A stretch of DNA of 64,000 nucleotides, from assembly GCA_963794325.1 (NCBI GenBank), contig CAWCDG010000004.1, forward strand, positions 672,001 to 736,000, written 5' to 3'. Origin of the DNA: an uncultured delta proteobacterium (GTDB lineage: Bacteria; Desulfobacterota; Binatia; Binatales; Binataceae). The position numbers were made by a program, and so were the translations under genes. Shown here piece after piece: positions 1-64,000 of this stretch (positions are counted from its first letter, which is position 1; the number at the start of each line of letters is the position of its first letter). The notes beneath the pieces were generated by a model. The model was not told the origin of the DNA. It ran no database searches and worked only from the letters and a program-made list of their open reading frames with translations.

Positions 1-829
1 TGCATTCCGCCGGCGCCCAGCCGAGTCGCAGCGCGCGAATGAAGCCGGCGCAATATGCGTCGCCGCATCCTGATGTGTCGACGACTCCGATGTCGTGCGC
101 CGCCAAATGCACCCGCTCGCGCGCAGTCGCCAGCAAGCTGCCGTCGCCACCCATCGTGAGCACGACTCCGCCCACACCGAGGTCAATCAATCGCGCGGCA
201 GCATCTTCGGGCTTGTGCGAGTCCGTCAGCTTGCAAGCCTGATCACTGTTGGGCATGAACCAATCGACGAATGGCAAGCATGGCTTCAGTATCGCGAGCA
301 GTTTGGGCGAGCCCTCACTCAGGATGTCCATGCTGGTGGTCGCACCGCCGTCGCGTGCGTGCCGAAGAATCTGCGCCGCTCCGTCGCGCCCGAGTCCGCG
401 CATCGAATCGTTGCCGCCGAGATGCAGATGCGCCGTGCTCTCGATCAGCGCCCACGGCACGTCGTCGATCGAATACACAGCGTTGGCTCCGATCGCATGA
501 AGCGCGGGCCGGTCGCCGTTTGGCCTGATCGGCAGAATGCTCGCCGAGGTTTGGACGCCAGTCTTGCGAACGACATGCGCAGTGTTGACGCCGAAGCGAT
601 TCAACGAGCGGATAAGCACGGCGCCAAGTGCGTCGTCGCCGACGGCGCCGACCGTCGCGACTTCGAGTCCCAGTTTCGCGAGGCCGACCGCGGTGCCCGC
701 CGCGGAACCCGCCGGCGCGAGCCGAATCTCGTCGAGCAGCACGCTGCCCTGCCCCTCGGGGATGTGCGTGACGTAGCGGCCGAGGATGTCGAGGACGTGC
801 GCGCCGAGCGTCACAACGGTATCGCCCAT
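1..829 (-). CDS. PfkB-family carbohydrate kinase (3' end runs off the window)
   Basis: Manual translation: MGDTVVTLGAHVLD...APAGSAAGTAVGLAKLG...VGAVGDDALG and the PfkB signature VVDTSGCGDAYCAGF; ATG overlaps the upstream stop (TGATG). Confidence 0.85.
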   Translation of the reverse strand, partial: MGDTVVTLGAHVLDILGRYVTHIPEGQGSVLLDEIRLAPAGSAAGTAVGLAKLGLEVATVGAVGDDALGAVLIRSLNRFGVNTAHVVRKTGVQTSASILPIRPNGDRPALHAIGANAVYSIDDVPWALIESTAHLHLGGNDSMRGLGRDGAAQILRHARDGGATTSMDILSEGSPKLLAILKPCLPFVDWFMPNSDQACKLTDSHKPEDAAARLIDLGVGGVVLTMGGDGSLLATARERVHLAAHDIGVVDTSGCGDAYCAGFIRALRLGWAPAEC

Positions 830-1518
830 CAGTGACTCGGCCTCTTGCGAGCGATTTCACGATCCTGTCGCGCGATCACTGCAGCATGAAGCTGCGCGAC
901 GGTTTTTTCCGGCAGTACCGTGATCGGCTTGCCAGTCGAAAGCGCATCCATATAGATGTGCGCGGATTTTTCGAGCAGCTCGACGAAGGTGAAAGTTTTG
1001 TCGAGATCGGTGCCGACGCAAAGCGTGCCGTGGTTCTGAAGAATGTAGCAATGGCATCGATTGGCGAGTTTGCGCGCGACGTTGTCGTGCAGTTCGGCAG
1101 AGCCTGACAAGGCGTACGGCACCACATCGATAGTCTTGCCGATCGCCAGTGTGACTTCGTCGAACAGCGGCGGGATCGGCTGATTCAGGATGCTGAGGGC
1201 GCTCGCGAACGTTTGATGAGTATGAATGACGGCGCTGACGTCGGCGCGCACCTTGTACGCCGCGACGTGCATCGGAGCTTCGATCGACGGTTTGCGCGTG
1301 CCCTCGATTGGCGCGAGGCCGAAGTCCACGACGCAGATGTCCTCGACCGTCATCACGTCGTACTGAAGCCGCGTCGGCGTGACGGCGATCGCATTCTCGC
1401 CTTCAACCAGCATCGAGACGTTGCCCGCGCTGCCCGACTTGGATCCGAAGTAGCCGTCAGCCGAAAGCCGCTGGCTGATGCTCAGGACTCGCCGCTTGTA
1501 CTCGTCGTAGCGTCCCAT
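829..1518 (-). CDS. Class II aldolase/adducin family protein
   Basis: AGNVS, KPSIEAPMH, HTH and LQNHG Zn-binding motifs. Confidence 0.9.
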   Translation of the reverse strand: MGRYDEYKRRVLSISQRLSADGYFGSKSGSAGNVSMLVEGENAIAVTPTRLQYDVMTVEDICVVDFGLAPIEGTRKPSIEAPMHVAAYKVRADVSAVIHTHQTFASALSILNQPIPPLFDEVTLAIGKTIDVVPYALSGSAELHDNVARKLANRCHCYILQNHGTLCVGTDLDKTFTFVELLEKSAHIYMDALSTGKPITVLPEKTVAQLHAAVIARQDREIARKRPSH

Positions 1519-1588
1519 CTAAAAAAACGCGCCCCCACAGTATCGCTCAATTTTCACGATACCGCGGGGGCGACTTTACTCAAACCGG

Positions 1589-3001
1589 CTACGAGAGCTT
1601 GACCGAGTTCACGACCTGGATTTCCGTGAAGCCCATCAAACCCCACGGACCGTTCTCCACGCCTATGCCCGACCACTTCGCTCCGCCGAACGGCAGATTC
1701 GGCGCGATCGCGAGATGCTGATTGACCCACGCGGAACCGCATTCCAGCTGCGACGCGACCTCGGTGCCGCGGACCGAGTCGTTGGACCATACCGAGCCGC
1801 TCAGGCCGAAGTGCGTCGAGTTCGCGCGGCGGACCGCATCGTCGACATCCTTGTAAGGAATGATCGGGAGCGCCGGGCCGAACTGCTCTTCGTCAACCAG
1901 GCGCACGCCGTCGGAAATATTTCCGACGATGGTCGGCGCAAAGAAGTAGCCTTCCTTGCCGAGGCGCGAGCCGCCCGAGACAATCTTCGCGCCGTGCTTC
2001 TTGGCGTCCTCGACCAGCTCGGTCACGCGCTCGAACTGCATTTTGTTGTTGATCGGACCGAGCTGAGTGCCGGCCTCGAGCCCGTCGCCCACTTTGACGC
2101 CCTTGGCAATTTCGCCGAGGTTGTCGAGCAGCGCGTTGTACATCTGCTCCGGAACGTACACCCGCTTGATCGCGCTGCAGATCTGTCCCGAGTTCTCGAA
2201 CGCGCCCCAGAAAATCTTCGGAGCCACCGCGGCGGGATCCACGTCGGCCAGGATGATCGCGGCGTCGTTGCCGCCGAGCTCGAGCGTTACGCGCTTCAAA
2301 TCGGGTGCGGCCGCGGCTGCGACTCGCTTGCCGGTCTCGACTGAGCCGGTGAACGAAATCTTTCGCGGCACCGGATGCGTCGTCATCCACGCGCCGAGCT
2401 CGTCGCCGCCGGAGATCACGTTGAGAACCCCGGGCGGCACGATGTCGCGCAGAATCTCGCCGAGCATCAGCGTCGTGATCGGCGTGTATGGCGAAGGCTT
2501 CAGCACGATCGTGTTGCCCGCGAGCAGCGCCGGCGCGATCTTCCACATCCCGAGCATCAGCGGATAGTTCCACGGCGTGATCGCGGCGACGACGCCGAGC
2601 GGCTTGCGCTTGATCTCGATTTTGCCCTGCGGCGTGTCCTGCAGCACTTCAGCCGGCAGATCGAGCATCGCCGTGTATGCGCACCACATCGAAGTGCCCA
2701 TGATTTCCTGACCCGCTTTGTCGAGCGGCTTGCCCTGCTCGAGCGTGAGCGTCCGCGCGAGACCTTCAGGCGGTTGTTGAAGCGCGGCGGCGCAATCCTG
2801 GAGGACCTTGCGACGCGCATTGATGTCTTTGCTCCACGACGGGAACGCTTTCTGCGCCGCGTTCATCGCCTGGTCGAGTTCAGCCTTCGAGCAATCGGGA
2901 ACTTCGGCGAAAATCTTTCCGGTGGCGGGATTGATCACGCCAGTGGATTTCGATCCTTTCACCGACTTGCCGTCGATAGTCATGGTGTATCCAGCAGCCA
3001 T
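1589..3001 (-). CDS. Aldehyde dehydrogenase
   Basis: ITPWNYP, FTGS, LELGGND, GQICSA, EEQFGP; start MAAGY follows AAGGAG RBS. Confidence 0.95.
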   Translation of the reverse strand: MAAGYTMTIDGKSVKGSKSTGVINPATGKIFAEVPDCSKAELDQAMNAAQKAFPSWSKDINARRKVLQDCAAALQQPPEGLARTLTLEQGKPLDKAGQEIMGTSMWCAYTAMLDLPAEVLQDTPQGKIEIKRKPLGVVAAITPWNYPLMLGMWKIAPALLAGNTIVLKPSPYTPITTLMLGEILRDIVPPGVLNVISGGDELGAWMTTHPVPRKISFTGSVETGKRVAAAAAPDLKRVTLELGGNDAAIILADVDPAAVAPKIFWGAFENSGQICSAIKRVYVPEQMYNALLDNLGEIAKGVKVGDGLEAGTQLGPINNKMQFERVTELVEDAKKHGAKIVSGGSRLGKEGYFFAPTIVGNISDGVRLVDEEQFGPALPIIPYKDVDDAVRRANSTHFGLSGSVWSNDSVRGTEVASQLECGSAWVNQHLAIAPNLPFGGAKWSGIGVENGPWGLMGFTEIQVVNSVKLS

Positions 3002-3119
3002 CAGAGTCTCCTTGTATGCGGAATCCGCGTGGGCAAATGTAACTGATTCAATACAACGGTGGTCGCGTCGCGCGCAAACGGCACTCGAGCGACAGCATCG
3101 ATTGCTCGCACCGGCGGGC

Positions 3120-3150
3120 AAAGAAAGGGCGGTCCGAGACCGGACCGCCC
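3120..3150 (-). terminator. Rho-independent terminator
   Basis: GGGCGGTCCG-4 nt-CGGACCGCCC hairpin followed on the minus strand by TTTCTTT, just after the 3170..3442 gene. Confidence 0.7.
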
Positions 3151-3169
3151 GCGATGGTTTCGATTTAGG

Positions 3170-3442
3170 TTAGTTTGTTTTTTGGGTCGAGCTCTTGTCG
3201 GTGGTCGTCGTGGATCCGCCCGGACCGTTGTCACTCGTAGTCGTTGCAGATTCCGAGGTCTTCTCGGAGGCCTGCGCCGGTGCCGCGGCGGCGCCGGGAG
3301 CGCCTGGCGCTCCTTGCGGTCCCTGTGCGCCGGCTACGGGAACCGTCGTAGTTTCTTTTTCACATCCGACGACCGCAGTGCCGAGCAGGAACGCGATACT
3401 GATCAACGCGGCTGCCGTTCCGATCTGTTTCTTAATCATCAT
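3170..3442 (-). CDS. Small lipoprotein with a short Gly-X-Y tract and Ser/Thr-rich tail
   Basis: Signal peptide with lipobox VVGC; GAQGPQGAPGAPGA. Confidence 0.65.
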   Translation of the reverse strand: MMIKKQIGTAAALISIAFLLGTAVVGCEKETTTVPVAGAQGPQGAPGAPGAAAAPAQASEKTSESATTTSDNGPGGSTTTTDKSSTQKTN

Positions 3443-3560
3443 TTCGCCCTCATCTGACTGTAGTGTCCATCGAGGGTCACGATATCAGCAGTAGTCGGCG
3501 GATGTACTTCCATGATCGTGGATCGCCGTTACCAGCATAACCAACCACGTCGTTTCTCAA

Positions 3561-4946
3561 TCAGCCGGCGATTTCCTCCTTCAATCCCGCCACCTTCAGC
3601 GCTTTTCGCTTTGCGCCCTTGAGGTCGTAGTACCGGCGCGTGACGATTCGTTGCGCGTAGAGTCCGCCGCCCGCCTGCACGTTGGTGACGGCTTTCCATC
3701 CGCCGTATGCGTCGGCGGTGAGATCGCGAATCGCATGAAACAATCGCGCACGATATTCGCCGTCGATTCCCTTGCTGGTGCCCATGTACTTGCGGACGAG
3801 CGGGCCGGTCACTTCGTTTTCGAGATCGGCGACGCCGGGCGCAGTGAGGATCGATCCGCCCGAGATGTCGTGCAGGTGCCGCACCATCAGATTGTAGTTC
3901 GCCGCGCCGTGATACTTGCCGGCGTTGGTGTAAAGCTCGTCGGGAAACGCGCCCTGCTCTGTTATCTGGCAGTTCGCGATCGCTGCTTCGAGCGCGGCGC
4001 GAATCAAGGTGGCGTGGATGAGCATCTCGGAAATCTTCTCCTTGATATGCCCTTCGCCCGCCAGTCCGTTGGCCTCCGCGACCAGCTGCGCAAAGCCGAC
4101 CAGCTGATCGCCCTCTTCAGCCATCGCCGAAAGTCCGCCGAGCCGCTCCCAGAGCCCAAGCGAATGCGCAAACACGGCGGCCTGCGCAACCGCGCCGTCG
4201 AGAAAGATGCGCTCGTTCGGCACGAACACGTTGTCGAGGATCACGAATCCTTCGGCCATGTGAATTTTCGCGGAGACCGGGAACGTGCGCGTATCGGGAT
4301 GCCGCGGCGCGAACGTCGTGTCGATTATCTTGACCCCCGGCGAATTGACCGGCACTGCGCATCCGATCGCGTATGCCTCCTCGCCGGGCTTCATCGCCTT
4401 GGTCGGGATAACCATCAGGTCATGCGCCATCGACGCCCCCGTGATGTGCAGCTTGGCGCCGCGAATCACGACGCCGTCGGAGCGCCGCTCAACCACCCGC
4501 GTGTATGCATCCGGATCGTCCTGCTTGCCCGGTGGACGCGAGCGATCGCCCTTCGCGTCCGTGATGCATTCGACGATGCGAACGTCCTTGCGCTGCGCGG
4601 CATGCACGTAGTTGCGGATGCGCTCCGCATATTCCGGCAATGCGTCCGCGATGCGCGTCGCGGCGGTCGTCAGCGTCATGATCGATTGGTAAGTCACGTT
4701 GGCGACGATGTCGGATTCGAGCAGCAGTGGAATCCGATCGCGCAATTCATTCGCCGATCGCGGAATCCTCATCAGTGGGCTGACTGCTCCCGGCTCGGGC
4801 GAGTAGAACTTGTCGTAGCCTTCCGCAATTCGCGTGACGCATTCGCCAAGCACAGGATGATTGACGATGTCGCGCACGCGCTCGCCTTCGAAATAAGTCT
4901 CGCGATTGTCGTCGAGCGACTTCTTGTATTGCTGTCCGGTCATCAT
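3561..4946 (-). CDS. 4-hydroxyphenylacetate 3-hydroxylase family protein
   Basis: MMTGQQYKKSL..R N-terminus, ITDAKGDRS, GVVIRGAKLHIT, NVFVPNERIF. Confidence 0.85.
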   Translation of the reverse strand: MMTGQQYKKSLDDNRETYFEGERVRDIVNHPVLGECVTRIAEGYDKFYSPEPGAVSPLMRIPRSANELRDRIPLLLESDIVANVTYQSIMTLTTAATRIADALPEYAERIRNYVHAAQRKDVRIVECITDAKGDRSRPPGKQDDPDAYTRVVERRSDGVVIRGAKLHITGASMAHDLMVIPTKAMKPGEEAYAIGCAVPVNSPGVKIIDTTFAPRHPDTRTFPVSAKIHMAEGFVILDNVFVPNERIFLDGAVAQAAVFAHSLGLWERLGGLSAMAEEGDQLVGFAQLVAEANGLAGEGHIKEKISEMLIHATLIRAALEAAIANCQITEQGAFPDELYTNAGKYHGAANYNLMVRHLHDISGGSILTAPGVADLENEVTGPLVRKYMGTSKGIDGEYRARLFHAIRDLTADAYGGWKAVTNVQAGGGLYAQRIVTRRYYDLKGAKRKALKVAGLKEEIAG

Positions 4947-4961
4947 CGCGATCTTCTCTCC

Positions 4962-4977
4962 TTAAACGGTCGTTCAA
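4962..4977. promoter_or_regulatory. Candidate TetR-type operator
   Basis: TTAAACG-GT-CGTTCAA imperfect palindrome abutting the RBS of the hydroxylase gene. Confidence 0.35.
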
Positions 4978-5120
4978 TTGGCCCAAGTCTCGCCCAAATC
5001 GCCTCTCACGTTCAAGCACTCACCAGCGATCTGCTTGACAACGCCAGGGACCATCCGGTCATAGCTGCTCGACCTGCCGGGATACGGGCACTCGTACGAA
5101 ATGGCGGAGCGTTCAGGCGA

Positions 5121-5723
5121 CTAGAGCTTGAAGGTTTTGAGCGCGCTAAGGATTTTCGTGGTCAACTCGCTGTTCAGCGTCATCCCCTCAAACGCCATCG
5201 CTTCCAGGGTCAGGCACACGATGTGCGGGATTACTTCGTAGTGGGGATTGCCTGCGTCGGTCCGTGGAAAGAGTTCCTCGAACGATCGATTGATGAATTC
5301 CGATACCCGATCGTTCGCTTCGCTCACCGACTTTTGCAGATATGAATCGGTGCGGCTCGCCACCACCAGTTCGATCCACGCCGTCGTCAGGCGGCCATTG
5401 GAAATCTCCCACAACAGATCGATCGCCATCGCTCGCCGATCGCTCTCATCGGTCAGCCGGCTCACCTTTTCTTTTATCTCGCCGAACTTCAGTTCGAAAA
5501 GGTGCTCGACCGCGCTGGTCAGCAGCTCCTCTTTCTTCGGGAAATGGTAGAGCTGAGCGCCGCGCGAAAGGCCCGCGCGCTCGGCGATTTCGGAAGTTGT
5601 CGTGTTCGCGTAGCCTCTATCTATCAGGCATACGATAGCAGCGTCGAGCAGGCGTCGTCGCGTTTCTGCAGTTTTCTCGTCCTGCGTAAGGCGTTGCTTG
5701 AAGTTTGGTGAGGAAGCGCCCAT
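5121..5723 (-). CDS. TetR/AcrR family regulator
   Basis: GYANTTTSEIAERAGLSRGAQLYHFPKKEEL helix-turn-helix. Confidence 0.95.
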   Translation of the reverse strand: MGASSPNFKQRLTQDEKTAETRRRLLDAAIVCLIDRGYANTTTSEIAERAGLSRGAQLYHFPKKEELLTSAVEHLFELKFGEIKEKVSRLTDESDRRAMAIDLLWEISNGRLTTAWIELVVASRTDSYLQKSVSEANDRVSEFINRSFEELFPRTDAGNPHYEVIPHIVCLTLEAMAFEGMTLNSELTTKILSALKTFKL

Positions 5724-5822
5724 AACGCCGACAATCGTAGCAGACTGGGGTTCGTTATCAAGGAAGATAGGCGGTCGCCAAATTAGTATCGCTACTACAG
5801 GGTTATCCCGATTCCACGTGAT

Positions 5823-7172
5823 ATGAATTCACCGATGTCACCAGGTACGGGCGGGATGGCGGGAGCGAACGGCATTGCTGCGTGGCGGCGCTCGCTCGAT
5901 CAGTACCGCGATCGTCGCGTATTGCTAATCCTGCCGCTCGGCTTCGCCAGTGGCCTGCCGCTGCTGCTGACGTTTTCGACGCTGTCATTCTGGTTTGCCA
6001 AGGCCGGCGTCAGTAAGGCGACCATCGGCGCGTTCGCACTGGTCGGCACCCCGTATGCCTTCAAGTTCCTGTGGTCGCCGCTGATCGATCGGCTGCCACC
6101 CCCGATTCCGATCGGCCGCCGGCGCGGATGGGGCATCCCAATTCAACTTGCTCTAATCGCCACGACGCTCGCGCTGGGATCATGCGATCCGAAAGTCGAT
6201 CTCGCGCGGATGGCTGCGTTGGCGATCCTGGTTGCGTTCCTTTCAGCCAGCCAGGACGTCGTGATCGACGCTTACCGGATAGAGATTCTGACCCCCGATC
6301 AGCAAGGTCCCGGCGCCGCGATGATTCAGACCGGGTACCGGCTCGCCATGCTGGTGTCGGGTGCCGGCGCGCTGATTATCGCCGCCCGTTATGGATGGTT
6401 CGCGGCTTACGCCACGATGGCCGTGCTGCTTGGCGTCGGGATGCTCGTATTCATTTTCGGGCCCGAGCCAACCATACCGCCCGATGCGCAGCCGCATACC
6501 GCTTCGCGCGGGTTTGACGCGGTCCGCGAATGGTTCGCGACCGCGGTGGCAGGGCCGTTCGCCGACTTCATGCAACGACCGATGTGGCTCGCGATCATCA
6601 TCTTCATCGTCGGTTACAAGCTCGGCGAAGCGATGGCCGGCGTGATGGCTCCGCCGCTGTACGTCTCGATTGGATTCTCGCTCAACGAAATAGCCGCGGT
6701 CTCGAAGCTGGTCGGATTCTTCGCGACTATAGTCGGCGCGATCGTCGGCGGCATCGTGACCTCGAAGCTTGGCGTGATGCGCGCGCTCATCCTGTGCGGA
6801 CTTCTGCAATCGGCCGGCAACTTGTTTTACGTGCTGCAAGCCGTGGGCGGGCATCGGCTCGACTATCTTGCGTTATGCGTCGCCGCCGAGAATCTCACCA
6901 GCGCGATGGCCGGCACGGCGCTGGTCGCGTATCTCTCCGGCCTGTGTTCGCCGGCGTTCACCGCGACGCAATATGCGCTGCTGTCTTCCCTGTCGGCGGT
7001 GGGGCGCACGATGTTCGCGTCTTCGGGAGGCGTGCTGGCTGACAAGCTCGGCTGGGTTCCGTTTTTTCTACTCACGACGGTCGCGACGATTCCGGCGCTC
7101 ATGCTGCTTATCTGGATCGCGCGGCACAATCCGGAACCTTCGCCGGGACCGCGGGAATCTTTTGTTACATAG
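5823..7172 (+). CDS. ampG: AmpG-family muropeptide MFS permease
   Basis: LGFASGLP, KFLWSPLID, SASQDVVIDAYRIE, FTATQYALLSS. Confidence 0.85.
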   Translation: MNSPMSPGTGGMAGANGIAAWRRSLDQYRDRRVLLILPLGFASGLPLLLTFSTLSFWFAKAGVSKATIGAFALVGTPYAFKFLWSPLIDRLPPPIPIGRRRGWGIPIQLALIATTLALGSCDPKVDLARMAALAILVAFLSASQDVVIDAYRIEILTPDQQGPGAAMIQTGYRLAMLVSGAGALIIAARYGWFAAYATMAVLLGVGMLVFIFGPEPTIPPDAQPHTASRGFDAVREWFATAVAGPFADFMQRPMWLAIIIFIVGYKLGEAMAGVMAPPLYVSIGFSLNEIAAVSKLVGFFATIVGAIVGGIVTSKLGVMRALILCGLLQSAGNLFYVLQAVGGHRLDYLALCVAAENLTSAMAGTALVAYLSGLCSPAFTATQYALLSSLSAVGRTMFASSGGVLADKLGWVPFFLLTTVATIPALMLLIWIARHNPEPSPGPRESFVT

Positions 7173-7250
7173 ATAACACATTAGGTAGATTCATCTTCTG
7201 GTCGTGCCGTTATCCACCTTGCGCACCGACGGCTCTGATACACTGATCCG

Positions 7251-8021
7251 ATGACTCGTGTTCGACAATCAGGTGCCCGCAGATTGCGGGGCCTGAAGAA
7301 TATTTCCTGGCTCACGACGCGCCAGCTCGACAAGCTCTCCAATGCGCTTACTGTCAGCGTAGTCGAAAAGCGCGCGATTATTTTCGACGAGAAACATTCA
7401 CACGACTCCGCCTTTATCCTGCTGACGGGCGTGGCGCGAATCACATGCCGGAATCGCAAGGGAGCGCGCACTCTGGTGATCATGGTCGCACCCGGAATGA
7501 TTCCCGGCTTTCCCCCTCCGGTCGCCGGCATAAGTTACAATTTTCGATGCGAGGCGGTCACGGTTTGCCGCGTAGGAACAATCCAGCTCGAGGCGCTGGT
7601 CGAAATATCACTCGGCGTCGCGTCGGCCGACTTCAAGCGGATGGCGGAGAGCTACCTCGGCCGCTGGGATTTGGTTCAACTGCGCTGCGCGAATTTCATG
7701 AGCTGCACATTGGAAGAGCGCTTGGCGCTGATCCTGCTCGAACTGGGTGAAAATTTCGGCGTCCCCGACCCAAAAGGAATCCGCCTGACGCTGCCCACCC
7801 GCCATCGCGATATCGCCGAACTAGTAGGCGCGTCGCGGCCGCGAATCACCGAACATTTGATCATGTTCGAGCGCAAGCATCTGATTTCGCGCAACAGCCG
7901 TCAACTCGTCATCAGTCGCGATCGATTGGAAAGCTTTCTGGCGCAAACCCATATCGCTCTCGCCGAAGCAGAGTCCGGGAAAGCGCGCCGTAGCTCATCG
8001 GAACGTGCAGTTGGCGGCTGA
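7251..8021 (+). CDS. Crp/Fnr family regulator
   Basis: Cupin-like N-domain, LEERLALILLEL, HTH RHRDIAELVGASRPRITEHL. Confidence 0.85.
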   Translation: MTRVRQSGARRLRGLKNISWLTTRQLDKLSNALTVSVVEKRAIIFDEKHSHDSAFILLTGVARITCRNRKGARTLVIMVAPGMIPGFPPPVAGISYNFRCEAVTVCRVGTIQLEALVEISLGVASADFKRMAESYLGRWDLVQLRCANFMSCTLEERLALILLELGENFGVPDPKGIRLTLPTRHRDIAELVGASRPRITEHLIMFERKHLISRNSRQLVISRDRLESFLAQTHIALAEAESGKARRSSSERAVGG

Positions 8022-8131
8022 AGCTCGCCAGCGCATTCGGTTCCCTCAATCCTCTATTTTACGTTCTTCAAAGCACGAGTCATTTGTTATATGGGTGACA
8101 TTTCGTTTCCTCTATCGGTTGCAACAGGGGT

Positions 8132-8884
8132 ATGCTGCAAGCCTCTAGGGTGCAAAATTTGAATGAACGAAACACTTCACGCGAAACCGATCTTGACCGA
8201 CTGAGCCGCCTCAAGGCCTTATCCTGGCTGTCCCAACCTGAACTTGCGCTTCTGATCGGTGCGATGGCGATGGCCAACTACAAACGGCACTCGGTCATCC
8301 TGCGCGAGGTTGCGCTCGCCCGCGACGCTCACATTTTGTTAACAGGGATCGCGCGCATCACATGCCGCAACGCGCGCAATGAGCGGGTCACCGTCGCGAT
8401 GCTCGCGCCGGGGCCGATTCCCGAGTTCCCGGCCCTGCCGCTCAGCCAGTCCAGTTTCCAGTGCGAGGCTTACAATGATTGCCGGGTCGGGACGGTAAGC
8501 TGGAGTGATTTCGACGGGATCACCGCAAACGCTCCCGAGTCGGCCTTCAGGCAATTTCATCGCAACGATTTGAAGCAGTGGTATCGCCTCCTGCTGCGCA
8601 GCTCGAGCTTTCTCAACCTCGGCCTCCATGAGCGAATCGCAATCGCGCTGCTCGAACTTTGCGCGGACTTCGGAATCGAGGAGTCGCGCGGCACGCTGCT
8701 ACGCGTATCTTTCAGCCACAAGGACATCGCGAACCTGGTCGGGGCCTCGCGCCCGCGGGTCACCGAGCATCTGGCGCGGCTCGAGCGTGAAAAGTTCGTG
8801 ATTCGGCAGGGACGGCAGATGGTGGTCCAGGTCGCCAAGCTCTTCGACTCGATGAATGCGCAAGCGGGTGCGCTTCTGAATTGA
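8132..8884 (+). CDS. Crp/Fnr family regulator (tandem paralogue)
   Basis: LHERIAIALLEL, HTH SHKDIANLVGASRPRVTEHL. Confidence 0.85.
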   Translation: MLQASRVQNLNERNTSRETDLDRLSRLKALSWLSQPELALLIGAMAMANYKRHSVILREVALARDAHILLTGIARITCRNARNERVTVAMLAPGPIPEFPALPLSQSSFQCEAYNDCRVGTVSWSDFDGITANAPESAFRQFHRNDLKQWYRLLLRSSSFLNLGLHERIAIALLELCADFGIEESRGTLLRVSFSHKDIANLVGASRPRVTEHLARLEREKFVIRQGRQMVVQVAKLFDSMNAQAGALLN

Positions 8885-8923
8885 CGCACGCGATCGAGTC
8901 GCGACGTCAACGAGGTAAGTTTC

Positions 8924-9136
8924 TTGGAAATGGAACTCAACCTGGTCCGAATCGAGTTAATCGACGATCCGGCCACGATTGCAGAGGTCGGATTTGAAGC
9001 TCGATGCGAAGGCGATGATTTGATTTGCCGGCGATGTGGAGATGCCGAAGAAGCTATCGCGGCTATCCTGGTGGTCCCGGCGGGAGGACACGCGCGATGG
9101 GCGCTGTGCGCGAATTGTTTGCTCGAATTGCCCTGA
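8924..9136 (+). CDS. Small hypothetical protein with two CxxC motifs
   Basis: CRRC...CANC; co-directional with the Crp genes. Confidence 0.45.
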   Translation: MEMELNLVRIELIDDPATIAEVGFEARCEGDDLICRRCGDAEEAIAAILVVPAGGHARWALCANCLLELP

Positions 9137-9365
9137 ACTAGCGCCGCTACCGCAAACCGATGAACACAATTGTCGACACACCCGCGAACCCCGGCGACTT
9201 GTTGCACGCGATGCTGGAAGGCCTGATCGTCGTCGAGATCAGTCACGCGACTTTCGTGAAGAAACAGCCCCAACCTCCCTCACCGTCGCGACGCGGGCCC
9301 GGAATCCGAAGCGTAAGATCAAGCCGAATCGCGGTTTCCGGTCGTTGCCGGCCTGCCAGGTAGGT

Positions 9366-10514
9366 TCACGAGCTCAGGCCCAGCCGCGCGCGAGCGTAGG
9401 CCTCGGCGGAGTTGTCGAAATCGATACTGGCATGCTGCGCGCCGACATTGACGTTGCGAAATGCCGCCTGGAGCGCGCTCGGCGCGTACACCGCGTGCGC
9501 GCCCGAACCCGAGAACATTCGCGCGACTGCGCGGCGGCATAGCTCGGCGGCATACGAGGCCTGCCACTTCGCGCGCACCCTGCGATCGTTGTCGAAGGTC
9601 TCCCCGGTCGCCATCAGGCGATCGAATTCACCGAGTGTGTCGTGAAGCAACAGTTCCGCCGAATGAATCTCGGCAGCGGCTTCCGACAATCGCACCTGCG
9701 TCGGCCCATGCTCCGCCTTTCGAGCGCCGGTCAAAATGACGCGCCGCTCCTTCGTGCGCTCGATGAACTGACGCAACGCGAATTTCGCGGAACCCAGCAC
9801 CGCGGTCGACACCGACACTGACAACATCGCCTCGGCCGAGAGCCGATAAAGATTCGTCGAATGATTGGCCGCGTGAGGACTCGCGCCGCGAAACAGAATC
9901 CGCGTATCGATCGCACGATGCATTGGAACGAAGATGTCGTGCGCCAGCACGTCTTTGCTGCCGGTGCCTTGCAGGCCCATCACGTGCCAGGTGTCATCAA
10001 CTTCGAGGTCCGCGCGCGGCACGACCACGTGAACCGACGGCCGGCGCGTGGCGGCATCAGCGCATCCCAGAATTACCCAATGAGCATGATCGACGCCGCT
10101 GCAAAATTGCCACCGTCCTTCGACGCGGAAGCCGCCATCCACCGGGCCGGCGGTGCCCTGCGACGACAGCGTCCCCGCGACCAGGCCGTCCCGCCCCTCG
10201 CCAAAGACGTTGTCCTGCGCCAGTTCGGGAAACGAACCCATGCACCAATGATGCGCGCCCATGACCATCAGCACCCAGCCGCTCGAGGGGCACGCCTCGG
10301 AGAGGGAAGTCACTGCGTCGGCGAGCGTCCGCAGACTCAGCTCGTAGCCCCCCACGCGGCGCGGCTGCGGAATCCGGAACATGCCTGCGTTGACCATCGC
10401 CGCCATGCTCTCGGCGGTCAGCTTGCGGGCGAGGTCGCACTCGTGCGCATGCGCAGAAAGCGCCGGCGAGATCGCGGCGACGCGGCGCATGATTTCATCG
10501 TGATCGATCTGCAT
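9366..10514 (-). CDS. Flavin-dependent monooxygenase, acyl-CoA dehydrogenase fold (HsaA-like)
   Basis: CPSSGW, GRWQFCSGVDHAHW, DTWHVMGLQGTGS. Confidence 0.9.
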   Translation of the reverse strand: MQIDHDEIMRRVAAISPALSAHAHECDLARKLTAESMAAMVNAGMFRIPQPRRVGGYELSLRTLADAVTSLSEACPSSGWVLMVMGAHHWCMGSFPELAQDNVFGEGRDGLVAGTLSSQGTAGPVDGGFRVEGRWQFCSGVDHAHWVILGCADAATRRPSVHVVVPRADLEVDDTWHVMGLQGTGSKDVLAHDIFVPMHRAIDTRILFRGASPHAANHSTNLYRLSAEAMLSVSVSTAVLGSAKFALRQFIERTKERRVILTGARKAEHGPTQVRLSEAAAEIHSAELLLHDTLGEFDRLMATGETFDNDRRVRAKWQASYAAELCRRAVARMFSGSGAHAVYAPSALQAAFRNVNVGAQHASIDFDNSAEAYARARLGLSS

Positions 10515-10568
10515 AGTGACTCCAGTAGTCAGATCGCGCCTCGAATGACTATTTGCTGATTAGCCAGT

Positions 10569-11480
10569 TCATCGGGGCGCCAGTGTCTCGAGCGCGCGCT
10601 CTTCAGGCGTCGCGCCGCCTCGGTTGCCGCCTGCCGCATGACTCCACGCCCCGGCGCTGCCCTCTGGTCTGAGCGGCGTAATGCACACGTGCGTCGCGCC
10701 GGCTTTGTATTGCGCGGAGACGCGATCGCGGATTGCTTGTTCGTCGCCCCACGCTACCATCGCATCGACCAGGCGATCGCTGCCGCCGTCGGCGAAATCC
10801 GAATCGTCGAAGCCCATCAGCCTGAAGCTTTGCAGGTAGTTGGGGAGTCGGAGGTAGAAAGCGATTAACCCGCGAATCGCAGCGCGCGCCTTGCTGGCAT
10901 CCTTTTCAAGCATCGAGACCTGCTGCACGCAGATCAATTTGTCGGGTCCCATCTCGGCGCGAATCTGCGCAGTCCGTTCCGGCGTGACAAAGGTCGGGAT
11001 TGTTCCATCTGTCTCGGCCGCCGCAAGCCGAAGCATCTTCGGAAGAAGAGCGGCAACCACGATTGGCGCTTCCGACGACGGCCGCGCCGCGCTGTACGGA
11101 GCCTCCTTCAGCCGCGCAAGATAGTCCCGCATGAAGCTCAACGGCTTCACGTAGTTGATTCCCATTCGCGTCATCATCGGCCCATGGCTGATTCCGATGC
11201 CCAGGACGAATCGGCCGGGAAACAGTTCTGCGAGGGTCCGCGCCCCGCTCAGCATCGCGACCGGCCCGCGCTTCCAGACATTCGCGATCGCGGTGCCGAC
11301 GATTAATTTGTCGGTCACCGTCAGCAGATGCGCGGCCAGCGCGAACGGATCGCGGCCGAAGGCTTCGGGAAACCACAGAGTACTGTAGCCGAGCTTCTCG
11401 ATCTTGCGCGCAAATTTCGCCAGCTCGATTCCCGCCATCGAATCCATCAATGCATCAACGCCAATGGTGCCAAGATTCAT
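10569..11480 (-). CDS. LLM class (probably F420-dependent) oxidoreductase
   Basis: IEKLGYSTLWFPE, GTAIANVW, GRFVLGIGISH, AALLPKMLRLA; GGAGG RBS. Confidence 0.85.
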   Translation of the reverse strand: MNLGTIGVDALMDSMAGIELAKFARKIEKLGYSTLWFPEAFGRDPFALAAHLLTVTDKLIVGTAIANVWKRGPVAMLSGARTLAELFPGRFVLGIGISHGPMMTRMGINYVKPLSFMRDYLARLKEAPYSAARPSSEAPIVVAALLPKMLRLAAAETDGTIPTFVTPERTAQIRAEMGPDKLICVQQVSMLEKDASKARAAIRGLIAFYLRLPNYLQSFRLMGFDDSDFADGGSDRLVDAMVAWGDEQAIRDRVSAQYKAGATHVCITPLRPEGSAGAWSHAAGGNRGGATPEERALETLAPR

Positions 11481-11570
11481 CAGTTGAAACCTCCACGCGA
11501 AATTAAGGCGGCGCGATTCCTTGCGACCTTTACGCCCCGAACAGGACACTGACAAGCCGCGCATCACAAT

Positions 11571-11617
11571 AATCCGGTTCCCCTTCCCACTAGGGGAAGG
11601 GGTTAGGGGTTAGGTTC
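11571..11617 (+). repeat. REP-like palindromic repeat (family B, copy 1)
   Basis: CCCCTTCCC-ACTAG-GGGAAGGGG hairpin plus TTAGGGGTTAGG; near-identical inverted copy at 34716..34761. Confidence 0.75.
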
Positions 11618-11657
11618 CTGATACGATGCGCAACCTTGATATGTTAAAGCAAAACCC

Positions 11658-12707
11658 GTGAAGAAAAACTTTTGCTTGATCATCATCCTGTTCCTGCTGT
11701 CATGCCGCGGCGCAAACGGCGACACCGCCACCTGCGGGCCATTCGGCGATCCTTCGGCGGAGGTAATTTCAGACGTCACCCCGAGCTGCGGCGCCGGCAA
11801 GCTGCTCGGTCCATGGAAAGACGCCGACCACCTCGATCGCTATGCTTGCCTCTTCGAACCGAAATCGACATCCGCGAATAGCAAGTTGCCGATGATCGTA
11901 TACTTACATCCATCACTATTCTCGGCCGGATGGATTACTCTGACGAATATACTTGACCAGCAGAACTCAGTCTCACTTACCGACGATCCGAAGAATGTCG
12001 GGTACATAGTTCTCGCGCCTGAGGGGCGCAAGACGACGCACTACTATCCATTTCCGGACAACAAAGGGATTGGATGGGATAACTGGTATCGCCAGTTATA
12101 TCCCGCGGGCGACGTAAAGCTCGGAGACACGACTTGGCGCGAGAATGCGGACGCTGCCACCATCGACCATTTCATCGCCGGCGAGGTCGCAACTGGCAGC
12201 GTCGATACCAACCGGATTTACGTATCGGGATGGTCCAACGGCGCCGCGATGGGCTTTCTCTACGCCGCAAATCGTCCGAACATCGCGGCGGCTGCGGTTT
12301 ATTCGGCACCCAGTCCGTTCGCCGCATTCGACGATCATTGCCCGCAGAAACCAGTCGCTGGCCCGCCCGCGAATGACAAACAGATTCAGATCTTCAATCC
12401 AGCCGCACGGATAATGCATGTCCACAACGCTTGCGACGTCGGCGGCATTTGTCCCAATGGCGAGCTGCTCGCGACTGAACTCAACGCCGCCGGAGTGGTT
12501 GTCGATGACGTGATCCTCGACAATCATCATCAGCAGGTCCACGCATGTGACGATTCGTGTGGCACCGATCCAAACGCGCCGAAAAAATCAACCGCTACTG
12601 TTATGGGGTCGATAGTCGGTCTCGGTAATCACGCGCGATGGCCCAAGGAATGGATGACCGCGATGCTGGATTTTTTCCGGAAGCATCCGCTAAGGAGTGC
12701 GCCGTAA
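11658..12707 (+). CDS. Secreted alpha/beta-hydrolase (PHB depolymerase/esterase-like)
   Basis: Signal peptide; PMIVYLHP; RIYVSGWSNGAAM nucleophile elbow. Confidence 0.75.
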   Translation: MKKNFCLIIILFLLSCRGANGDTATCGPFGDPSAEVISDVTPSCGAGKLLGPWKDADHLDRYACLFEPKSTSANSKLPMIVYLHPSLFSAGWITLTNILDQQNSVSLTDDPKNVGYIVLAPEGRKTTHYYPFPDNKGIGWDNWYRQLYPAGDVKLGDTTWRENADAATIDHFIAGEVATGSVDTNRIYVSGWSNGAAMGFLYAANRPNIAAAAVYSAPSPFAAFDDHCPQKPVAGPPANDKQIQIFNPAARIMHVHNACDVGGICPNGELLATELNAAGVVVDDVILDNHHQQVHACDDSCGTDPNAPKKSTATVMGSIVGLGNHARWPKEWMTAMLDFFRKHPLRSAP

Positions 12708-12819
12708 GTCCTTGTGTCATTCAGAGCGGAGGCCGCGGAGCGAAGAATCCCGATCTTCGGCACCCGATTGTGCTAATCAGAAAGCGGTCCTAAGGTCGGT
12801 AAACGAGGTCGCAGAAAGC

Positions 12820-13641
12820 ATGCAAACCAACGCCATCAAGGAACATGGGTCGCCGGCAGATCTTATCGATCTCGAACGCTACCCCATCCTCGACTTGCGC
12901 GGCGACGCCACTCGCGAGCTGACTCGTCATTGCCGCGATCAGCTCGATCGGACTGGCGCATGCGAACTGCCCGGATTTCTAAAGCCTGAAGCGGTCGCGA
13001 TGCTCGTGCGTGAGGGCGATTCGCTGTCGGCGCGCGCGTATCACAGCGTCGTGACGGGCACCCCTTATCTCGAAGCTCCCGATCCGTCGTGGCCGAATGA
13101 TCATCCGCGCAAATTTTTCGAGCCGACCTCCGTCGGTGTTGTCGCCTACGATCAGTTCCCCGCCGATTCAGCGATGCGGCAATTGTTCGAATGGGATCCG
13201 CTGATGAAATTCATCGCGGCGGCGCTGAAAAAAGATCGACTCTATCGTTACGCCGATCCGATGGGCGCGCTCAATCTCGCCGTGATGGGCGACGGCGAAC
13301 GATTGCATTGGCACTACGATCAAACCGACTTCGTCACCTCGATCGCGCTGCGGCCGTCCGAGGCGGGCGGCGATTTCGAATACGTTCCGCTGATTCGCAG
13401 TGCCACCAACGAGAACTATCCGCAGGTCCAGCGTCTGCTCGAGGGCTCCGGCGAAGGCGTCGTGCGCGTGCCGATGAAACCGGGCACGCTATTGCTGTTT
13501 GAAGGACGCAATTCGATTCATCGCGTCACGCCGATCAGCGGAACGACGACGCGACTGGTGGCGCTGCTCGCCTACGACACCAAACTCGGAACGCGGAGCA
13601 GCAAAGGCTTGCAGATGGCTCGCTATGGCCGCGTCGCGTAG
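12820..13641 (+). CDS. Fe(II)/2-oxoglutarate oxygenase, BesD/HalD-like fold, HxD type
   Basis: LHWHYD, GGDFEY, PGTLLLFEGRNSIHRVT, distal Arg. Confidence 0.75.
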   Translation: MQTNAIKEHGSPADLIDLERYPILDLRGDATRELTRHCRDQLDRTGACELPGFLKPEAVAMLVREGDSLSARAYHSVVTGTPYLEAPDPSWPNDHPRKFFEPTSVGVVAYDQFPADSAMRQLFEWDPLMKFIAAALKKDRLYRYADPMGALNLAVMGDGERLHWHYDQTDFVTSIALRPSEAGGDFEYVPLIRSATNENYPQVQRLLEGSGEGVVRVPMKPGTLLLFEGRNSIHRVTPISGTTTRLVALLAYDTKLGTRSSKGLQMARYGRVA

Positions 13642-13642
13642 C

Positions 13643-14890
13643 TTGGCTACGCCGCGAAAGTCGCGCCGGCTGACTCGCATCGAGAAAGATCTGCTGGGCG
13701 AATGCGCGGTTCCGGCAGACGCGCTTTACGGAATTCATACGGTGAGAGCGGTCGAGAACCTGGGATTCTCAGGTCGCATCCTCGCAAACTATCCCGACTA
13801 CATTCGCGCGCTGGTGACCGTCAAAAAGGCCGCGGCACGCGCCAATCGCGATGCTCGCGTGCTCGACGCTCGCCGCCTCGAGGCGATCGAACGCGCATGC
13901 GACGTCCTGATTCGCGGCGAACATCTCGCGCAGTTTCCGGTGGACATGCTCGTCGGCGGTGGTGCGTTCGCGATCAATATGAACGTGAATGAGGTCATCG
14001 CGAATCTCGCCAACGAGTATCTCGGCCGCGCACGCGGCTCGTACGAACCTGTGAATCCGAAGTTGCACGTCAACGCGTCGCAATCGACGGCCGACGTTTG
14101 TCATACCGCGGTTCGCATGACGGTTCTGAATCGATGGGCCGGATCGCGACGCACGCTCGGTCAATGCGTCACGACATTTCGGGCGAAGGCGGCTGAGCTG
14201 AGGCGGGTCATATCAATCTCGCGCACCTGCCTTCAGGACGCGTCACCGGTATCGCTCGGCGAACTGTTTGGCGGCCACGCCGAAGTGATCGCTCGTCGGA
14301 CTGGCGAGTTGGCACAGAGCGTAAAGGGACTGACGCGGATAAACCTGGGAGGCACTGCGATTGGCTCTGGAAGCGGAGCGCCCGCCGCGTATCGACGCAC
14401 GATCGTGAAGCGGTTGAATGAGCTCACTGGCCGGAAATTTACTCTGCGGCGAAACCTGTACGACGCGGCCCAGAACCCTGACGACCTCGCGGCGGTCTCC
14501 GCGCAGCTCGCGATGCTGGCCGAGGTCCTGATCAAAATCGCGCAGGATCTTCGCTTTTTGTCGTCGGGCCCGGAGGGCGGCTTCGGCGAAATCATACTGC
14601 CCGCGGTTCAGGAAGGCTCCTCGATCTTCCCCGGAAAGATCAATCCCGCGATTCCGGAGACGATGATCCAATGCTGTTTCCAGGTGCTGGGCTGCGAGCG
14701 CTCGGCACGGCTCGCGCTGGAGCGCGGCGAACTGAACTTGAACATCTTCGAGGGTGCGGCAGCCGTGAATCTCTTCGATGCGATCGAGATGATGAAGCGA
14801 TCGGTCGCGATGTTCTCAGCGCGATGCGTCAGCGGAATCGCCGCAAACAAAAAGCGATGTCGCGAACTCGCGTCGCGCGCACGCTATTGA
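13643..14890 (+). CDS. Aspartase/fumarase superfamily lyase (divergent)
   Basis: RIEKDLLG, YGIHTVRAVEN, NLGGTAIG, signature GSSIFPGKINP. Confidence 0.85.
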   Translation: MATPRKSRRLTRIEKDLLGECAVPADALYGIHTVRAVENLGFSGRILANYPDYIRALVTVKKAAARANRDARVLDARRLEAIERACDVLIRGEHLAQFPVDMLVGGGAFAINMNVNEVIANLANEYLGRARGSYEPVNPKLHVNASQSTADVCHTAVRMTVLNRWAGSRRTLGQCVTTFRAKAAELRRVISISRTCLQDASPVSLGELFGGHAEVIARRTGELAQSVKGLTRINLGGTAIGSGSGAPAAYRRTIVKRLNELTGRKFTLRRNLYDAAQNPDDLAAVSAQLAMLAEVLIKIAQDLRFLSSGPEGGFGEIILPAVQEGSSIFPGKINPAIPETMIQCCFQVLGCERSARLALERGELNLNIFEGAAAVNLFDAIEMMKRSVAMFSARCVSGIAANKKRCRELASRARY

Positions 14891-15541
14891 TTAGAGATTG
14901 TTCTTATAGTCCTGCTCGATCGCCCGATCGACTTGTTGAGCAAGTTCTTCGCCACCGCCAACTTTCGCGCTTAGGATTTTCCCGAAGGAAATCTTGTGGC
15001 GCTCGCCCCATGTCTCCGGCTTCCAGAGCTGAGAACGGATGAAAGCCTTGGCGCAGTGGAAAAAGCATTCTCGCACAGTTACCCGGATCGCAAGCAGCGC
15101 GGGCGCGCCGCGAGCACTCAGTCGAACGAGCAGCTCGGGGTCAGCGGTCAACTCCGCGGTCCCGTTGATACGGAAAGTCTCGTCGGTGCCCGGCACCAGA
15201 AAAATAATTCCGACTTGCGGATTGGCTAGAATGTTCCTGAGACTGAACATCAGCCGGTTTCCTTTGCGTTCGGGAATTAGAAGGGTGTGCTCGTTCTCCA
15301 CCGCAACGAAGCCGGCGCCGTCTCCTTTCGGTGAAGCGTCCTCGTTGCCCTGTGCGTCGGCGGTTGCAAGCACGATAAAGGGCGACCTGCGAATGAAATC
15401 AATCGCGGCTTCATCGAGCGCCGAAAAAAGTTTTTTCGGAGTCATCGGATTCGGCTCGCCGATCAGCGCCTGGAGTTGTGCGACTGTTTCAATTCGATGG
15501 CCGGATGAGGTTCCCATTTTGACAATCCTCCGAATAGTCAT
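14891..15541 (-). CDS. Pyridoxamine 5'-phosphate oxidase-like FMN-binding protein
   Basis: DASPKGD, IPERKGN, FFHCAKAFIRSQLW. Confidence 0.85.
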   Translation of the reverse strand: MTIRRIVKMGTSSGHRIETVAQLQALIGEPNPMTPKKLFSALDEAAIDFIRRSPFIVLATADAQGNEDASPKGDGAGFVAVENEHTLLIPERKGNRLMFSLRNILANPQVGIIFLVPGTDETFRINGTAELTADPELLVRLSARGAPALLAIRVTVRECFFHCAKAFIRSQLWKPETWGERHKISFGKILSAKVGGGEELAQQVDRAIEQDYKNNL

Positions 15542-16482
15542 TCACTAGTTGGCTGCGACTCACGATTCCAGGCATCGATCGATTTCGCGATTCCACTTTC
15601 CAGCGTCGAAAACGGGTCGGTATAGCCCGCATGCCTCAACGCCGAGATATCAGCTTGCGTGAAGCTTTGATACTTGCCCGCAAGGCTTTCGGGAAACGGT
15701 ATATAGTCGATCGCACCGGCGCCAAGCCGCGCGATTAGTATTCTCGCGACGTCGTTGAAGCTGCGAGCTTCTCCAGTGCCGACGTTGAACAGGCCATTGC
15801 GCACGGGACCTTCGGCCAGCGCCAGGTTCACGCGAACGATATCGTTCACAAAAACAAAATCGCGCCGCTGTTCTCCATCCCCGTATCCGTCGGTGCTCTC
15901 GAACAGTTGCGCGCGCCCACTCGCCTTCAACTGCCGATAGAGCTGATATACCATCGACGCCATTTTGCCCTTGTGAGACTCGCGCGGACCATAGACGTTG
16001 AAATACCGAAGACCAGCGACCGTGCTTCCAGAGCTGGCGGCAACGCTGCGGACGTGATTGTCGAACGCGAGTTTCGAGAGCGCGTAGAGATTGAGCGGAC
16101 GCTCGTTTTCGCGCGACGGCACGAACGCGCTCGATCCGCCATAGACCGCGGCGCTCGACGCGTACACCAACGGAATGTTGCGCGCGAGGGCGAAATGTAG
16201 AATCGACTTCGAGAAGGTGAAGTTGTTTTCGATCATGTAGCGGCCATCGGTGCAGGTGGTGTCGGCGCATGCACCCTGATGAAAGATTGCGTCGATTCGA
16301 TCGGGAAGAGATTTGTGCTCGATGGCGCGCGCGAATTCTTCGGGCTGCATGAAGTCCGAGAACTTCAGGTCGTCAAGATTGCGAAGGCGATCGACGACGA
16401 TCACGTCGGTGACGCCCTTGGCATTCAGCGCGCTCAGAAGATTGCTGCCGATGAAGCCTGCGCCGCCGGTTAGTATAATCAT
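15538..16482 (-). CDS. hldD: ADP-L-glycero-D-manno-heptose 6-epimerase
   Basis: MIILTGGAGFIGSN, FHQGAC, YASSAAVYG, YFNVYGPRESHKGKMAS, KYQSFTQAD. Confidence 0.92.
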   Translation of the reverse strand: MIILTGGAGFIGSNLLSALNAKGVTDVIVVDRLRNLDDLKFSDFMQPEEFARAIEHKSLPDRIDAIFHQGACADTTCTDGRYMIENNFTFSKSILHFALARNIPLVYASSAAVYGGSSAFVPSRENERPLNLYALSKLAFDNHVRSVAASSGSTVAGLRYFNVYGPRESHKGKMASMVYQLYRQLKASGRAQLFESTDGYGDGEQRRDFVFVNDIVRVNLALAEGPVRNGLFNVGTGEARSFNDVARILIARLGAGAIDYIPFPESLAGKYQSFTQADISALRHAGYTDPFSTLESGIAKSIDAWNRESQPTSE

Positions 16483-16537
16483 TGCTCTCCCGGTTCAGTC
16501 ATCTGGCGTCATTGTAGCTGCCGCTCAGCCGTCCGAT

Positions 16538-17566
16538 CTAACTGGCGCGATACAAACGAGCCGCTTTCGCATGGCGCTGGGCGATTTCCTTTCGCAACGC
16601 TGCGGGCTTGAGCACTTCGATCCACGGGCCCATGCTCATTATCCAGTTCGCCAACTCCGTCGTGCCCTTGACGGTCATAGTCAGGATCGTCGAGCCGTCG
16701 CGGCGACGCGCAAAACGCTGGCTGCGATGAATCGTGCGCGAGCGTACGTACGCCTCGGTTTGTGCGCTGTGGATTTTCAACTCGACTCTCGTCTCAGGAC
16801 CGTCGACGATTCCGAAAGTCCCTTCAGTGTGCGCTTCAGGATTGAATCTCGGCGGATAGGCGAACCGCACGGGAGCGCCGTCCGTCTGCCGAATGAAATC
16901 GACCGAGCGCATTCGCTCTATCGCCAGATAGATAGTTGCGTTGCTTCGATCGCTGTGGCCGAGCAGGTAGAGGCCGCCACGGTAGGCGATTAGCGAGTAG
17001 GGATCGAAATCGTGATGATGCCCCTCGCCCGTCAGACCCGCGTAGTCAACCTTGAGCCGGCTCTGATCGAGCAGCGCGCGCAAGATCACGTCGAGCTGTT
17101 CGCTGAAATCGGTGTAGTCCTTGGGCGCATAAGGTACGGCGTAAAACTTGCGCTCGAGAGCGGACAGGCGAGTCTGCTGCGTCATGTTCAGATTCTGAAA
17201 CACCTTCTCCCACAGCCCCTCGACTCCCTCCTTCAACACCGTGCCTTCGAGGAACTTGAGAACGGTCAGCGAGAAATACAGCAGCGCGACCTGGTACGAG
17301 GAGGCCTCCGCGGCTTTCATCGAACTGACCAGACGGAGTTTTCGATCGCCGCCGGAGGCGACAACTTCGACGAGCGCGCCACCATGCGAGTCGGTCAAAT
17401 CGGTGCGCAGCACGGAGACATAACGGGCGAGAGTGCGCTCGGAGATTTCCAGAGTCTCGGCGATCGATTTGAAACTCCAGCCGTATGGTTTCGAGAATAA
17501 CCCGGCGACGATTCGCGCCAGCCGAATCGCGGCGCCGTAGGTCGGCTTGCGGCGAAGTTTCTTCAT
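16538..17566 (-). CDS. HTH-WYL-WCX transcriptional regulator
   Basis: wHTH IAETLEISERTLARY; WYL core DPYSLIAYRGGLYLLG...LAIERM; WCX WIMSMGPWIEVLKPAALR. Confidence 0.9.
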   Translation of the reverse strand: MKKLRRKPTYGAAIRLARIVAGLFSKPYGWSFKSIAETLEISERTLARYVSVLRTDLTDSHGGALVEVVASGGDRKLRLVSSMKAAEASSYQVALLYFSLTVLKFLEGTVLKEGVEGLWEKVFQNLNMTQQTRLSALERKFYAVPYAPKDYTDFSEQLDVILRALLDQSRLKVDYAGLTGEGHHHDFDPYSLIAYRGGLYLLGHSDRSNATIYLAIERMRSVDFIRQTDGAPVRFAYPPRFNPEAHTEGTFGIVDGPETRVELKIHSAQTEAYVRSRTIHRSQRFARRRDGSTILTMTVKGTTELANWIMSMGPWIEVLKPAALRKEIAQRHAKAARLYRAS

Positions 17567-17593
17567 GTTCACATCCAATCATCTCGTTTGCCA

Positions 17594-17627
17594 GATGACA
17601 ACCGTTGTCATCACGCCGATGTAGGTT
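17594..17627 (+). promoter_or_regulatory. Candidate WYL operator plus -10 element of the recC promoter
   Basis: Perfect palindrome GATGACAAC-C-GTTGTCATC (17594..17612); TGTCAT-N10-TAGGTT. Confidence 0.65.
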
Positions 17628-17663
17628 TCTAAAAGCCGATACGCGATCCATAGTTGTGCCGCG

Positions 17664-20600
17664 ATGATTCGTCTTCAGTACTCAAATCGACTCGAAAATC
17701 TGATCGCGCCGCTGGCCGAGGCGGTCGCGGCGCATCAGAGACGCGACCCGCTGGAGCGAGTGTCGATCGTCGTGCCCAACCGCGTGGTCGAACAATTCGT
17801 TCGCTACCGGCTGGCTGAATCGATCGGCATCGCGGCCAATCTGAGATTCCCGTTCCTGCGCAGCTACCTGGGCGAGCTTCTCCAATCGACTGACAAGAAC
17901 CTTGAGATACTGGAGGCCGACGAGCTGCAACTTGTCCTCTTCGAGTGCCTGCGCAGCACGAACTATCGCGACGATCACGGATTGAAACCCGCGCGCGACT
18001 ACATCCTCGGGGGATCCAAGACTGACGCCGACGTCGAGCTTAGAACGCTCCTGCTGGCCGCGCAGTTGGCGCGACTGTTTCGCGAATACTCGATTTCGCG
18101 GCGGCGCATGATCGTTAAGTGGCGCGCTGCACGGCGATCAGACATTGATGCGATGGGCGAGACCGAGCGATGGCAGCGGCATTTGTGGCAACTGGTCTTC
18201 GATTCGCACGGCCGGGTGCGCGAGGAGTGGCTGCACCATCGCGACACTCGGCTGATGATGCTGCCCGACGCATTCGAGGCGACCGAGGACCAGCAACTCA
18301 AGGCCGTGGTGCCCGACACTCTTCACGTGTTCAGTTCGTCGTATGCGGGAAATGCTTACGCCGATATCTTTGCGAGACTCGGAGCGTTCGGCGACGTTCG
18401 GATCTACGCGCTCAATCCGTGCCGCGAGTTTTGGGAAGACGTCGACACCTCGCGTCGTGGCGCTCTTGCCGGATGGGTTCATCAGCATGACAAGCTCGGC
18501 GAGAAAATCAGCGAATCCGAAGACCCGTTCTCACTCAATGAGTCATCCGACTCGCCAGCTCTGCGGCTCTGGGGGCGGCCGGGCCGTGAATACATCCGGT
18601 TGCTGAATGAAGTGTCGCAGTGCGATTTCGCGCCACTCTTTTCCGATCCGGTATCCGGCGAAACTGCGTCGGTGCTGGAAAAGCTTCAGCAGAACATCCT
18701 CGATCGCGCGCCGCAGCCTGCGAATATCGAAGATCGCAAAGGCGGACCATCGGAACCGCGAATCAGTTTTCTCGCCTGCCCGGGGATTCGGCGCGAAGCC
18801 GAGATCGTCGCGAACGAAATCTGGTCGCTCATTCGCAGCAACGAAACCCTTGCCGTCGAGGGCAAAGCCGAGCGTCTTCGCTTTCACGAAATCGCCGTGC
18901 TGATTCCCGATTCGTCGGTTGACGACTACGTGGCGCAAATCGACAGCGTCTTTCGAAAGCAGCACCAGATTCCGATCGATCTCGTCAGTCGAAGCGCCGC
19001 GGGCGCGAGTCGCGTCGCCGAAGCCGTCGACCTGCTTCTCCAAATTCCGAGCGGCCGCTTCTCGCGCACGGAAATGATCCGGCTGCTGACCCATCCCGCG
19101 TTGAACGACGAAAGTGGAAGTGGAGTCGACATCGAGAAGTGGCGGCGTTGGAGCGAGACGCTCGGGATTTTCTTCGGCGCCGACGACTACGATCTGAAAG
19201 ATACCTACATTCCGCGCGGCCTCTACCACTGGGATCAAGCGATCAAACGCCTCGCGCTCGGCACCATGATGACAGGTCAGCGTGGCGGAAATCCCGCATT
19301 TTATGCGGCCGAAGCCACGGGACTCAGCTACCTTCCGGGAAAAGTCGCGCAGGATGAACTCGAGACGGCTGCGCGATTCATCCGCCTGGCGCGATCTCTG
19401 ATCGCCGACGCGATCTCAATCCGCGATGCGCGATTGACGCCTCGTGAATGGTCGCTGATGCTTGGCGAGTTCGTCAACGCGTACATTCGGCCTGACGGCG
19501 CGGTTGATGAGCAGGTCAGGGACCGGTTCCTCGAGGCGATCGAGTCGATCGGAGAATCGAACCTGAGCATCGGCGCGATGTCGTACGAGTCGGCGCGCGA
19601 AGTGATCGCGGCGCGAGTGATCGATCTCGATTCGCGTCGCGGACAATATTCGGGGCGTGGCGTTGCGATCGGATCGTTCAGCTCGCTGCGATCGATCCCA
19701 TTCAAAGTGATTTTTGCGCTGGGGTTGAATGAGGCCGTTTTTCCGGAACGCGAGCATAGAGAGCCGCTTGATTTGCGGACGCTCAAGCGCACGGCAGGCG
19801 ACGTTTCTCCCGCGGAGCGCGACCGTTACCTGTTCCTTGAGACGATCCTCGCCGCGCGCGAGCGGATTTTTTTCTCCTACGTTGCCCGCAACGCGAAGAC
19901 CGGCGACGAGCTGGAACCTTCGCCAGTCATTCGCGAGCTGCAGTCAATTCTGCGCGGATTCATCGATGAGAAGACGCTCGCGAAGCTAACATTGAAGCAT
20001 CCGATCAGCCGCTACGACTTGAAGTATTTTCCGGAATTCAGCGAAGCAGGATTATCAGACTGTCAGCCTGAAATCGCGAGCTTCGATCCCGACGCGCGGC
20101 GCGGTGCCCGGATGCTCGCCTTTCGAAAGAAGATCGAGGAGGTCGCGCCGCATTCGACGAGGCGCGAGGGCGAGAGACTGATCGATAGTTTTGGCCCTGA
20201 GCTGCTCGAACGCGTCAAAGAGGATCTCCAGTTTCCGAAATTCGAATCGCAGGCTGCCGCGACGAACGCGGGGCGCGTGGAAGAGATCGCGCTGCCAATC
20301 GCCGCGATTCGAAGATATCTCGAATGTCCTCTGCAGGGGGCGGCGCGCTATTCGCTCGGGATGCTCGAGGACGAAGATGCGCCGGAGGACGCGCAGGACG
20401 AGCCGATCGAGCAGTCGCGCCTCAATCGTGTGGTCATGCTGCGCAACGTTTTCTGGGGTGCCGCCGGCCAGCTCGACGCGATCGAGGAAGCGTATGCGCG
20501 CGAGGTCCGGATCGCACAGGCTCGCGGCCACGCGTCGGCCGGCCAGTTCGCGGAGGCCGCAAAAGCTGGCGACGATTCAGCTCTTCGACAATGGACCTCG

Positions 20601-21275
20601 CAGGCTTTGAAAGCGGGCGTGAACGATTTCGAAGGATGGAAAGACATTCGGATCGGGCGCGCCGATGAATTTGCCGACGCCGCCGAAATTCTCGATCCGA
20701 TCACCCTGAACGCGGAAGTGCGCCGTCACGACGGCACGAATGTGACGCATCGCGTGAGCCTCTACGGCACGATTCGCGGCGTTTCGCCTGATGCGGGCGC
20801 CGCGATCAATTGCGTGCTGCGCAAATCGGTAAAGTCGAAGGACTTTCTTCCGGCATTCATCAATGCGATTGCGCTCGCTGCCGCCGGAGTGCAAATGCCG
20901 AAAACATTCCGCGCGATCGTACTCCGCTCGAATCCCGAACAAAAAGCGGACTGGATTCGCGCGTTCGAAACCATGGATCGCGAATCTGCGCTCGGCTACC
21001 TCACCGAAGTCGTCAGCGATCTACTGTCAACCGGCAATGACTATTTCCTACCCTTCGAAGCCGTCGAGGAAGTCGTAGAGGTATTGGACAACGAAAAAAA
21101 AGTTCACGACCTGGTCGATACGGTCGAGCAGGTTCTGCTGGTTGACGCCGTGAAGTGCAGCTCCGATTACGGCCCGGTGCGTAATCCCAGAGACTTCGAC
21201 CCACCCGATGAACAAACGATCGCGCAGATCGTCGCGCGCCGCTTCGATCCGATTCGCGGGATCTTCGAGAAATGA
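17664..21275 (+). CDS. recC: Exodeoxyribonuclease V gamma subunit
   Basis: YSNRLENL, IVVPN, LNPCREFWED, LWGRPGRE, IPFKVIFALGLNE, DRYLFLETILAARE; 1203 aa. Confidence 0.92.
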   Translation: MIRLQYSNRLENLIAPLAEAVAAHQRRDPLERVSIVVPNRVVEQFVRYRLAESIGIAANLRFPFLRSYLGELLQSTDKNLEILEADELQLVLFECLRSTNYRDDHGLKPARDYILGGSKTDADVELRTLLLAAQLARLFREYSISRRRMIVKWRAARRSDIDAMGETERWQRHLWQLVFDSHGRVREEWLHHRDTRLMMLPDAFEATEDQQLKAVVPDTLHVFSSSYAGNAYADIFARLGAFGDVRIYALNPCREFWEDVDTSRRGALAGWVHQHDKLGEKISESEDPFSLNESSDSPALRLWGRPGREYIRLLNEVSQCDFAPLFSDPVSGETASVLEKLQQNILDRAPQPANIEDRKGGPSEPRISFLACPGIRREAEIVANEIWSLIRSNETLAVEGKAERLRFHEIAVLIPDSSVDDYVAQIDSVFRKQHQIPIDLVSRSAAGASRVAEAVDLLLQIPSGRFSRTEMIRLLTHPALNDESGSGVDIEKWRRWSETLGIFFGADDYDLKDTYIPRGLYHWDQAIKRLALGTMMTGQRGGNPAFYAAEATGLSYLPGKVAQDELETAARFIRLARSLIADAISIRDARLTPREWSLMLGEFVNAYIRPDGAVDEQVRDRFLEAIESIGESNLSIGAMSYESAREVIAARVIDLDSRRGQYSGRGVAIGSFSSLRSIPFKVIFALGLNEAVFPEREHREPLDLRTLKRTAGDVSPAERDRYLFLETILAARERIFFSYVARNAKTGDELEPSPVIRELQSILRGFIDEKTLAKLTLKHPISRYDLKYFPEFSEAGLSDCQPEIASFDPDARRGARMLAFRKKIEEVAPHSTRREGERLIDSFGPELLERVKEDLQFPKFESQAAATNAGRVEEIALPIAAIRRYLECPLQGAARYSLGMLEDEDAPEDAQDEPIEQSRLNRVVMLRNVFWGAAGQLDAIEEAYAREVRIAQARGHASAGQFAEAAKAGDDSALRQWTSQALKAGVNDFEGWKDIRIGRADEFADAAEILDPITLNAEVRRHDGTNVTHRVSLYGTIRGVSPDAGAAINCVLRKSVKSKDFLPAFINAIALAAAGVQMPKTFRAIVLRSNPEQKADWIRAFETMDRESALGYLTEVVSDLLSTGNDYFLPFEAVEEVVEVLDNEKKVHDLVDTVEQVLLVDAVKCSSDYGPVRNPRDFDPPDEQTIAQIVARRFDPIRGIFEK

Positions 21276-24200
21276 GCGCACAGGAATCGAACTTCGAGTA
21301 TTACCGCCCGTCGATTCTCGACGAGATTCTCGAGGGCGGACATAAGGTAATCGACGCCAGCGCGGGCACCGGCAAGACCTTCACCATCGAGCGCATCGTG
21401 GTGGAACTACTGCTTACCGGCGCCGCGAAAATCGATCAGATCCTCGTCGTTACGTTCACCGAAAAGGCCACGGCTGAGCTGCGCGCGCGAATCCGGGCGG
21501 CGATCGAACACGTCATGTCCGGCAGGAGCGCCGGGGACGCGCGCGCGTCGGGGCGCCGGAGCCTCGGCGACGAGGAGCGCGAGAGACTCAAGTCCGCGTT
21601 GTTCTCATTTCATCATTCGCCGATTCATACGATTCATAGTTTCTGCCATAGGATGCTGACGGAGCTCGCTTTCGACAGCGGCGTCCGTTTCGGGCTTGAC
21701 CTGGCGAGTGGACGTCGCGAGTTCCACGAAAGTCTGCGAGCGGAATTGCGCGAACGGTTGAAGTCGGACGCTCGCGTCGCGCGCCTTGTGCGCGAATGGC
21801 TTTCCGACGAGAAGCGCGATTCGGATGGACTCGAGGATCTGCTGTGGCGGGCTCACTCCCAGCGCTACCTGCGAACGACCGAGCACGAACGAAATCTGAA
21901 GGCGTTAGATGATCTCGTGATTGCGTTCGATGCAGTCGCGTTGGTGAATGCCTTTCGCATCGCGGCCATTAAAGATGATGCGCGCGACGATGCGATCAGT
22001 GCGACGGGGGAACTCGAGACGATCGTAAACCGTGCCGGACGATCGACCGCTGGTCTGGTCGATGGTCTGATCGATTTCGATTTTGATCGCATCTGCAGGC
22101 CAACGAAAACGTCGAGGCGGACCGGCAAATTCCCTGACGACATGCCGGACAAGGTGCGCGCGATCATCGATGCGGCAAAGCGGGTTCAAGCAGCAATTGC
22201 GATCGAGCAGAGGGCGGTGGACGAATTGCTGCCAGACGTCGTCAATCGGATGGACGCGCGGAAACGCGAGCAGGGGACGCTCGACTACGAGGACATGCTG
22301 GCGTGGCTGGCGGACGCGCTCGACGGTGCGCGCGGCAAGTCGCTCGCGGCCACGCTGCGCGAACGCTACCGCGTGACTTTGATCGACGAATTCCAGGACA
22401 CCGACGAACTGCAGTGGAAAATTTTTCGCCGCGTGTTCGTCGAAGGCGGCGGCGGCAACGTCGTCTTCGTAATCGGAGATCCCAAGCAGGCGATTTACGG
22501 ATTCCGCGGCGCCGACGTGCACGCATATCTTGAAGCGCGTTTGCAGCTTTCCGGATTCGGGTGCGGCGACGGTCAACTTGCGCCAAAATTTCCGATCGAC
22601 CGCCGACATGATCGAAGCATGCAACCTGATCTTCGAGCAGAACGCCGGCGAGCCGTTGTTCACCGGCGAAATAAAGTACGATCCTCCTGCGGAATGCGGG
22701 CGTCCTGCTCTCAGAGCCATCGCGGCGAATGGGAATGGCATTCAGATCGCGCCGGTGGCACTAATCAAGTTCGAGCCGCGTGATGAAAGACATAAATTTT
22801 CGCGCCGGATGCGTGAAGCGGTCGGGCTCGGAATCGCAAACGCGATTCGACGAATTATCAAGGAACCGGACCACGCAATCGAAATCAGCGACGAGGGGCA
22901 GGCGCCGCGCAAAGTCACGGCGCGTGATGTTTACGTCCTTACGCGGACCAATCGCGACAGCGTCGAAATCGCAAAATACCTGGGTCAGGTCGGAGTGCCG
23001 TTTGCCTTCCACAAGCAGGACGGGTTGTTTCAGACTCGCGAAGCCGCTTACGTTCTCGACGTGCTCAGGGGGATCGAGGAGCCTGGCCGGCGCTCGAACC
23101 GTCTGAAGGCGTGGGCTTCGCCGTTCTTCGCCGTCGAGTATGCCGACCTCGCGCGGCTTGAAGACGATCACACGGCGCAGCCGATGGTTGACCGATTGTT
23201 CGAATGGCGCGCGCTCGCCGAGGCCGGGCATTTTGCCGATTTGTTCGATGCGCTGCTGCATCAGAGCGGATTGGCAGAACGCCAATTACTGTTGTCGGAG
23301 CGCGGCCGCCAGCTGACTAACTTCGAACACATTTTCGAGATTCTGACTCTCGATGCGTCGCGTCGCGGAGTCTCGCTCGCGGAAATAATCGAGAAGCTCG
23401 ACGACTACATTGCGGAGCGTGCGACGCCTTCGGGCGACGATCCGAATATTCAGCGTATCGAAAATGATCGGGACGCCGTGCAAATCATGACGATTCACAA
23501 GAGCAAGGGCCTCGAAGCTGACGTCGTCGCGCTGTTCGGCGGATTTTTTGCGAACAACATGCCTGAGCCGGTGCGCGTTTTTCATTCGGGAAACGAGCGC
23601 CGACTCGCAATCGGCAAGCCAGCGCAGTCTTTGGCGGACGGGCAGATCAGAACAGAACGCGCGGAGGAGGATCAACGCTTGCTCTACGTCGCGCTGACCC
23701 GCGCGCGCGCTAAATTGATACTGCCCTGCGTCCCCAGCGGCGCACTGAATCGTAATCGTGACCTGAGTGGATTCTACAAACCGTTGAACGAACGACTGCG
23801 CACTCTAGAGCAAAAAAGTCGATTCGAGCGACGCTATTCGTAACTGAGATCGCAAATTCGCCGTTTACGGATTCGGAAAATGAAGAAGGGCCGATCGTAC
23901 CAGCGCCTGACGAGAATGCGTTGCACGACTGGCTCGAATCGACGTCGCGGCCCATCGTGCGCGAAGCAGAATTCACTGATCTGGGCGCAAAGCATCGAGG
24001 CTTGATCGTCGAATCTTACACCTCGCTGCAGGCGGCCGAGCCCGACGATTTCAAAAGCAGCGTCGATGCGATCGATGCGCGCGGCAACAACCTCGATTTG
24101 CCGGGCGGGCGTCGCGTCGGAATTTTCCTGCATGAGGCCATCGAGAAGCTTGATTTCGACTCCTTTGGCGACGCACCCGATCTGCAATCGTGGATGGCGC

Positions 24201-24811
24201 GCGACGACGTGCGCGAGCTGTTCGCGAAGGCGATGCGCCGTCATGGTGTGGTTGATCTACGATGGCTCGACCGGGGCCGCGAAATCGTCTTCAACACTCT
24301 CACCTCGAGAGTCGCACTCGCGGAAACCATGCTCGACGGCGGACTCTACCGGCTCGCCGGAGTCCGCGAGATGGAGTTCGCGTATCCGATTCCCGAAAGA
24401 CATCACACGTTGCTGGGCAACGGTCCGGATGGCTCGTGGAGGGTTGAGCGCGGCTATATCAAGGGGTTTATCGACTTCGTATTCCGACGCAGCAAACTGA
24501 TGTATTTCGCCGATTGGAAGGGCGACCTCTTACCATCATATGAGCCAGCCGCGGTCGCGAGGCACGTCCAAAGCCACTACAGATTACAGGCTCGAATATA
24601 CTCAGTCGGTGTCGTCCGCCTGCTCGCTATTCACAACGAGCGCGACTACGACTCGAAGTTTGGCGGCCTTCTCTATGTATTTCTTCGAGGCATTTCGCGA
24701 ACTGGAGACGGCAAGACTGGATTCTACTTCGAGCGGCCGTCGTGGAATGAAATAGTCAGTTATGAATCTGTACTGATGAATCATGATACTGAGTCCGAGC
24801 TACTGACATGA
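21272..24811 (+). CDS. recB: Exodeoxyribonuclease V beta subunit, with two frameshifts (near 22550 and 23820)
   Basis: ASAGTGKT, DEFQDTD, GDPKQAIYGFRGAD, NFRS, TIHKSKGLE, RLLYVALTRA, nuclease GFID...DWK and Y.LQ..IY spread over three ORFs. Confidence 0.88.
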
Positions 24812-26856
24812 ACGACAGATACTCACTACTCGGAATGAATACTGCCTGGCGACGCTTTGAATCAGCTCGTGGCGGCGGTCGTTCCTCTTTCGACGCTCGC
24901 ATTCGTGCGCTCGAGGGCGCGGTCGCCGCGCTCAATCTTGTACCTGAGACTGTCCACCTGGCGGCTGAGCTAGCGGCCCTTGAACCGGCTCTGGAAGCCG
25001 ACGATCGAATCTCGCTTATCGTACTTATCCTCGTTTCTTTGGCCGCGCTCCAGGAAGGGAGCACCCGTTTCCCGGTGACTGGGCCACTCTCCGAGGCTCC
25101 AATGCGGCGCGTTCTGAGCGCCTTGTGTGCGGAAGGTTTCGCCGACGCCGGCATCGACAAGATAGTCAGTTCGATCACAGTGCTTCTCGAATCGAACCGT
25201 GCACCGTCCGTCGTCGGTCGAAATGAAGGTGAATACAAGCCGCTACTACATATTGCGCCGTACATAGTGCATCAGAGTATCTATAACTGCGAGCGCGAAC
25301 TGGCTATTAGACTGGCCGCGTTACTCAATGCTCGTCCAGAAGAGCAACCGAACGCAGAGCAACTCGTCCGCGCGGTTCAAGATGTGATTGCTCGTCCCGT
25401 GATTGTGCAGGGCAAGCGAATCATGATGTCCGATGAACAGTGCAGCGTAGTTAGCGCTTCAGCGCGCGCCGGACTGACCGTTATTTCGGGAGGTCCGGGC
25501 ACTGGCAAGACATCGATCATCGTCGCAATCATGCGGCTGATGGTGCGCCTTGGCGTCGATCCTTCGAAGATCGCGCTGGCGGCCCCAACCGGGAAAGCGG
25601 CGTATCGGATGGGCGAGTGCGTGAGTGAGTCGCTGAATCGAATCGAGGAGCGCGACGATGTGGACCGGGCGCTCCTCGATGCGCATCTCGAGCCGTCGAC
25701 GATTCACCGCTTGCTCGGTTACTCGCCCGATTCTGGCCGCTTCCGGCATCATCGAAACAACCCGCTCCCGGCGAAGTTGGTTATCGTCGATGAAGGGTCG
25801 ATGCTCGACGTCACCTTGATGGAAAGGCTGACGAACGCGATTGCGCCGGGAGCGCGCTTGATACTGCTCGGCGACGCGAATCAATTGCCGTCGGTTGCCG
25901 CGGGCTCCGTGTTCCGCGACCTGGTTCCATCGGCCGGAAATGGCATCGGTCTCCTCGCTGAGGCCTCGATGCGGCTCGTGGTGAATCACCGGATGAACAG
26001 CGACGATGCGGGTCGATCGATCCTGCTCGCGGCGCAATCGATTAACGACGGCGATTCCAATCTGCTGAGCTTGGTTGACGAAGCGAATGCTCCGATTGTT
26101 GTGCGGCGATCATCGACGGAAGAGATGGCATTCGCCGGTGTTGAATTTCTTGCGGCGGATCCGTGCACGCTCGGTCCGTTTCTGGATCGCTGGTATGCGG
26201 ATCGAGTGCTAGGCGGAAAGAAAATTGCGGAACTGATTAAGCATGAATACATCGAGCGCGACGGGCATTTCGATGAGGCCGACTGCGAGCGTTTGCGCGT
26301 CCTGTTCGCGCACGTCGCCAAATCGCGCATCCTGTGCGTGACGCGTGTGTTCGAAACCGGCGCCGATCGGATAAACGCACGGCTTCATTCAAGAGCCGCC
26401 GAAACTGCGGGCGTCAATGCGGAGCGCGTTCCGTTCGTCGTTGGCGAGCCGTTGATCGTGCTCCGCAATGATTACGAGCGCGGACTCTTCAACGGCGACA
26501 ATGGAATCATGCTGTGGATCCGGCGCGGCAACGGCGCGCAGGTCCGAATGGCGGTATTCCCGCGAGGCGACAAGTTCGTCGCGTTTCGGTTCGCGGCGCT
26601 GCGCGAATTCATCGAGCTCAGCTACGCGATGACAGTGCACAAGGCGCAGGGCTCCGAGTTCGATTCGATCGCGATCGTTCTGCCGGAGAAACCGGTGGCA
26701 ATGTTGACCCGCGAACTGATCTATACGGCAGTCAGCCGAAGCAGGACGTCGGTCGTGATCGTCGGCGACGAGTCGGTGCTCAGCAATGCCATCGACACTC
26801 GCGTGGAACGGTTCTCCGGGCTCGCGGATCGGCTGAAACTCGAGCTCGCCAGCTAA
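24808..26856 (+). CDS. recD: Exodeoxyribonuclease V alpha subunit
   Basis: ISGGPGTGKT, TIHRLLG, VDEGSM, GDANQLPSV, YAMTVHKAQGSEF. Confidence 0.93.
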   Translation: MNDRYSLLGMNTAWRRFESARGGGRSSFDARIRALEGAVAALNLVPETVHLAAELAALEPALEADDRISLIVLILVSLAALQEGSTRFPVTGPLSEAPMRRVLSALCAEGFADAGIDKIVSSITVLLESNRAPSVVGRNEGEYKPLLHIAPYIVHQSIYNCERELAIRLAALLNARPEEQPNAEQLVRAVQDVIARPVIVQGKRIMMSDEQCSVVSASARAGLTVISGGPGTGKTSIIVAIMRLMVRLGVDPSKIALAAPTGKAAYRMGECVSESLNRIEERDDVDRALLDAHLEPSTIHRLLGYSPDSGRFRHHRNNPLPAKLVIVDEGSMLDVTLMERLTNAIAPGARLILLGDANQLPSVAAGSVFRDLVPSAGNGIGLLAEASMRLVVNHRMNSDDAGRSILLAAQSINDGDSNLLSLVDEANAPIVVRRSSTEEMAFAGVEFLAADPCTLGPFLDRWYADRVLGGKKIAELIKHEYIERDGHFDEADCERLRVLFAHVAKSRILCVTRVFETGADRINARLHSRAAETAGVNAERVPFVVGEPLIVLRNDYERGLFNGDNGIMLWIRRGNGAQVRMAVFPRGDKFVAFRFAALREFIELSYAMTVHKAQGSEFDSIAIVLPEKPVAMLTRELIYTAVSRSRTSVVIVGDESVLSNAIDTRVERFSGLADRLKLELAS

Positions 26857-27578
26857 CTCTTTGGCGTGTGCGAGAGCAGGAATTCGCGCACGCGCTTCAC
26901 CGTCGCGCCGATCACTTCAGGCGATTTCCAGTTCTCGAACAGTTCGGCGTTCGGTGCGAGCGCGGCGATCTCCTTCGAGGTTTCCGTCGGATGATAGTCG
27001 TCGTTGCCGCACAGAATCAGCAGGGGCGTTTTGCATAAGCGTACGAAGTCTCGCGAAACGTTGAAGACGAAATCTGTGCCGTACATCCGGTCGCGAAACT
27101 GCCGCAGCGCCGCGTCATCGAGACCGCGCTTCACCTTGAACCCGTCCGCCCAGGTATCGAACATATTGTAAAACATCTCGCGGTTGCGCGGACTAAGGCC
27201 GATCGGATTTTGTAAAACCGCGGCGCTGACTCGCTGGGGGTCAGCCTTGATCAATCCGAGGCTGTAAGACCCTCCGATGCATGCGCCCATCAGATGGCAT
27301 CGCTTGATCCCGAGATGATCGAGCAGCGCGATATGATCGGCAGTATAAGTTTCCCAACCATCGTTAGCGGTGATCGGTCCGGACGACTTGCCGGCGTTGC
27401 GTTGGTCCATCGCGATCACACGGAAGTTGGCGGCTAGTTCTTTGGTTGGATCAAATGGGCTATGAGCCCAGAACTCAATACTCGAACGCATCCCGCCGGG
27501 TGCAAATAGTAAAATGGGATAGCCAGTTCCGTATTCCTCGTAGTAAATCGAAACGTCGTCGCGCTGGAATGTTGGCAT
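26853..27578 (-). CDS. Alpha/beta fold hydrolase
   Basis: YYEEYGTG, DQRNAGKS, GACIGG elbow (Cys at the nucleophile position). Confidence 0.85.
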   Translation of the reverse strand: MPTFQRDDVSIYYEEYGTGYPILLFAPGGMRSSIEFWAHSPFDPTKELAANFRVIAMDQRNAGKSSGPITANDGWETYTADHIALLDHLGIKRCHLMGACIGGSYSLGLIKADPQRVSAAVLQNPIGLSPRNREMFYNMFDTWADGFKVKRGLDDAALRQFRDRMYGTDFVFNVSRDFVRLCKTPLLILCGNDDYHPTETSKEIAALAPNAELFENWKSPEVIGATVKRVREFLLSHTPKS

Positions 27579-27588
27579 TTCAGGCTCC

Positions 27589-28995
27589 TTATTCTTCCAA
27601 TTCTGATGGACGCAGATGCTTCCACGGCCGGGCGGCTTCGAACGCCGCCGCCAGTGCGAGCAGATCGAACTCACCGTTGGGTCGTCCGACAATCTGAAGT
27701 CCAATAGGCAGTCCTGCGCGGGTGAATCCCGCGGGAATAGTCAGTGCAGGTTGGCCGGTGGCGTTGAACGGATACTCAAATGCTATCCAAGTCCATAACT
27801 CAGTCAGATAGCTATTAGGTTTTGAGGGGAAGCTCCCGTTTCTCATTGCAGGCTGGGTCATCGTCGGCGTTAGCAACGCGTCGTAAGGGTCGAGACGCTC
27901 GACGATCGAGCGCGCGATATTGTGCATGGTAGCGATCAGGTTCACGTAGTCGGCGCCGCTCACTTTGCGGCCGAGTTCGTACATCTCACGGACGACCGGC
28001 TCGATCAAATCGGGACTCGTGACGGGTATCGCAGCGATTCCAACGCAAATCAGGATTCGGGTGCACTCGACTAACATCGCGCCGGGATCAAGATCAATCG
28101 GTTCGACTCGATGCCCCAGCGCGCGCATCGCCGCGCACGACGACTCGAACGCCGCCGCGACTTCCGGATCGACCTCGCCAAGTTTCGAGGTTGCGATCGA
28201 GGCGAGTCTCAGATTCTTAGGGATGACCTGTACGGCTTCTTCGAAGGGACGCGACGGCGGCGGCGCCCAGTACGGATCGCCGGTGACGGGACCGGCGATT
28301 GCGTCGAGCATCATCGCGACGTCGCGCACCGACCGCGCGATTGGGCCGCGGGTTGCGTAGCCGCCCCACGCTTCTCCCCTATGCGGGGCATAGGTTATTC
28401 GTCCTCTCGACGGCTTGAGCCCCACCACGCCGCAGTTCGACGCGGGACCGCGAATCGATCCGCCGCCGTCGCTGCCCTCCGCCAACGGGCCGAGTCCCGC
28501 GGCTACGGCAGCAGCGGCGCCGCCGCTGGAGCCGCCGGCGTTGTACTCGCGATTCCATGGGTTGTGCGCAGTCGGGCACAGGCCGCCTTCCGTCGTGGGT
28601 CGTCCGCCGAACTCCGGCGTCGAGGTTTTGCCGAGCAGAATTCCGCCGGCCTTATTCAGGCGCTGAGCGATCACCGCGTCCTGCTCGGGAAACGATTCGG
28701 CGTAGTTGCGCGATCCGAGCGTGGTGCGAATTCCGGCAGTCGGGGTGAGATCCTTGAGTGAGTACGCGACGCCGTATAAGCGCATCGACGCCGCACTGGC
28801 GCGCGACGCCTCCAGACGCGCAGCATCGGCGAGCGCGCGGTCCGCGGTGACCGTCATGTACGCCCCCAGCCCAGGATTAATGCGTTCGATTCGGGCGAGG
28901 TAAGACTCCGCGACTTCGCGGGGTCGGAGTTCACCCTTCATTACCAAGTCGCGAAGTTGCCAGGCTTCAATGAAGGGGTCGAACACAGTAGTCAC
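27589..28995 (-). CDS. Amidase signature family protein
   Basis: LKD, GGSSGG, GSDGGGSIRGPAS, GLPIGLQ. Confidence 0.93.
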   Translation of the reverse strand: MTTVFDPFIEAWQLRDLVMKGELRPREVAESYLARIERINPGLGAYMTVTADRALADAARLEASRASAASMRLYGVAYSLKDLTPTAGIRTTLGSRNYAESFPEQDAVIAQRLNKAGGILLGKTSTPEFGGRPTTEGGLCPTAHNPWNREYNAGGSSGGAAAAVAAGLGPLAEGSDGGGSIRGPASNCGVVGLKPSRGRITYAPHRGEAWGGYATRGPIARSVRDVAMMLDAIAGPVTGDPYWAPPPSRPFEEAVQVIPKNLRLASIATSKLGEVDPEVAAAFESSCAAMRALGHRVEPIDLDPGAMLVECTRILICVGIAAIPVTSPDLIEPVVREMYELGRKVSGADYVNLIATMHNIARSIVERLDPYDALLTPTMTQPAMRNGSFPSKPNSYLTELWTWIAFEYPFNATGQPALTIPAGFTRAGLPIGLQIVGRPNGEFDLLALAAAFEAARPWKHLRPSELEE

Positions 28996-29010
28996 TCGAA
29001 TAGCTATTAG

Positions 29011-29773
29011 CTATTGCGCCGTTAGTCCGCCGTCCACCGACATGGAGCATCCGGTGACGAATGAGGCCGCATCTGAGCATAGCCACACCACGGCTTCCGC
29101 TATCTCTTCGGGGCGCGCCTTGCGGCCGATCGGTTCCACTTCGTCGAGTCGAGCCGCGAGCTTGGGCCTTCCCGCGACCATCCCTTCGACCAGCGGAGTA
29201 TCGACGACTCCGGGACAAACGTCATTGATTCTGATTCCCGACGCGCGCGTACTCGAGCGCCGCGCATTTGGTCAGGCCGACGACTCCGTGCTTGGCCGCG
29301 GTGTACGCGGGCATCGAATGCGACCCGACCAGGCCGGCAGCCGATGCAGTGTTGACGATCGCGCCGGGACTTTTCTGCGCGATGAACTGACGGATCTCGG
29401 CGCGCATGCACAGCCACACGCCCTTGAGATTGACGGCGATGATCTTGTCGAACTCAGCTTCGTCGTAGTCCGCCGTTTTGCGTTGAGTGCCGGCGATTCC
29501 GGCATTGTTGAACGCGCAATCGAGCCGCCCGAATGCTTTCACCGCCGCCGCGACCAGAGACTCGACATCTCTCGCATTCGATACGTCGCAACGGACGAAT
29601 TGCGCTTCGCCGCCGACGTCGCGAATTCGGCTGACGGTCTGCTCTCCGCCTTCTTCGGCCATATCGGCGACGATCACGCGCGCACCTTCACGCGCGAAAA
29701 CGATGGCCGCCGCTCTGCCGATTCCGGACGCCGCGCCGGTTATTAATGCGCTCTTGCCAGCGAGTAATGCCAT
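29011..29773 (-). CDS. Short-chain dehydrogenase/reductase, frameshift near 29237
   Basis: TGAASGIG, NNAG, YTAAK; C-terminus GIRINDVCPG...VDGGLTAQ continues in another frame. Confidence 0.85.
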
Positions 29774-29815
29774 CGGTTTATCTCCCGGTTATCGCGAATG
29801 TGGCGATGAAAATAA

Positions 29816-29922
29816 CGCAAAGAAATAATCGCCTGCGCGGCGGGCGGCAGGGGTGACCCCTGCACCCAGTGAAAAGTGAAAAGTGAGAAGCGCGAAATGT
29901 TGAGGACAACCTTTCGCTCTCA
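29816..29922. repeat. Structured intergenic repeat (family A, copy 1)
   Basis: AATAATCGCCTGCGCGGCGGGCGGCA...GTGAAAAGTGAGAAGCGCGAAATGTTGAGGACAACCTTTCGCTCT shared with two other copies. Confidence 0.9.
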
Positions 29923-30168
29923 CGGCTGAATCGAGATGCCAAACGAGCCGGATTTCAAACTGAGACACTACCCATCTCCCCGGTTCTCCGCGATTGTGGC
30001 ACCGTCGTTTGTGATCTACCAATATGTTGCAGCGCGGACCAGTGAACGAGCCGGGGAGGTACTTCGCGGGGATACCAGGGACTAGACCGTAAACAGGGGT
30101 TTATCGCGCGGGATGGAATCAAAGACGGTCCTCGTATAACGTAACCTCACTCTACAGGGGGCGCATCC

Positions 30169-30534
30169 ATGTCCATTGTGAAATCACTGTTACTGGCTGG
30201 AATTGTGCTGGCGAGTCTCGCGAGTCAAGTCTGTGCACAGACCACCATCTATGAGGGGCCCGGCACATACTCCACCTACGGCAACCAAACATATGGACCG
30301 GGCGGAACTCAATCCACCTACGGAAATCAGACCTATACTCCGGATGGGACGTACTCGACCTACGGAAACCAAACGTATGGCTCCGACGGGAGTAGTTATT
30401 CGACGTATGGAAACACAACATACGGCAGCGACGGTACAACTTCCCAGACCTACGGGAACCAGACCTATATCACCGGCCCGAATGGCCAGAGCCAAACTTG
30501 CTCGACGTACGGCAATCAAACCTACTGCAACTAG
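30169..30534 (+). CDS. Secreted protein with six TYGN(Q/T)TY repeats
   Basis: Signal peptide; tandem repeats; two C-terminal Cys. Confidence 0.8.
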   Translation: MSIVKSLLLAGIVLASLASQVCAQTTIYEGPGTYSTYGNQTYGPGGTQSTYGNQTYTPDGTYSTYGNQTYGSDGSSYSTYGNTTYGSDGTTSQTYGNQTYITGPNGQSQTCSTYGNQTYCN

Positions 30535-30678
30535 GCGATGACATTCTCGATACGCGCCCGCTCTTGGCTAAAGCGCGGGCAGCAGAAACAACCGGCTCCA
30601 TAAAAATCCGACCTGTCACGTCGCTGACACTCGCCACGTCTGATGATATGACAGACCGGAAATTTAGATAGTCGGAAT

Positions 30679-31187
30679 TTATTCGGAGGCTTTTGGTTCG
30701 CTCGCAACGACCGCAGGTTCAGCGCCAACCACTTTGACCGGCTTTGCGGTCGTGATTGTCAGTACCGGAAGGACATAGGGCGGAAATCCCATACGAGATG
30801 TCAAAGAGAAAAACATCTCTCTGGCGAATGGCCACGAATGATACGCGCCATTCGCTTGTGCGAAGTGCGCAATATCGGCGTCAGATATCGGCTCTTGCCC
30901 GCCGACCGCATAAACCATTCGGTAGACGAGCGAAATTTCGGCGACGGGGGCCCTTCACTCGATACCTTCAGATCATGATGGCAGGCCAATTCGATCACGT
31001 TCGGCTCTACATGAACGGGTTCGTACTGATCGCTGAATTCGGGTTGCAAACTGCTCGAACCGGTCACTTTGCCAGGTTCGCGTTTGGCGCGCACTTCTTC
31101 AAGCCACACATCGGAAAGATTCACTCGTCTCGCTATGCGCAAGACAGCCGCCATGTCAGGCACAATACGTTCAGTGCGTTCAGCCAT
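30679..31187 (-). CDS. SecB-like chaperone of a TAC system, frameshift in the G/C run near 30950
   Basis: Joined frames give ...VAEISLVYRMVYAV...FAQANGAYHSWPFAREMFFSLTSRMGFPPYVLP (SecB-type P.RE...T...G.PP..LP). Confidence 0.8.
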
Positions 31188-31195
31188 TAGTTCCT

Positions 31196-31570
31196 TCAAG
31201 CTGCCAGATCATAAGCACCCGCCCCTTCGGCGGGTGCTTGATTTTCAGACATGCATACTTCGAGCTGCGCAGGCGCTTCAGAGAGCCAGCCCCATTGGAG
31301 AGGCCTGAGATCGAAGGCAACTTCAAAGCCGCAAACAGCCAACGCCTTAGCGAGCGTTCTGATGGTCAAATTGTGGCTACCACTAAGCATCCTGGTCACG
31401 AAAGAACGCGAGGAGCCCATCCTACGGGCCAATTCAGCATTGCTAAACTCACGTTCTTTCATCGCATTGCATATGGTTGATTGGGCGATCGCCAACGCAG
31501 TCTCCGCAACCACATCGGTATCAATAGGGCGTTCATTCCTCGATTCCCAAGATAGATTTTTCATCGTCAT
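31196..31570 (-). CDS. XRE-HTH (HigA-like) antitoxin with C-terminal extension
   Basis: SNAELARRMGSSRSFVTRMLSGSHNLTIRTL; ATGA overlap with the toxin; ends YDLAA. Confidence 0.8.
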   Translation of the reverse strand: MTMKNLSWESRNERPIDTDVVAETALAIAQSTICNAMKEREFSNAELARRMGSSRSFVTRMLSGSHNLTIRTLAKALAVCGFEVAFDLRPLQWGWLSEAPAQLEVCMSENQAPAEGAGAYDLAA

Positions 31571-31965
31571 GCTCCTGCTCCTAAGATTTCGTCCGTGTAC
31601 TCTCCGAAGAGAGCTAAAGCCGTGCCAATCTCCCGTTCTTCCTTTCCGGTCTTTCCCGGTTTGTCTTTGACCCAACCGTTGAACAGAACGATATCGACGC
31701 GGGTCCCTTGCTGTTTGCGGTAGCAATAGATTCGGTGGTCGTGTTCCTTGAATTCCCACAGTGGTTTGGTTTTGAGCGGCTTGAAGCGCTGCGGATTGCA
31801 AAAAGCGGCGCCCTGTTTAGTCACTGCCGCGAATGGACCTTCAAATTTATCGCGCATGGACTTTTGGCATCCATCCATGAACAGCGCGGCAGGACATCGG
31901 CCATTGCTCCGTTCAAACATGGAGACGCTTCCAAGCGGACCTATCACGCGAGGGCGTAGAGGCAA
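31567..31965 (-). CDS. RelE/HigB (Gp49-like) toxin
   Basis: RFKPL...LWEFK...HRIYCY...IVLFNGWVK...EI..A pattern; toxin-first gene order. Confidence 0.75.
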   Translation of the reverse strand: MPLRPRVIGPLGSVSMFERSNGRCPAALFMDGCQKSMRDKFEGPFAAVTKQGAAFCNPQRFKPLKTKPLWEFKEHDHRIYCYRKQQGTRVDIVLFNGWVKDKPGKTGKEEREIGTALALFGEYTDEILGAGA

Positions 31966-32020
31966 GTTAACCTTCCCATCCTCACCACCACAGCTTTGTT
32001 ATTCTCTTCGCCCATCGGGT

Positions 32021-32052
32021 TGTTACCATATAAGATAACACTTCGCTGTCAA
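32021..32052 (-). promoter_or_regulatory. Sigma70-type promoter of the TAC operon with an overlapping palindrome
   Basis: Minus-strand TTGACA-N16-TATGGT; imperfect palindrome TGTTACC-N6-GATAACA over the -10. Confidence 0.5.
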
Positions 32053-32132
32053 GAGGCAAGAGGACTATTTCTTTCATATATCTCCTTCGTTCCGGACGAT
32101 CGTCGTTAAGGCGATCAAACGGCGATAAACCC

Positions 32133-32160
32133 TTGCTTGCTTGAGCAAGTCTGGTAATAT
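32133..32160 (+). promoter_or_regulatory. Candidate promoter of the Panacea operon
   Basis: TTGCTT-N16-TAATAT with extended TG. Confidence 0.35.
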
Positions 32161-32232
32161 CGTCACAGATGCGATAGACGATGCACGCGGTATTGGGAGG
32201 TAATCAGCATCCACAACCGGGGGGTTGGAACC

Positions 32233-32829
32233 GTGGAGATTGTTCGATCAGATCAGGTGACGTATGAATTTCCGGAGATGCATCCGGACGAACGGTTGCG
32301 CGAACTGATCCTATACATTGCCGAGAAATGCGCCAGCGATCCTGAGTTCAGCGCGACTCTTCTCAACAAGATCCTTTTCTACGCAGATTTTCTTTCTTTC
32401 GCACAGAGAGGAAAGCCTGTTACTGGGGCGGCATATCAGGCGCTCGACTACGGCCCCGCGCCTAAACGCTTAGTTCCAGTTCGCGATATGATGATCGATG
32501 CTGGCGAATTAGAAATCAAAGAAATCCCGAAGTTCACCTATTCTCGTCAACAATACGTAGCACTCCGGCGCGCAGACCTCGACAGGCTGTTTCGACCGAC
32601 CGACATTGCGTTAGTCGATGAAGTCATCGAGCGTCTTAAGGGAGTAAGCGCTCAGCGGATTAGTGAATTTTCACATCATCGTCTATGGAAGATCGCTAGA
32701 GGCGCGGGCGGAAATTACAGAGGCCTAATACCCTATGAGGCTATGTACATATCTGATGCTCCGCCAAACGAAGCTGATACAAAGCGCGCAAAGGAACTGT
32801 CTGCTAAACTCGGTTGGGCGGTTGACTGA
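32233..32829 (+). CDS. Panacea (DUF4065/SocA-like) domain antitoxin
   Basis: LNKILFYADF, GKPVTGAAYQALDYGP, ISEFSH..W. Confidence 0.85.
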   Translation: MEIVRSDQVTYEFPEMHPDERLRELILYIAEKCASDPEFSATLLNKILFYADFLSFAQRGKPVTGAAYQALDYGPAPKRLVPVRDMMIDAGELEIKEIPKFTYSRQQYVALRRADLDRLFRPTDIALVDEVIERLKGVSAQRISEFSHHRLWKIARGAGGNYRGLIPYEAMYISDAPPNEADTKRAKELSAKLGWAVD

Positions 32830-32834
32830 GTGAA

Positions 32835-33128
32835 GTGCGCACACTTGAAGCAGACGACGCTTACACGGAACAGCTTTCTAAGCTTGGTAATTTACCCTTT
32901 GTTGAAGAAGTCCTCAGAGGAATAACCAACGGAATAGCAAGCTGCGCTGAAGCATTCGACCTAGTTCCCGGCTACACGCAATTGAGAATTGCAAAGACCG
33001 ATGACTTTGATACGGTGGCCGGGAGTTTGCCGCCACTACGAATGTACTTTCGGATTCTAGATAACAATCGAGTTCGATTGATGTGGATCGAAAGGATTGA
33101 TGACGATCCGGGATTGCTAGACGAATGA
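32835..33128 (+). CDS. Small putative RelE-fold toxin
   Basis: 97 aa, 5 nt after the Panacea gene; LRIAKT...LRMYFRI...VRLMWIE. Confidence 0.5.
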   Translation: MRTLEADDAYTEQLSKLGNLPFVEEVLRGITNGIASCAEAFDLVPGYTQLRIAKTDDFDTVAGSLPPLRMYFRILDNNRVRLMWIERIDDDPGLLDE

Positions 33129-33240
33129 AGAAAATAGACCGTCCGCCCGCCGTTCAATCGCCTTTCGGGACTCGCCCGCGTTGTCCCCACGTCAGTTATA
33201 AGTGCCCTAATTAGGACACTACCGCCGGGGAGGAACTACT

Positions 33241-34404
33241 ATGCTTCGGAGCGAGAATCGGATTCTTACTACGCATGCCGGGAGCTTGCCGCGGCGGGAG
33301 AGTTTGACGGCGATGCTGGTGAAAAGCAGTCGCGGAGAGGACGTAGATCGCGCCGCGATGCTCCGCGAGATCGAGGAATCGACTCGCTACGTCGTACAGA
33401 AGCAACTCGAAGCGGGAATCGACGTCGGCAACAACGGCGAGCAATCGCGCGAGAGCTTCTTCACTTACGTGCAGCATCGAATGACCGGCTTTGGCGGACG
33501 CAGCGAGCGGCCAATCATGCGCGACCTGGTCCGCTACCCGAGCTTCCTCAAGATGATGGCGCCGTTGTTTCAGCGATCGATGGTGGATTTGCTTCACGCG
33601 CCGAAGGCGATTGGCGAGGTCCAGTACCGCGACCGGGCCGGCGTCGATCTCGAATGCGCCGATACTTTGCGCATCCTCGACGACCAGCCCGACAAGTTCG
33701 CCGAGCCGTTCATGACTGCGCCGTCGCCGGGGATAATAGCCTCGGCAATGCTCAATGAGTATTACGAGAATTACGAGAAGTATGTAATCGCAGTAGCTAA
33801 AGCATTGCATACTGAGTATGAGTACATAGTATCGAAGGGATTCGTCCTGCAGGTCGATTGTCCCGACCTGGCGATGGAGCGGCACACGTCGTACGCGGAC
33901 CGCCCGCTCACTGATTTTCTGGAGTATGTCGAACTGAATATCGCCGCGATGAATCGAGCGCTGCACGGCATCGCGCCCGATCGGGTCCGCATGCACGTAT
34001 GCTGGGGAAATTACGAGGCGCCGCACGATCTCGACGTGCCGCTCGCGCAGATTCTGCCGATCCTCTATCACGCCAACGTCGGTGCGCTGGTCCTCGAGGC
34101 GGCCAATCCCCGCCACCAGCACGAGTATCGCTGCTTCAAGGAATTCCCGCTGCCGGATCATATGAGCCTCGTCACGGGCGTCATCGATACCAAGACTAAC
34201 TACGTCGAGCATCACGAGGTCGTCGCCGATCGGCTCGAGCGCGCGGCCAATGCGATTGGCGATCCGCGCCGCGTTATGGCCGGGACGGATTGCGGCTTCG
34301 AGACTTCTGCCGGGCTGGGCGAGGTCGCCGAGGAAATAGTGTGGGCGAAGCTGCGCGCGATGCGGGCCGGCGCCGATTTGGCGTCGCACCGGCTATTTCA
34401 CTGA
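33241..34404 (+). CDS. Cobalamin-independent methionine synthase II family protein
   Basis: ILTTHAGSLPR, LQVDCP, HVCWGNY, GTDCGF. Confidence 0.9.
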   Translation: MLRSENRILTTHAGSLPRRESLTAMLVKSSRGEDVDRAAMLREIEESTRYVVQKQLEAGIDVGNNGEQSRESFFTYVQHRMTGFGGRSERPIMRDLVRYPSFLKMMAPLFQRSMVDLLHAPKAIGEVQYRDRAGVDLECADTLRILDDQPDKFAEPFMTAPSPGIIASAMLNEYYENYEKYVIAVAKALHTEYEYIVSKGFVLQVDCPDLAMERHTSYADRPLTDFLEYVELNIAAMNRALHGIAPDRVRMHVCWGNYEAPHDLDVPLAQILPILYHANVGALVLEAANPRHQHEYRCFKEFPLPDHMSLVTGVIDTKTNYVEHHEVVADRLERAANAIGDPRRVMAGTDCGFETSAGLGEVAEEIVWAKLRAMRAGADLASHRLFH

Positions 34405-34432
34405 CGACGATTGCCGTCAGAGCGCAGCGAAG

Positions 34433-34630
34433 AATAATCGCCTGCGCGGCGGGCGGCATCGACACCGTCGCGGGGGGTGCCCCCTGCACCCGGTGAAAAG
34501 TGAGAAGCGCGAAATGTTGAGGACAACCTTTCGCTCTAAGGGGCGGCGGCGCGACGCGGTGCGGACAGGCGTGATGTTCTGCTTTCATCCATCATGGCGC
34601 GCGCCGCACGGTTCAGAGACCGGAACCGGC
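34433..34630. repeat. Structured intergenic repeat (family A, copy 2, with extensions)
   Basis: Core nearly identical to copy 3; followed by GTGATGTTC..CTTTCATC and GAGACCGGAACCGGC. Confidence 0.9.
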
Positions 34631-34715
34631 TTCGCGTGTAACGCGAAGCTGTCCGGAGGCCAGCAGCCATGTCCTGCCGCTCGCGTTGCACACCGTAACG
34701 ATCGGAAGCGACTGA

Positions 34716-34802
34716 GAACCTAACCCCTAACCCCTTCCCGAGCGGGAAGGGGAACCGGATTGTTGGGGAGTAACCTTTTCGCGAGCGGGAAGGGGAACCG
34801 GA
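34716..34802 (-). repeat. REP-like palindromic repeat (family B, copy 2 plus a degenerate tandem copy)
   Basis: GAACCTAACCCCTAACCCCTTCCCGAGCGGGAAGGGGAACCGG, then a partial repeat ending CGGGAAGGGGAACCGG. Confidence 0.75.
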
Positions 34803-34937
34803 GTGTTTGGTCGCGTTGCTCGCTTTGTCAGGATGACACAGGAGGCTCGCGTCGCTCGCTCTGGTCACAAAAACTCACAGACTCACCCACGCCAAGGGCG
34901 CGACCTAACTCGCCCCAGTTAGGATGTTGCGTTGCCC

Positions 34938-36023
34938 TCAGCTATGCCACGGCTCGACGAGGATCTTTGCGTGGGTTTCGGGGGACGCGAGATCCTCGAA
35001 CGCCTTCGCTACGCCCTCGACGCCGACCTTGCCGGTGATTAGCGGGTCGGCGTTGACGCTTCCCTCCGCGAGATGGGTCAGCGTCGCCGCGAATTCATCG
35101 GGCGCGTAGCCGAGCACGAACTGGATGTTCAGCTCCTTGCTGATTCCGGTCAGCGGCTCGATCTGATCGCGCTCCATACACACTCCTACAACAACGATTC
35201 GCGCGTTGCCTGGCGCCGCCGACATGATCCCTTCGATCACGCCTGGAACGCCGACGCATTCGAAGATCACGGCGGGACGGACGGCTGGGCCCGGCATCCA
35301 CGGCGGCAGCATCGGCGCCTTCGACGGATCGCTATACACGGCCATCTCTCGCCAGCTCGCGTACGGCGACTTCTCTTTTGGATCGACGACGACGTCCGCA
35401 CCCATCTGCAGCGCCAGCTCGCGGCGACGCGGTGAAAAATCCGCCGCAACGATCGGATGCACTCCGTTGAGCTTGAGCGCGGCAATCACGGCGAGGCCGA
35501 CCGGGCCGCATCCGATCACGAGCGGCGCGTCATCCTTGCCGAGCCGCGCTTTCTGCACGGCGTGATATCCGACCGCCATCGGCTCGGTCAGCGCCGCGCG
35601 CTCGGTGGAAAGCCCGTTCGGCACTTCGAGCAACAGCATCTCGGTCAGGCGCATCAGCTCGCCGTAGCCGCCGGGATTTTCGTTGGAGTAGCCGACTGCC
35701 GAGACACCGCTGGCGCTGATGAGTACAGGCATCGCGCATACGCGGGTCCCGACCTTCAATCGCTTTTGCGTTTGCGGTCCGTAATCGACCACCTCGGCGC
35801 AGAACTCATGACCCATCACGATGTCGCGCTTGAGATCCATCGGGAACAACGCGCCGGCCTTTCGCGAGTTCTCGACCATCTTCTCCGCATGCTTGAGTGC
35901 GTGCAGATCTGACCCGCAGATTCCGCACGCGAGCGTTTTGACCAGAACCTCGCCCGCTCCAGGAGCCGGTGTGGGTATATTGTCGACGACGAGCTTTTTG
36001 TCTCGCATTATTGCTGCGCGCAT
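34938..36023 (-). CDS. Zinc-binding (MDR) dehydrogenase
   Basis: CGICGSDLH, GHE, TEP, GCGPVG. Confidence 0.92.
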   Translation of the reverse strand: MRAAIMRDKKLVVDNIPTPAPGAGEVLVKTLACGICGSDLHALKHAEKMVENSRKAGALFPMDLKRDIVMGHEFCAEVVDYGPQTQKRLKVGTRVCAMPVLISASGVSAVGYSNENPGGYGELMRLTEMLLLEVPNGLSTERAALTEPMAVGYHAVQKARLGKDDAPLVIGCGPVGLAVIAALKLNGVHPIVAADFSPRRRELALQMGADVVVDPKEKSPYASWREMAVYSDPSKAPMLPPWMPGPAVRPAVIFECVGVPGVIEGIMSAAPGNARIVVVGVCMERDQIEPLTGISKELNIQFVLGYAPDEFAATLTHLAEGSVNADPLITGKVGVEGVAKAFEDLASPETHAKILVEPWHS

Positions 36024-36122
36024 GATGGTTCTCCTTTTCCAGCGGATACTTTATCAGGGATGCGCGGTGGCGGGTAAAGTGCGGGGAGTGACCGAAAGGA
36101 GCGCGCGCAGCGCGCGATTTCG

Positions 36123-36314
36123 GAGACCGGAACCGGCGCAAAGAAATAATCGCCTGCGCGGCGGGCGGCATCGACACCGTCGCGGGGGGTGCCCCCTGCA
36201 CCTGGTGAAAAGTGAGAAGCGCGAAATGTTGAGGACAACCTTTCGCTCTCAGGGTCGGGGGGATGGCTAGCATAAAAGGTGTGATGTTCGACTTTCATCT
36301 ATGAGGGTGCGCGC
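36123..36314. repeat. Structured intergenic repeat (family A, copy 3, with extensions)
   Basis: GAGACCGGAACCGGC precedes the core; GTGATGTTC..CTTTCATC follows. Confidence 0.9.
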
Positions 36315-36557
36315 GGCGCTGAAAATCGCAGGCGGATTCGGGATTCCGCTCGACGTCGACAAGAGCTTCGAGTGGCTGGTTTCGGCGCTGCTCGCCGGTC
36401 TTTCATCGGCATGCTCCGAACGATCATCGCAAGCCGCAATTACGGTCAGGATTTAACATCCGTCCGGCTAGATTCTAACCTTTCGAATTGCTACAAGCGG
36501 GCGACGTCAAAAATCCTGCGGGCATATTCCTGCAGCAACAGCCATGGGGTGGGTTTT

Positions 36558-38348
36558 GTGGCTGATGATACTTCCGCTAAGAGCCAAGCGGCGACCGACG
36601 CGAACGCTTCTGAGAAACCTCTCGATTCGAGCGGAGCGCCCAAGTCTCCGGGACGGCGGCGCTTCATCGCAGGACTCGGCGCGGCGACTGCTGCCGTCTC
36701 GACTGGAGTCCTCGCTCCGCTCGTCGCCACATCGTCGGCCAGTGCGCGCGAACCCTCGACGGAGTCTATCTTCGGCGCGGCGGCTTCCAGTACTGCGGTA
36801 CCGGCAGGTGTTAGCAACAGCAGATTGGTCCAAGCTTTCTCGATCCGGGTCGGTGAGGCGACGCAGGACGCGCTGGTTGGGCCTGCGGTTAACGTCAACA
36901 ACGGCGATACTGCGCTGTACCCCGACAAGGGCGGCACGTATACGAAGGGGCTTCCGCACGACAGCGTCGGACGGGTGAATCTGAACGCCTTCGCAACCTT
37001 TACGCATGCGTTGAACACCGGAAAGTTTTCGGATTTCGAAAAGATCATCGCAGGCGGCACGCGCACGCAAAACGGTCCACAAGGTGGCTTGGCCTTTGAC
37101 CTGGAGGCGCTCGACAATGTGCAGTTCGGCCGGCCGCAGGTGCCCGCCGCCCCTAAAACGGCCAGCGACCAGACTGCCACCGAGCTGCTCGAACATTACT
37201 GGGCTTCGCTGCTTCGTGATGTGGCCTTCACCGACTATGGTTCGAACGCGATAGCTGCCGCGGCAGCAGCGGAATTGGGATCACAACATACCTACTTTGG
37301 GCCGCGAGACGGCAGTGGCCATGTGACACCGAACTTGTTGTTCCGGGGCGCCTTCCCGGGCGAGACGCTGGGACCTTATATCTCCCAATTTTTCATCACG
37401 CCGACATTCCTGGGCGCCCAACCTATCAGCCAGCAAATGGCGACCTATCTGCCGGGTATCGACTACATGACCAGTTTCTTCGACTGGCTGACAGTGCAGA
37501 ATGGCAATGTCACCGGCCTTGTAAATCAGATCGATCCGGACCTTCGCTATCGGCGTGACGGCAGGGATCTCGCGGCGTTTACCCATCTCGACGTACTTTA
37601 CCAGGCCTACTTCACGGCGCTCCTTGTGCTCGGCACGATTGGTGCGCCGTTGAATCCCGGCAACCCTTATATCGGGTCAACGAGAGAAAATGGCTTCGGC
37701 ACGTTCGGCGGGCCGGATTTTGCGGGGACCCTCACCGAAGTGGCGGTCAAGGCTCTGAATGCGGTCTGGTACCAGAAATGGTTTGTGCATCTCCGGCCTC
37801 GGCCCGAGGCGATTGGCGGCATCGTCCAGCTGATCAAGACCGGGCACAGCAATGAAACCGACGTCACTCTGAGTAACGTGATCCTGAACTCGCAGGGTCT
37901 TGAGGCGAGTTTCAACCTGTATGGGACCTGGCTACTATCGCAAGCGTTTCCTGAGGGCTCGCCGACGCATCCAAGCTATCCGACGGGACACGGCACGGTC
38001 GCGGGCGCTTGCATGACAGTCCTGAAGTTTTTCTTCGACGGAACTTTCGTGATCCCAAGTCCGGTGATGCCCTCGAGCGACGGGCTTTCGCTGTTAGACT
38101 ACACGGGCGGGGATGAGTTGACCGTCAATGGCGAACTCAACAAGCTCGGGCACAACGTCAGTTTCGGTCACGGGATCCATGCCGGCATCCACTGGCGCAG
38201 CGACACGGATACCTCCTTGTTGCTGGGTGAGGCGGTGGCGCTCAGTTTCCTTAGAAATAAGGCGCAGACCTACAATGAGCCGTTCACCGTCAGTCTGACC
38301 AAGTTCGACGGGACGACAGCGACTATCACCAACAAGGGCCACCCGTAG
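36558..38348 (+). CDS. Tat-exported vanadium-dependent haloperoxidase-like (PAP2 superfamily) protein
   Basis: GRRRFIAG Tat motif; YTKGLPHD; QKWFVHLRPRPE; HPSYPTGHG; AGIHWRSD. Confidence 0.85.
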   Translation: MADDTSAKSQAATDANASEKPLDSSGAPKSPGRRRFIAGLGAATAAVSTGVLAPLVATSSASAREPSTESIFGAAASSTAVPAGVSNSRLVQAFSIRVGEATQDALVGPAVNVNNGDTALYPDKGGTYTKGLPHDSVGRVNLNAFATFTHALNTGKFSDFEKIIAGGTRTQNGPQGGLAFDLEALDNVQFGRPQVPAAPKTASDQTATELLEHYWASLLRDVAFTDYGSNAIAAAAAAELGSQHTYFGPRDGSGHVTPNLLFRGAFPGETLGPYISQFFITPTFLGAQPISQQMATYLPGIDYMTSFFDWLTVQNGNVTGLVNQIDPDLRYRRDGRDLAAFTHLDVLYQAYFTALLVLGTIGAPLNPGNPYIGSTRENGFGTFGGPDFAGTLTEVAVKALNAVWYQKWFVHLRPRPEAIGGIVQLIKTGHSNETDVTLSNVILNSQGLEASFNLYGTWLLSQAFPEGSPTHPSYPTGHGTVAGACMTVLKFFFDGTFVIPSPVMPSSDGLSLLDYTGGDELTVNGELNKLGHNVSFGHGIHAGIHWRSDTDTSLLLGEAVALSFLRNKAQTYNEPFTVSLTKFDGTTATITNKGHP

Positions 38349-38357
38349 GAAGACAGA

Positions 38358-39629
38358 TTACTCTTGCAGCGGTTGGTGGGCAGTTTCTTTAAGACTTAGG
38401 ACGAAAATCGCAGACACTATTGCGGCTCCGATGAGTAACATCGGCGGCACCATCTCGTTGTCGGTCTTATCGATTAGATAAGTCGCGACCATTGGGGCGG
38501 TGCCTCCTAGTAGGGCCATGCATAGGTTGTGACTAAGTCCTACTCCGGTGCATCGCACGTTGGCGGGGAATGCTTCCGCTGCGGTGACTGGCGCGACGCC
38601 GTCGAAGGTTGCTATCAGCAATGCGAATCCTATCTGTCCCAGCAGCGGGACGTGGAACATCGGATGCCATAGCAGGTTGAATAGAGGCCAGGAGAAGATG
38701 ATGATCGCGCCGGCGGATAGGAGCAGCATCGGCTTGCGCCCGAATCGATCCGACAGCGCGCCAGCTATCGGCAGCATCACGACGGCAGCGGCCATACCTA
38801 TAGTGTTAATCGCGAGGGCGCGGCTTTTGGCGATACCTACAATCTCGGTCAGGTAGGTTGCCGCGTAGACGAACATCAGGTAGAAGCCAACCGACTCGAG
38901 CACCTTGAAGCCGGCGATTTGCAGGACGCGGCGCCATTGGGTTCGCAGCACCTCGCCGATAGGAGGTGGTGGCTCGTGCGCCACCTTGTCGGCGGTCTGT
39001 AGCTCGCGCCGGATGTAGTAGCCGGCGATACCTATGCTGACACCGGCCAGGAACGGAATCCGCCATCCCCATGACGCGAGCGCCTGTGGCGACATCAGTG
39101 CCGCGACGATCGCGCCGACCGCGGAACCCAGCATCACGCCCGCAAACGCGGCGGCTGCGCCGAACGCGCCGAGCAGTCCGCGGCGATTGCTCGCCGATCC
39201 CTCGACCATGAAGACGACCGAGGTGGTGTATTCGCCGCCGACCGAGAGTCCCTGGATCAAACGCAGCACGACCAGCAGAATCGGCGCCATCACGCCGATT
39301 TGCTCGTGAGTCGGGAGCAGGCCGATGAGGACGGTGGGCACCGCCATCGCGACCACCGAGATCGTAAGCGCCTGTTTCCGTCCGAGGCGATCGCCGATCT
39401 GGCCGAACATCAGCGCGCCAATCGGACGCATCAGGAAGCCCGCGGCGAAGACGCCGAAGGCGTCGATTAGCGACGTCGACTTGCTATGCGACGGGAAAAA
39501 GTTTTCGCCGATCGCGTATGCGAAGAATCCGTAAATCGAAAAGTCGTACCACTCGAGGATATTGCCGGCCATGCCCGCGATCGCCAGCCGGCGCTGCGAG
39601 GTGCCTCCCCGCTCTTCCTCCGCCACCAA
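38358..39629 (-). CDS. MFS transporter, MHS/ProP family
   Basis: GNILEWYDF, MRPIG, DRLGRK, RLIQGLSVGGE. Confidence 0.92.
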   Translation of the reverse strand: MVAEEERGGTSQRRLAIAGMAGNILEWYDFSIYGFFAYAIGENFFPSHSKSTSLIDAFGVFAAGFLMRPIGALMFGQIGDRLGRKQALTISVVAMAVPTVLIGLLPTHEQIGVMAPILLVVLRLIQGLSVGGEYTTSVVFMVEGSASNRRGLLGAFGAAAAFAGVMLGSAVGAIVAALMSPQALASWGWRIPFLAGVSIGIAGYYIRRELQTADKVAHEPPPPIGEVLRTQWRRVLQIAGFKVLESVGFYLMFVYAATYLTEIVGIAKSRALAINTIGMAAAVVMLPIAGALSDRFGRKPMLLLSAGAIIIFSWPLFNLLWHPMFHVPLLGQIGFALLIATFDGVAPVTAAEAFPANVRCTGVGLSHNLCMALLGGTAPMVATYLIDKTDNEMVPPMLLIGAAIVSAIFVLSLKETAHQPLQE

Positions 39630-39673
39630 CTCTTCCCCTGCCGCTAATTTCGCTGGTTCCGTATGTTCACCTG

Positions 39674-40537
39674 CTATTCGAGTACGACTTCGTCACCGAG
39701 CGAGATTATCCCGCCGGTTGCGATGGTCGCGTAAGCGCCCAGATTCTGCGCCGCATCGCGCACGATAGTTCGCAGCACCGAGGGATCCTTCTTCACCCCC
39801 GGCTGATCGAGCGTGGGAATCACGCATCGCACGGTGGGCATCTCGACTTTGATGCGGGTCGCGCCGATTCGAAGGGTCCGTCCCGACCATTCGGCTTCGA
39901 CCAGTCCTTCGATTCCGCGCGTGGTCTCGATCAAAACGTTGGGACGGAAGCGGCGCGAGTCGAAATCGGCGGTGGGATTGCGAATGGCGAGCGCGTTCAA
40001 CGACGCGGTCGTTAGCACCTGGAATGGAAACGCGTCGAAGTAGGTGCCGAACGGCGAGGTGAATTCGAGAATCTGTCGCGGCAGCGTCGAGAGATCGGGG
40101 AGCGGCTCATTTTCGAGGCGGCCGAAGACCTCGCGCAATTCGGCCATCATGTCGGGATTGTCGGGCGCCGCGCGCTTGAGGAAGTCGCGCTCGGTCGGCG
40201 GCTGGATCGGCCAGATCGAAACGGGACGTCCCAGGAGTTCGGACAGGTGTGCGTTTGCTTCCGCGGAGTCGGAGCGGAACGTCGTCCCATTGGGCATCGT
40301 GATCTGCGCGGGCGGGACGCCGCTCGCGGACGGCTCGCTGATATAGACGGCGGTGCAATGGAGCAGTGCGGGCAGCTTGCGCGCGTTGCGAATCTCGCCG
40401 GCCTTTTCGTCGCGAATCGCCCATCCGCGATCTCCATGGATTCCGAGAGCGCCGACGTTCGCGCGCTGAAGGCGTTCGCCCGCCATCGACTTGACCGGGT
40501 AGCGCCAGATTTCCTTGATCGTGCCGATTATCTGCAT
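39674..40537 (-). CDS. MOSC domain protein
   Basis: WRYPVKSMAGE, GDR, RRFRPN, RC. Confidence 0.9.
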   Translation of the reverse strand: MQIIGTIKEIWRYPVKSMAGERLQRANVGALGIHGDRGWAIRDEKAGEIRNARKLPALLHCTAVYISEPSASGVPPAQITMPNGTTFRSDSAEANAHLSELLGRPVSIWPIQPPTERDFLKRAAPDNPDMMAELREVFGRLENEPLPDLSTLPRQILEFTSPFGTYFDAFPFQVLTTASLNALAIRNPTADFDSRRFRPNVLIETTRGIEGLVEAEWSGRTLRIGATRIKVEMPTVRCVIPTLDQPGVKKDPSVLRTIVRDAAQNLGAYATIATGGIISLGDEVVLE

Positions 40538-40556
40538 TGAAAATCTCCCCGAGAAT

Positions 40557-40574
40557 CACAGGCTAAAGCCTGTG
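40557..40574. repeat. Short REP-like hairpin
   Basis: CACAGGCT-AA-AGCCTGTG perfect palindrome between genes; single copy in the window. Confidence 0.4.
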
Positions 40575-40578
40575 CCAC

Positions 40579-40956
40579 TTACAGACTGCGCGCCGTCAGC
40601 TCGCCCGAACAGTTCGGGCACACGTGTTTCATCTGGGCCGCGCAGTCGGGACAGAAGGTGCATTGAAATGAACAGCACTGCGCGGGAGCAGGAGGCGCCA
40701 GCGCCTTGCCGCACTTCTCGCACTTGTCTTTTACGGCGGTCATCATCTTGAGCAGCGCGGAATTCTGCTGTTCGCGCTCGGCGCCGGCGAGCAATGCCGC
40801 GCGCGCTTTCGCGTTGCGCTCGCTGGCGGCGAACGACTGGTAGATGTTGGCGCCGCCGTGCTCGAGCCGCGCGAGGATCACCATCATCTCGCGGCGCGAC
40901 TTGCCTTCGAGCAGCGATGCGATCACCCGGTCGGGAGACAGGTCATTTTCAGCCAT
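40579..40956 (-). CDS. Helical N-domain fused to a DUF1272-like Cys-rich domain
   Basis: CEKC...CSFQCTFCPDC...CPNCSGEL. Confidence 0.75.
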   Translation of the reverse strand: MAENDLSPDRVIASLLEGKSRREMMVILARLEHGGANIYQSFAASERNAKARAALLAGAEREQQNSALLKMMTAVKDKCEKCGKALAPPAPAQCCSFQCTFCPDCAAQMKHVCPNCSGELTARSL

Positions 40957-41093
40957 CGTATTTCCTCATCGGCACGATTACTTGACGGTGTGAGGATGTT
41001 TGGCATCATTTCGTAGCGCCATCAAGCGTCGTGGGCGAGGTGTTCGCCGCGCACTGCGGCGGCGTATTATATTGCGACGACGGGCGGGTAATC

Positions 41094-42203
41094 GTGAAAG
41101 TCAAAGCTGCAATCGCGAACAAGGCCGGCGAGCCGCTCGAGGTCGCAAGCGTCGAGCTCGAAGGGCCAAAGGCCTGCGAGGTGCTGGTCGAAATCAAGGC
41201 CACGGGAATCTGCCACACCGACGCATACACTTTGTCGGGCGCCGATCCGGAAGGTCTCTTCCCCGCGATCCTTGGGCATGAAGGCGCGGGCGTCGTAGTC
41301 GAAACCGGGCCGGGCGTGACGACGCTGAAGCGCGGCGATCACGTAATCCCGCTGTACATTCCGGAATGCCGCAATTGTCCCGCCTGCCTCTCGGGCAAGA
41401 CCAATCTATGCACTGCGATTCGCGAGACGCAGGGGCGCGGCGTGATGCCCGACGGCACCAGCAGATTTTCGCGGGGCGGGAAACCGCTGCATCATTATAT
41501 GGGGACGTCGACGTTCGCGAATTTCACCGTGGTGCCCGAGATTGCGCTGGCGAAGGTCCGCGAGGACGCGTCGTTCGAAAAGATTTGTTACATCGGATGC
41601 GGCGTGACGACTGGAATCGGCGCGGTGCTGAATACCGCGAAGGTGCAAGCCGGCGATCGAGTGGTGGTATTCGGGCTCGGCGGGATCGGGCTCAACGTGC
41701 TGCAAGGTGCGCGGCTGGCGGGCGCGTCGATGATCGTCGGGGTCGATCTGAATCCCGCGCGCAAACCGATCGCCGAGAAGTTCGGCATGACGCATTTCGT
41801 GAATCCCGCGGAGGTCGAGGGTGAGCTGGTGCCGCATCTCGTGAACCTGACGCGCGGCGGCGCGGATTTTTCTTTCGAATGCATCGGCAACGTGAAGCTG
41901 ATGCGGCAGGCGCTCGAATGCTGTCAGCGGGGATGGGGCACCAGCGTGATTATCGGCGTCGCGGGCGCGGGGCAGGAGATTTCGACGCGGCCGTTTCAGC
42001 TCGTGACGGGACGCACTTGGAAAGGCACGGCGTTTGGCGGCGCGCGCGGGCGTCGCGACGTGCCGAAAATCGTCGATTGGTACATGGAAGGCAGGATCAA
42101 TATCGACGATCTGATCACGCACGTGATGCCACTCGACAAAATCAACGACGCGTTTCAGTTGATGCATGAAGGGAAGTCGATTCGCAGCGTGGTGACGTTC
42201 TAA
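41094..42203 (+). CDS. frmA: S-(hydroxymethyl)glutathione dehydrogenase / class III alcohol dehydrogenase
   Basis: GICHTDAYTLSGADPEG, ISTRPFQLVTGR.WKGTAFGG. Confidence 0.93.
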   Translation: MKVKAAIANKAGEPLEVASVELEGPKACEVLVEIKATGICHTDAYTLSGADPEGLFPAILGHEGAGVVVETGPGVTTLKRGDHVIPLYIPECRNCPACLSGKTNLCTAIRETQGRGVMPDGTSRFSRGGKPLHHYMGTSTFANFTVVPEIALAKVREDASFEKICYIGCGVTTGIGAVLNTAKVQAGDRVVVFGLGGIGLNVLQGARLAGASMIVGVDLNPARKPIAEKFGMTHFVNPAEVEGELVPHLVNLTRGGADFSFECIGNVKLMRQALECCQRGWGTSVIIGVAGAGQEISTRPFQLVTGRTWKGTAFGGARGRRDVPKIVDWYMEGRINIDDLITHVMPLDKINDAFQLMHEGKSIRSVVTF

Positions 42204-42215
42204 TTTTTCGGTTTG

Positions 42216-42632
42216 ATGCAGGCAAAAATACATTGCGCGTTGGTATTTTCGATTGTCGCGTGCGCGATTGCGCTTGCTGGATGCTCGTCGCATCAGACGC
42301 AGCAGCAGAAGTTCGTGGACGCGATGAATCACGGCAACGCCGCGCAGGCCAACCAGATTTGGCTCCACATGGACGCCAAGAGCCGCGCCGATTTTTCGCA
42401 CAGCCAGGGGATGACGCCAGAGACGTCGCCTGACGACGTGAAAAAGCAGGTGATGCAGCACTACCAGGACAAGATGGGCAGCGATGAGGAGAATGACGGC
42501 GAAACGATCGAAAGGCCGACGCCGAATGTCCATCTCGGTGGCTTGGAGAGCCTTCCCGAGTGGGTCGGACCGACCGGCGCGGCACCGCAGGCAGTCACAG
42601 TGCCGACCACCCGGAACGAGCCGTCGAATTAG
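42216..42632 (+). CDS. Hypothetical lipoprotein
   Basis: Lipobox LAGC. Confidence 0.65.
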   Translation: MQAKIHCALVFSIVACAIALAGCSSHQTQQQKFVDAMNHGNAAQANQIWLHMDAKSRADFSHSQGMTPETSPDDVKKQVMQHYQDKMGSDEENDGETIERPTPNVHLGGLESLPEWVGPTGAAPQAVTVPTTRNEPSN

Positions 42633-42643
42633 GCCGGGCATCG

Positions 42644-43798
42644 ATGGAGTTTGGGCCCACCGCCGAGCAGAAGCTGCTGCAAGAGACGCTGCGCGACTTC
42701 GCACGGCGCGAGCTGCTTCCGAATTACGCGTCGCACGACGCGGACAAGGATCTGCCGCCGGCGCTGGTGAGGAAACTCGGCGAGATGGGCCTGCTTGCGC
42801 CGACGGTCGATACGCATCTGGGCGGATCGAAGCTGGACTACGTGTCGCTCGGAATCGCGCATGAGGAAATCGCGCGCGGCGATTTCAATGCCGCATATGT
42901 GCTTTTACTGGCAGCGCTGGTCGGCGCGATAATCTCGCGCAGCGGCGACGAACGTCAGCAGGCTGCGTACCTACCATCGATATGTCGCGGTGAAACTATC
43001 GCGGCGCTCGCGGTGACCGAGCCCGGCGGTGGCTCCGACGCGGCGCATATAATGATGCAAGCGCGTCGCGACGGGGATAACTACGTCCTGAGCGGCGAGA
43101 AAACTTCGATCTCATTTTCATCATCAGCAAACACCGCCCTCCTCCTCGCGCGCACCGGGTCACCGGAGCAGGCCGCGCGAGGGGTCAGTGCGTTCTATGT
43201 CGATCTCAACTCGCCGGGCGTATCGCGCACGCGCTTTCACGACATGGGTTCGCGCGCGATCGGACGCGGCCAGCTATTTTTCGACGGCGTGCGAGTGCCC
43301 GCGGCTGATCGCATCGGCGCAGAGGGCGCGGGCTTTGTCGACGTGATGCAGGGATTCGATTTCAGCCGTTCGCTGATCGGACTGATGTGCATCGGGGCCG
43401 CCGAGCAGAGCGTCGAGGAAACTTGTGAGTATGTCGCGGAGCGGCAGGCGTTTGGAGCGCCGCTCGCGCGGTTCGAGGGAGTGTCATTTCCGCTCGCTGA
43501 AGCGGCGGTTCGGCTGCGCGCGGCACGTCTGCTTTGTTACGAAGCGCTGTGGCTGAAGGATCGCGGCGAACCGCATGGATGGCTCGCGGCGGGAGCAAAG
43601 TGGCTCGCGCCAGAGCTGTGCGCCGACGTTTTGCACCAATGCATTCTGCTCTACGGGCATCTGGGCTTCAGCCTCGATTTCCCGCATCAGCAGCGGATGC
43701 GCGACGTGATCGGACTCGAGATTGGCGACGGCACCGCGCAAATTATGAAGACGATTGTCGCGCGCGAGATTATCGGCAAGACTGCTCGCCCGTACTAG
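42644..43798 (+). CDS. Acyl-CoA dehydrogenase (cyclohexanecarboxyl-CoA dehydrogenase-like)
   Basis: TEPGGGSD, GEKTSIS, RQAFG, IGDGTAQIMK. Confidence 0.9.
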   Translation: MEFGPTAEQKLLQETLRDFARRELLPNYASHDADKDLPPALVRKLGEMGLLAPTVDTHLGGSKLDYVSLGIAHEEIARGDFNAAYVLLLAALVGAIISRSGDERQQAAYLPSICRGETIAALAVTEPGGGSDAAHIMMQARRDGDNYVLSGEKTSISFSSSANTALLLARTGSPEQAARGVSAFYVDLNSPGVSRTRFHDMGSRAIGRGQLFFDGVRVPAADRIGAEGAGFVDVMQGFDFSRSLIGLMCIGAAEQSVEETCEYVAERQAFGAPLARFEGVSFPLAEAAVRLRAARLLCYEALWLKDRGEPHGWLAAGAKWLAPELCADVLHQCILLYGHLGFSLDFPHQQRMRDVIGLEIGDGTAQIMKTIVAREIIGKTARPY

Positions 43799-43821
43799 TT
43801 CGAATGGGAGACGGTAGCTGC

Positions 43822-46236
43822 ATGGCTGGGACGAAATGGCCGATCGTGTGGGACGCGCGATGGATTTGGGCCGGGCCTGCGCCGTTGCCGGTGTCGCCGA
43901 TCGGCGCCGCGAACATTCCGCCGAAAGAAACCTGGAATCGATTCTGCTATCTGCGACGGACTGTTCAACTCGATGCGATCCCAGCGGCGGTGCCCGCGCG
44001 AGTGACGGCCGACTCGCGCTTCGTGCTGTTTGTCAACGGCGTCGAAGTCGCGCGCGGGCCGGCGCGATCGATACCAGAGCGGCTGGCATGGACCGAGATC
44101 GATCTCGCGCCGTACCTTCGCGCGGGGCGAAACGCGATCGCGGCGCTGGTGCGATTTTACGGAGTGCCGGGACCATGGTGGCGTCCCGCGGCGCCGAGCT
44201 TCCTGATTGGCTTTGGATCGTTCGCGTTTGAAGCGCCGGTTATCGGCGTGATCTCGGACGCGTCGTGGAAAGGACGCGCCGCGCCGTATCGGCAGGACGT
44301 CGTGCGGGGTGCGGCTCTGCCGGTGCCGCCGACTGAAATCCTCGATGGCGCTGCGATTCCCGCCGGATGGAACGACGCGGCATTCGACGATTCCGATTGG
44401 CCGCCCGCGGTCGAATTGTCGGCGGGCACTTTTTCATACAATCGGATGCGAATCCCGGTCGAGCCTTTTACCTCACCCGAGCCTGACCAGATTGCGCCAC
44501 TGACTTCGATTCCGATCGCGCTGACAGAAATATCGCGTCGTTCGGTGGCGGCGCTCAACAGCGACGATCCGCGCGGCGCGTATCCGACGATCGAGCAGGC
44601 CGCTGACGGTCCCGACACGATCGTCAATTTCGACGCGGGCATGATCACGCTCGCGACGCCGTGGGCCGTCGTGCGCGGTCCCGCGGGTTCAATCGTCGAT
44701 GTCTACTGCGGCGAGGACGCGCGCGCCGACGGCAGCGCGGAGACGCAGCCTCGCCAATTTGCGATGCGGTATATCCTACGCGGCGAAGGGGCAGAACGGT
44801 TCGACTCGTACGAGGCGGTCGGCTTCCGTTATCTGTCGGTCGTCGCGCGCGGCGGTGCGCAGCTCGAGTCGGCAGGTGCAATCGAGCGGCGCTATCCGCG
44901 CGGCGACGAGGCGTACTTCGAATGTGACGACCTGGCGCTCAACAAAATCTGGCGGGTCGGCGCGCGCACGCTGGAACTCTGCTCGACCGACGCCTTCATC
45001 GATTGTCCCGGCCGCGAGCAGCGCGCGTGGCTCGGCGACTCCTACATCCACGCGCTGTTGACGTACGTGACCAACACCGACTGGCGCCTCGTACGACGCC
45101 ATCTGCGAATCTGCGCGCATTCGCGGCGCGGCGACGGTCTGCTCGCGATGGCTGCGGCCTGCGACTTCTCGATTTCGTCGACCACGATTCCCGACTACTC
45201 GTTGCATTGGATTCGTGCGCTCGCGCGCTACTTCGAATATTCGGGCGACAGTGCGACGGTTCGCGAGTTGATGCCGACCGCAGTCGGCGTGCTGTCGGCG
45301 TTCGAGCGTTATCGCGCGCCGGACGGATTGATTCGCGGGATGCCGGGATGGACCTTCATCGACTGGGCAATGACCGAGCGGTCGGAAGTTACCGGCGCGC
45401 TCGATGCTCTTTACGCCGCGGCTCTCGATGACTTCGCATCGCTCGCTGAAAATGTCATGGCGGATTCGAGCACGGCGACCGATGCTCGCGCACGCGCTCA
45501 GCGGACTCGGCGCGCATTCGAGCTGCTGTGGGACGAGGCCGCGGGCGTGTACGTTGACGCGGCGGATCGCAACGGCGCGCGGCGTCGCGTCAGTCAGCAA
45601 ACGAATGCGATCGCGATCGTGTCAGGATGCGCTCCACGCGAACGCTGGCCACGGATGCTCGACTACATCCTCGATGAATCGCGCGTCGTTATCACGCCGA
45701 CGATTGCCGACAACCTCGCCGCGTACTTGCGGCAGCGAATGGATCCCGCAGAGCACATGAAATTCGACGTCGAGCATGACGTGGTCGCGGCGCAGCCGTT
45801 TTTCTCGCATATCGTTCACGACGCGATCGTCCGCGCGAGGCGCCTCGATCTTATTCCCGCGCGATGCATGAAATGGTGGCCGCAGATCGAGCGCGGCGAC
45901 ACCGCGTTCGAGGAGTACTGGGACGCGCGCATCGGCACTGGGAGCCGATGTCACGCATGGTCGGCGACGCCAACCTACGATTTGACGACCTGGGTTCTCG
46001 GGGTGAGGCCGGCCGCGCCGGGCTATTCGCGCGCGGAAATCGCGCCGCAGTTCGGCAAGCTCGGGCATCTCGAGGGCCGCGTCCCAACTCCGCGGGGATT
46101 GATCGAACTTAAGCTGGATCGCGAAGCTGGCGGCGAGATTGCGATTCCGGACGGCGTCACGGCGATCGTGCGATTCGACGACGCGGCTCTCACGGGCGGC
46201 GAGCTCGGCCCGGGGCGGCATCGCATTTCCCGTTGA
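43822..46236 (+). CDS. Alpha-L-rhamnosidase-like glycoside hydrolase (GH78)
   Basis: TADSRFVLFVNG, DCPGREQRAWLGD, FIDW, SRCHAWS. Confidence 0.85.
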   Translation: MAGTKWPIVWDARWIWAGPAPLPVSPIGAANIPPKETWNRFCYLRRTVQLDAIPAAVPARVTADSRFVLFVNGVEVARGPARSIPERLAWTEIDLAPYLRAGRNAIAALVRFYGVPGPWWRPAAPSFLIGFGSFAFEAPVIGVISDASWKGRAAPYRQDVVRGAALPVPPTEILDGAAIPAGWNDAAFDDSDWPPAVELSAGTFSYNRMRIPVEPFTSPEPDQIAPLTSIPIALTEISRRSVAALNSDDPRGAYPTIEQAADGPDTIVNFDAGMITLATPWAVVRGPAGSIVDVYCGEDARADGSAETQPRQFAMRYILRGEGAERFDSYEAVGFRYLSVVARGGAQLESAGAIERRYPRGDEAYFECDDLALNKIWRVGARTLELCSTDAFIDCPGREQRAWLGDSYIHALLTYVTNTDWRLVRRHLRICAHSRRGDGLLAMAAACDFSISSTTIPDYSLHWIRALARYFEYSGDSATVRELMPTAVGVLSAFERYRAPDGLIRGMPGWTFIDWAMTERSEVTGALDALYAAALDDFASLAENVMADSSTATDARARAQRTRRAFELLWDEAAGVYVDAADRNGARRRVSQQTNAIAIVSGCAPRERWPRMLDYILDESRVVITPTIADNLAAYLRQRMDPAEHMKFDVEHDVVAAQPFFSHIVHDAIVRARRLDLIPARCMKWWPQIERGDTAFEEYWDARIGTGSRCHAWSATPTYDLTTWVLGVRPAAPGYSRAEIAPQFGKLGHLEGRVPTPRGLIELKLDREAGGEIAIPDGVTAIVRFDDAALTGGELGPGRHRISR

Positions 46237-46283
46237 CGCTTCCCTGCCGGACAGTGTTAAGAATCGAGCGGCGCTGAACATTC

Positions 46284-47531
46284 ATGTCGATGCTGACTCC
46301 ATATCGCGTGCTCGATCTCACGAGTGAGCGCGGGCTGCTGTGCGGACAGATGCTCGCCGACCTGGGCGCCGACGTTATCAAGGTTGAGCCTCCGGGTGGA
46401 TCGCCCGTGCGCAATATCGGGCCGTTCTATAAGGACGTGCCGCATCCGAACCGATCGCTGTATTGGTGGGCGTACAATCGCAACAAGCGAGCGATCACGC
46501 TCGACCTCGAGCGCGAGGCCGGGCGCGATCTGCTGCGGCGGATGGTCGAGCGCGCTGATTTTCTGATCGAGTCGAATAATCCCGGCGACCTGGCGCGACG
46601 CAATCTCGGTTTCCGCGATCTTGCGAAAATAAATCCCGCTCTGATCTACGTTTCGATCACGCCGTTTGGACAGGACGGACCCAAGGCAAATTACGCCGAC
46701 ATCGATTTAATCATCATGGCCGCCGCGGGACCGCTGATCCTCGCCGGCGACGCAGATCGGCCGCCCGTGCGGCTGAGTGTTCCGCAGGCGTACCTGCACG
46801 CATCCGGCGACGCGGCGGTGGCGGCGCTCGCGGCGCATCATGAGCGTGTGCGTTCAGGACTCGGGCAACATATCGATGTCGCGGCGGTACAATCGGTTGC
46901 GATGGCGACGCAATCGCACACCCTTGCGGCGGCGCTCGGCTCCGATGAACTGCAACGGATCTCGGGCGGAGTGAAGATCGGGCCGATCGAACTCCCGCTG
47001 ATCTGGCCTGCCGAAGACGGCTTCGTCGCGATGACTTTTCTGTTCGGATCGGCGCTGGGCATCTTCACGGCCAGGCTGATGCATTTCATCTGCGAGCAGG
47101 GCTTTTGCGACGAGGCGACACGCGACAAGGATTGGATCGCCTACGGCGAGCAGCTGTTCAGCGGCGCCGAGCCGCTTTCGGAATTCGAGCGCGTCAAGGA
47201 GCTGGTCAGAAATTTTACCCGCAGTCGCACCAAGGCTGAGCTGCTCGAGCTCGCAGTCGAGCGCGGATTTCTGATCACACCGGTCACCACTATCGAGGAG
47301 GTGGTCGAGAGCGCGCAATTTGCATCGCGCGATTATTTTCAGAACGTCGCGCATCCTGAACTCGCCGAATCATTCCGATACCCGGGACCGTTTGCGAAAT
47401 TCAGCGCGACGCCGATCGAATATCGAAGAAGGCCGCCGACGGTCGGCGAGCATAATCGCGAAATCTATCGCGATGAACTCGGCTTGAGCGAACGCGAGAT
47501 CGGCGAACTCACTCGAACAGGGATCATCTGA
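46284..47531 (+). CDS. Family III CoA transferase (BbsE-like subunit)
   Basis: RVLDL, LADLGADVIKVEPPGG, NRNKR, PTVGEHN. Confidence 0.9.
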   Translation: MSMLTPYRVLDLTSERGLLCGQMLADLGADVIKVEPPGGSPVRNIGPFYKDVPHPNRSLYWWAYNRNKRAITLDLEREAGRDLLRRMVERADFLIESNNPGDLARRNLGFRDLAKINPALIYVSITPFGQDGPKANYADIDLIIMAAAGPLILAGDADRPPVRLSVPQAYLHASGDAAVAALAAHHERVRSGLGQHIDVAAVQSVAMATQSHTLAAALGSDELQRISGGVKIGPIELPLIWPAEDGFVAMTFLFGSALGIFTARLMHFICEQGFCDEATRDKDWIAYGEQLFSGAEPLSEFERVKELVRNFTRSRTKAELLELAVERGFLITPVTTIEEVVESAQFASRDYFQNVAHPELAESFRYPGPFAKFSATPIEYRRRPPTVGEHNREIYRDELGLSEREIGELTRTGII

Positions 47532-48748
47532 TGGCAAACGATCTGCCGCTAAAGGACATCAAGATCTGCGACTTCATGTGGGTGATGGCCGGTCCGGCCT
47601 CGACGCGGATCCTCGCCGACTATGGCGCGACCGTCGTGCGGATCGAGTCGCCGACGCGCATCGATACCGCGCGCACCCTCCAGCCCTATCACGGCAACCA
47701 ACTCGGCCCCGACAGCTCGGGACTGTTTGCCAATTGCAACGCCGGAAAGTTCGGCGTCTCGCTCGACCTCGGCAATCCCGCGGCGCGCGCGGTGGTTTAC
47801 GATCTGGTGCGATGGGCCGACGTCGTCACGGAGTCCTTCTCTCCCAAGGCGATGCGCGCGTGGGGCTTCGACTACGAAGCGATCCGCAAGATAAATCCGC
47901 GCGTCATCATGCTGAGCTCGTGCCTGATGGGACAGACCGGACCGCTCGCGAAAATCGCGGGCTTCGGGAATATGGCGGCTGCGATTGCAGGTTTCACGAA
48001 TCTCACCGGATGGCCCGACCGGCCGCCCTGCGGTGTCTTCGGCGCATACACCGACTACGTCGCGCCGCGTTTTACCGCGGTCTCGATTCTCGCCGCGCTG
48101 GATCATCGGCGCCGCACCGGCGAGGGCCAGTATATCGATCAGTCGCAGGCTGAGTGCGCACTGCACTTTCTCGGTCCCGCGATTCTCGATTACACGGTAA
48201 ATGGACGCGTCGAGGAGCGAATCGGAAATCGCGATGCCGCCTTCGCGCCGCACGGCGTTTATCCCGCCGCCGGTGATGACAAATGGATTGCGATCGTTTG
48301 CCGCGACGACGACGATTGGCGCCGCCTGTGCACCGCAATGAAAAATGAAGACCTTGCCCGCGACTCCCGCTATGCATCGGCGGCGGGACGCCTCGAGCAT
48401 CGCGACGCGATCGATTCGATGATCGCCAAGTGGAGCAGCAAACTCGATCGCGCGGCGATCGAATCAGGTTTGCAATCGTTAGGGGTTCCCGCTCATCAGG
48501 TGCAGAACAGCGCCGACGCGTATCGCGATCCGCAGTTCGCACATCGCGGACATTTCGTCGCGCTCGATCACCCGAGCCTCGGCAAATTCACGGTCGAAGG
48601 TCCGCGCGCGAAACTGTCGCGCACTCCGGCCAGTGTCCGTCGCGCTGCCCCGGCGTTGGGACAGGACAATCAACACGTGCTCGAAAACATCCTCGGCTAC
48701 GACGAAACACGAATCAGCGAATTGGCGGCGTCCGGTGCGCTCGGCTAG
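47531..48748 (+). CDS. Family III CoA transferase (BbsF-like subunit)
   Basis: AGP..TRILADYGA, GAYTDY, GQYID, APALGQDN. Confidence 0.9.
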   Translation: MANDLPLKDIKICDFMWVMAGPASTRILADYGATVVRIESPTRIDTARTLQPYHGNQLGPDSSGLFANCNAGKFGVSLDLGNPAARAVVYDLVRWADVVTESFSPKAMRAWGFDYEAIRKINPRVIMLSSCLMGQTGPLAKIAGFGNMAAAIAGFTNLTGWPDRPPCGVFGAYTDYVAPRFTAVSILAALDHRRRTGEGQYIDQSQAECALHFLGPAILDYTVNGRVEERIGNRDAAFAPHGVYPAAGDDKWIAIVCRDDDDWRRLCTAMKNEDLARDSRYASAAGRLEHRDAIDSMIAKWSSKLDRAAIESGLQSLGVPAHQVQNSADAYRDPQFAHRGHFVALDHPSLGKFTVEGPRAKLSRTPASVRRAAPALGQDNQHVLENILGYDETRISELAASGALG

Positions 48749-48802
48749 CCGGGGCCTCCAATCCGACGTGCGCCGCGCGACGTATCTGGAAGTAGAAGCC
48801 AG

Positions 48803-49363
48803 GTGGTGACGGCGGCCGACAACAAGATTTCCGATGAAGCACTCGTGTCTGCAATGGCCAGCGGCGATCAGGAAAGTTTGGCCAGGTTGAATCAACGCTA
48901 CGGCCGCGCGCTCGGCGCGGTCGCGGATAGAATCCTGCACGACAAGGCCGATGCTGAAGAAGTCGCGGCGGACGTTTTGTGGCAGCTCTGGCGGGAGGCA
49001 TCGCGATTCGATCGCAGTCGCGGCTCGGTCGGCGCGTGGATCATGATGACCGTGCGAAGCCGCGCGATCGATCGACTGCGCGCACGCAAGGCTCGCGAAC
49101 CTCGCGGCAGCAACGTTGCAGGGGTCAGCGTCGCTGATGATCCATCAAGCGAAATTCACAGCGCCGACCGCCGCCGCAAAGTGGAAGTCGCACTCGCGAG
49201 CTTGAACGACGGCGAGCGTGATTTGCTGCGGCTCGCGTATTTTTCCGATCTTTCGCAATCCGAGATCGCCGAGCGCACCAGTATTCCGCTTGGCACCGTG
49301 AAGAGCAGGATGCGCGCCGGGTTGATCAGGCTGCGAGACGCACTTCGAGGGAGCGTCGAGTAA
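48803..49363 (+). CDS. ECF sigma factor (SigK-like)
   Basis: DAEEV, RSRAIDRLR, SQSEIAERTSIPLGTVKSR. Confidence 0.92.
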   Translation: MVTAADNKISDEALVSAMASGDQESLARLNQRYGRALGAVADRILHDKADAEEVAADVLWQLWREASRFDRSRGSVGAWIMMTVRSRAIDRLRARKAREPRGSNVAGVSVADDPSSEIHSADRRRKVEVALASLNDGERDLLRLAYFSDLSQSEIAERTSIPLGTVKSRMRAGLIRLRDALRGSVE

Positions 49364-49364
49364 G

Positions 49365-50222
49365 GTGGAGCACGCGGAAATCAAGGACCTGATCCCGCTC
49401 AAGGCACTCTCGCGGCTCGACCCGGATGAGGCGCGCGCGGTTGACGAGCATCTGGCGCTGGGATGCGACGAATGCGAGCGCGAGCTCGAGTCGTTCAACG
49501 AAGCGCTCGCGGCAATGGCGATCGTGGAGGCGGGCGGCGATGGTCCGTCCGATCGAATCTGGAGTCGCCTGCAGACGCGTCTCGACGCGAGCCGTCCTGC
49601 GCAGAGAATCGAAGATCGATCGACGCGCGGATCATCACGCGGGCGCGGTCTTGCGATGCTTGGTTCAGCGGCCGCAGCCGCGGTCGTCGCGATCGCCGTC
49701 AGCTACTCATTTTTCAATTCACGGATGCGAACCGACACTTCCGAGACTTCAAATGACATCGCAGCGCTCACCGCGAAAGTGATCGAGGTCCAGCGCAACC
49801 TCGATACCACCGGCGACCAGCTCGCCGCACTGCAGGCCAAGGTCGCGCAGACCACCGACTTGACCCTCGCCAGTCTCGGTCCCGACGCGCAAGTCGCTCG
49901 GCTGGCCGGTCTTGATCCGTCGCCGTCCGCGAATGGCACCGTCGCAATCAATCACGGTCAGGGCACCGCGATCCTCGAGGTCAACGGTCTTCCGCCGACG
50001 CCCGACGACAAGGAGTACGAGGTGTGGTGGATCGGCGCAAAGCAGGGGCCGCTGAGGGCCGGGCTGTTTGAACCGTCGAGTCACGGCGCGACGATCGTTT
50101 CGCTCGACCTGCCGCCGTCGGGGGAAGTGGTAATCGCCAGCGCTATCACGCTCGAGCCGCTCGGCGGAGTCGAGAAGCCGAGCGGTGCGATGTATTTGAA
50201 GGGCGATTTCCCCCGGCACTAG
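49365..50222 (+). CDS. Anti-sigma factor (RskA-like, N-terminal Zn motif)
   Basis: HLALGCDEC, TM helix, YEVWWI, AITLEP.GG..KPSG. Confidence 0.88.
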   Translation: MEHAEIKDLIPLKALSRLDPDEARAVDEHLALGCDECERELESFNEALAAMAIVEAGGDGPSDRIWSRLQTRLDASRPAQRIEDRSTRGSSRGRGLAMLGSAAAAAVVAIAVSYSFFNSRMRTDTSETSNDIAALTAKVIEVQRNLDTTGDQLAALQAKVAQTTDLTLASLGPDAQVARLAGLDPSPSANGTVAINHGQGTAILEVNGLPPTPDDKEYEVWWIGAKQGPLRAGLFEPSSHGATIVSLDLPPSGEVVIASAITLEPLGGVEKPSGAMYLKGDFPRH

Positions 50223-50272
50223 CAAAGTCGCGCGCGCGCAATCCGGTTCGACATCGCGCGCGTATCTCGGGC

Positions 50273-50428
50273 ATGGAGCCGAACGAAACTGCCTTCGATC
50301 TCGATCGCTACCTGCGCGTGTGCGGCGCGACCAAGCCTGAGTGTATCGATTGGACGATGCCGCAACCGCGCCTCAGCGACGACGCGCTATTCACGATCGC
50401 TAATATGATGGACATCGAGTCGCACTAG
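50273..50428 (+). pseudogene. Truncated N-terminal fragment of a ferritin-like/desaturase-type gene
   Basis: MEPNETAFDLDRYL...IDW...LSDDAL...MMDIESH then stop. Confidence 0.45.
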
Positions 50429-50472
50429 AATGTCGCTTGCCGGCTCGCGCGAGTTTCTAGTATTCGGACTGG

Positions 50473-51243
50473 ATGTTCACCGGCCTCGACCATGTCGCGA
50501 TTGTTGTCAGCGAACTTGAATCGGCGATCGCAAGCTACTCGCGCGCAGGATTTACGGTGGTTCGCGGCGGGAAACATCCGATCGGCACGCACAACGCGCT
50601 GATCGCATTCGCGGACGGCAGCTATTTCGAGCTGATCGCGTTCATCAAACCGGACACCGGACATCCCTGGCAAACGGCGCTCGAGAAGGGCGGCGGCATC
50701 GTCGATTTTTGCATGAGCACCGACAATCTCGCCGCTGACCTCGACTCGCTTCGCCGTGCGGGCGCGAAGGTTGGCAATCCGTCTCCGCTGACCCGCGATC
50801 GTCCCGACGGCTATCACCTGAGTTGGGTGCTCGCGATTCCCGCGCCTCCGTTTAATGGCCAGGTGCCGTTTCTGATCAAGGACGACACGCCGCGCGATGA
50901 GCGCGTACCGCGAGAACGTTCGCATCGCAACGGCGCGACCGGCATTCGCACGCTTGCGATCGCAGTGAATGATCCCAGCGTGACCAGCCGCTACTATGCG
51001 CGAGTTCTCGGCCGCCCCGGTGCACCGGTCGAGCGTCCAGACCTCGAAGCTGCGGGCGTCAGGTTCGCGATCGGTCCCAACGAAGTGCAGTTGCTCGCGT
51101 CGAAAAGCGACGATGGACCGCTGGCGGACTGGATTCGCGATCACGGTCAATCGCCGTTCGAGGTGGTCCTCTCGAATGCGAACGGTGCCGCGACACTTCT
51201 CGACCCTGCACTGCTGCAAGGCGCGCGGATAACGTTCGCGTGA
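50473..51243 (+). CDS. VOC/glyoxalase-like protein
   Basis: LDHVAI, GGKHPIGTHNALI, YFELI, PFLI. Confidence 0.85.
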   Translation: MFTGLDHVAIVVSELESAIASYSRAGFTVVRGGKHPIGTHNALIAFADGSYFELIAFIKPDTGHPWQTALEKGGGIVDFCMSTDNLAADLDSLRRAGAKVGNPSPLTRDRPDGYHLSWVLAIPAPPFNGQVPFLIKDDTPRDERVPRERSHRNGATGIRTLAIAVNDPSVTSRYYARVLGRPGAPVERPDLEAAGVRFAIGPNEVQLLASKSDDGPLADWIRDHGQSPFEVVLSNANGAATLLDPALLQGARITFA

Positions 51244-51271
51244 TTGTCTTGTAGTAGTATCCGCACTTGCG

Positions 51272-52684
51272 ATGGTCCCCTTCGGCAAAATTCCTCGCAT
51301 CGTGATTGCGGCGACTGGCAGCGGGGTCGGCAAGACTACTGCGACGGTCGCGCTGATGGGTGCACTGCGCGCGCGCGGGCTCAAGGTCGCGGCGTTCAAG
51401 TGCGGCCCCGACTATCTCGATCCCACCTATCACGAACGCGCGGCCGGCGTGCGCTCGCACAACCTTGATGGCTGGATGATGGATCGCGACGCGGTAGTTG
51501 CGACCTTTGCACGCGCGTCCGCCGACGCCGACATCGCGGTGATCGAGGGCATGATGGGGCTGTTCGATTCGGCGACGCCGACCGGCGATGAAGGATCGAC
51601 TGCGCAGATCGCGAAGTGGCTCGACGCGCCGGTGATCCTCGTCACTGACGCCTCGGGCGTCGCGCGCACAATCGCCGCAGTGGCAGCGGGTTTCGCGCGC
51701 TTCGATCCGGCAGTTCGGGTGGCCGGCATGATCTGCAATCGCGTTGGCGGACGGGGGCATCTCGATTTGCTGCGTGCTGCGCAGCCCGAGGTTCCGATTG
51801 TTGGTGGATTCCCCGCCAGTGCCGAACTCGCTTTTCCCGAGCGTCATCTCGGTCTGCTGATGGCGGACGAATCGAATGTGCCGCAACGGCTGATCGATGG
51901 ATGGAGCCGGCTTGCCGCCGAATGGCTGGATATCGACGCGATCGTCGAGATCGCGCGCTCGGCGCCGGCACTGGACGCCGGTCGCACGTCGGACCCGATA
52001 CAAATCGATTCGAGTTCGCGGCCGCGAGGCCGAATCGGCGTGGCGTACGATGCTGCGTTTCACTTTTACTATGAAGATAATTTGAATCGGCTTCGCTCGA
52101 TCGGCGCGGAGATTGTACATTTCTCGCCGATCCGCGATCGCGAACTGCCCGAGGTCGATGGACTGTACTTCGGCGGGGGATATCCGGAGGCGTTCGCGCG
52201 CGAGCTGTCTTCGAATACGGCAATGCTCGCCGCCATTCGAGGGTTCGCTGCTCGCGGCGGAGCGGTTTACGCCGAATGCGGCGGTCTGATGTATCTGACC
52301 GATGCGATCCGAACGCTCGACGGCGTGCGGTGGCCGATGTCGGCGATTATTCCCGGAGTCGCGGCGATGTCCGAGAAGCTGCAGGCGATCGGCTACGTCG
52401 AAGTTGAGACGCGCGCGGATTCGATTCTCGGGCCGGCAGGAACGCGATTTCGAGGCCATCAGTTTCGCCACTCGACGCTTGAAGGAGCTGATGGCGGGAT
52501 TCGGATCGATCGCATTTATAATGTGGCGCCGCGATGGGGTGGCGCGCCGTTCGCCGAAGGCTATAGCGTCGGAAATGTTCTCGCATCATATGTGCACGCG
52601 CACTGGGCGTCGAATCCGGCGGTTGCCGAGTCCCTCATCAACGCCTGCATTCGGTCCCGCGTCGCAAGACAACCGGCTGCGTAG
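51272..52684 (+). CDS. cbiA: Cobyrinate a,c-diamide synthase
   Basis: SGVGKTT, FKCGPDYLDP, EGMMGLFD, ERHLGL, GGGYPE, AECGG. Confidence 0.9.
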   Translation: MVPFGKIPRIVIAATGSGVGKTTATVALMGALRARGLKVAAFKCGPDYLDPTYHERAAGVRSHNLDGWMMDRDAVVATFARASADADIAVIEGMMGLFDSATPTGDEGSTAQIAKWLDAPVILVTDASGVARTIAAVAAGFARFDPAVRVAGMICNRVGGRGHLDLLRAAQPEVPIVGGFPASAELAFPERHLGLLMADESNVPQRLIDGWSRLAAEWLDIDAIVEIARSAPALDAGRTSDPIQIDSSSRPRGRIGVAYDAAFHFYYEDNLNRLRSIGAEIVHFSPIRDRELPEVDGLYFGGGYPEAFARELSSNTAMLAAIRGFAARGGAVYAECGGLMYLTDAIRTLDGVRWPMSAIIPGVAAMSEKLQAIGYVEVETRADSILGPAGTRFRGHQFRHSTLEGADGGIRIDRIYNVAPRWGGAPFAEGYSVGNVLASYVHAHWASNPAVAESLINACIRSRVARQPAA

Positions 52685-52701
52685 CGTCTAGAATTGCCGT
52701 C

Positions 52702-53568
52702 ATGAGCATCGACCGCGCAGATCAGAATCGAGGTAAAGACCGCACGAAAATTCCGGGCGAATTTCCCGCCGCGCCGCTGACGCTCGAAGGCTACGGCATT
52801 CTACATCAGATGTTCCGCGTGCGACGGCGCCAATTGCGCGCGCTCGACAGTGCGAAACGCGACGCGGCGATCAGCGCCGCGTCGAAGCTCTTCGGCGAGA
52901 TGGCGCGGGGCGAGAGCGGTGAGACCGCGCTTTTTTCAGTCATTGGGCACAAGGGCGATCTGATGATCGTCCACTTCCGGCGCAGCTTCGAGGAACTTGG
53001 GCAGGCCGAGCACGCAGTCGCGGCGCTCGCACTCAGCGACTATCTGGAACCGACCACTTCGTATCTTTCAGTGATTGAAATCGGGCTGTACGAGGCGACG
53101 GTCGCGCTCTATCGCAAGCTCGTCGATCAGGGAATCGGGCCGCATTCGCCTCAATGGAAATCTGAAATCGAGTCCGAGATTGCCCGGCAGCGCGAAAAAA
53201 TTTCGCCGCGACTGTTTCCGAAAATCCCCGCGCGGCCCTACCTGTGTTTCTATCCGATGGACAAGAAGCGCGACGGCGCTGACAACTGGTATCGCTTGCC
53301 AATCGAGGATCGCCAGCGCCTGATGCACGATCACGGGATGGTCGGGCGGCGTTTCGCCGGCGAGGTGACGCAAATTATTTCGGGCTCGATCGGCTTCGAC
53401 GATTGGGAATGGGGCGTCGATCTGTTCGCCGACGATCCGCTCGTGTTCAAGAAACTCGTCTATGAAATGCGGTTCGACGAGGCCAGCGCGTCGTACGCGA
53501 AGTTCGGCCCATTCTACGTCGGCCTCCGCCTCGAGCCGTCCGCACTGGCGAAACTCTTCTCGATCTGA
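52702..53568 (+). CDS. hemQ: Coproheme decarboxylase (chlorite dismutase family)
   Basis: TLEG, GHKGD, YPMDKKR...WY, HG..GR, GFDDWEWGV, MRFDE. Confidence 0.85.
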   Translation: MSIDRADQNRGKDRTKIPGEFPAAPLTLEGYGILHQMFRVRRRQLRALDSAKRDAAISAASKLFGEMARGESGETALFSVIGHKGDLMIVHFRRSFEELGQAEHAVAALALSDYLEPTTSYLSVIEIGLYEATVALYRKLVDQGIGPHSPQWKSEIESEIARQREKISPRLFPKIPARPYLCFYPMDKKRDGADNWYRLPIEDRQRLMHDHGMVGRRFAGEVTQIISGSIGFDDWEWGVDLFADDPLVFKKLVYEMRFDEASASYAKFGPFYVGLRLEPSALAKLFSI

Positions 53569-53687
53569 TCGTGACCCGCATTATTTCGTAGCCCGACAGC
53601 GCCAGCGCGCGCAGGGTCCGATCCGTACCAGCTTGACGTAAGGCGAACAAATGACGAAGATGGGTCGCTTCAAGGAGGACATATCCA

Positions 53688-54149
53688 ATGGCGACCTGGA
53701 ATGAATTCGAAACCGACGCGCCCGATATCGCCGAAGCTGGAAAGAAGTTGCTCTATCAATTCGGCGTCGGGCTGGCCTTCCTCGCGACGCTCCGCAAAGA
53801 CGGCGCGCCGCGCCTCCATCCGGTTTGCCCCACCGTCCTCGACGGCCACCTCTACGCACTCATCGGTCCGAGTCCGAAGCGCGGCGATTTGAAGCGCGAC
53901 GGCCGCTACGCACTGCATACCTTCCCGCCGGTCGAGGTCGATGACGAGTTCCTGGTGATGGGTCGCGCGACGTTCATCGACGACAAGGTGATCGAGGACA
54001 AAGTCCGTAACGATTGCGTGAGCCGCGGGATGACCACGACCGGCGACGATCTCCCGTTCGAGTTCCGCATCGAAAGCGTGATGCATGCGAAGTACCCGGG
54101 CGGCCACGGCACCTGGCCGCCGAAGTATTCGATTTGGAAATCGCGCTGA
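53688..54149 (+). CDS. PNPOx-like split-barrel protein
   Basis: LATLRKDGAPRLHPV, SPK..DL.RDGRYALH. Confidence 0.8.
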   Translation: MATWNEFETDAPDIAEAGKKLLYQFGVGLAFLATLRKDGAPRLHPVCPTVLDGHLYALIGPSPKRGDLKRDGRYALHTFPPVEVDDEFLVMGRATFIDDKVIEDKVRNDCVSRGMTTTGDDLPFEFRIESVMHAKYPGGHGTWPPKYSIWKSR

Positions 54150-54215
54150 TGTTTTGAGTAATGCGGTCGAAAGAAAAATCACCGCAACTCGCGATCGCCG
54201 GCCAGACCCTCGCTC

Positions 54216-54509
54216 TTACTCGTCGCGATCCTTGAACGCGATCTCGATATTCTGCGCCAGCTTGAAATCCTTGTCGGTCACTCCGCCGTCGCTATGCGTC
54301 GAGCACGAAAACGTCACCTTGGTATAGCTGATGGTGATATCCGGATGATGGTCGGCGGCCTCCGCAATCTCGGCGACCTTCTGCACGAACTCGATGCCGT
54401 GCAGGAATTCCTTGAACTTGAACGTCTTGCTGATGGCGTTGTTCTTGGACTCCCATCCGGGGAGAGCCTTGAGCTTCTCTGCGATTTGATCCGCGCTGAG
54501 TTTCGGCAT
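54216..54509 (-). CDS. Pterin-4a-carbinolamine dehydratase
   Basis: AEAADHHPD, STHSDGGVT.KD. Confidence 0.9.
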   Translation of the reverse strand: MPKLSADQIAEKLKALPGWESKNNAISKTFKFKEFLHGIEFVQKVAEIAEAADHHPDITISYTKVTFSCSTHSDGGVTDKDFKLAQNIEIAFKDRDE

Positions 54510-54665
54510 CTTGAGATCCTCCGGCAGATATATTGTCGATAGCTCTATCATAGTGCATCGAGAGTGTGCGGCGTTATACCCGTCGCGCGCGCCTGTGGTA
54601 AAGGTGGGCGCTGGTGCAAGCAGAGGGAGCGAAGATCGAAAACGCACACAAGGGACACTAAAACG

Positions 54666-55115
54666 ATGGCGAACAAATACGTTACCGACGAAGCTCGCAA
54701 GCAAATCGGCAAGACCTCCGAGCCGCGGACTTACGAAGTCGAGCGCGGCGCGATTCGCCGCTTTGCCGAGGCGATCGAGGATCGCAATCCGCTGTTCAAC
54801 AGCGAGCGCGACGCGCGCCAGACCCGCTTCGGCGGAATGATCGCACCGCCAACCTTCGGCCGCTCGATGGGCTCGCCGATTCCCGACATCAAGCTCGACA
54901 TGCCGACCTTCCGCGGCCTCGACGGCGGATCGGATTGGGAATACTTCGTGCCGATTCGCCCCGGCGACCGAATCACCGTGCAATCGAAGCTCGTCGATTT
55001 GCGCGAAGCAGCCGGCCGCCTCGGCCCGATGGTCTTCACGGTCGTCGAGACCACCTACACCAACCAGTTCGGCGAAGTCTGCGTCATCCAACGCTCGACC
55101 GGAATCCGATATTAA
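54666..55115 (+). CDS. MaoC-like hotdog dehydratase, N-type subunit
   Basis: VERGAIRRFAEAIED.NP, APPTF, PIRPGD. Confidence 0.85.
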   Translation: MANKYVTDEARKQIGKTSEPRTYEVERGAIRRFAEAIEDRNPLFNSERDARQTRFGGMIAPPTFGRSMGSPIPDIKLDMPTFRGLDGGSDWEYFVPIRPGDRITVQSKLVDLREAAGRLGPMVFTVVETTYTNQFGEVCVIQRSTGIRY

Positions 55116-55133
55116 ATTTCACTGAGAAAAACG

Positions 55134-55574
55134 ATGGCTAAGCAAATTTATTTCGAAGATGTTCAAGTCGGCACCGAGATCGGGCCGCTCGAAAAGAATC
55201 CGACCACCCAGCAGCTCGTCCGCTACGCCGGCGCGTCGGGCGACTTCTATCAGATCCACTACGACAAGGATTTCGCGCTAGGCAACAACCTGCCCGGCGT
55301 AATCCTGCACGGCGCGTTGAAGAATGCGTTCCTCGGCCATCTGATGACCGACTTCGCCGGCGAGCTCGGATGGCTGCGCAAGCTCGGCGTGCAGTACCGC
55401 GGGATGGATCAGCCGGGCACCAAGGTCGTCGCTCGCGGCAAGGTTTCGAAGAAATACACCGAGGGCGGCTACAACCTGGTCGATTGCGAAATCTGGCTCG
55501 AGAACGCCAAGGGCGAAAAGACCACGCCGGGTTCCGCCACCGTCATTCTGCCTTCGCGGGCAGCGAGCCGATGA
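55134..55574 (+). CDS. MaoC-like dehydratase, catalytic subunit
   Basis: YAGASGDFYQIHYD...VILHG hydratase motif. Confidence 0.88.
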   Translation: MAKQIYFEDVQVGTEIGPLEKNPTTQQLVRYAGASGDFYQIHYDKDFALGNNLPGVILHGALKNAFLGHLMTDFAGELGWLRKLGVQYRGMDQPGTKVVARGKVSKKYTEGGYNLVDCEIWLENAKGEKTTPGSATVILPSRAASR

Positions 55575-55585
55575 GGTAGTACCCG

Positions 55586-56344
55586 ATGCCGACCCGGCGC
55601 GAGTTCCCGCCCCGATCGCTGAACGCCGAGGCGCTCAACGAGGGCCGCGTCGATTCGCACTACACCAAAGTGCTGATCCGCCTGCTCGCCGCGCACGCGA
55701 TGGCCGAGAAGCTGACCGCGCTCGGCTATCAGCGCGCGCTCGCGACGCTCGACAATCCCGACCTGCGTCCAATCGTCGAGAAGAATTTCGCCGAAGAAAA
55801 GAAGCACGCGCGGCTCATCTACGATGTGCTCGATGAACTCGGAGTCACGCAGCAAGCCGCCGACCGCTCGATGATCATGGTGCTGAAGGCGCCCTCGTTC
55901 GACGCGCCCAGCTACTTCGCATCGAAGGCCGAAGGCGAGCTCGACCTGCTGATGGCGTCGCTAAGTCTCGACACCACCGGCCTCATCATGATTGGCGAGA
56001 ACTACAAGGAGTCGAGCTACGCGCCGCACGCGCGCGCCGCCGAAATAATCCTCGACGAGGAAGCGGACCACGAGATTTTCGCGTCGCGGCAGCTCGGCGA
56101 CGCCGTCGATCGTTTCGGCGCCCAGTCGGTCAACACCGCGCTCCGACGATGGATCCCGCGCGCGGTGAATTTCTTCGGCCCGCCCGGCACCGGCTTCACC
56201 TACGACTGCCTCCGCTACGGCCTGAAGTCGAGGGACAACGAAGAACTAGCCGAGCTGTACGTCACGATGCTCTCGCGCCGCTGCGACCAACTAGGCCTCG
56301 AGATGCCCGCCCTCACAGCAACCTATCCGCACTCCCTCGCCTGA
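55586..56344 (+). CDS. Ferritin-like diiron protein (PaaA/PaaC-like)
   Basis: AE, EEKKH, D, SSYAP, EEADH, FFGPP. Confidence 0.7.
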   Translation: MPTRREFPPRSLNAEALNEGRVDSHYTKVLIRLLAAHAMAEKLTALGYQRALATLDNPDLRPIVEKNFAEEKKHARLIYDVLDELGVTQQAADRSMIMVLKAPSFDAPSYFASKAEGELDLLMASLSLDTTGLIMIGENYKESSYAPHARAAEIILDEEADHEIFASRQLGDAVDRFGAQSVNTALRRWIPRAVNFFGPPGTGFTYDCLRYGLKSRDNEELAELYVTMLSRRCDQLGLEMPALTATYPHSLA

Positions 56345-56402
56345 ATCCTTCTTACCTCGGCGGACCGCAACGCGGTCGGTAGGGTGAGGGTTCCGCGGCG
56401 TC

Positions 56403-57215
56403 TCACGAAATCCTGACCCTCCCCCACTCGATTCGGGTCTGCACATTGAACGTGAGCATTCCGTCTCGACTGTGGCGCGCAAGGATCCCGGTCATCGCGG
56501 CATCGAACTCAGCCGACGCCTTTTCGCCAAGATGATCTTCCGACCACGTTGCGCGCGAATGCTGGCAGCGTAGATAGTCTGCGATGCTTTGCGAGAATGG
56601 AACGGGCGCGGTGATTCGATGCCCCACTCGCTCGAACGCCGGATGAACAAGCACCGGCTCGGCGAATCGCTCACTCACCGTCTTCCACCAGCTCGGACGC
56701 CGACCCTCACGTGCGGCGATAAAGTCGATCATGAAGGCGGTCTCTTCGCGCTCCCATGGCGCATCGACGGGAGCGTCGCCGTCGAGCACCGCCAGCATCG
56801 CGCCGTCGGCTAAGGCATCGGCAAAGCGCGGCATTGTTCGATCGAGATCCATCCAGTGAATACTCGACGCTGCAACGATCAACCCGTACGGCGGTTCGAG
56901 CGGCGCACCTTCGATCGACGCGTGAATCCATCGAATCTTGGGGCTCGCGGCGCAGGGAAGAGAGCGCGCCACCCGCAACATTGCGTCCGATGGATCGACG
57001 GCGTCGGCGCGATCGATCTGATCGATAAGTCCAAACGTGATCTTTCCCGTACCGCATCCGGCATCGAGGAGCGTTCGCGGATGCCCGCGCATCAGCTCCA
57101 GCAGCGTCTCGTACACTTCCTTCGGATACGGTGGGCGGAAAAGATAGTTTGCCGCCATTCGCTCCGCGGAAAAGCGACGCCCTCGGGCGCGGGGGGCGGC
57201 GGCTGGGTCGTTCAA
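56403..57215 (-). CDS. Class I SAM-dependent methyltransferase
   Basis: RPPYP, LDAGCGTG, SIHWMD. Confidence 0.88.
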   Translation of the reverse strand: MNDPAAAPRARGRRFSAERMAANYLFRPPYPKEVYETLLELMRGHPRTLLDAGCGTGKITFGLIDQIDRADAVDPSDAMLRVARSLPCAASPKIRWIHASIEGAPLEPPYGLIVAASSIHWMDLDRTMPRFADALADGAMLAVLDGDAPVDAPWEREETAFMIDFIAAREGRRPSWWKTVSERFAEPVLVHPAFERVGHRITAPVPFSQSIADYLRCQHSRATWSEDHLGEKASAEFDAAMTGILARHSRDGMLTFNVQTRIEWGRVRIS

Positions 57216-57457
57216 GATTTCATTCCCATTTTTACAATCTTAAATCGGGTCAGAGCGCATACCCTAAGCGTCTTCGTCGGCATCGACGCACAGGCAATGC
57301 CACTCCGCGTTGGAGTTGCAAACACTCCCAATTTTTTCTGTCCTTCGGAGCACATATTCTGCGCATTTGACGCCGCTGGTCATAGCGACGCGATTCGCAC
57401 ACTACTAGATTTCTATCGAGCTCGCCGCACCCTTTTCACCCGGGAGGTGACATTCCA

Positions 57458-57751
57458 ATGGATCGTGAAGTATGGAACAGCCACCAATGGTCCAGCGCTC
57501 ATGAGCGTCGGGTAGAAATCGTGTCCGGCAAGCAGCTCGTCCAGCATCATTGTTCGCGATGCAGACGCGACTTCGCTGAGGATCCTGCGACCAGCGAACG
57601 ATACGCGGCTTATGTTTCTGTAATCAGCTTCCGGAAACTGCCGGACGTAATCACCAGGCAATGGCTCGCCGAGCTATGTCCCGGCGCGCCGCGGCCTTAT
57701 GACATCGAAGTCCGCAGCATGCTGATCGAAAATCGCGCCAACGCCAAGTAG
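57458..57751 (+). CDS. Hypothetical protein (CxxC)
   Basis: GGAGGT RBS; HHCSRCRRDF. Confidence 0.55.
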   Translation: MDREVWNSHQWSSAHERRVEIVSGKQLVQHHCSRCRRDFAEDPATSERYAAYVSVISFRKLPDVITRQWLAELCPGAPRPYDIEVRSMLIENRANAK

Positions 57752-57888
57752 ATCGCGCACAAGGCGCACCCCTTCTACTTCATCGCGACATCAAATCGCG
57801 GCAGTCCAACCAACTGGCAAACGGGCACACGCGGCGCTCGCCGATTTTGCCTTTGCGATTACGTCGGATAGACGAAGCGGTGGCGGTA

Positions 57889-59226
57889 TTACTCGCTGTC
57901 GTCGAGAGCGCGCAGAGCGAGGCCGCGGGCGACGGAGGTGAACTCGTCACCCATGCGAATCCGGTCGGCGCCGAAGCGCTCGACAAAAATCCGGCGCACC
58001 GCGGGGACGAAGGACGATCCTCCGGTAAGGAACACGCTGTCGATCGCGTCGGGCTTGAGCGCGACCGTCTTCAGCAGCCGGTCGACGCATCCGGCGATCT
58101 CCTCGAGATAGCGTGCGATCCAATTTTCGAAATCGGGCCGCGCAACGATCTTCTCGATCAGGACCGGCGGATCGGAAAACCTGAAATCCGCCGATTCCAG
58201 CGCCGACAATTCGAGCTTGGTTTTCTCGACGGATCGAAACAGGAAGTAGCCGAGATCGTTTTCCACGATATGAATCAACGCCGCGATCTTTTCGGGATCG
58301 AGCGATTCACGGCGCAACTCCTCGAACCGGAGCATCGTCGCGCGAGCCTTGAGGAACGACAGATGATGCCATCGCTCGAGTTTGGTGTACGGCCAGGTGG
58401 GCGCCGGCAGCACCATCCCGTACGGCGAGCGATACCTGGTGCCGCGGCCGAGAGCGGGCGCGACCAGATGACGCATCACGCGCCCATCGAAGGCATCGCC
58501 GGCAATGCCTACGCCGTCGTTGCCGAGAATTTCGTAACGGGCCGCGCCATGCTTCGCCGCGGTTCGCGGCTTGAGCTGCAAGATGGAGAAATCGCTGGTG
58601 CCGCCGCCGAAGTCGGCGATCAGCACCGTCTCGTCACGCGTGATTCGGAGCGCATAGTCGTATGCCGCCGCAACCGGCTCGTACTCGAAGACCACGTCGG
58701 TCCATCCGGCGCGGCGAATCGCAATATCCAAGCGGCTGCGCGCTAGCGCCTCGTCCGGATTTCCAGCGGCGGCAAAATGAACCGGACGACCGACCACGAT
58801 TCGCGGCGGCAACTCGCCGAACTGTTCAATCGCGGCGTCGCGCAACGCGCTGATGATCGGAGCAATCAGGTCGCCCAGCGTGTAGGTCTCGCCCATGATG
58901 TCGGTCGATTCGAAAGTCTTGTCGGCCAGGAACGACTTCAGCGATTGCACGAGCCGCCCGTTGCCAGCCGCCGCGAGATAGCGGCGAATCGCGTCGTTGC
59001 CGACCGACACCGCAGAATCGGTGCCGCCGGTTTCCTCCGGCGCCTCGAAAAACAAAATCGATCGGAACGTCTCGGTCCGATCACCGCCCTCGGCGGCGGA
59101 GAAGCCAGCCAGGCGCGGCGATCCGTCGGCGCCGACGATCGCAATTGCGCTGTTGGTAGTGCCGAAATCGAGTCCGACCGCCTCAACCTTGCCCGCGGCG
59201 CGAGCGCTGGAACCTTCCTGCATCAT
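57889..59226 (-). CDS. Hsp70-family protein (YegD-like)
   Basis: GLDFGTTNS, VVGRPVHF, EPVAAA, DFGGGTSD, LTGGSS; no substrate-binding domain. Confidence 0.88.
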   Translation of the reverse strand: MMQEGSSARAAGKVEAVGLDFGTTNSAIAIVGADGSPRLAGFSAAEGGDRTETFRSILFFEAPEETGGTDSAVSVGNDAIRRYLAAAGNGRLVQSLKSFLADKTFESTDIMGETYTLGDLIAPIISALRDAAIEQFGELPPRIVVGRPVHFAAAGNPDEALARSRLDIAIRRAGWTDVVFEYEPVAAAYDYALRITRDETVLIADFGGGTSDFSILQLKPRTAAKHGAARYEILGNDGVGIAGDAFDGRVMRHLVAPALGRGTRYRSPYGMVLPAPTWPYTKLERWHHLSFLKARATMLRFEELRRESLDPEKIAALIHIVENDLGYFLFRSVEKTKLELSALESADFRFSDPPVLIEKIVARPDFENWIARYLEEIAGCVDRLLKTVALKPDAIDSVFLTGGSSFVPAVRRIFVERFGADRIRMGDEFTSVARGLALRALDDSE

Positions 59227-59404
59227 GGGTCTCACGATCAGGGCGCGCCGAACGCTTGTCAACGTTGAGCATCGCGCATATACTCGCCAAACCCTCAGGA
59301 TGTGGATCGCCGTACGAGCTGCATCCGCCAAAAGCCCGGTCCTTCAGCGGACGAGATGTTCTCGTCCGTATTTTTTTCGAGCCGCGTCGCGCGGGAGGAA
59401 GAGA

Positions 59405-60202
59405 ATGCCGCCGCAAATTCGCGAGTCTGAGGTCGCCGCCCGATGGGATCGGAATGCCGATGTGTGGAGCGAGCAGGTTCGCGGCCGCTGGGACATTTTT
59501 CGCGAGCATTATAACAATCCCGCTTTCCTGGAATTCGCCGGTGACTTGAGCGGCAAGACCGTGCTGGATGCCGGATGCGGTGAGGGCCACAACACCAGGA
59601 TGTTCGCGCGGCGCGGCGCCCGTATGACGGGAGCCGATCTGTCGGCGAAGATGATCGAGTTCGCGCGCGCCGAGGAAATCCGCGAACCGCTGGGAATCCG
59701 CTACGAGCGCGCGTCCTTCACCGACCTGGCGACTTTCAGCGCTGAATCGTTCGATGCGGTTATCTCGACGATGGCGCTGATGGACGGTCCCGATTTTCCG
59801 GGCGCGATGCGGGAACTCGCGCGCGTGCTGCGCCCCGGCGGCACGCTCGCCTACAGCATCCTGCATCCATGTTTCTCGACCAGAGGTTTCGGCTGGATTA
59901 CCGATGCGTCAGGACGCGCGATCAAATTCACCGTCGCGGAATATTTTAATGACGAGCCATGGATCGATCGTTGGAAGTTCGGCCACGCGCCCAACGCCGA
60001 ACAGATCGAGAAATTCGCAGTCCCTCGTTTCGATCGCAAACTGTCCGACTACATCAACCCCGTAATCGCGGCCGGTTTGCGCCTCGAAGAGATTCGCGAG
60101 CCGCGCGCGCCCGAGTCCGCGTGTGAATTGTATCCGGTGGCGTTTCGCAAATTCCGCGATCACATCCCACTATTCTTTTACGTGCGCGCGTCGAAGCCGT
60201 GA
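59405..60202 (+). CDS. Class I SAM-dependent methyltransferase
   Basis: VLDAGCGEG, RVLRPGG, HPCF. Confidence 0.88.
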   Translation: MPPQIRESEVAARWDRNADVWSEQVRGRWDIFREHYNNPAFLEFAGDLSGKTVLDAGCGEGHNTRMFARRGARMTGADLSAKMIEFARAEEIREPLGIRYERASFTDLATFSAESFDAVISTMALMDGPDFPGAMRELARVLRPGGTLAYSILHPCFSTRGFGWITDASGRAIKFTVAEYFNDEPWIDRWKFGHAPNAEQIEKFAVPRFDRKLSDYINPVIAAGLRLEEIREPRAPESACELYPVAFRKFRDHIPLFFYVRASKP

Positions 60203-60630
60203 GACATCGCATGATTCGTACTTTGACTGGAATTCTCGCTTGCATGATGCTCGCCGGATGCGGCGTGCAGGGCGAAGCCTATCAGCCGCGACCTACTCCC
60301 GCGGCGCAGGCCGTCATCTACATATACCGGCCGTACGAGCTGCTCGGTTCGCAGGCGGATCCGATGATCACGTGCGGGCATGAGAGTATCGAACTGGAGA
60401 AGGCCGGCTTTGACGAGTTCATCGCGGACAGCGGTCCCGTGGCCTGCTCGGCGGTCGGCGATCCAGGCGCCGACCTGAAGTTTGACGCGCACGCAGGCGA
60501 GCAATACTTCATCAGGGAGGATGTCGTTTCGAGCGGGCTCGCCGGCAGCCGAGTGCATTTCAAATTGATGAATCCCGACGTGGCCCACGACCAAATCAAG
60601 GAATGCAACCGACAGGGAATCAAGCAGTGA
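60199..60630 (+). CDS. Lipoprotein (DUF2846-like)
   Basis: Lipobox LAGC; AVIYIYRP; GEQYFI. Confidence 0.6.
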   Translation: MRHRMIRTLTGILACMMLAGCGVQGEAYQPRPTPAAQAVIYIYRPYELLGSQADPMITCGHESIELEKAGFDEFIADSGPVACSAVGDPGADLKFDAHAGEQYFIREDVVSSGLAGSRVHFKLMNPDVAHDQIKECNRQGIKQ

Positions 60631-61550
60631 ATCAAACGCCGCGAATCGTAACCCTGCTGCCGAGCGCGACGGAGATCGTTTGCGCGCTCGGTTTCGAAAA
60701 TCAACTGGTCGGCCGCTCGCATGAATGCGACTTCCCGCGCTCGGTCACGCGCATCCCCCCGTTGACGGAACCAAAATTCAATCCCGAAGGCACCAGCGCG
60801 GAAATCGACCAGCGAGTGAAGAAGATCGTCAACGACGCGCTCTCGGTCTATCGCGTCGATGCGGCCAAGCTGCGCGAACTTCGGCCCGACGTGATCGTCA
60901 CGCAATCGCAGTGCGAAGTGTGCGCGGTCAGCGAGCGCGACGTGGAAGCCGCGGTCGCCGAATGGCTCGGCACGCGGCCGAGGATCGTTTCGCTTGCGCC
61001 ATACGGTCTCGACGACATCTTCACCGACATGCAGCGGGTCGCGGATGCGCTCGACGCACATGCACGCGGGACGGAACTGGTCGAGCGGCTGCGCGGGCGA
61101 CTCACGACGATTGCGGACAAGGCTCGCGGTGCGTCGGAGCGGCCGAGCGTCGCGACGATCGAATGGATCGATCCCATGATGGCGGCGGGAAACTGGATGC
61201 CGACGCTGGTCGAGATGGCCGGCGGAGTGAATCTCTTCGGCAAGGCCGGCGAGCATTCACCGTGGATGAAATTCGACGAGCTGGCCGCGAAAGATCCCGA
61301 TGTGATCCTGATTTCGCCGTGCGGCTTCAACATGGATCGCGCGGCGCAGGATCTGCCGGCGCTGACAGATCGCGCAGAGTGGAACGGGCTGAAGGCCGTG
61401 CGCGCGGGTCGAGTCTTCATGGCCGACGGCAACCAGTATTTCAACCGGCCGGGCCCGCGAATCGCGGACTCGCTGGAAATCCTCGCCGAGATCACGCATC
61501 CCGAGCTTTTCCATTTCGGTCACGAAGGCTCAGGCTGGCGCCGACTCTAG
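60627..61550 (+). CDS. Cobalamin-binding (BtuF-like) protein lacking a signal peptide
   Basis: RIVTLLPSATEI, GRSHECDFP, QCEVCAV, FNRPGPR. Confidence 0.8.
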   Translation: MNQTPRIVTLLPSATEIVCALGFENQLVGRSHECDFPRSVTRIPPLTEPKFNPEGTSAEIDQRVKKIVNDALSVYRVDAAKLRELRPDVIVTQSQCEVCAVSERDVEAAVAEWLGTRPRIVSLAPYGLDDIFTDMQRVADALDAHARGTELVERLRGRLTTIADKARGASERPSVATIEWIDPMMAAGNWMPTLVEMAGGVNLFGKAGEHSPWMKFDELAAKDPDVILISPCGFNMDRAAQDLPALTDRAEWNGLKAVRAGRVFMADGNQYFNRPGPRIADSLEILAEITHPELFHFGHEGSGWRRL

Positions 61551-61556
61551 CCGCGG

Positions 61557-62471
61557 TTACTTCTTCGCGAGATACGCCATCCCGACGCGCGCCGGCGTTA
61601 GATTTATCCCGAACTCATCGACCAGCGGCTTGATGTCGCAGGCGTTGTCAGCCGTGACAAACGTGACCGCGTCGCGCGACAGCAATGGCTTGGGCATTTT
61701 CTCGAGCAGTCCGCCAACCGTGCGCATGATACTTTCGGGAATGTGAAACAGCGGTCGGCGATGCCCGCTCGCGTCCATGATGATCTGCATCATCTCGTCA
61801 AACGTCATCAAGTCGGGCCCGCCGATTTCGTAAGTGCCGTTGCGCCCGCGCCCCGACACCGCGAGCGTCACACACGCGGCGAGATCATCGACCAGCACCG
61901 GCTGAACTTTCTGGCGCCCCGTGCCCGGCACGCCAAAGACCGGCAAGAAACGGAGCGCGCGTGCGAGACCGTTCACGACTTTGTCCTCCGGGCCGTACAC
62001 CAGCGACGGGCGGAAGATCGTGTACGTCAAACCTGACTCGCGGATCACGCGCTCGGCGCGACCCTTGGCGCGAAACGCGGGATGGGTACTATTCTCGCCG
62101 GCCGCGGCGCCGCTTACGTAGATGAATTGCTGGACGCCGGCCTGCTTGGCCGCATCGATGAGCGCCACGACGCCGCCGTAGTCAATTCGCTCGAAGGTCA
62201 GGCCGCGGCGCGGATTCTCGACCGGATAGCCGTCGAACTGGATCGCATCGACGATCGTATTCGCGCCCATGAGAGCGTCCTTGAGCGACGCAGCTTCTCC
62301 GATATCGGCACGAACAAACTCGACGCCGGGTAGGTCGAGCTTCGCGCGCGCCGCTTGGGGATTTCGGGTAAGAATGCGCACCCTGGTTTGCCCGGAAGCG
62401 AGCAAGCGCCGCGCGATCGCGCGCCCGATGAATCCCGATCCGCCGGCAAGAGCGACCGTTTTTGCGTCCAT
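61557..62471 (-). CDS. NAD(P)-binding atypical SDR (NDUFA9-like)
   Basis: GGSGFIG, FRPSLVYGPED, QPV.VDD, YEIGGP. Confidence 0.85.
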   Translation of the reverse strand: MDAKTVALAGGSGFIGRAIARRLLASGQTRVRILTRNPQAARAKLDLPGVEFVRADIGEAASLKDALMGANTIVDAIQFDGYPVENPRRGLTFERIDYGGVVALIDAAKQAGVQQFIYVSGAAAGENSTHPAFRAKGRAERVIRESGLTYTIFRPSLVYGPEDKVVNGLARALRFLPVFGVPGTGRQKVQPVLVDDLAACVTLAVSGRGRNGTYEIGGPDLMTFDEMMQIIMDASGHRRPLFHIPESIMRTVGGLLEKMPKPLLSRDAVTFVTADNACDIKPLVDEFGINLTPARVGMAYLAKK

Positions 62472-62503
62472 TGATTGATTCTGTGCTTGAATCCGCGGCG
62501 ACG

Positions 62504-63887
62504 CTATTGGCCTCGCCAATCAGGGGAGAAACGCTTGCGCGCGATGAACTCGCCGCGTCCGGCGGGCGCGTCAACCTCGCGGTCGGTGACGATCGGCAAG
62601 CCGCGCGAGATTGTCATCGTTGGCCAGCCGGTGATTTCGAATCCCTCGAACGGGTCGTAGTCCGCGCGCGAGTGCATCTCGCGGCTGTCGATTACAACTT
62701 TGCGGTTGGGATCAAAGACCACGAGGTCGGCGTCGGCGCCCTCGACGATCGCGCCCTTGCGCGGATACATCCCGAAAATCCTGGCGGCATTGGTCGCCGT
62801 CAGATCGACCCATCGCGAAATCGAGAGGCGGCCCTTGGCGACGCCCTCGGAATAGAGCATGGGCACCAGAGTCTCGAGATTCGACATCCCGGGCGGCATC
62901 CGCGTGAAGCGATCGGCGGCGATTTTGCGCTCGAGAGTCCAACTGCAATGGTCGGTCGCGACGACATCGACGGTGCCGTCCTCCAGCGCCGCCCAAAGCG
63001 CGTCGCGATGTTCGGCGCTGCGCAGCGGCGGGTAGCCGACGTACTTCGCGCCGTTCGGTTCGAGAAACCGCTCTTCGGTCAGATACAGGTAGATGGGCCG
63101 CGTCTCGGCGAGCACGATGCGGCCGCGGGCGCGCGCGCGGCGTATTTCGTCGATAGCCTCGCGGCTCGACAGATGCACGAAATATGCGGGTGCGGCGGAC
63201 AACTCGGTCATCGCGAGAGCGCGCCGAACGGCGGCAGCTTCCGACAGCGGCGGACGGCTCGCCGCGAAATGCGTCACGTCACGTTTGCCGGCCGCGAGCA
63301 GGCGCTCGGTACAGAATCCGATCAGGTGCTCGTCCTCAGCGTGAATCGTCGAGCAGCGCCCCGCTGTCGCCAGCCACCTTGAACGCGCGCAAATAGTCTC
63401 GCGCACGAGACTCGAAACCTTGCATCATGAAAATCTTGATACTGGTGACACCGCGATCGACGACACGCGGAATTTCGGCGATCGCCTCGAGCGATGGATC
63501 GAGCAGCGCAACGTGAAAGCTGTAGTCGATAATCGCGCGTTGCCGCGCCTTCGCGTGCCATTTTTCGATCGCATCGGCGAGCGAGCCGCCTTGCGCCTGG
63601 AATGCGTAGTCGACAATCGTCGTGACGCCGCCGGCCGCGGCCGCGGCAGTGCCCGATTCGAAGTCGTCGATGGTACGCATCGAAAACATCTCGGCGTCGA
63701 GATGGGTATGCGGATCGACGGCGCCCGGAATGAGCAGCATGCCGTGGGCGTCGACGGTGCGGCGCGCAGACTCAAGCTCACCGGGCGGCGCGATGCGTGC
63801 GATCTTTTCCGCGACTACGCCAACATCGGCACGCGCAACGCCCGAAGGCGTTACTACAGTCGCGCCAACGATCGCGAGATCGAGCAT
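62504..63887 (-). CDS. Dihydropyrimidinase/hydantoinase family amidohydrolase, frameshift near 63350
   Basis: PGAVDPHTH, SIKIF, IHAED, VHLS, ATDHC, GADADLV over two frames. Confidence 0.88.
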
Positions 63888-64000
63888 CGCGGCGCTCTAG
63901 CTAGACGTGCTTTCGACGCGAGCGGCGAGTGACGGGGCGCAATGACCGGCGGCGGCGGACGCGCTTCAACGGATGCAGTTTTGCGGTCGGTTTCGCGGCG

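Follow-up and report, generated by a model that had tools for sequence, protein, structure and literature searches.

What is a regulator with a WYL domain doing head to head with the genes of RecBCD, the enzyme that resects double-strand breaks, and does it control them? The question is posed by a locus in a genome of Ca. Binatus, a genus of uncultured bacteria from soil, within a stretch of 64,000 nucleotides that we call the window. The RecBCD of E. coli is not known to be damage-inducible. Gene calls agree with the layout claimed in the original prediction, in which the WYL gene diverges from overlapping recC, recB and recD genes (Table 1), and reading RecB and RecD recovered the helicase and nuclease motifs that had been attributed to them (AGTGKT, DEFQ and the nuclease motif GFIDFVF...DWKG in RecB; GGPGTGKT and DEGS in RecD). 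The locus accordingly encodes, in one operon with its catalytic motifs, a RecC, a RecB with SF1 helicase and PD-(D/E)XK nuclease, and a RecD of the SF1B helicase type, with genes that overlap by 4 bp at recC/recB and again at recB/recD. RecD exceeds the NCBIfam recD cut-off (347.4 bits; cut-off 310.15), and RecC reaches 331.8 bits with the NCBIfam recC model, short of its equivalog cut-off of 582.9. The open reading frame of the WYL gene spans 16538..17578 on the minus strand; a probable ATG at 17566 yields a protein of 342 aa, which would be four codons longer if read from the in-frame TTG at 17578. The product exceeds the cut-offs of Pfam WCX (55.4 bits against 23.9) and Pfam WYL (40.3 bits against 21.8), and it matches Pfam HTH_11 weakly (21.4 bits, under the cut-off of 25). 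The sole other WYL match in the genome lies on a separate contig (C7:93019-93216), and the locus holds a single WYL gene, not the two adjacent or fused WYL genes of the PafBC type.

Table 1. Features of the WYL-recCBD locus, numbered from the first letter of the window.
Feature	Position	Strand	Details
wHTH-WYL-WCX regulator gene	16538..17566	-	Pfam WCX, WYL, weak HTH_11
Intergenic gap WYL/recC	17567-17663		97 bp
Conserved block, plus strand ATCCAATCATC	17573..17583	-	Minus strand reads GATGAT, 13 nt away from the palindrome's other half-site
Putative operator, perfect 15-bp palindrome TGACAACCGTTGTCA	17596..17610	.	Only exact copy in the 4.45-Mb genome
-10-like hexamer TAGGTT	17622..17627	+	12 nt past the GTTGTC half-site, toward recC
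recC	17664..21275	+	1203 aa; PF04257, E 2.8e-54
recB	21272..24811	+	Pfam UvrD-helicase, UvrD_C, PDDEXK_1 across three frame pieces
recD	24808..26856	+	682 aa; NCBIfam recD; Pfam AAA_19, AAA_30, UvrD_C_2

A point overlooked in the original prediction is that recB runs through three frames in the assembly (21272-22783, 22530-23843 and 23921-24811). The reading frame is broken twice, by one surplus base near 22551-22555 and by two near 23825. These breaks are most likely errors of long-read assembly, because the indels are missing from public short-read contigs. The extra base at 22551/22555 is absent from two such contigs, X1 (330 nt with one other letter, a near-identical run that does not reach the second break) and X2 (from a strain about 98% alike), and X2 also has two bases fewer at 23825. 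Given that the relatives G007, G018 and G013 moreover carry an unbroken recB, which encodes about 1180 aa or more, we consider it unlikely that recB is a pseudogene. Similar single frameshifts occur in other long-read genomes of the genus, namely in the WYL gene of G016, in recB of G003 and in the epimerase gene of G009.

How might the two divergent units be connected? The palindrome in the gap is kept at all 20 genus loci at which the genes are paired (exactly at 16, with one mismatch at 4), whereas its flanks diverge. Toward recC, a TAnnnT hexamer recurs at the 12-nt spacing in 16 of 19 relatives' loci, the assignment as a -10 being here, as elsewhere, a reading of the consensus only. The gap itself, read directly, contains no -35-like hexamer 16-18 nt upstream of TAGGTT, and no sigma-70-type promoter was detected within its 97 bp. 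Toward the WYL gene, the block ATCCAATCATC stays equally far from the palindrome across an alignment of 17 genus loci, also at those with an insertion of about 22 nt ahead of the WYL start, and we consider it a candidate -10 of the regulator's own promoter. Judging from the sequence, recCBD is very probably under WYL control, because the conserved operator and promoter in the gap appear to be common to the WYL gene and to recCBD.

Of 25 Ca. Binatus genomes, 20 have the divergent pair (19 of 23 when the unpublished G019 and G024 are set aside), and so does every one of the 32 named loci with a WYL protein that shares 70% identity or more. The linkage on which the original prediction was built is thus kept in relatives, and its adjacency is beyond chance because the pair recurs throughout so many genomes of the genus. 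In other Binatia, the pairing is mostly lost: genes that adjoin orthologues of the regulator there include DUF5925-AAA (3 loci), RecQ together with PIN, and SbcCD, and the operator motif is absent from recC in three of the four other families examined. One genome of another family, G038, has its recC apart from the WYL gene, yet a site of 20.1 bits is found there. A recC without an adjacent WYL gene occurs in G010, G020 and the unpublished G019. Of these, G010 (92% complete) has no WYL protein by profile search, and none of the three genes examined in it (recC, rmuC and dnaB) carries the operator motif. This same genome keeps LexA; we rejected the palindrome as a LexA box on that account, and also because no site lies near lexA or recA.

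If the regulator governs recCBD, does it govern anything else? We scanned the genome with a position weight matrix built from relatives only, for which the reversed genome, serving as the null, gave 0 matches above 14 bits. The site in the gap scores 49.7 bits, the best in the genome, followed by rmuC (36.6 bits) and an operon of a zinc-ribbon protein and a DUF5925 AAA ATPase (33.9 bits), and at lower scores by a 281-aa gene with a PIN-like gene (28.5 bits) and by dnaB (21.5 bits). Sites above 14 bits are present at 14 of 18 rmuC loci and at 7 of 8 loci of the zinc-ribbon/DUF5925-AAA operon, counts that are partly circular in that those loci helped to train the matrix; dnaB has one at only 8 of 25 loci. 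The architecture GTTGTC-N12-TAnnnT recurs upstream of repair genes, at rmuC as well as at the AAA operon, and a site followed by TAnnnT is also present at the strain-specific pair and, weakly, at dnaB. The 281-aa gene of the fourth site was found in none of the 24 other genus genomes with this query, and nothing in Pfam, NCBIfam or PADLOC matches it. Neither exact copies nor matrix matches were found at recA or lexA in the genome scan, and the regulon is small because these two genes have no site. Regarding the other members, the 70-aa zinc-ribbon protein (CxxC...CxxC) is encoded at the head of the recCBD operon in some species, and the DUF5925 AAA ATPase family is common in phages, with no mention of DUF5925 found in the literature searched. 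Of the 11 sequencing runs in which the stretch occurs, none is listed as RNA.

These additional sites bear directly on the earlier notion of a dedicated and self-contained repair or defence module, in which the regulator would act on its neighbour and on nothing else. Such a module would accord with the location of the best-scoring site in the gap and with the conservation of the pairing through the genus. It is at odds, however, with sites of the same spacing at rmuC and at the zinc-ribbon/AAA operon, with orthologous regulators that adjoin other genes in other Binatia, and with the motif at a recC remote from its regulator in G038. A role in defence receives no backing from the surroundings either, since the flanking genes are housekeeping genes (epimerase, PNPOx, hydrolase and amidase) of the same G+C content, and a PADLOC search recognised no defence system, its matches being confined to the generic WYL models; a defence island at the locus was rejected on these grounds. 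We therefore regard a dedicated module as very improbable. What stands of the original prediction is the very probable control of recCBD by the WYL protein, whereas its dedicated and defensive character is not supported.

The kinship with DriD is apparent from both sequence and fold. Among sequences of solved structures, the nearest are without exception those of Caulobacter DriD (E about 2e-8), and a Foldseek search with an AF2 model (pLDDT 72.5) returned DriD (E 2.7e-17) ahead of PafBC (2.3e-13), CapW (4.7e-8) and BrxR (2.7e-7), the alignment to DriD being full-length at an identity of only about 20%. In the model, a wHTH (residues 10-79) and helices (90-140) are followed by the WYL barrel and the WCX domain, with a helical linker of about 50 residues that joins the wHTH to the WYL domain as in DriD; wHTH, linker, WYL and WCX hence follow one another in a single chain of roughly 330 aa. 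The protein is a DriD-type regulator, a type whose characterised members sense ssDNA, and the perfect palindrome together with the WCX domain suggests that it is a homodimer.

Conceivably, the circuit might be as we describe and the WYL domain might nevertheless respond to a ligand other than ssDNA, such as a nucleotide second messenger or RNA. Just two of the seven ssDNA contacts of DriD are identical in an HMMER alignment, Y168 and Y192 corresponding to the invariant Y175 and Y200; S172 is replaced by T and R178 by an invariant H, and K202, R204 and W206 are not conserved, being A, I and L in the WYL protein. A WYL regulator that senses c-di-GMP has also been reported (PMC11880434, from the portion of the article available). 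However, the characterised close relatives DriD, PafBC and CapW all bind ssDNA according to the accessible parts of their descriptions, and the predicted targets are genes for DNA breaks and recombination, which in our view renders another ligand improbable.

Would the bound protein activate or repress? A repressor of the CapW/BrxR type would occupy the palindrome and block the divergent promoters until ssDNA released it, such that recCBD and the other targets would be de-repressed after damage. The palindrome does overlap the -35 region of the presumed promoters, a position also used by repressors, CapW and BrxR are both significant fold matches, and CapW, as far as the available text of its description goes, is positioned at a bidirectional promoter, where ssDNA lifts its repression (PMC11662680). 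But DriD and PafBC are much closer matches, and a protein of 342 aa with a long helical linker resembles DriD (327 aa) and not the CapW/BrxR chains of 266-288 aa. Moreover, palindrome and -10 stand at one constant spacing upstream of three unrelated genes, a trait of DriD promoters too, and the promoters should be weak without an activator because the gap contains neither a -35 hexamer nor a promoter of the sigma-70 type. Repression thus appears unlikely, if somewhat less so than a ligand other than ssDNA.

We consider it probable that the WYL gene encodes a homodimeric activator of the DriD/DdaA type, through which Ca. Binatus runs a small DNA-damage regulon independently of LexA, with recCBD as the best-scoring target. 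We envision that a WYL dimer would bind the palindrome GACAAC-N-GTTGTC, centred near -31, at promoters that have a -10 (TAnnnT) and no -35. Its WYL and WCX domains would bind ssDNA arising from broken or stalled DNA, and the dimer would then recruit RNA polymerase and switch on recCBD, rmuC, the zinc-ribbon/DUF5925-AAA operon and strain-specific accessory genes, and perhaps also dnaB and its own gene. Because RecBCD itself yields ssDNA, the loop would become a positive one once recCBD is induced, and feedback between the WYL protein and recCBD is plausible. Given that LexA and RecA are encoded elsewhere in the genome, this would be a second circuit beside SOS.

A broader reading, which we find possible but rather doubtful, is that the RecBCD of Binatota is damage-inducible, in a compact circuit of positive feedback: ssDNA that RecBCD releases at breaks or on linear phage DNA would activate the neighbouring WYL dimer, which from a single shared palindrome would switch on both recCBD and the regulator's own gene, and which would also act on undescribed effectors (the zinc-ribbon protein and the DUF5925 AAA ATPase). 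If true, Binatota would respond to breaks independently of SOS, in a manner that amplifies itself and that involves new players. With this analysis, the DriD/DdaA/PafBC class of damage regulators that sense ssDNA gains a member in the uncultured phylum Binatota. Its clean regulon is predicted purely by sequence, and the resection enzyme for double-strand breaks is both the prime predicted target of the regulator and its partner in the genome. A natural system in which RecBCD is probably induced by a protein that senses what RecBCD itself produces would lend itself well to the study of feedback in break repair, and the zinc-ribbon protein and the DUF5925-AAA ATPase, both uncharacterised, emerge as candidate damage-response effectors.

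WYL control of this kind is not without precedent, as the original prediction had supposed: adnAB depends on PafBC (PMC8682763), recC and sbcC are predicted to be regulated by DdaA (PMC12392091), and the activation of CapW depends on RecB (PMC11662680). The concept being already established elsewhere, the gain is incremental. The top match by both sequence and fold, DriD of Caulobacter crescentus, activates a damage response that is independent of SOS; it acts as a homodimer of wHTH-WYL-WCX chains, which are similar in length to the Binatus protein and have the same domain order. As far as the accessible portions of the sources go, the likeness extends to the DNA. The predicted Binatus operator is palindromic, and its GAC-N7-GTC core is also contained in the published motifs of DriD (CGAC-N7-GTCG) and DdaA (CGWCA-N5-TGWCG; PMC12392091). 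DriD sites stand at one fixed distance to the -10 of promoters without a consensus -35 (PMC13004042), and the same layout is seen in Binatus, with fixed spacing between operator and -10 at recC, rmuC and the AAA operon and no consensus -35 in the recC gap. According to the same partial accounts, DriD has a site at its own gene and a small regulon with nucleases and a replication gene, which is dnaG for DriD and possibly dnaB for the Binatus regulator. The DriD targets named there are didA, bapE, recJ, recA and dnaG, the end-resection enzyme (AddAB in Caulobacter) not being among them. Unlike in DriD, the best-scoring target in Binatus is recCBD, which is also the neighbour, and no site was found at recA.

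DdaA, a WYL activator of Moraxellaceae and Alcanivoracaceae, comes from a different phylum, and its likeness is one of motif and regulon, not of compared sequences. Its motif has the same GACA-N5-TGTC core, and in basal lineages that bear LexA it is self-regulated and predicted to control few genes including recC and sbcC (PMC12392091, in the part available), the same picture as for the Binatus regulator. The portion of that article at hand describes no head-to-head pairing of ddaA and recC; its supplementary figures S4 and S5 may bear on this point.

CapW and BrxR belong to the same domain family, and their genes, by the accessible accounts, likewise diverge from the target across a bidirectional promoter. 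CapW even responds to RecBCD-dependent ssDNA, its induction falling in a recB mutant (PMC11662680, available portion). They are, however, repressors, shorter and more weakly matched, and they reside beside CBASS or BREX defence systems and not beside a core repair operon; no phage-defence system was recognised beside the Binatus gene, the neighbours of which are recCBD and the housekeeping genes. PafBC of mycobacteria is an ssDNA-activated WYL regulator that, in the portions of the literature at hand, acts on promoters without a -35 through a motif just upstream of the -10. It is a heterodimer of two WYL proteins that is DNA-bound only together with RNA polymerase, whereas Binatus has a single gene and a perfect palindrome, and its fold match is weaker than that of DriD. 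A functional parallel to WYL control of recCBD lies in adnAB, a helicase-nuclease for end resection that PafBC alone induces (PMC8682763).

In G000, the genome of the window (4.45 Mb, 10 contigs, 85% complete; window at C4:672001-736000), recCBD is very probably under the control of the neighboring WYL protein. Open reading frames, Pfam matches and motif reading confirm that the two lie head-to-head across a 97-bp gap, that recC/recB and recB/recD each overlap by 4 bp, and that the helicase and nuclease motifs are in place; the HTH_11 match of the regulator falls slightly under its cut-off. Near-identical public loci belong to Candidatus Binatus (Binataceae, Binatia), as metagenome-assembled genomes from soil. 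The flanking genes (epimerase, PNPOx-like protein, lyase, alpha/beta hydrolase and amidase) have the same G+C as the locus, and neither their content nor their composition carries signs of an island, which argues against the defence side of the repair/defence module put forward in the original prediction.

Features of G000 discussed here (plain positions, window; C-numbers, contigs)
Feature	Position	Strand	Remark
WYL regulator ORF	16538..17578 (probable ATG 17566)	minus	Pfam WCX and WYL above cut-offs
Putative operator, recC site	17596-17610		perfect palindrome; 49.7 bits
Stretch with conserved block	17628-17663		presumed -10 to recC start
recC	start 17664	plus	opposite strand to WYL gene
recB	21272-24811	plus	frame-broken in assembly
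XRE-type HTH gene	31196-31801	minus	low-G+C stretch
Panacea-domain SocA-like antitoxin gene	32233-32829	plus	low-G+C stretch
rmuC site	C3:278171		36.6 bits
Zinc-ribbon/ATPase operon site	C5:131451		33.9 bits
Zinc-ribbon gene	C5:131536-131748		70 aa
DUF5925-AAA ATPase gene	C5:131764-132903
281-aa/PIN-like pair, site	C4:1740072		28.5 bits
281-aa/PIN-like pair	C4:1740196-1741600		outside window
dnaB site	C5:315157		21.5 bits
AddAB/AdnAB-like pair	about C4:1170167-1176994		outside window
Second WYL-domain match	C7:93019-93216		within 229-aa open frame; outside window

The linkage recurs in relatives. We searched 41 genomes, 25 of the genus (G000 included) and 16 belonging to other families in its class. 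The WYL protein was matched in 31, and a divergent RecC N-terminus lay inside the 1.5-kb flank in 20 of 30 returned loci, all within the genus; the pairing is thus present in 20/25 genus genomes (19/23 without the unpublished G019 and G024). G010, G020 and G019 carry recC without an adjoining WYL gene, recC directly facing the epimerase in G010, and neither gene was found in G001 and G023, whose assemblies are both fragmented. Of 66 named public loci, 56 matched the WYL protein over its full length and extended 1 kb or more upstream. At WYL identities of at least 70%, recC was divergent in all 32, with gaps of 97-324 bp; below 70% (n=24) it was divergent in three (in one 998 bp off, with a LuxR-type gene in between), tandem downstream in one and absent from 20. 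The pairing is therefore a trait of Binataceae and not of the regulator family. Neighbors at unpaired loci are diverse, several being DNA-metabolism genes and others unrelated; beside the WYL gene we find RecQ with a PIN protein (L082), an SbcCD-like pair (L085), a DUF5925-AAA ATPase in three other Binatia lineages (L081, L083, L084) and another AAA ATPase (L090).

How might the regulator act on the gap? The putative operator, TGACAACCGTTGTCA, has its sole exact copy in G000 here; the 20 paired loci of the genus carry it exactly (16) or with a single mismatch (four), while the gap around it diverges and ranges from 97 to 321 bp. TAGGTT or TATGTT begins 12 nt past the GTTGTC half-site, and TAnnnT occurs at this spacing in 16/19 relatives' loci. 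Hexamers 16-18 nt upstream of TAGGTT share at most two of six positions with the -35 consensus TTGACA, and a consensus scan found no sigma-70-type promoter in the gap. On the WYL side, a conserved block with a minus-strand GATGAT lies 13 nt from the other half-site, a distance that stays constant even with 22 nt inserted ahead of the WYL start, so that a single palindrome may serve both divergent promoters. Ahead of recC, the genus-wide conserved block CGCGATCCATAGTTGTGCCGCG, with no obvious Shine-Dalgarno sequence, may be either a leader or an additional, basal promoter.

The original prediction is partly supported. WYL control of recCBD is very probable, but a dedicated switch is not supported: the motif also occurs at rmuC and an AAA operon, which makes this a predicted regulon and not a private device. 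A motif matrix trained on relatives' sites only was run over G000, whose reversed sequence gave zero matches above 14 bits. The rmuC site exceeds 14 bits in 14/18 orthologous loci (14/16 without G019 and G024; two of the four loci that fall short are fragments lacking the upstream DNA) and the AAA operon site is kept in 7/8 (6/6 without G019), counts that are partly circular, as those loci were used in training. At dnaB, outside the training set, a GACAACCGTTGGC element lies at the same place in 19/25 loci by a strict pattern; just 8/25 exceed 14 bits, and dnaB is therefore a candidate only. In G038, of another family, recC and WYL genes are on different contigs, yet GACAACGGCTGTC-N12-TAGGTT precedes recC (20.1 bits); no motif stands upstream of recC in the remaining three families examined.

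The first gene of the AAA operon encodes a zinc-ribbon protein with two CxxC pairs (KCDWCGL...LCPRCQV), unmatched in Pfam, NCBIfam and PADLOC. In L018 and L075 its gene separates the operator from recC, and in L087 it adjoins the WYL gene; across Binatia the protein recurs in the WYL neighborhood and predicted regulon, and could be a damage-response effector, for instance a division or nuclease modulator. The DUF5925-AAA ATPase behind it is a conserved motif-bearing target; its ESM Atlas look-alikes cluster chiefly in Actinomycetota and phages, and DUF5925 is not mentioned in the papers searched. The 281-aa gene, matching no known family and overlapped by one for a 198-aa weak PIN-like protein, was found in none of the 24 other genus genomes and hence is an accessory recruit; this strain-specific pair is possibly toxin-like or defence-like.

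G000 encodes LexA and RecA, and neither an exact-copy search nor the matrix scan placed the motif near lexA or recA. G010 (92% complete) has no WYL orthologue, family profile included; it encodes LexA, recC, rmuC and dnaB, and the motif is absent at the latter three. As a pointer from one genome, and not a statistic, this suggests that the motif follows the WYL gene rather than LexA. The question of addAB coexistence is answered by an AddAB/AdnAB-like pair of 1123 aa (Cas4/PD-(D/E)XK-like C-terminus) and 1189 aa (addA-type helicase matches), every score being under equivalog cut-offs; the scan found no motif upstream of it. G000 has only one other WYL-domain match.

The recB frame runs to 22783, another frame spans about 22530-23843, and the first resumes from 23921; recB is uninterrupted in G007, G018 and G013, and the window has an extra base near 22553 compared with G013 and G007. 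Logan contigs from four soil runs were aligned to 21200-24900. Record 3 of run X1 (330 nt, one other letter), which may share its sample with the window, has one base fewer at 22555, and record 12 of run X2 (1644 nt, 38 other letters) one fewer at 22551 and two fewer at 23825, the latter position being outside near-identical X1 coverage and judged solely from this strain about 98% alike. One plus two extra bases reproduce exactly the observed frame path, so that the breaks are probably long-read assembly errors and the organism's recB intact. Comparable single breaks affect WYL in G016, recB in G003 and the epimerase in G009, and gene calls in these long-read assemblies of the genus call for caution. 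Further along the window, 30000-34000 is low in G+C (0.53 versus about 0.60) and is probably a small accessory island.

We conclude that the WYL protein is of the DriD/DdaA type and is predicted to govern a small set of damage-response genes. A comparison with solved sequences gave five matches with E under 0.01, all of them Caulobacter DriD, and an AlphaFold2 model (15-row alignment, mean pLDDT 72.5) retrieved, by Foldseek E-value, DriD (2.7e-17), PafBC (2.3e-13), CapW (4.7e-8) and BrxR (2.7e-7), with low TM-scores as expected for multi-domain chains. Of the ssDNA contacts named in PMC9186387, transferred by HMMER alignment, DriD Y168 and Y192 correspond to Y175 and Y200, invariant in 15 Binatia orthologues; S172 is replaced by T and R178 by an invariant H, and K202, R204 and W206 are not conserved. 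The operator, (T/C)GACAAC-N-GTTGTC(A/G), includes the cores of the motifs of both DriD (CGAC-N7-GTCG) and DdaA (CGWCA-N5-TGWCG), as given in PMC12392091. According to PMC13004042, every DriD promoter has its site at the same distance from the -10, is without most of the -35 consensus and is activated through RNA polymerase recruitment. The Binatus gap shares this architecture, and mainly for that reason we favor activation over repression of the CapW kind.

In the original prediction, RecBCD products would activate the WYL protein, which would induce more RecBCD. In full-text searches, which gave mostly titles and abstracts, we found no WYL-recCBD pair described in head-to-head arrangement; the idea itself already has close published precedents. 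As far as the available excerpts go, mycobacterial adnA, an end-resection helicase-nuclease, depends exclusively on PafBC (PMC8682763); in LexA-bearing Alcanivoracaceae and basal Moraxellaceae, DdaA is said to control a few genes including recA, recC and sbcC, and is self-regulated in the basal clade (PMC12392091); and an E. coli recB mutant shows less CapW-controlled expression after zeocin, which its authors credit to RecBCD products (PMC11662680). Known systems therefore offer a precedent for both halves of the proposed loop.
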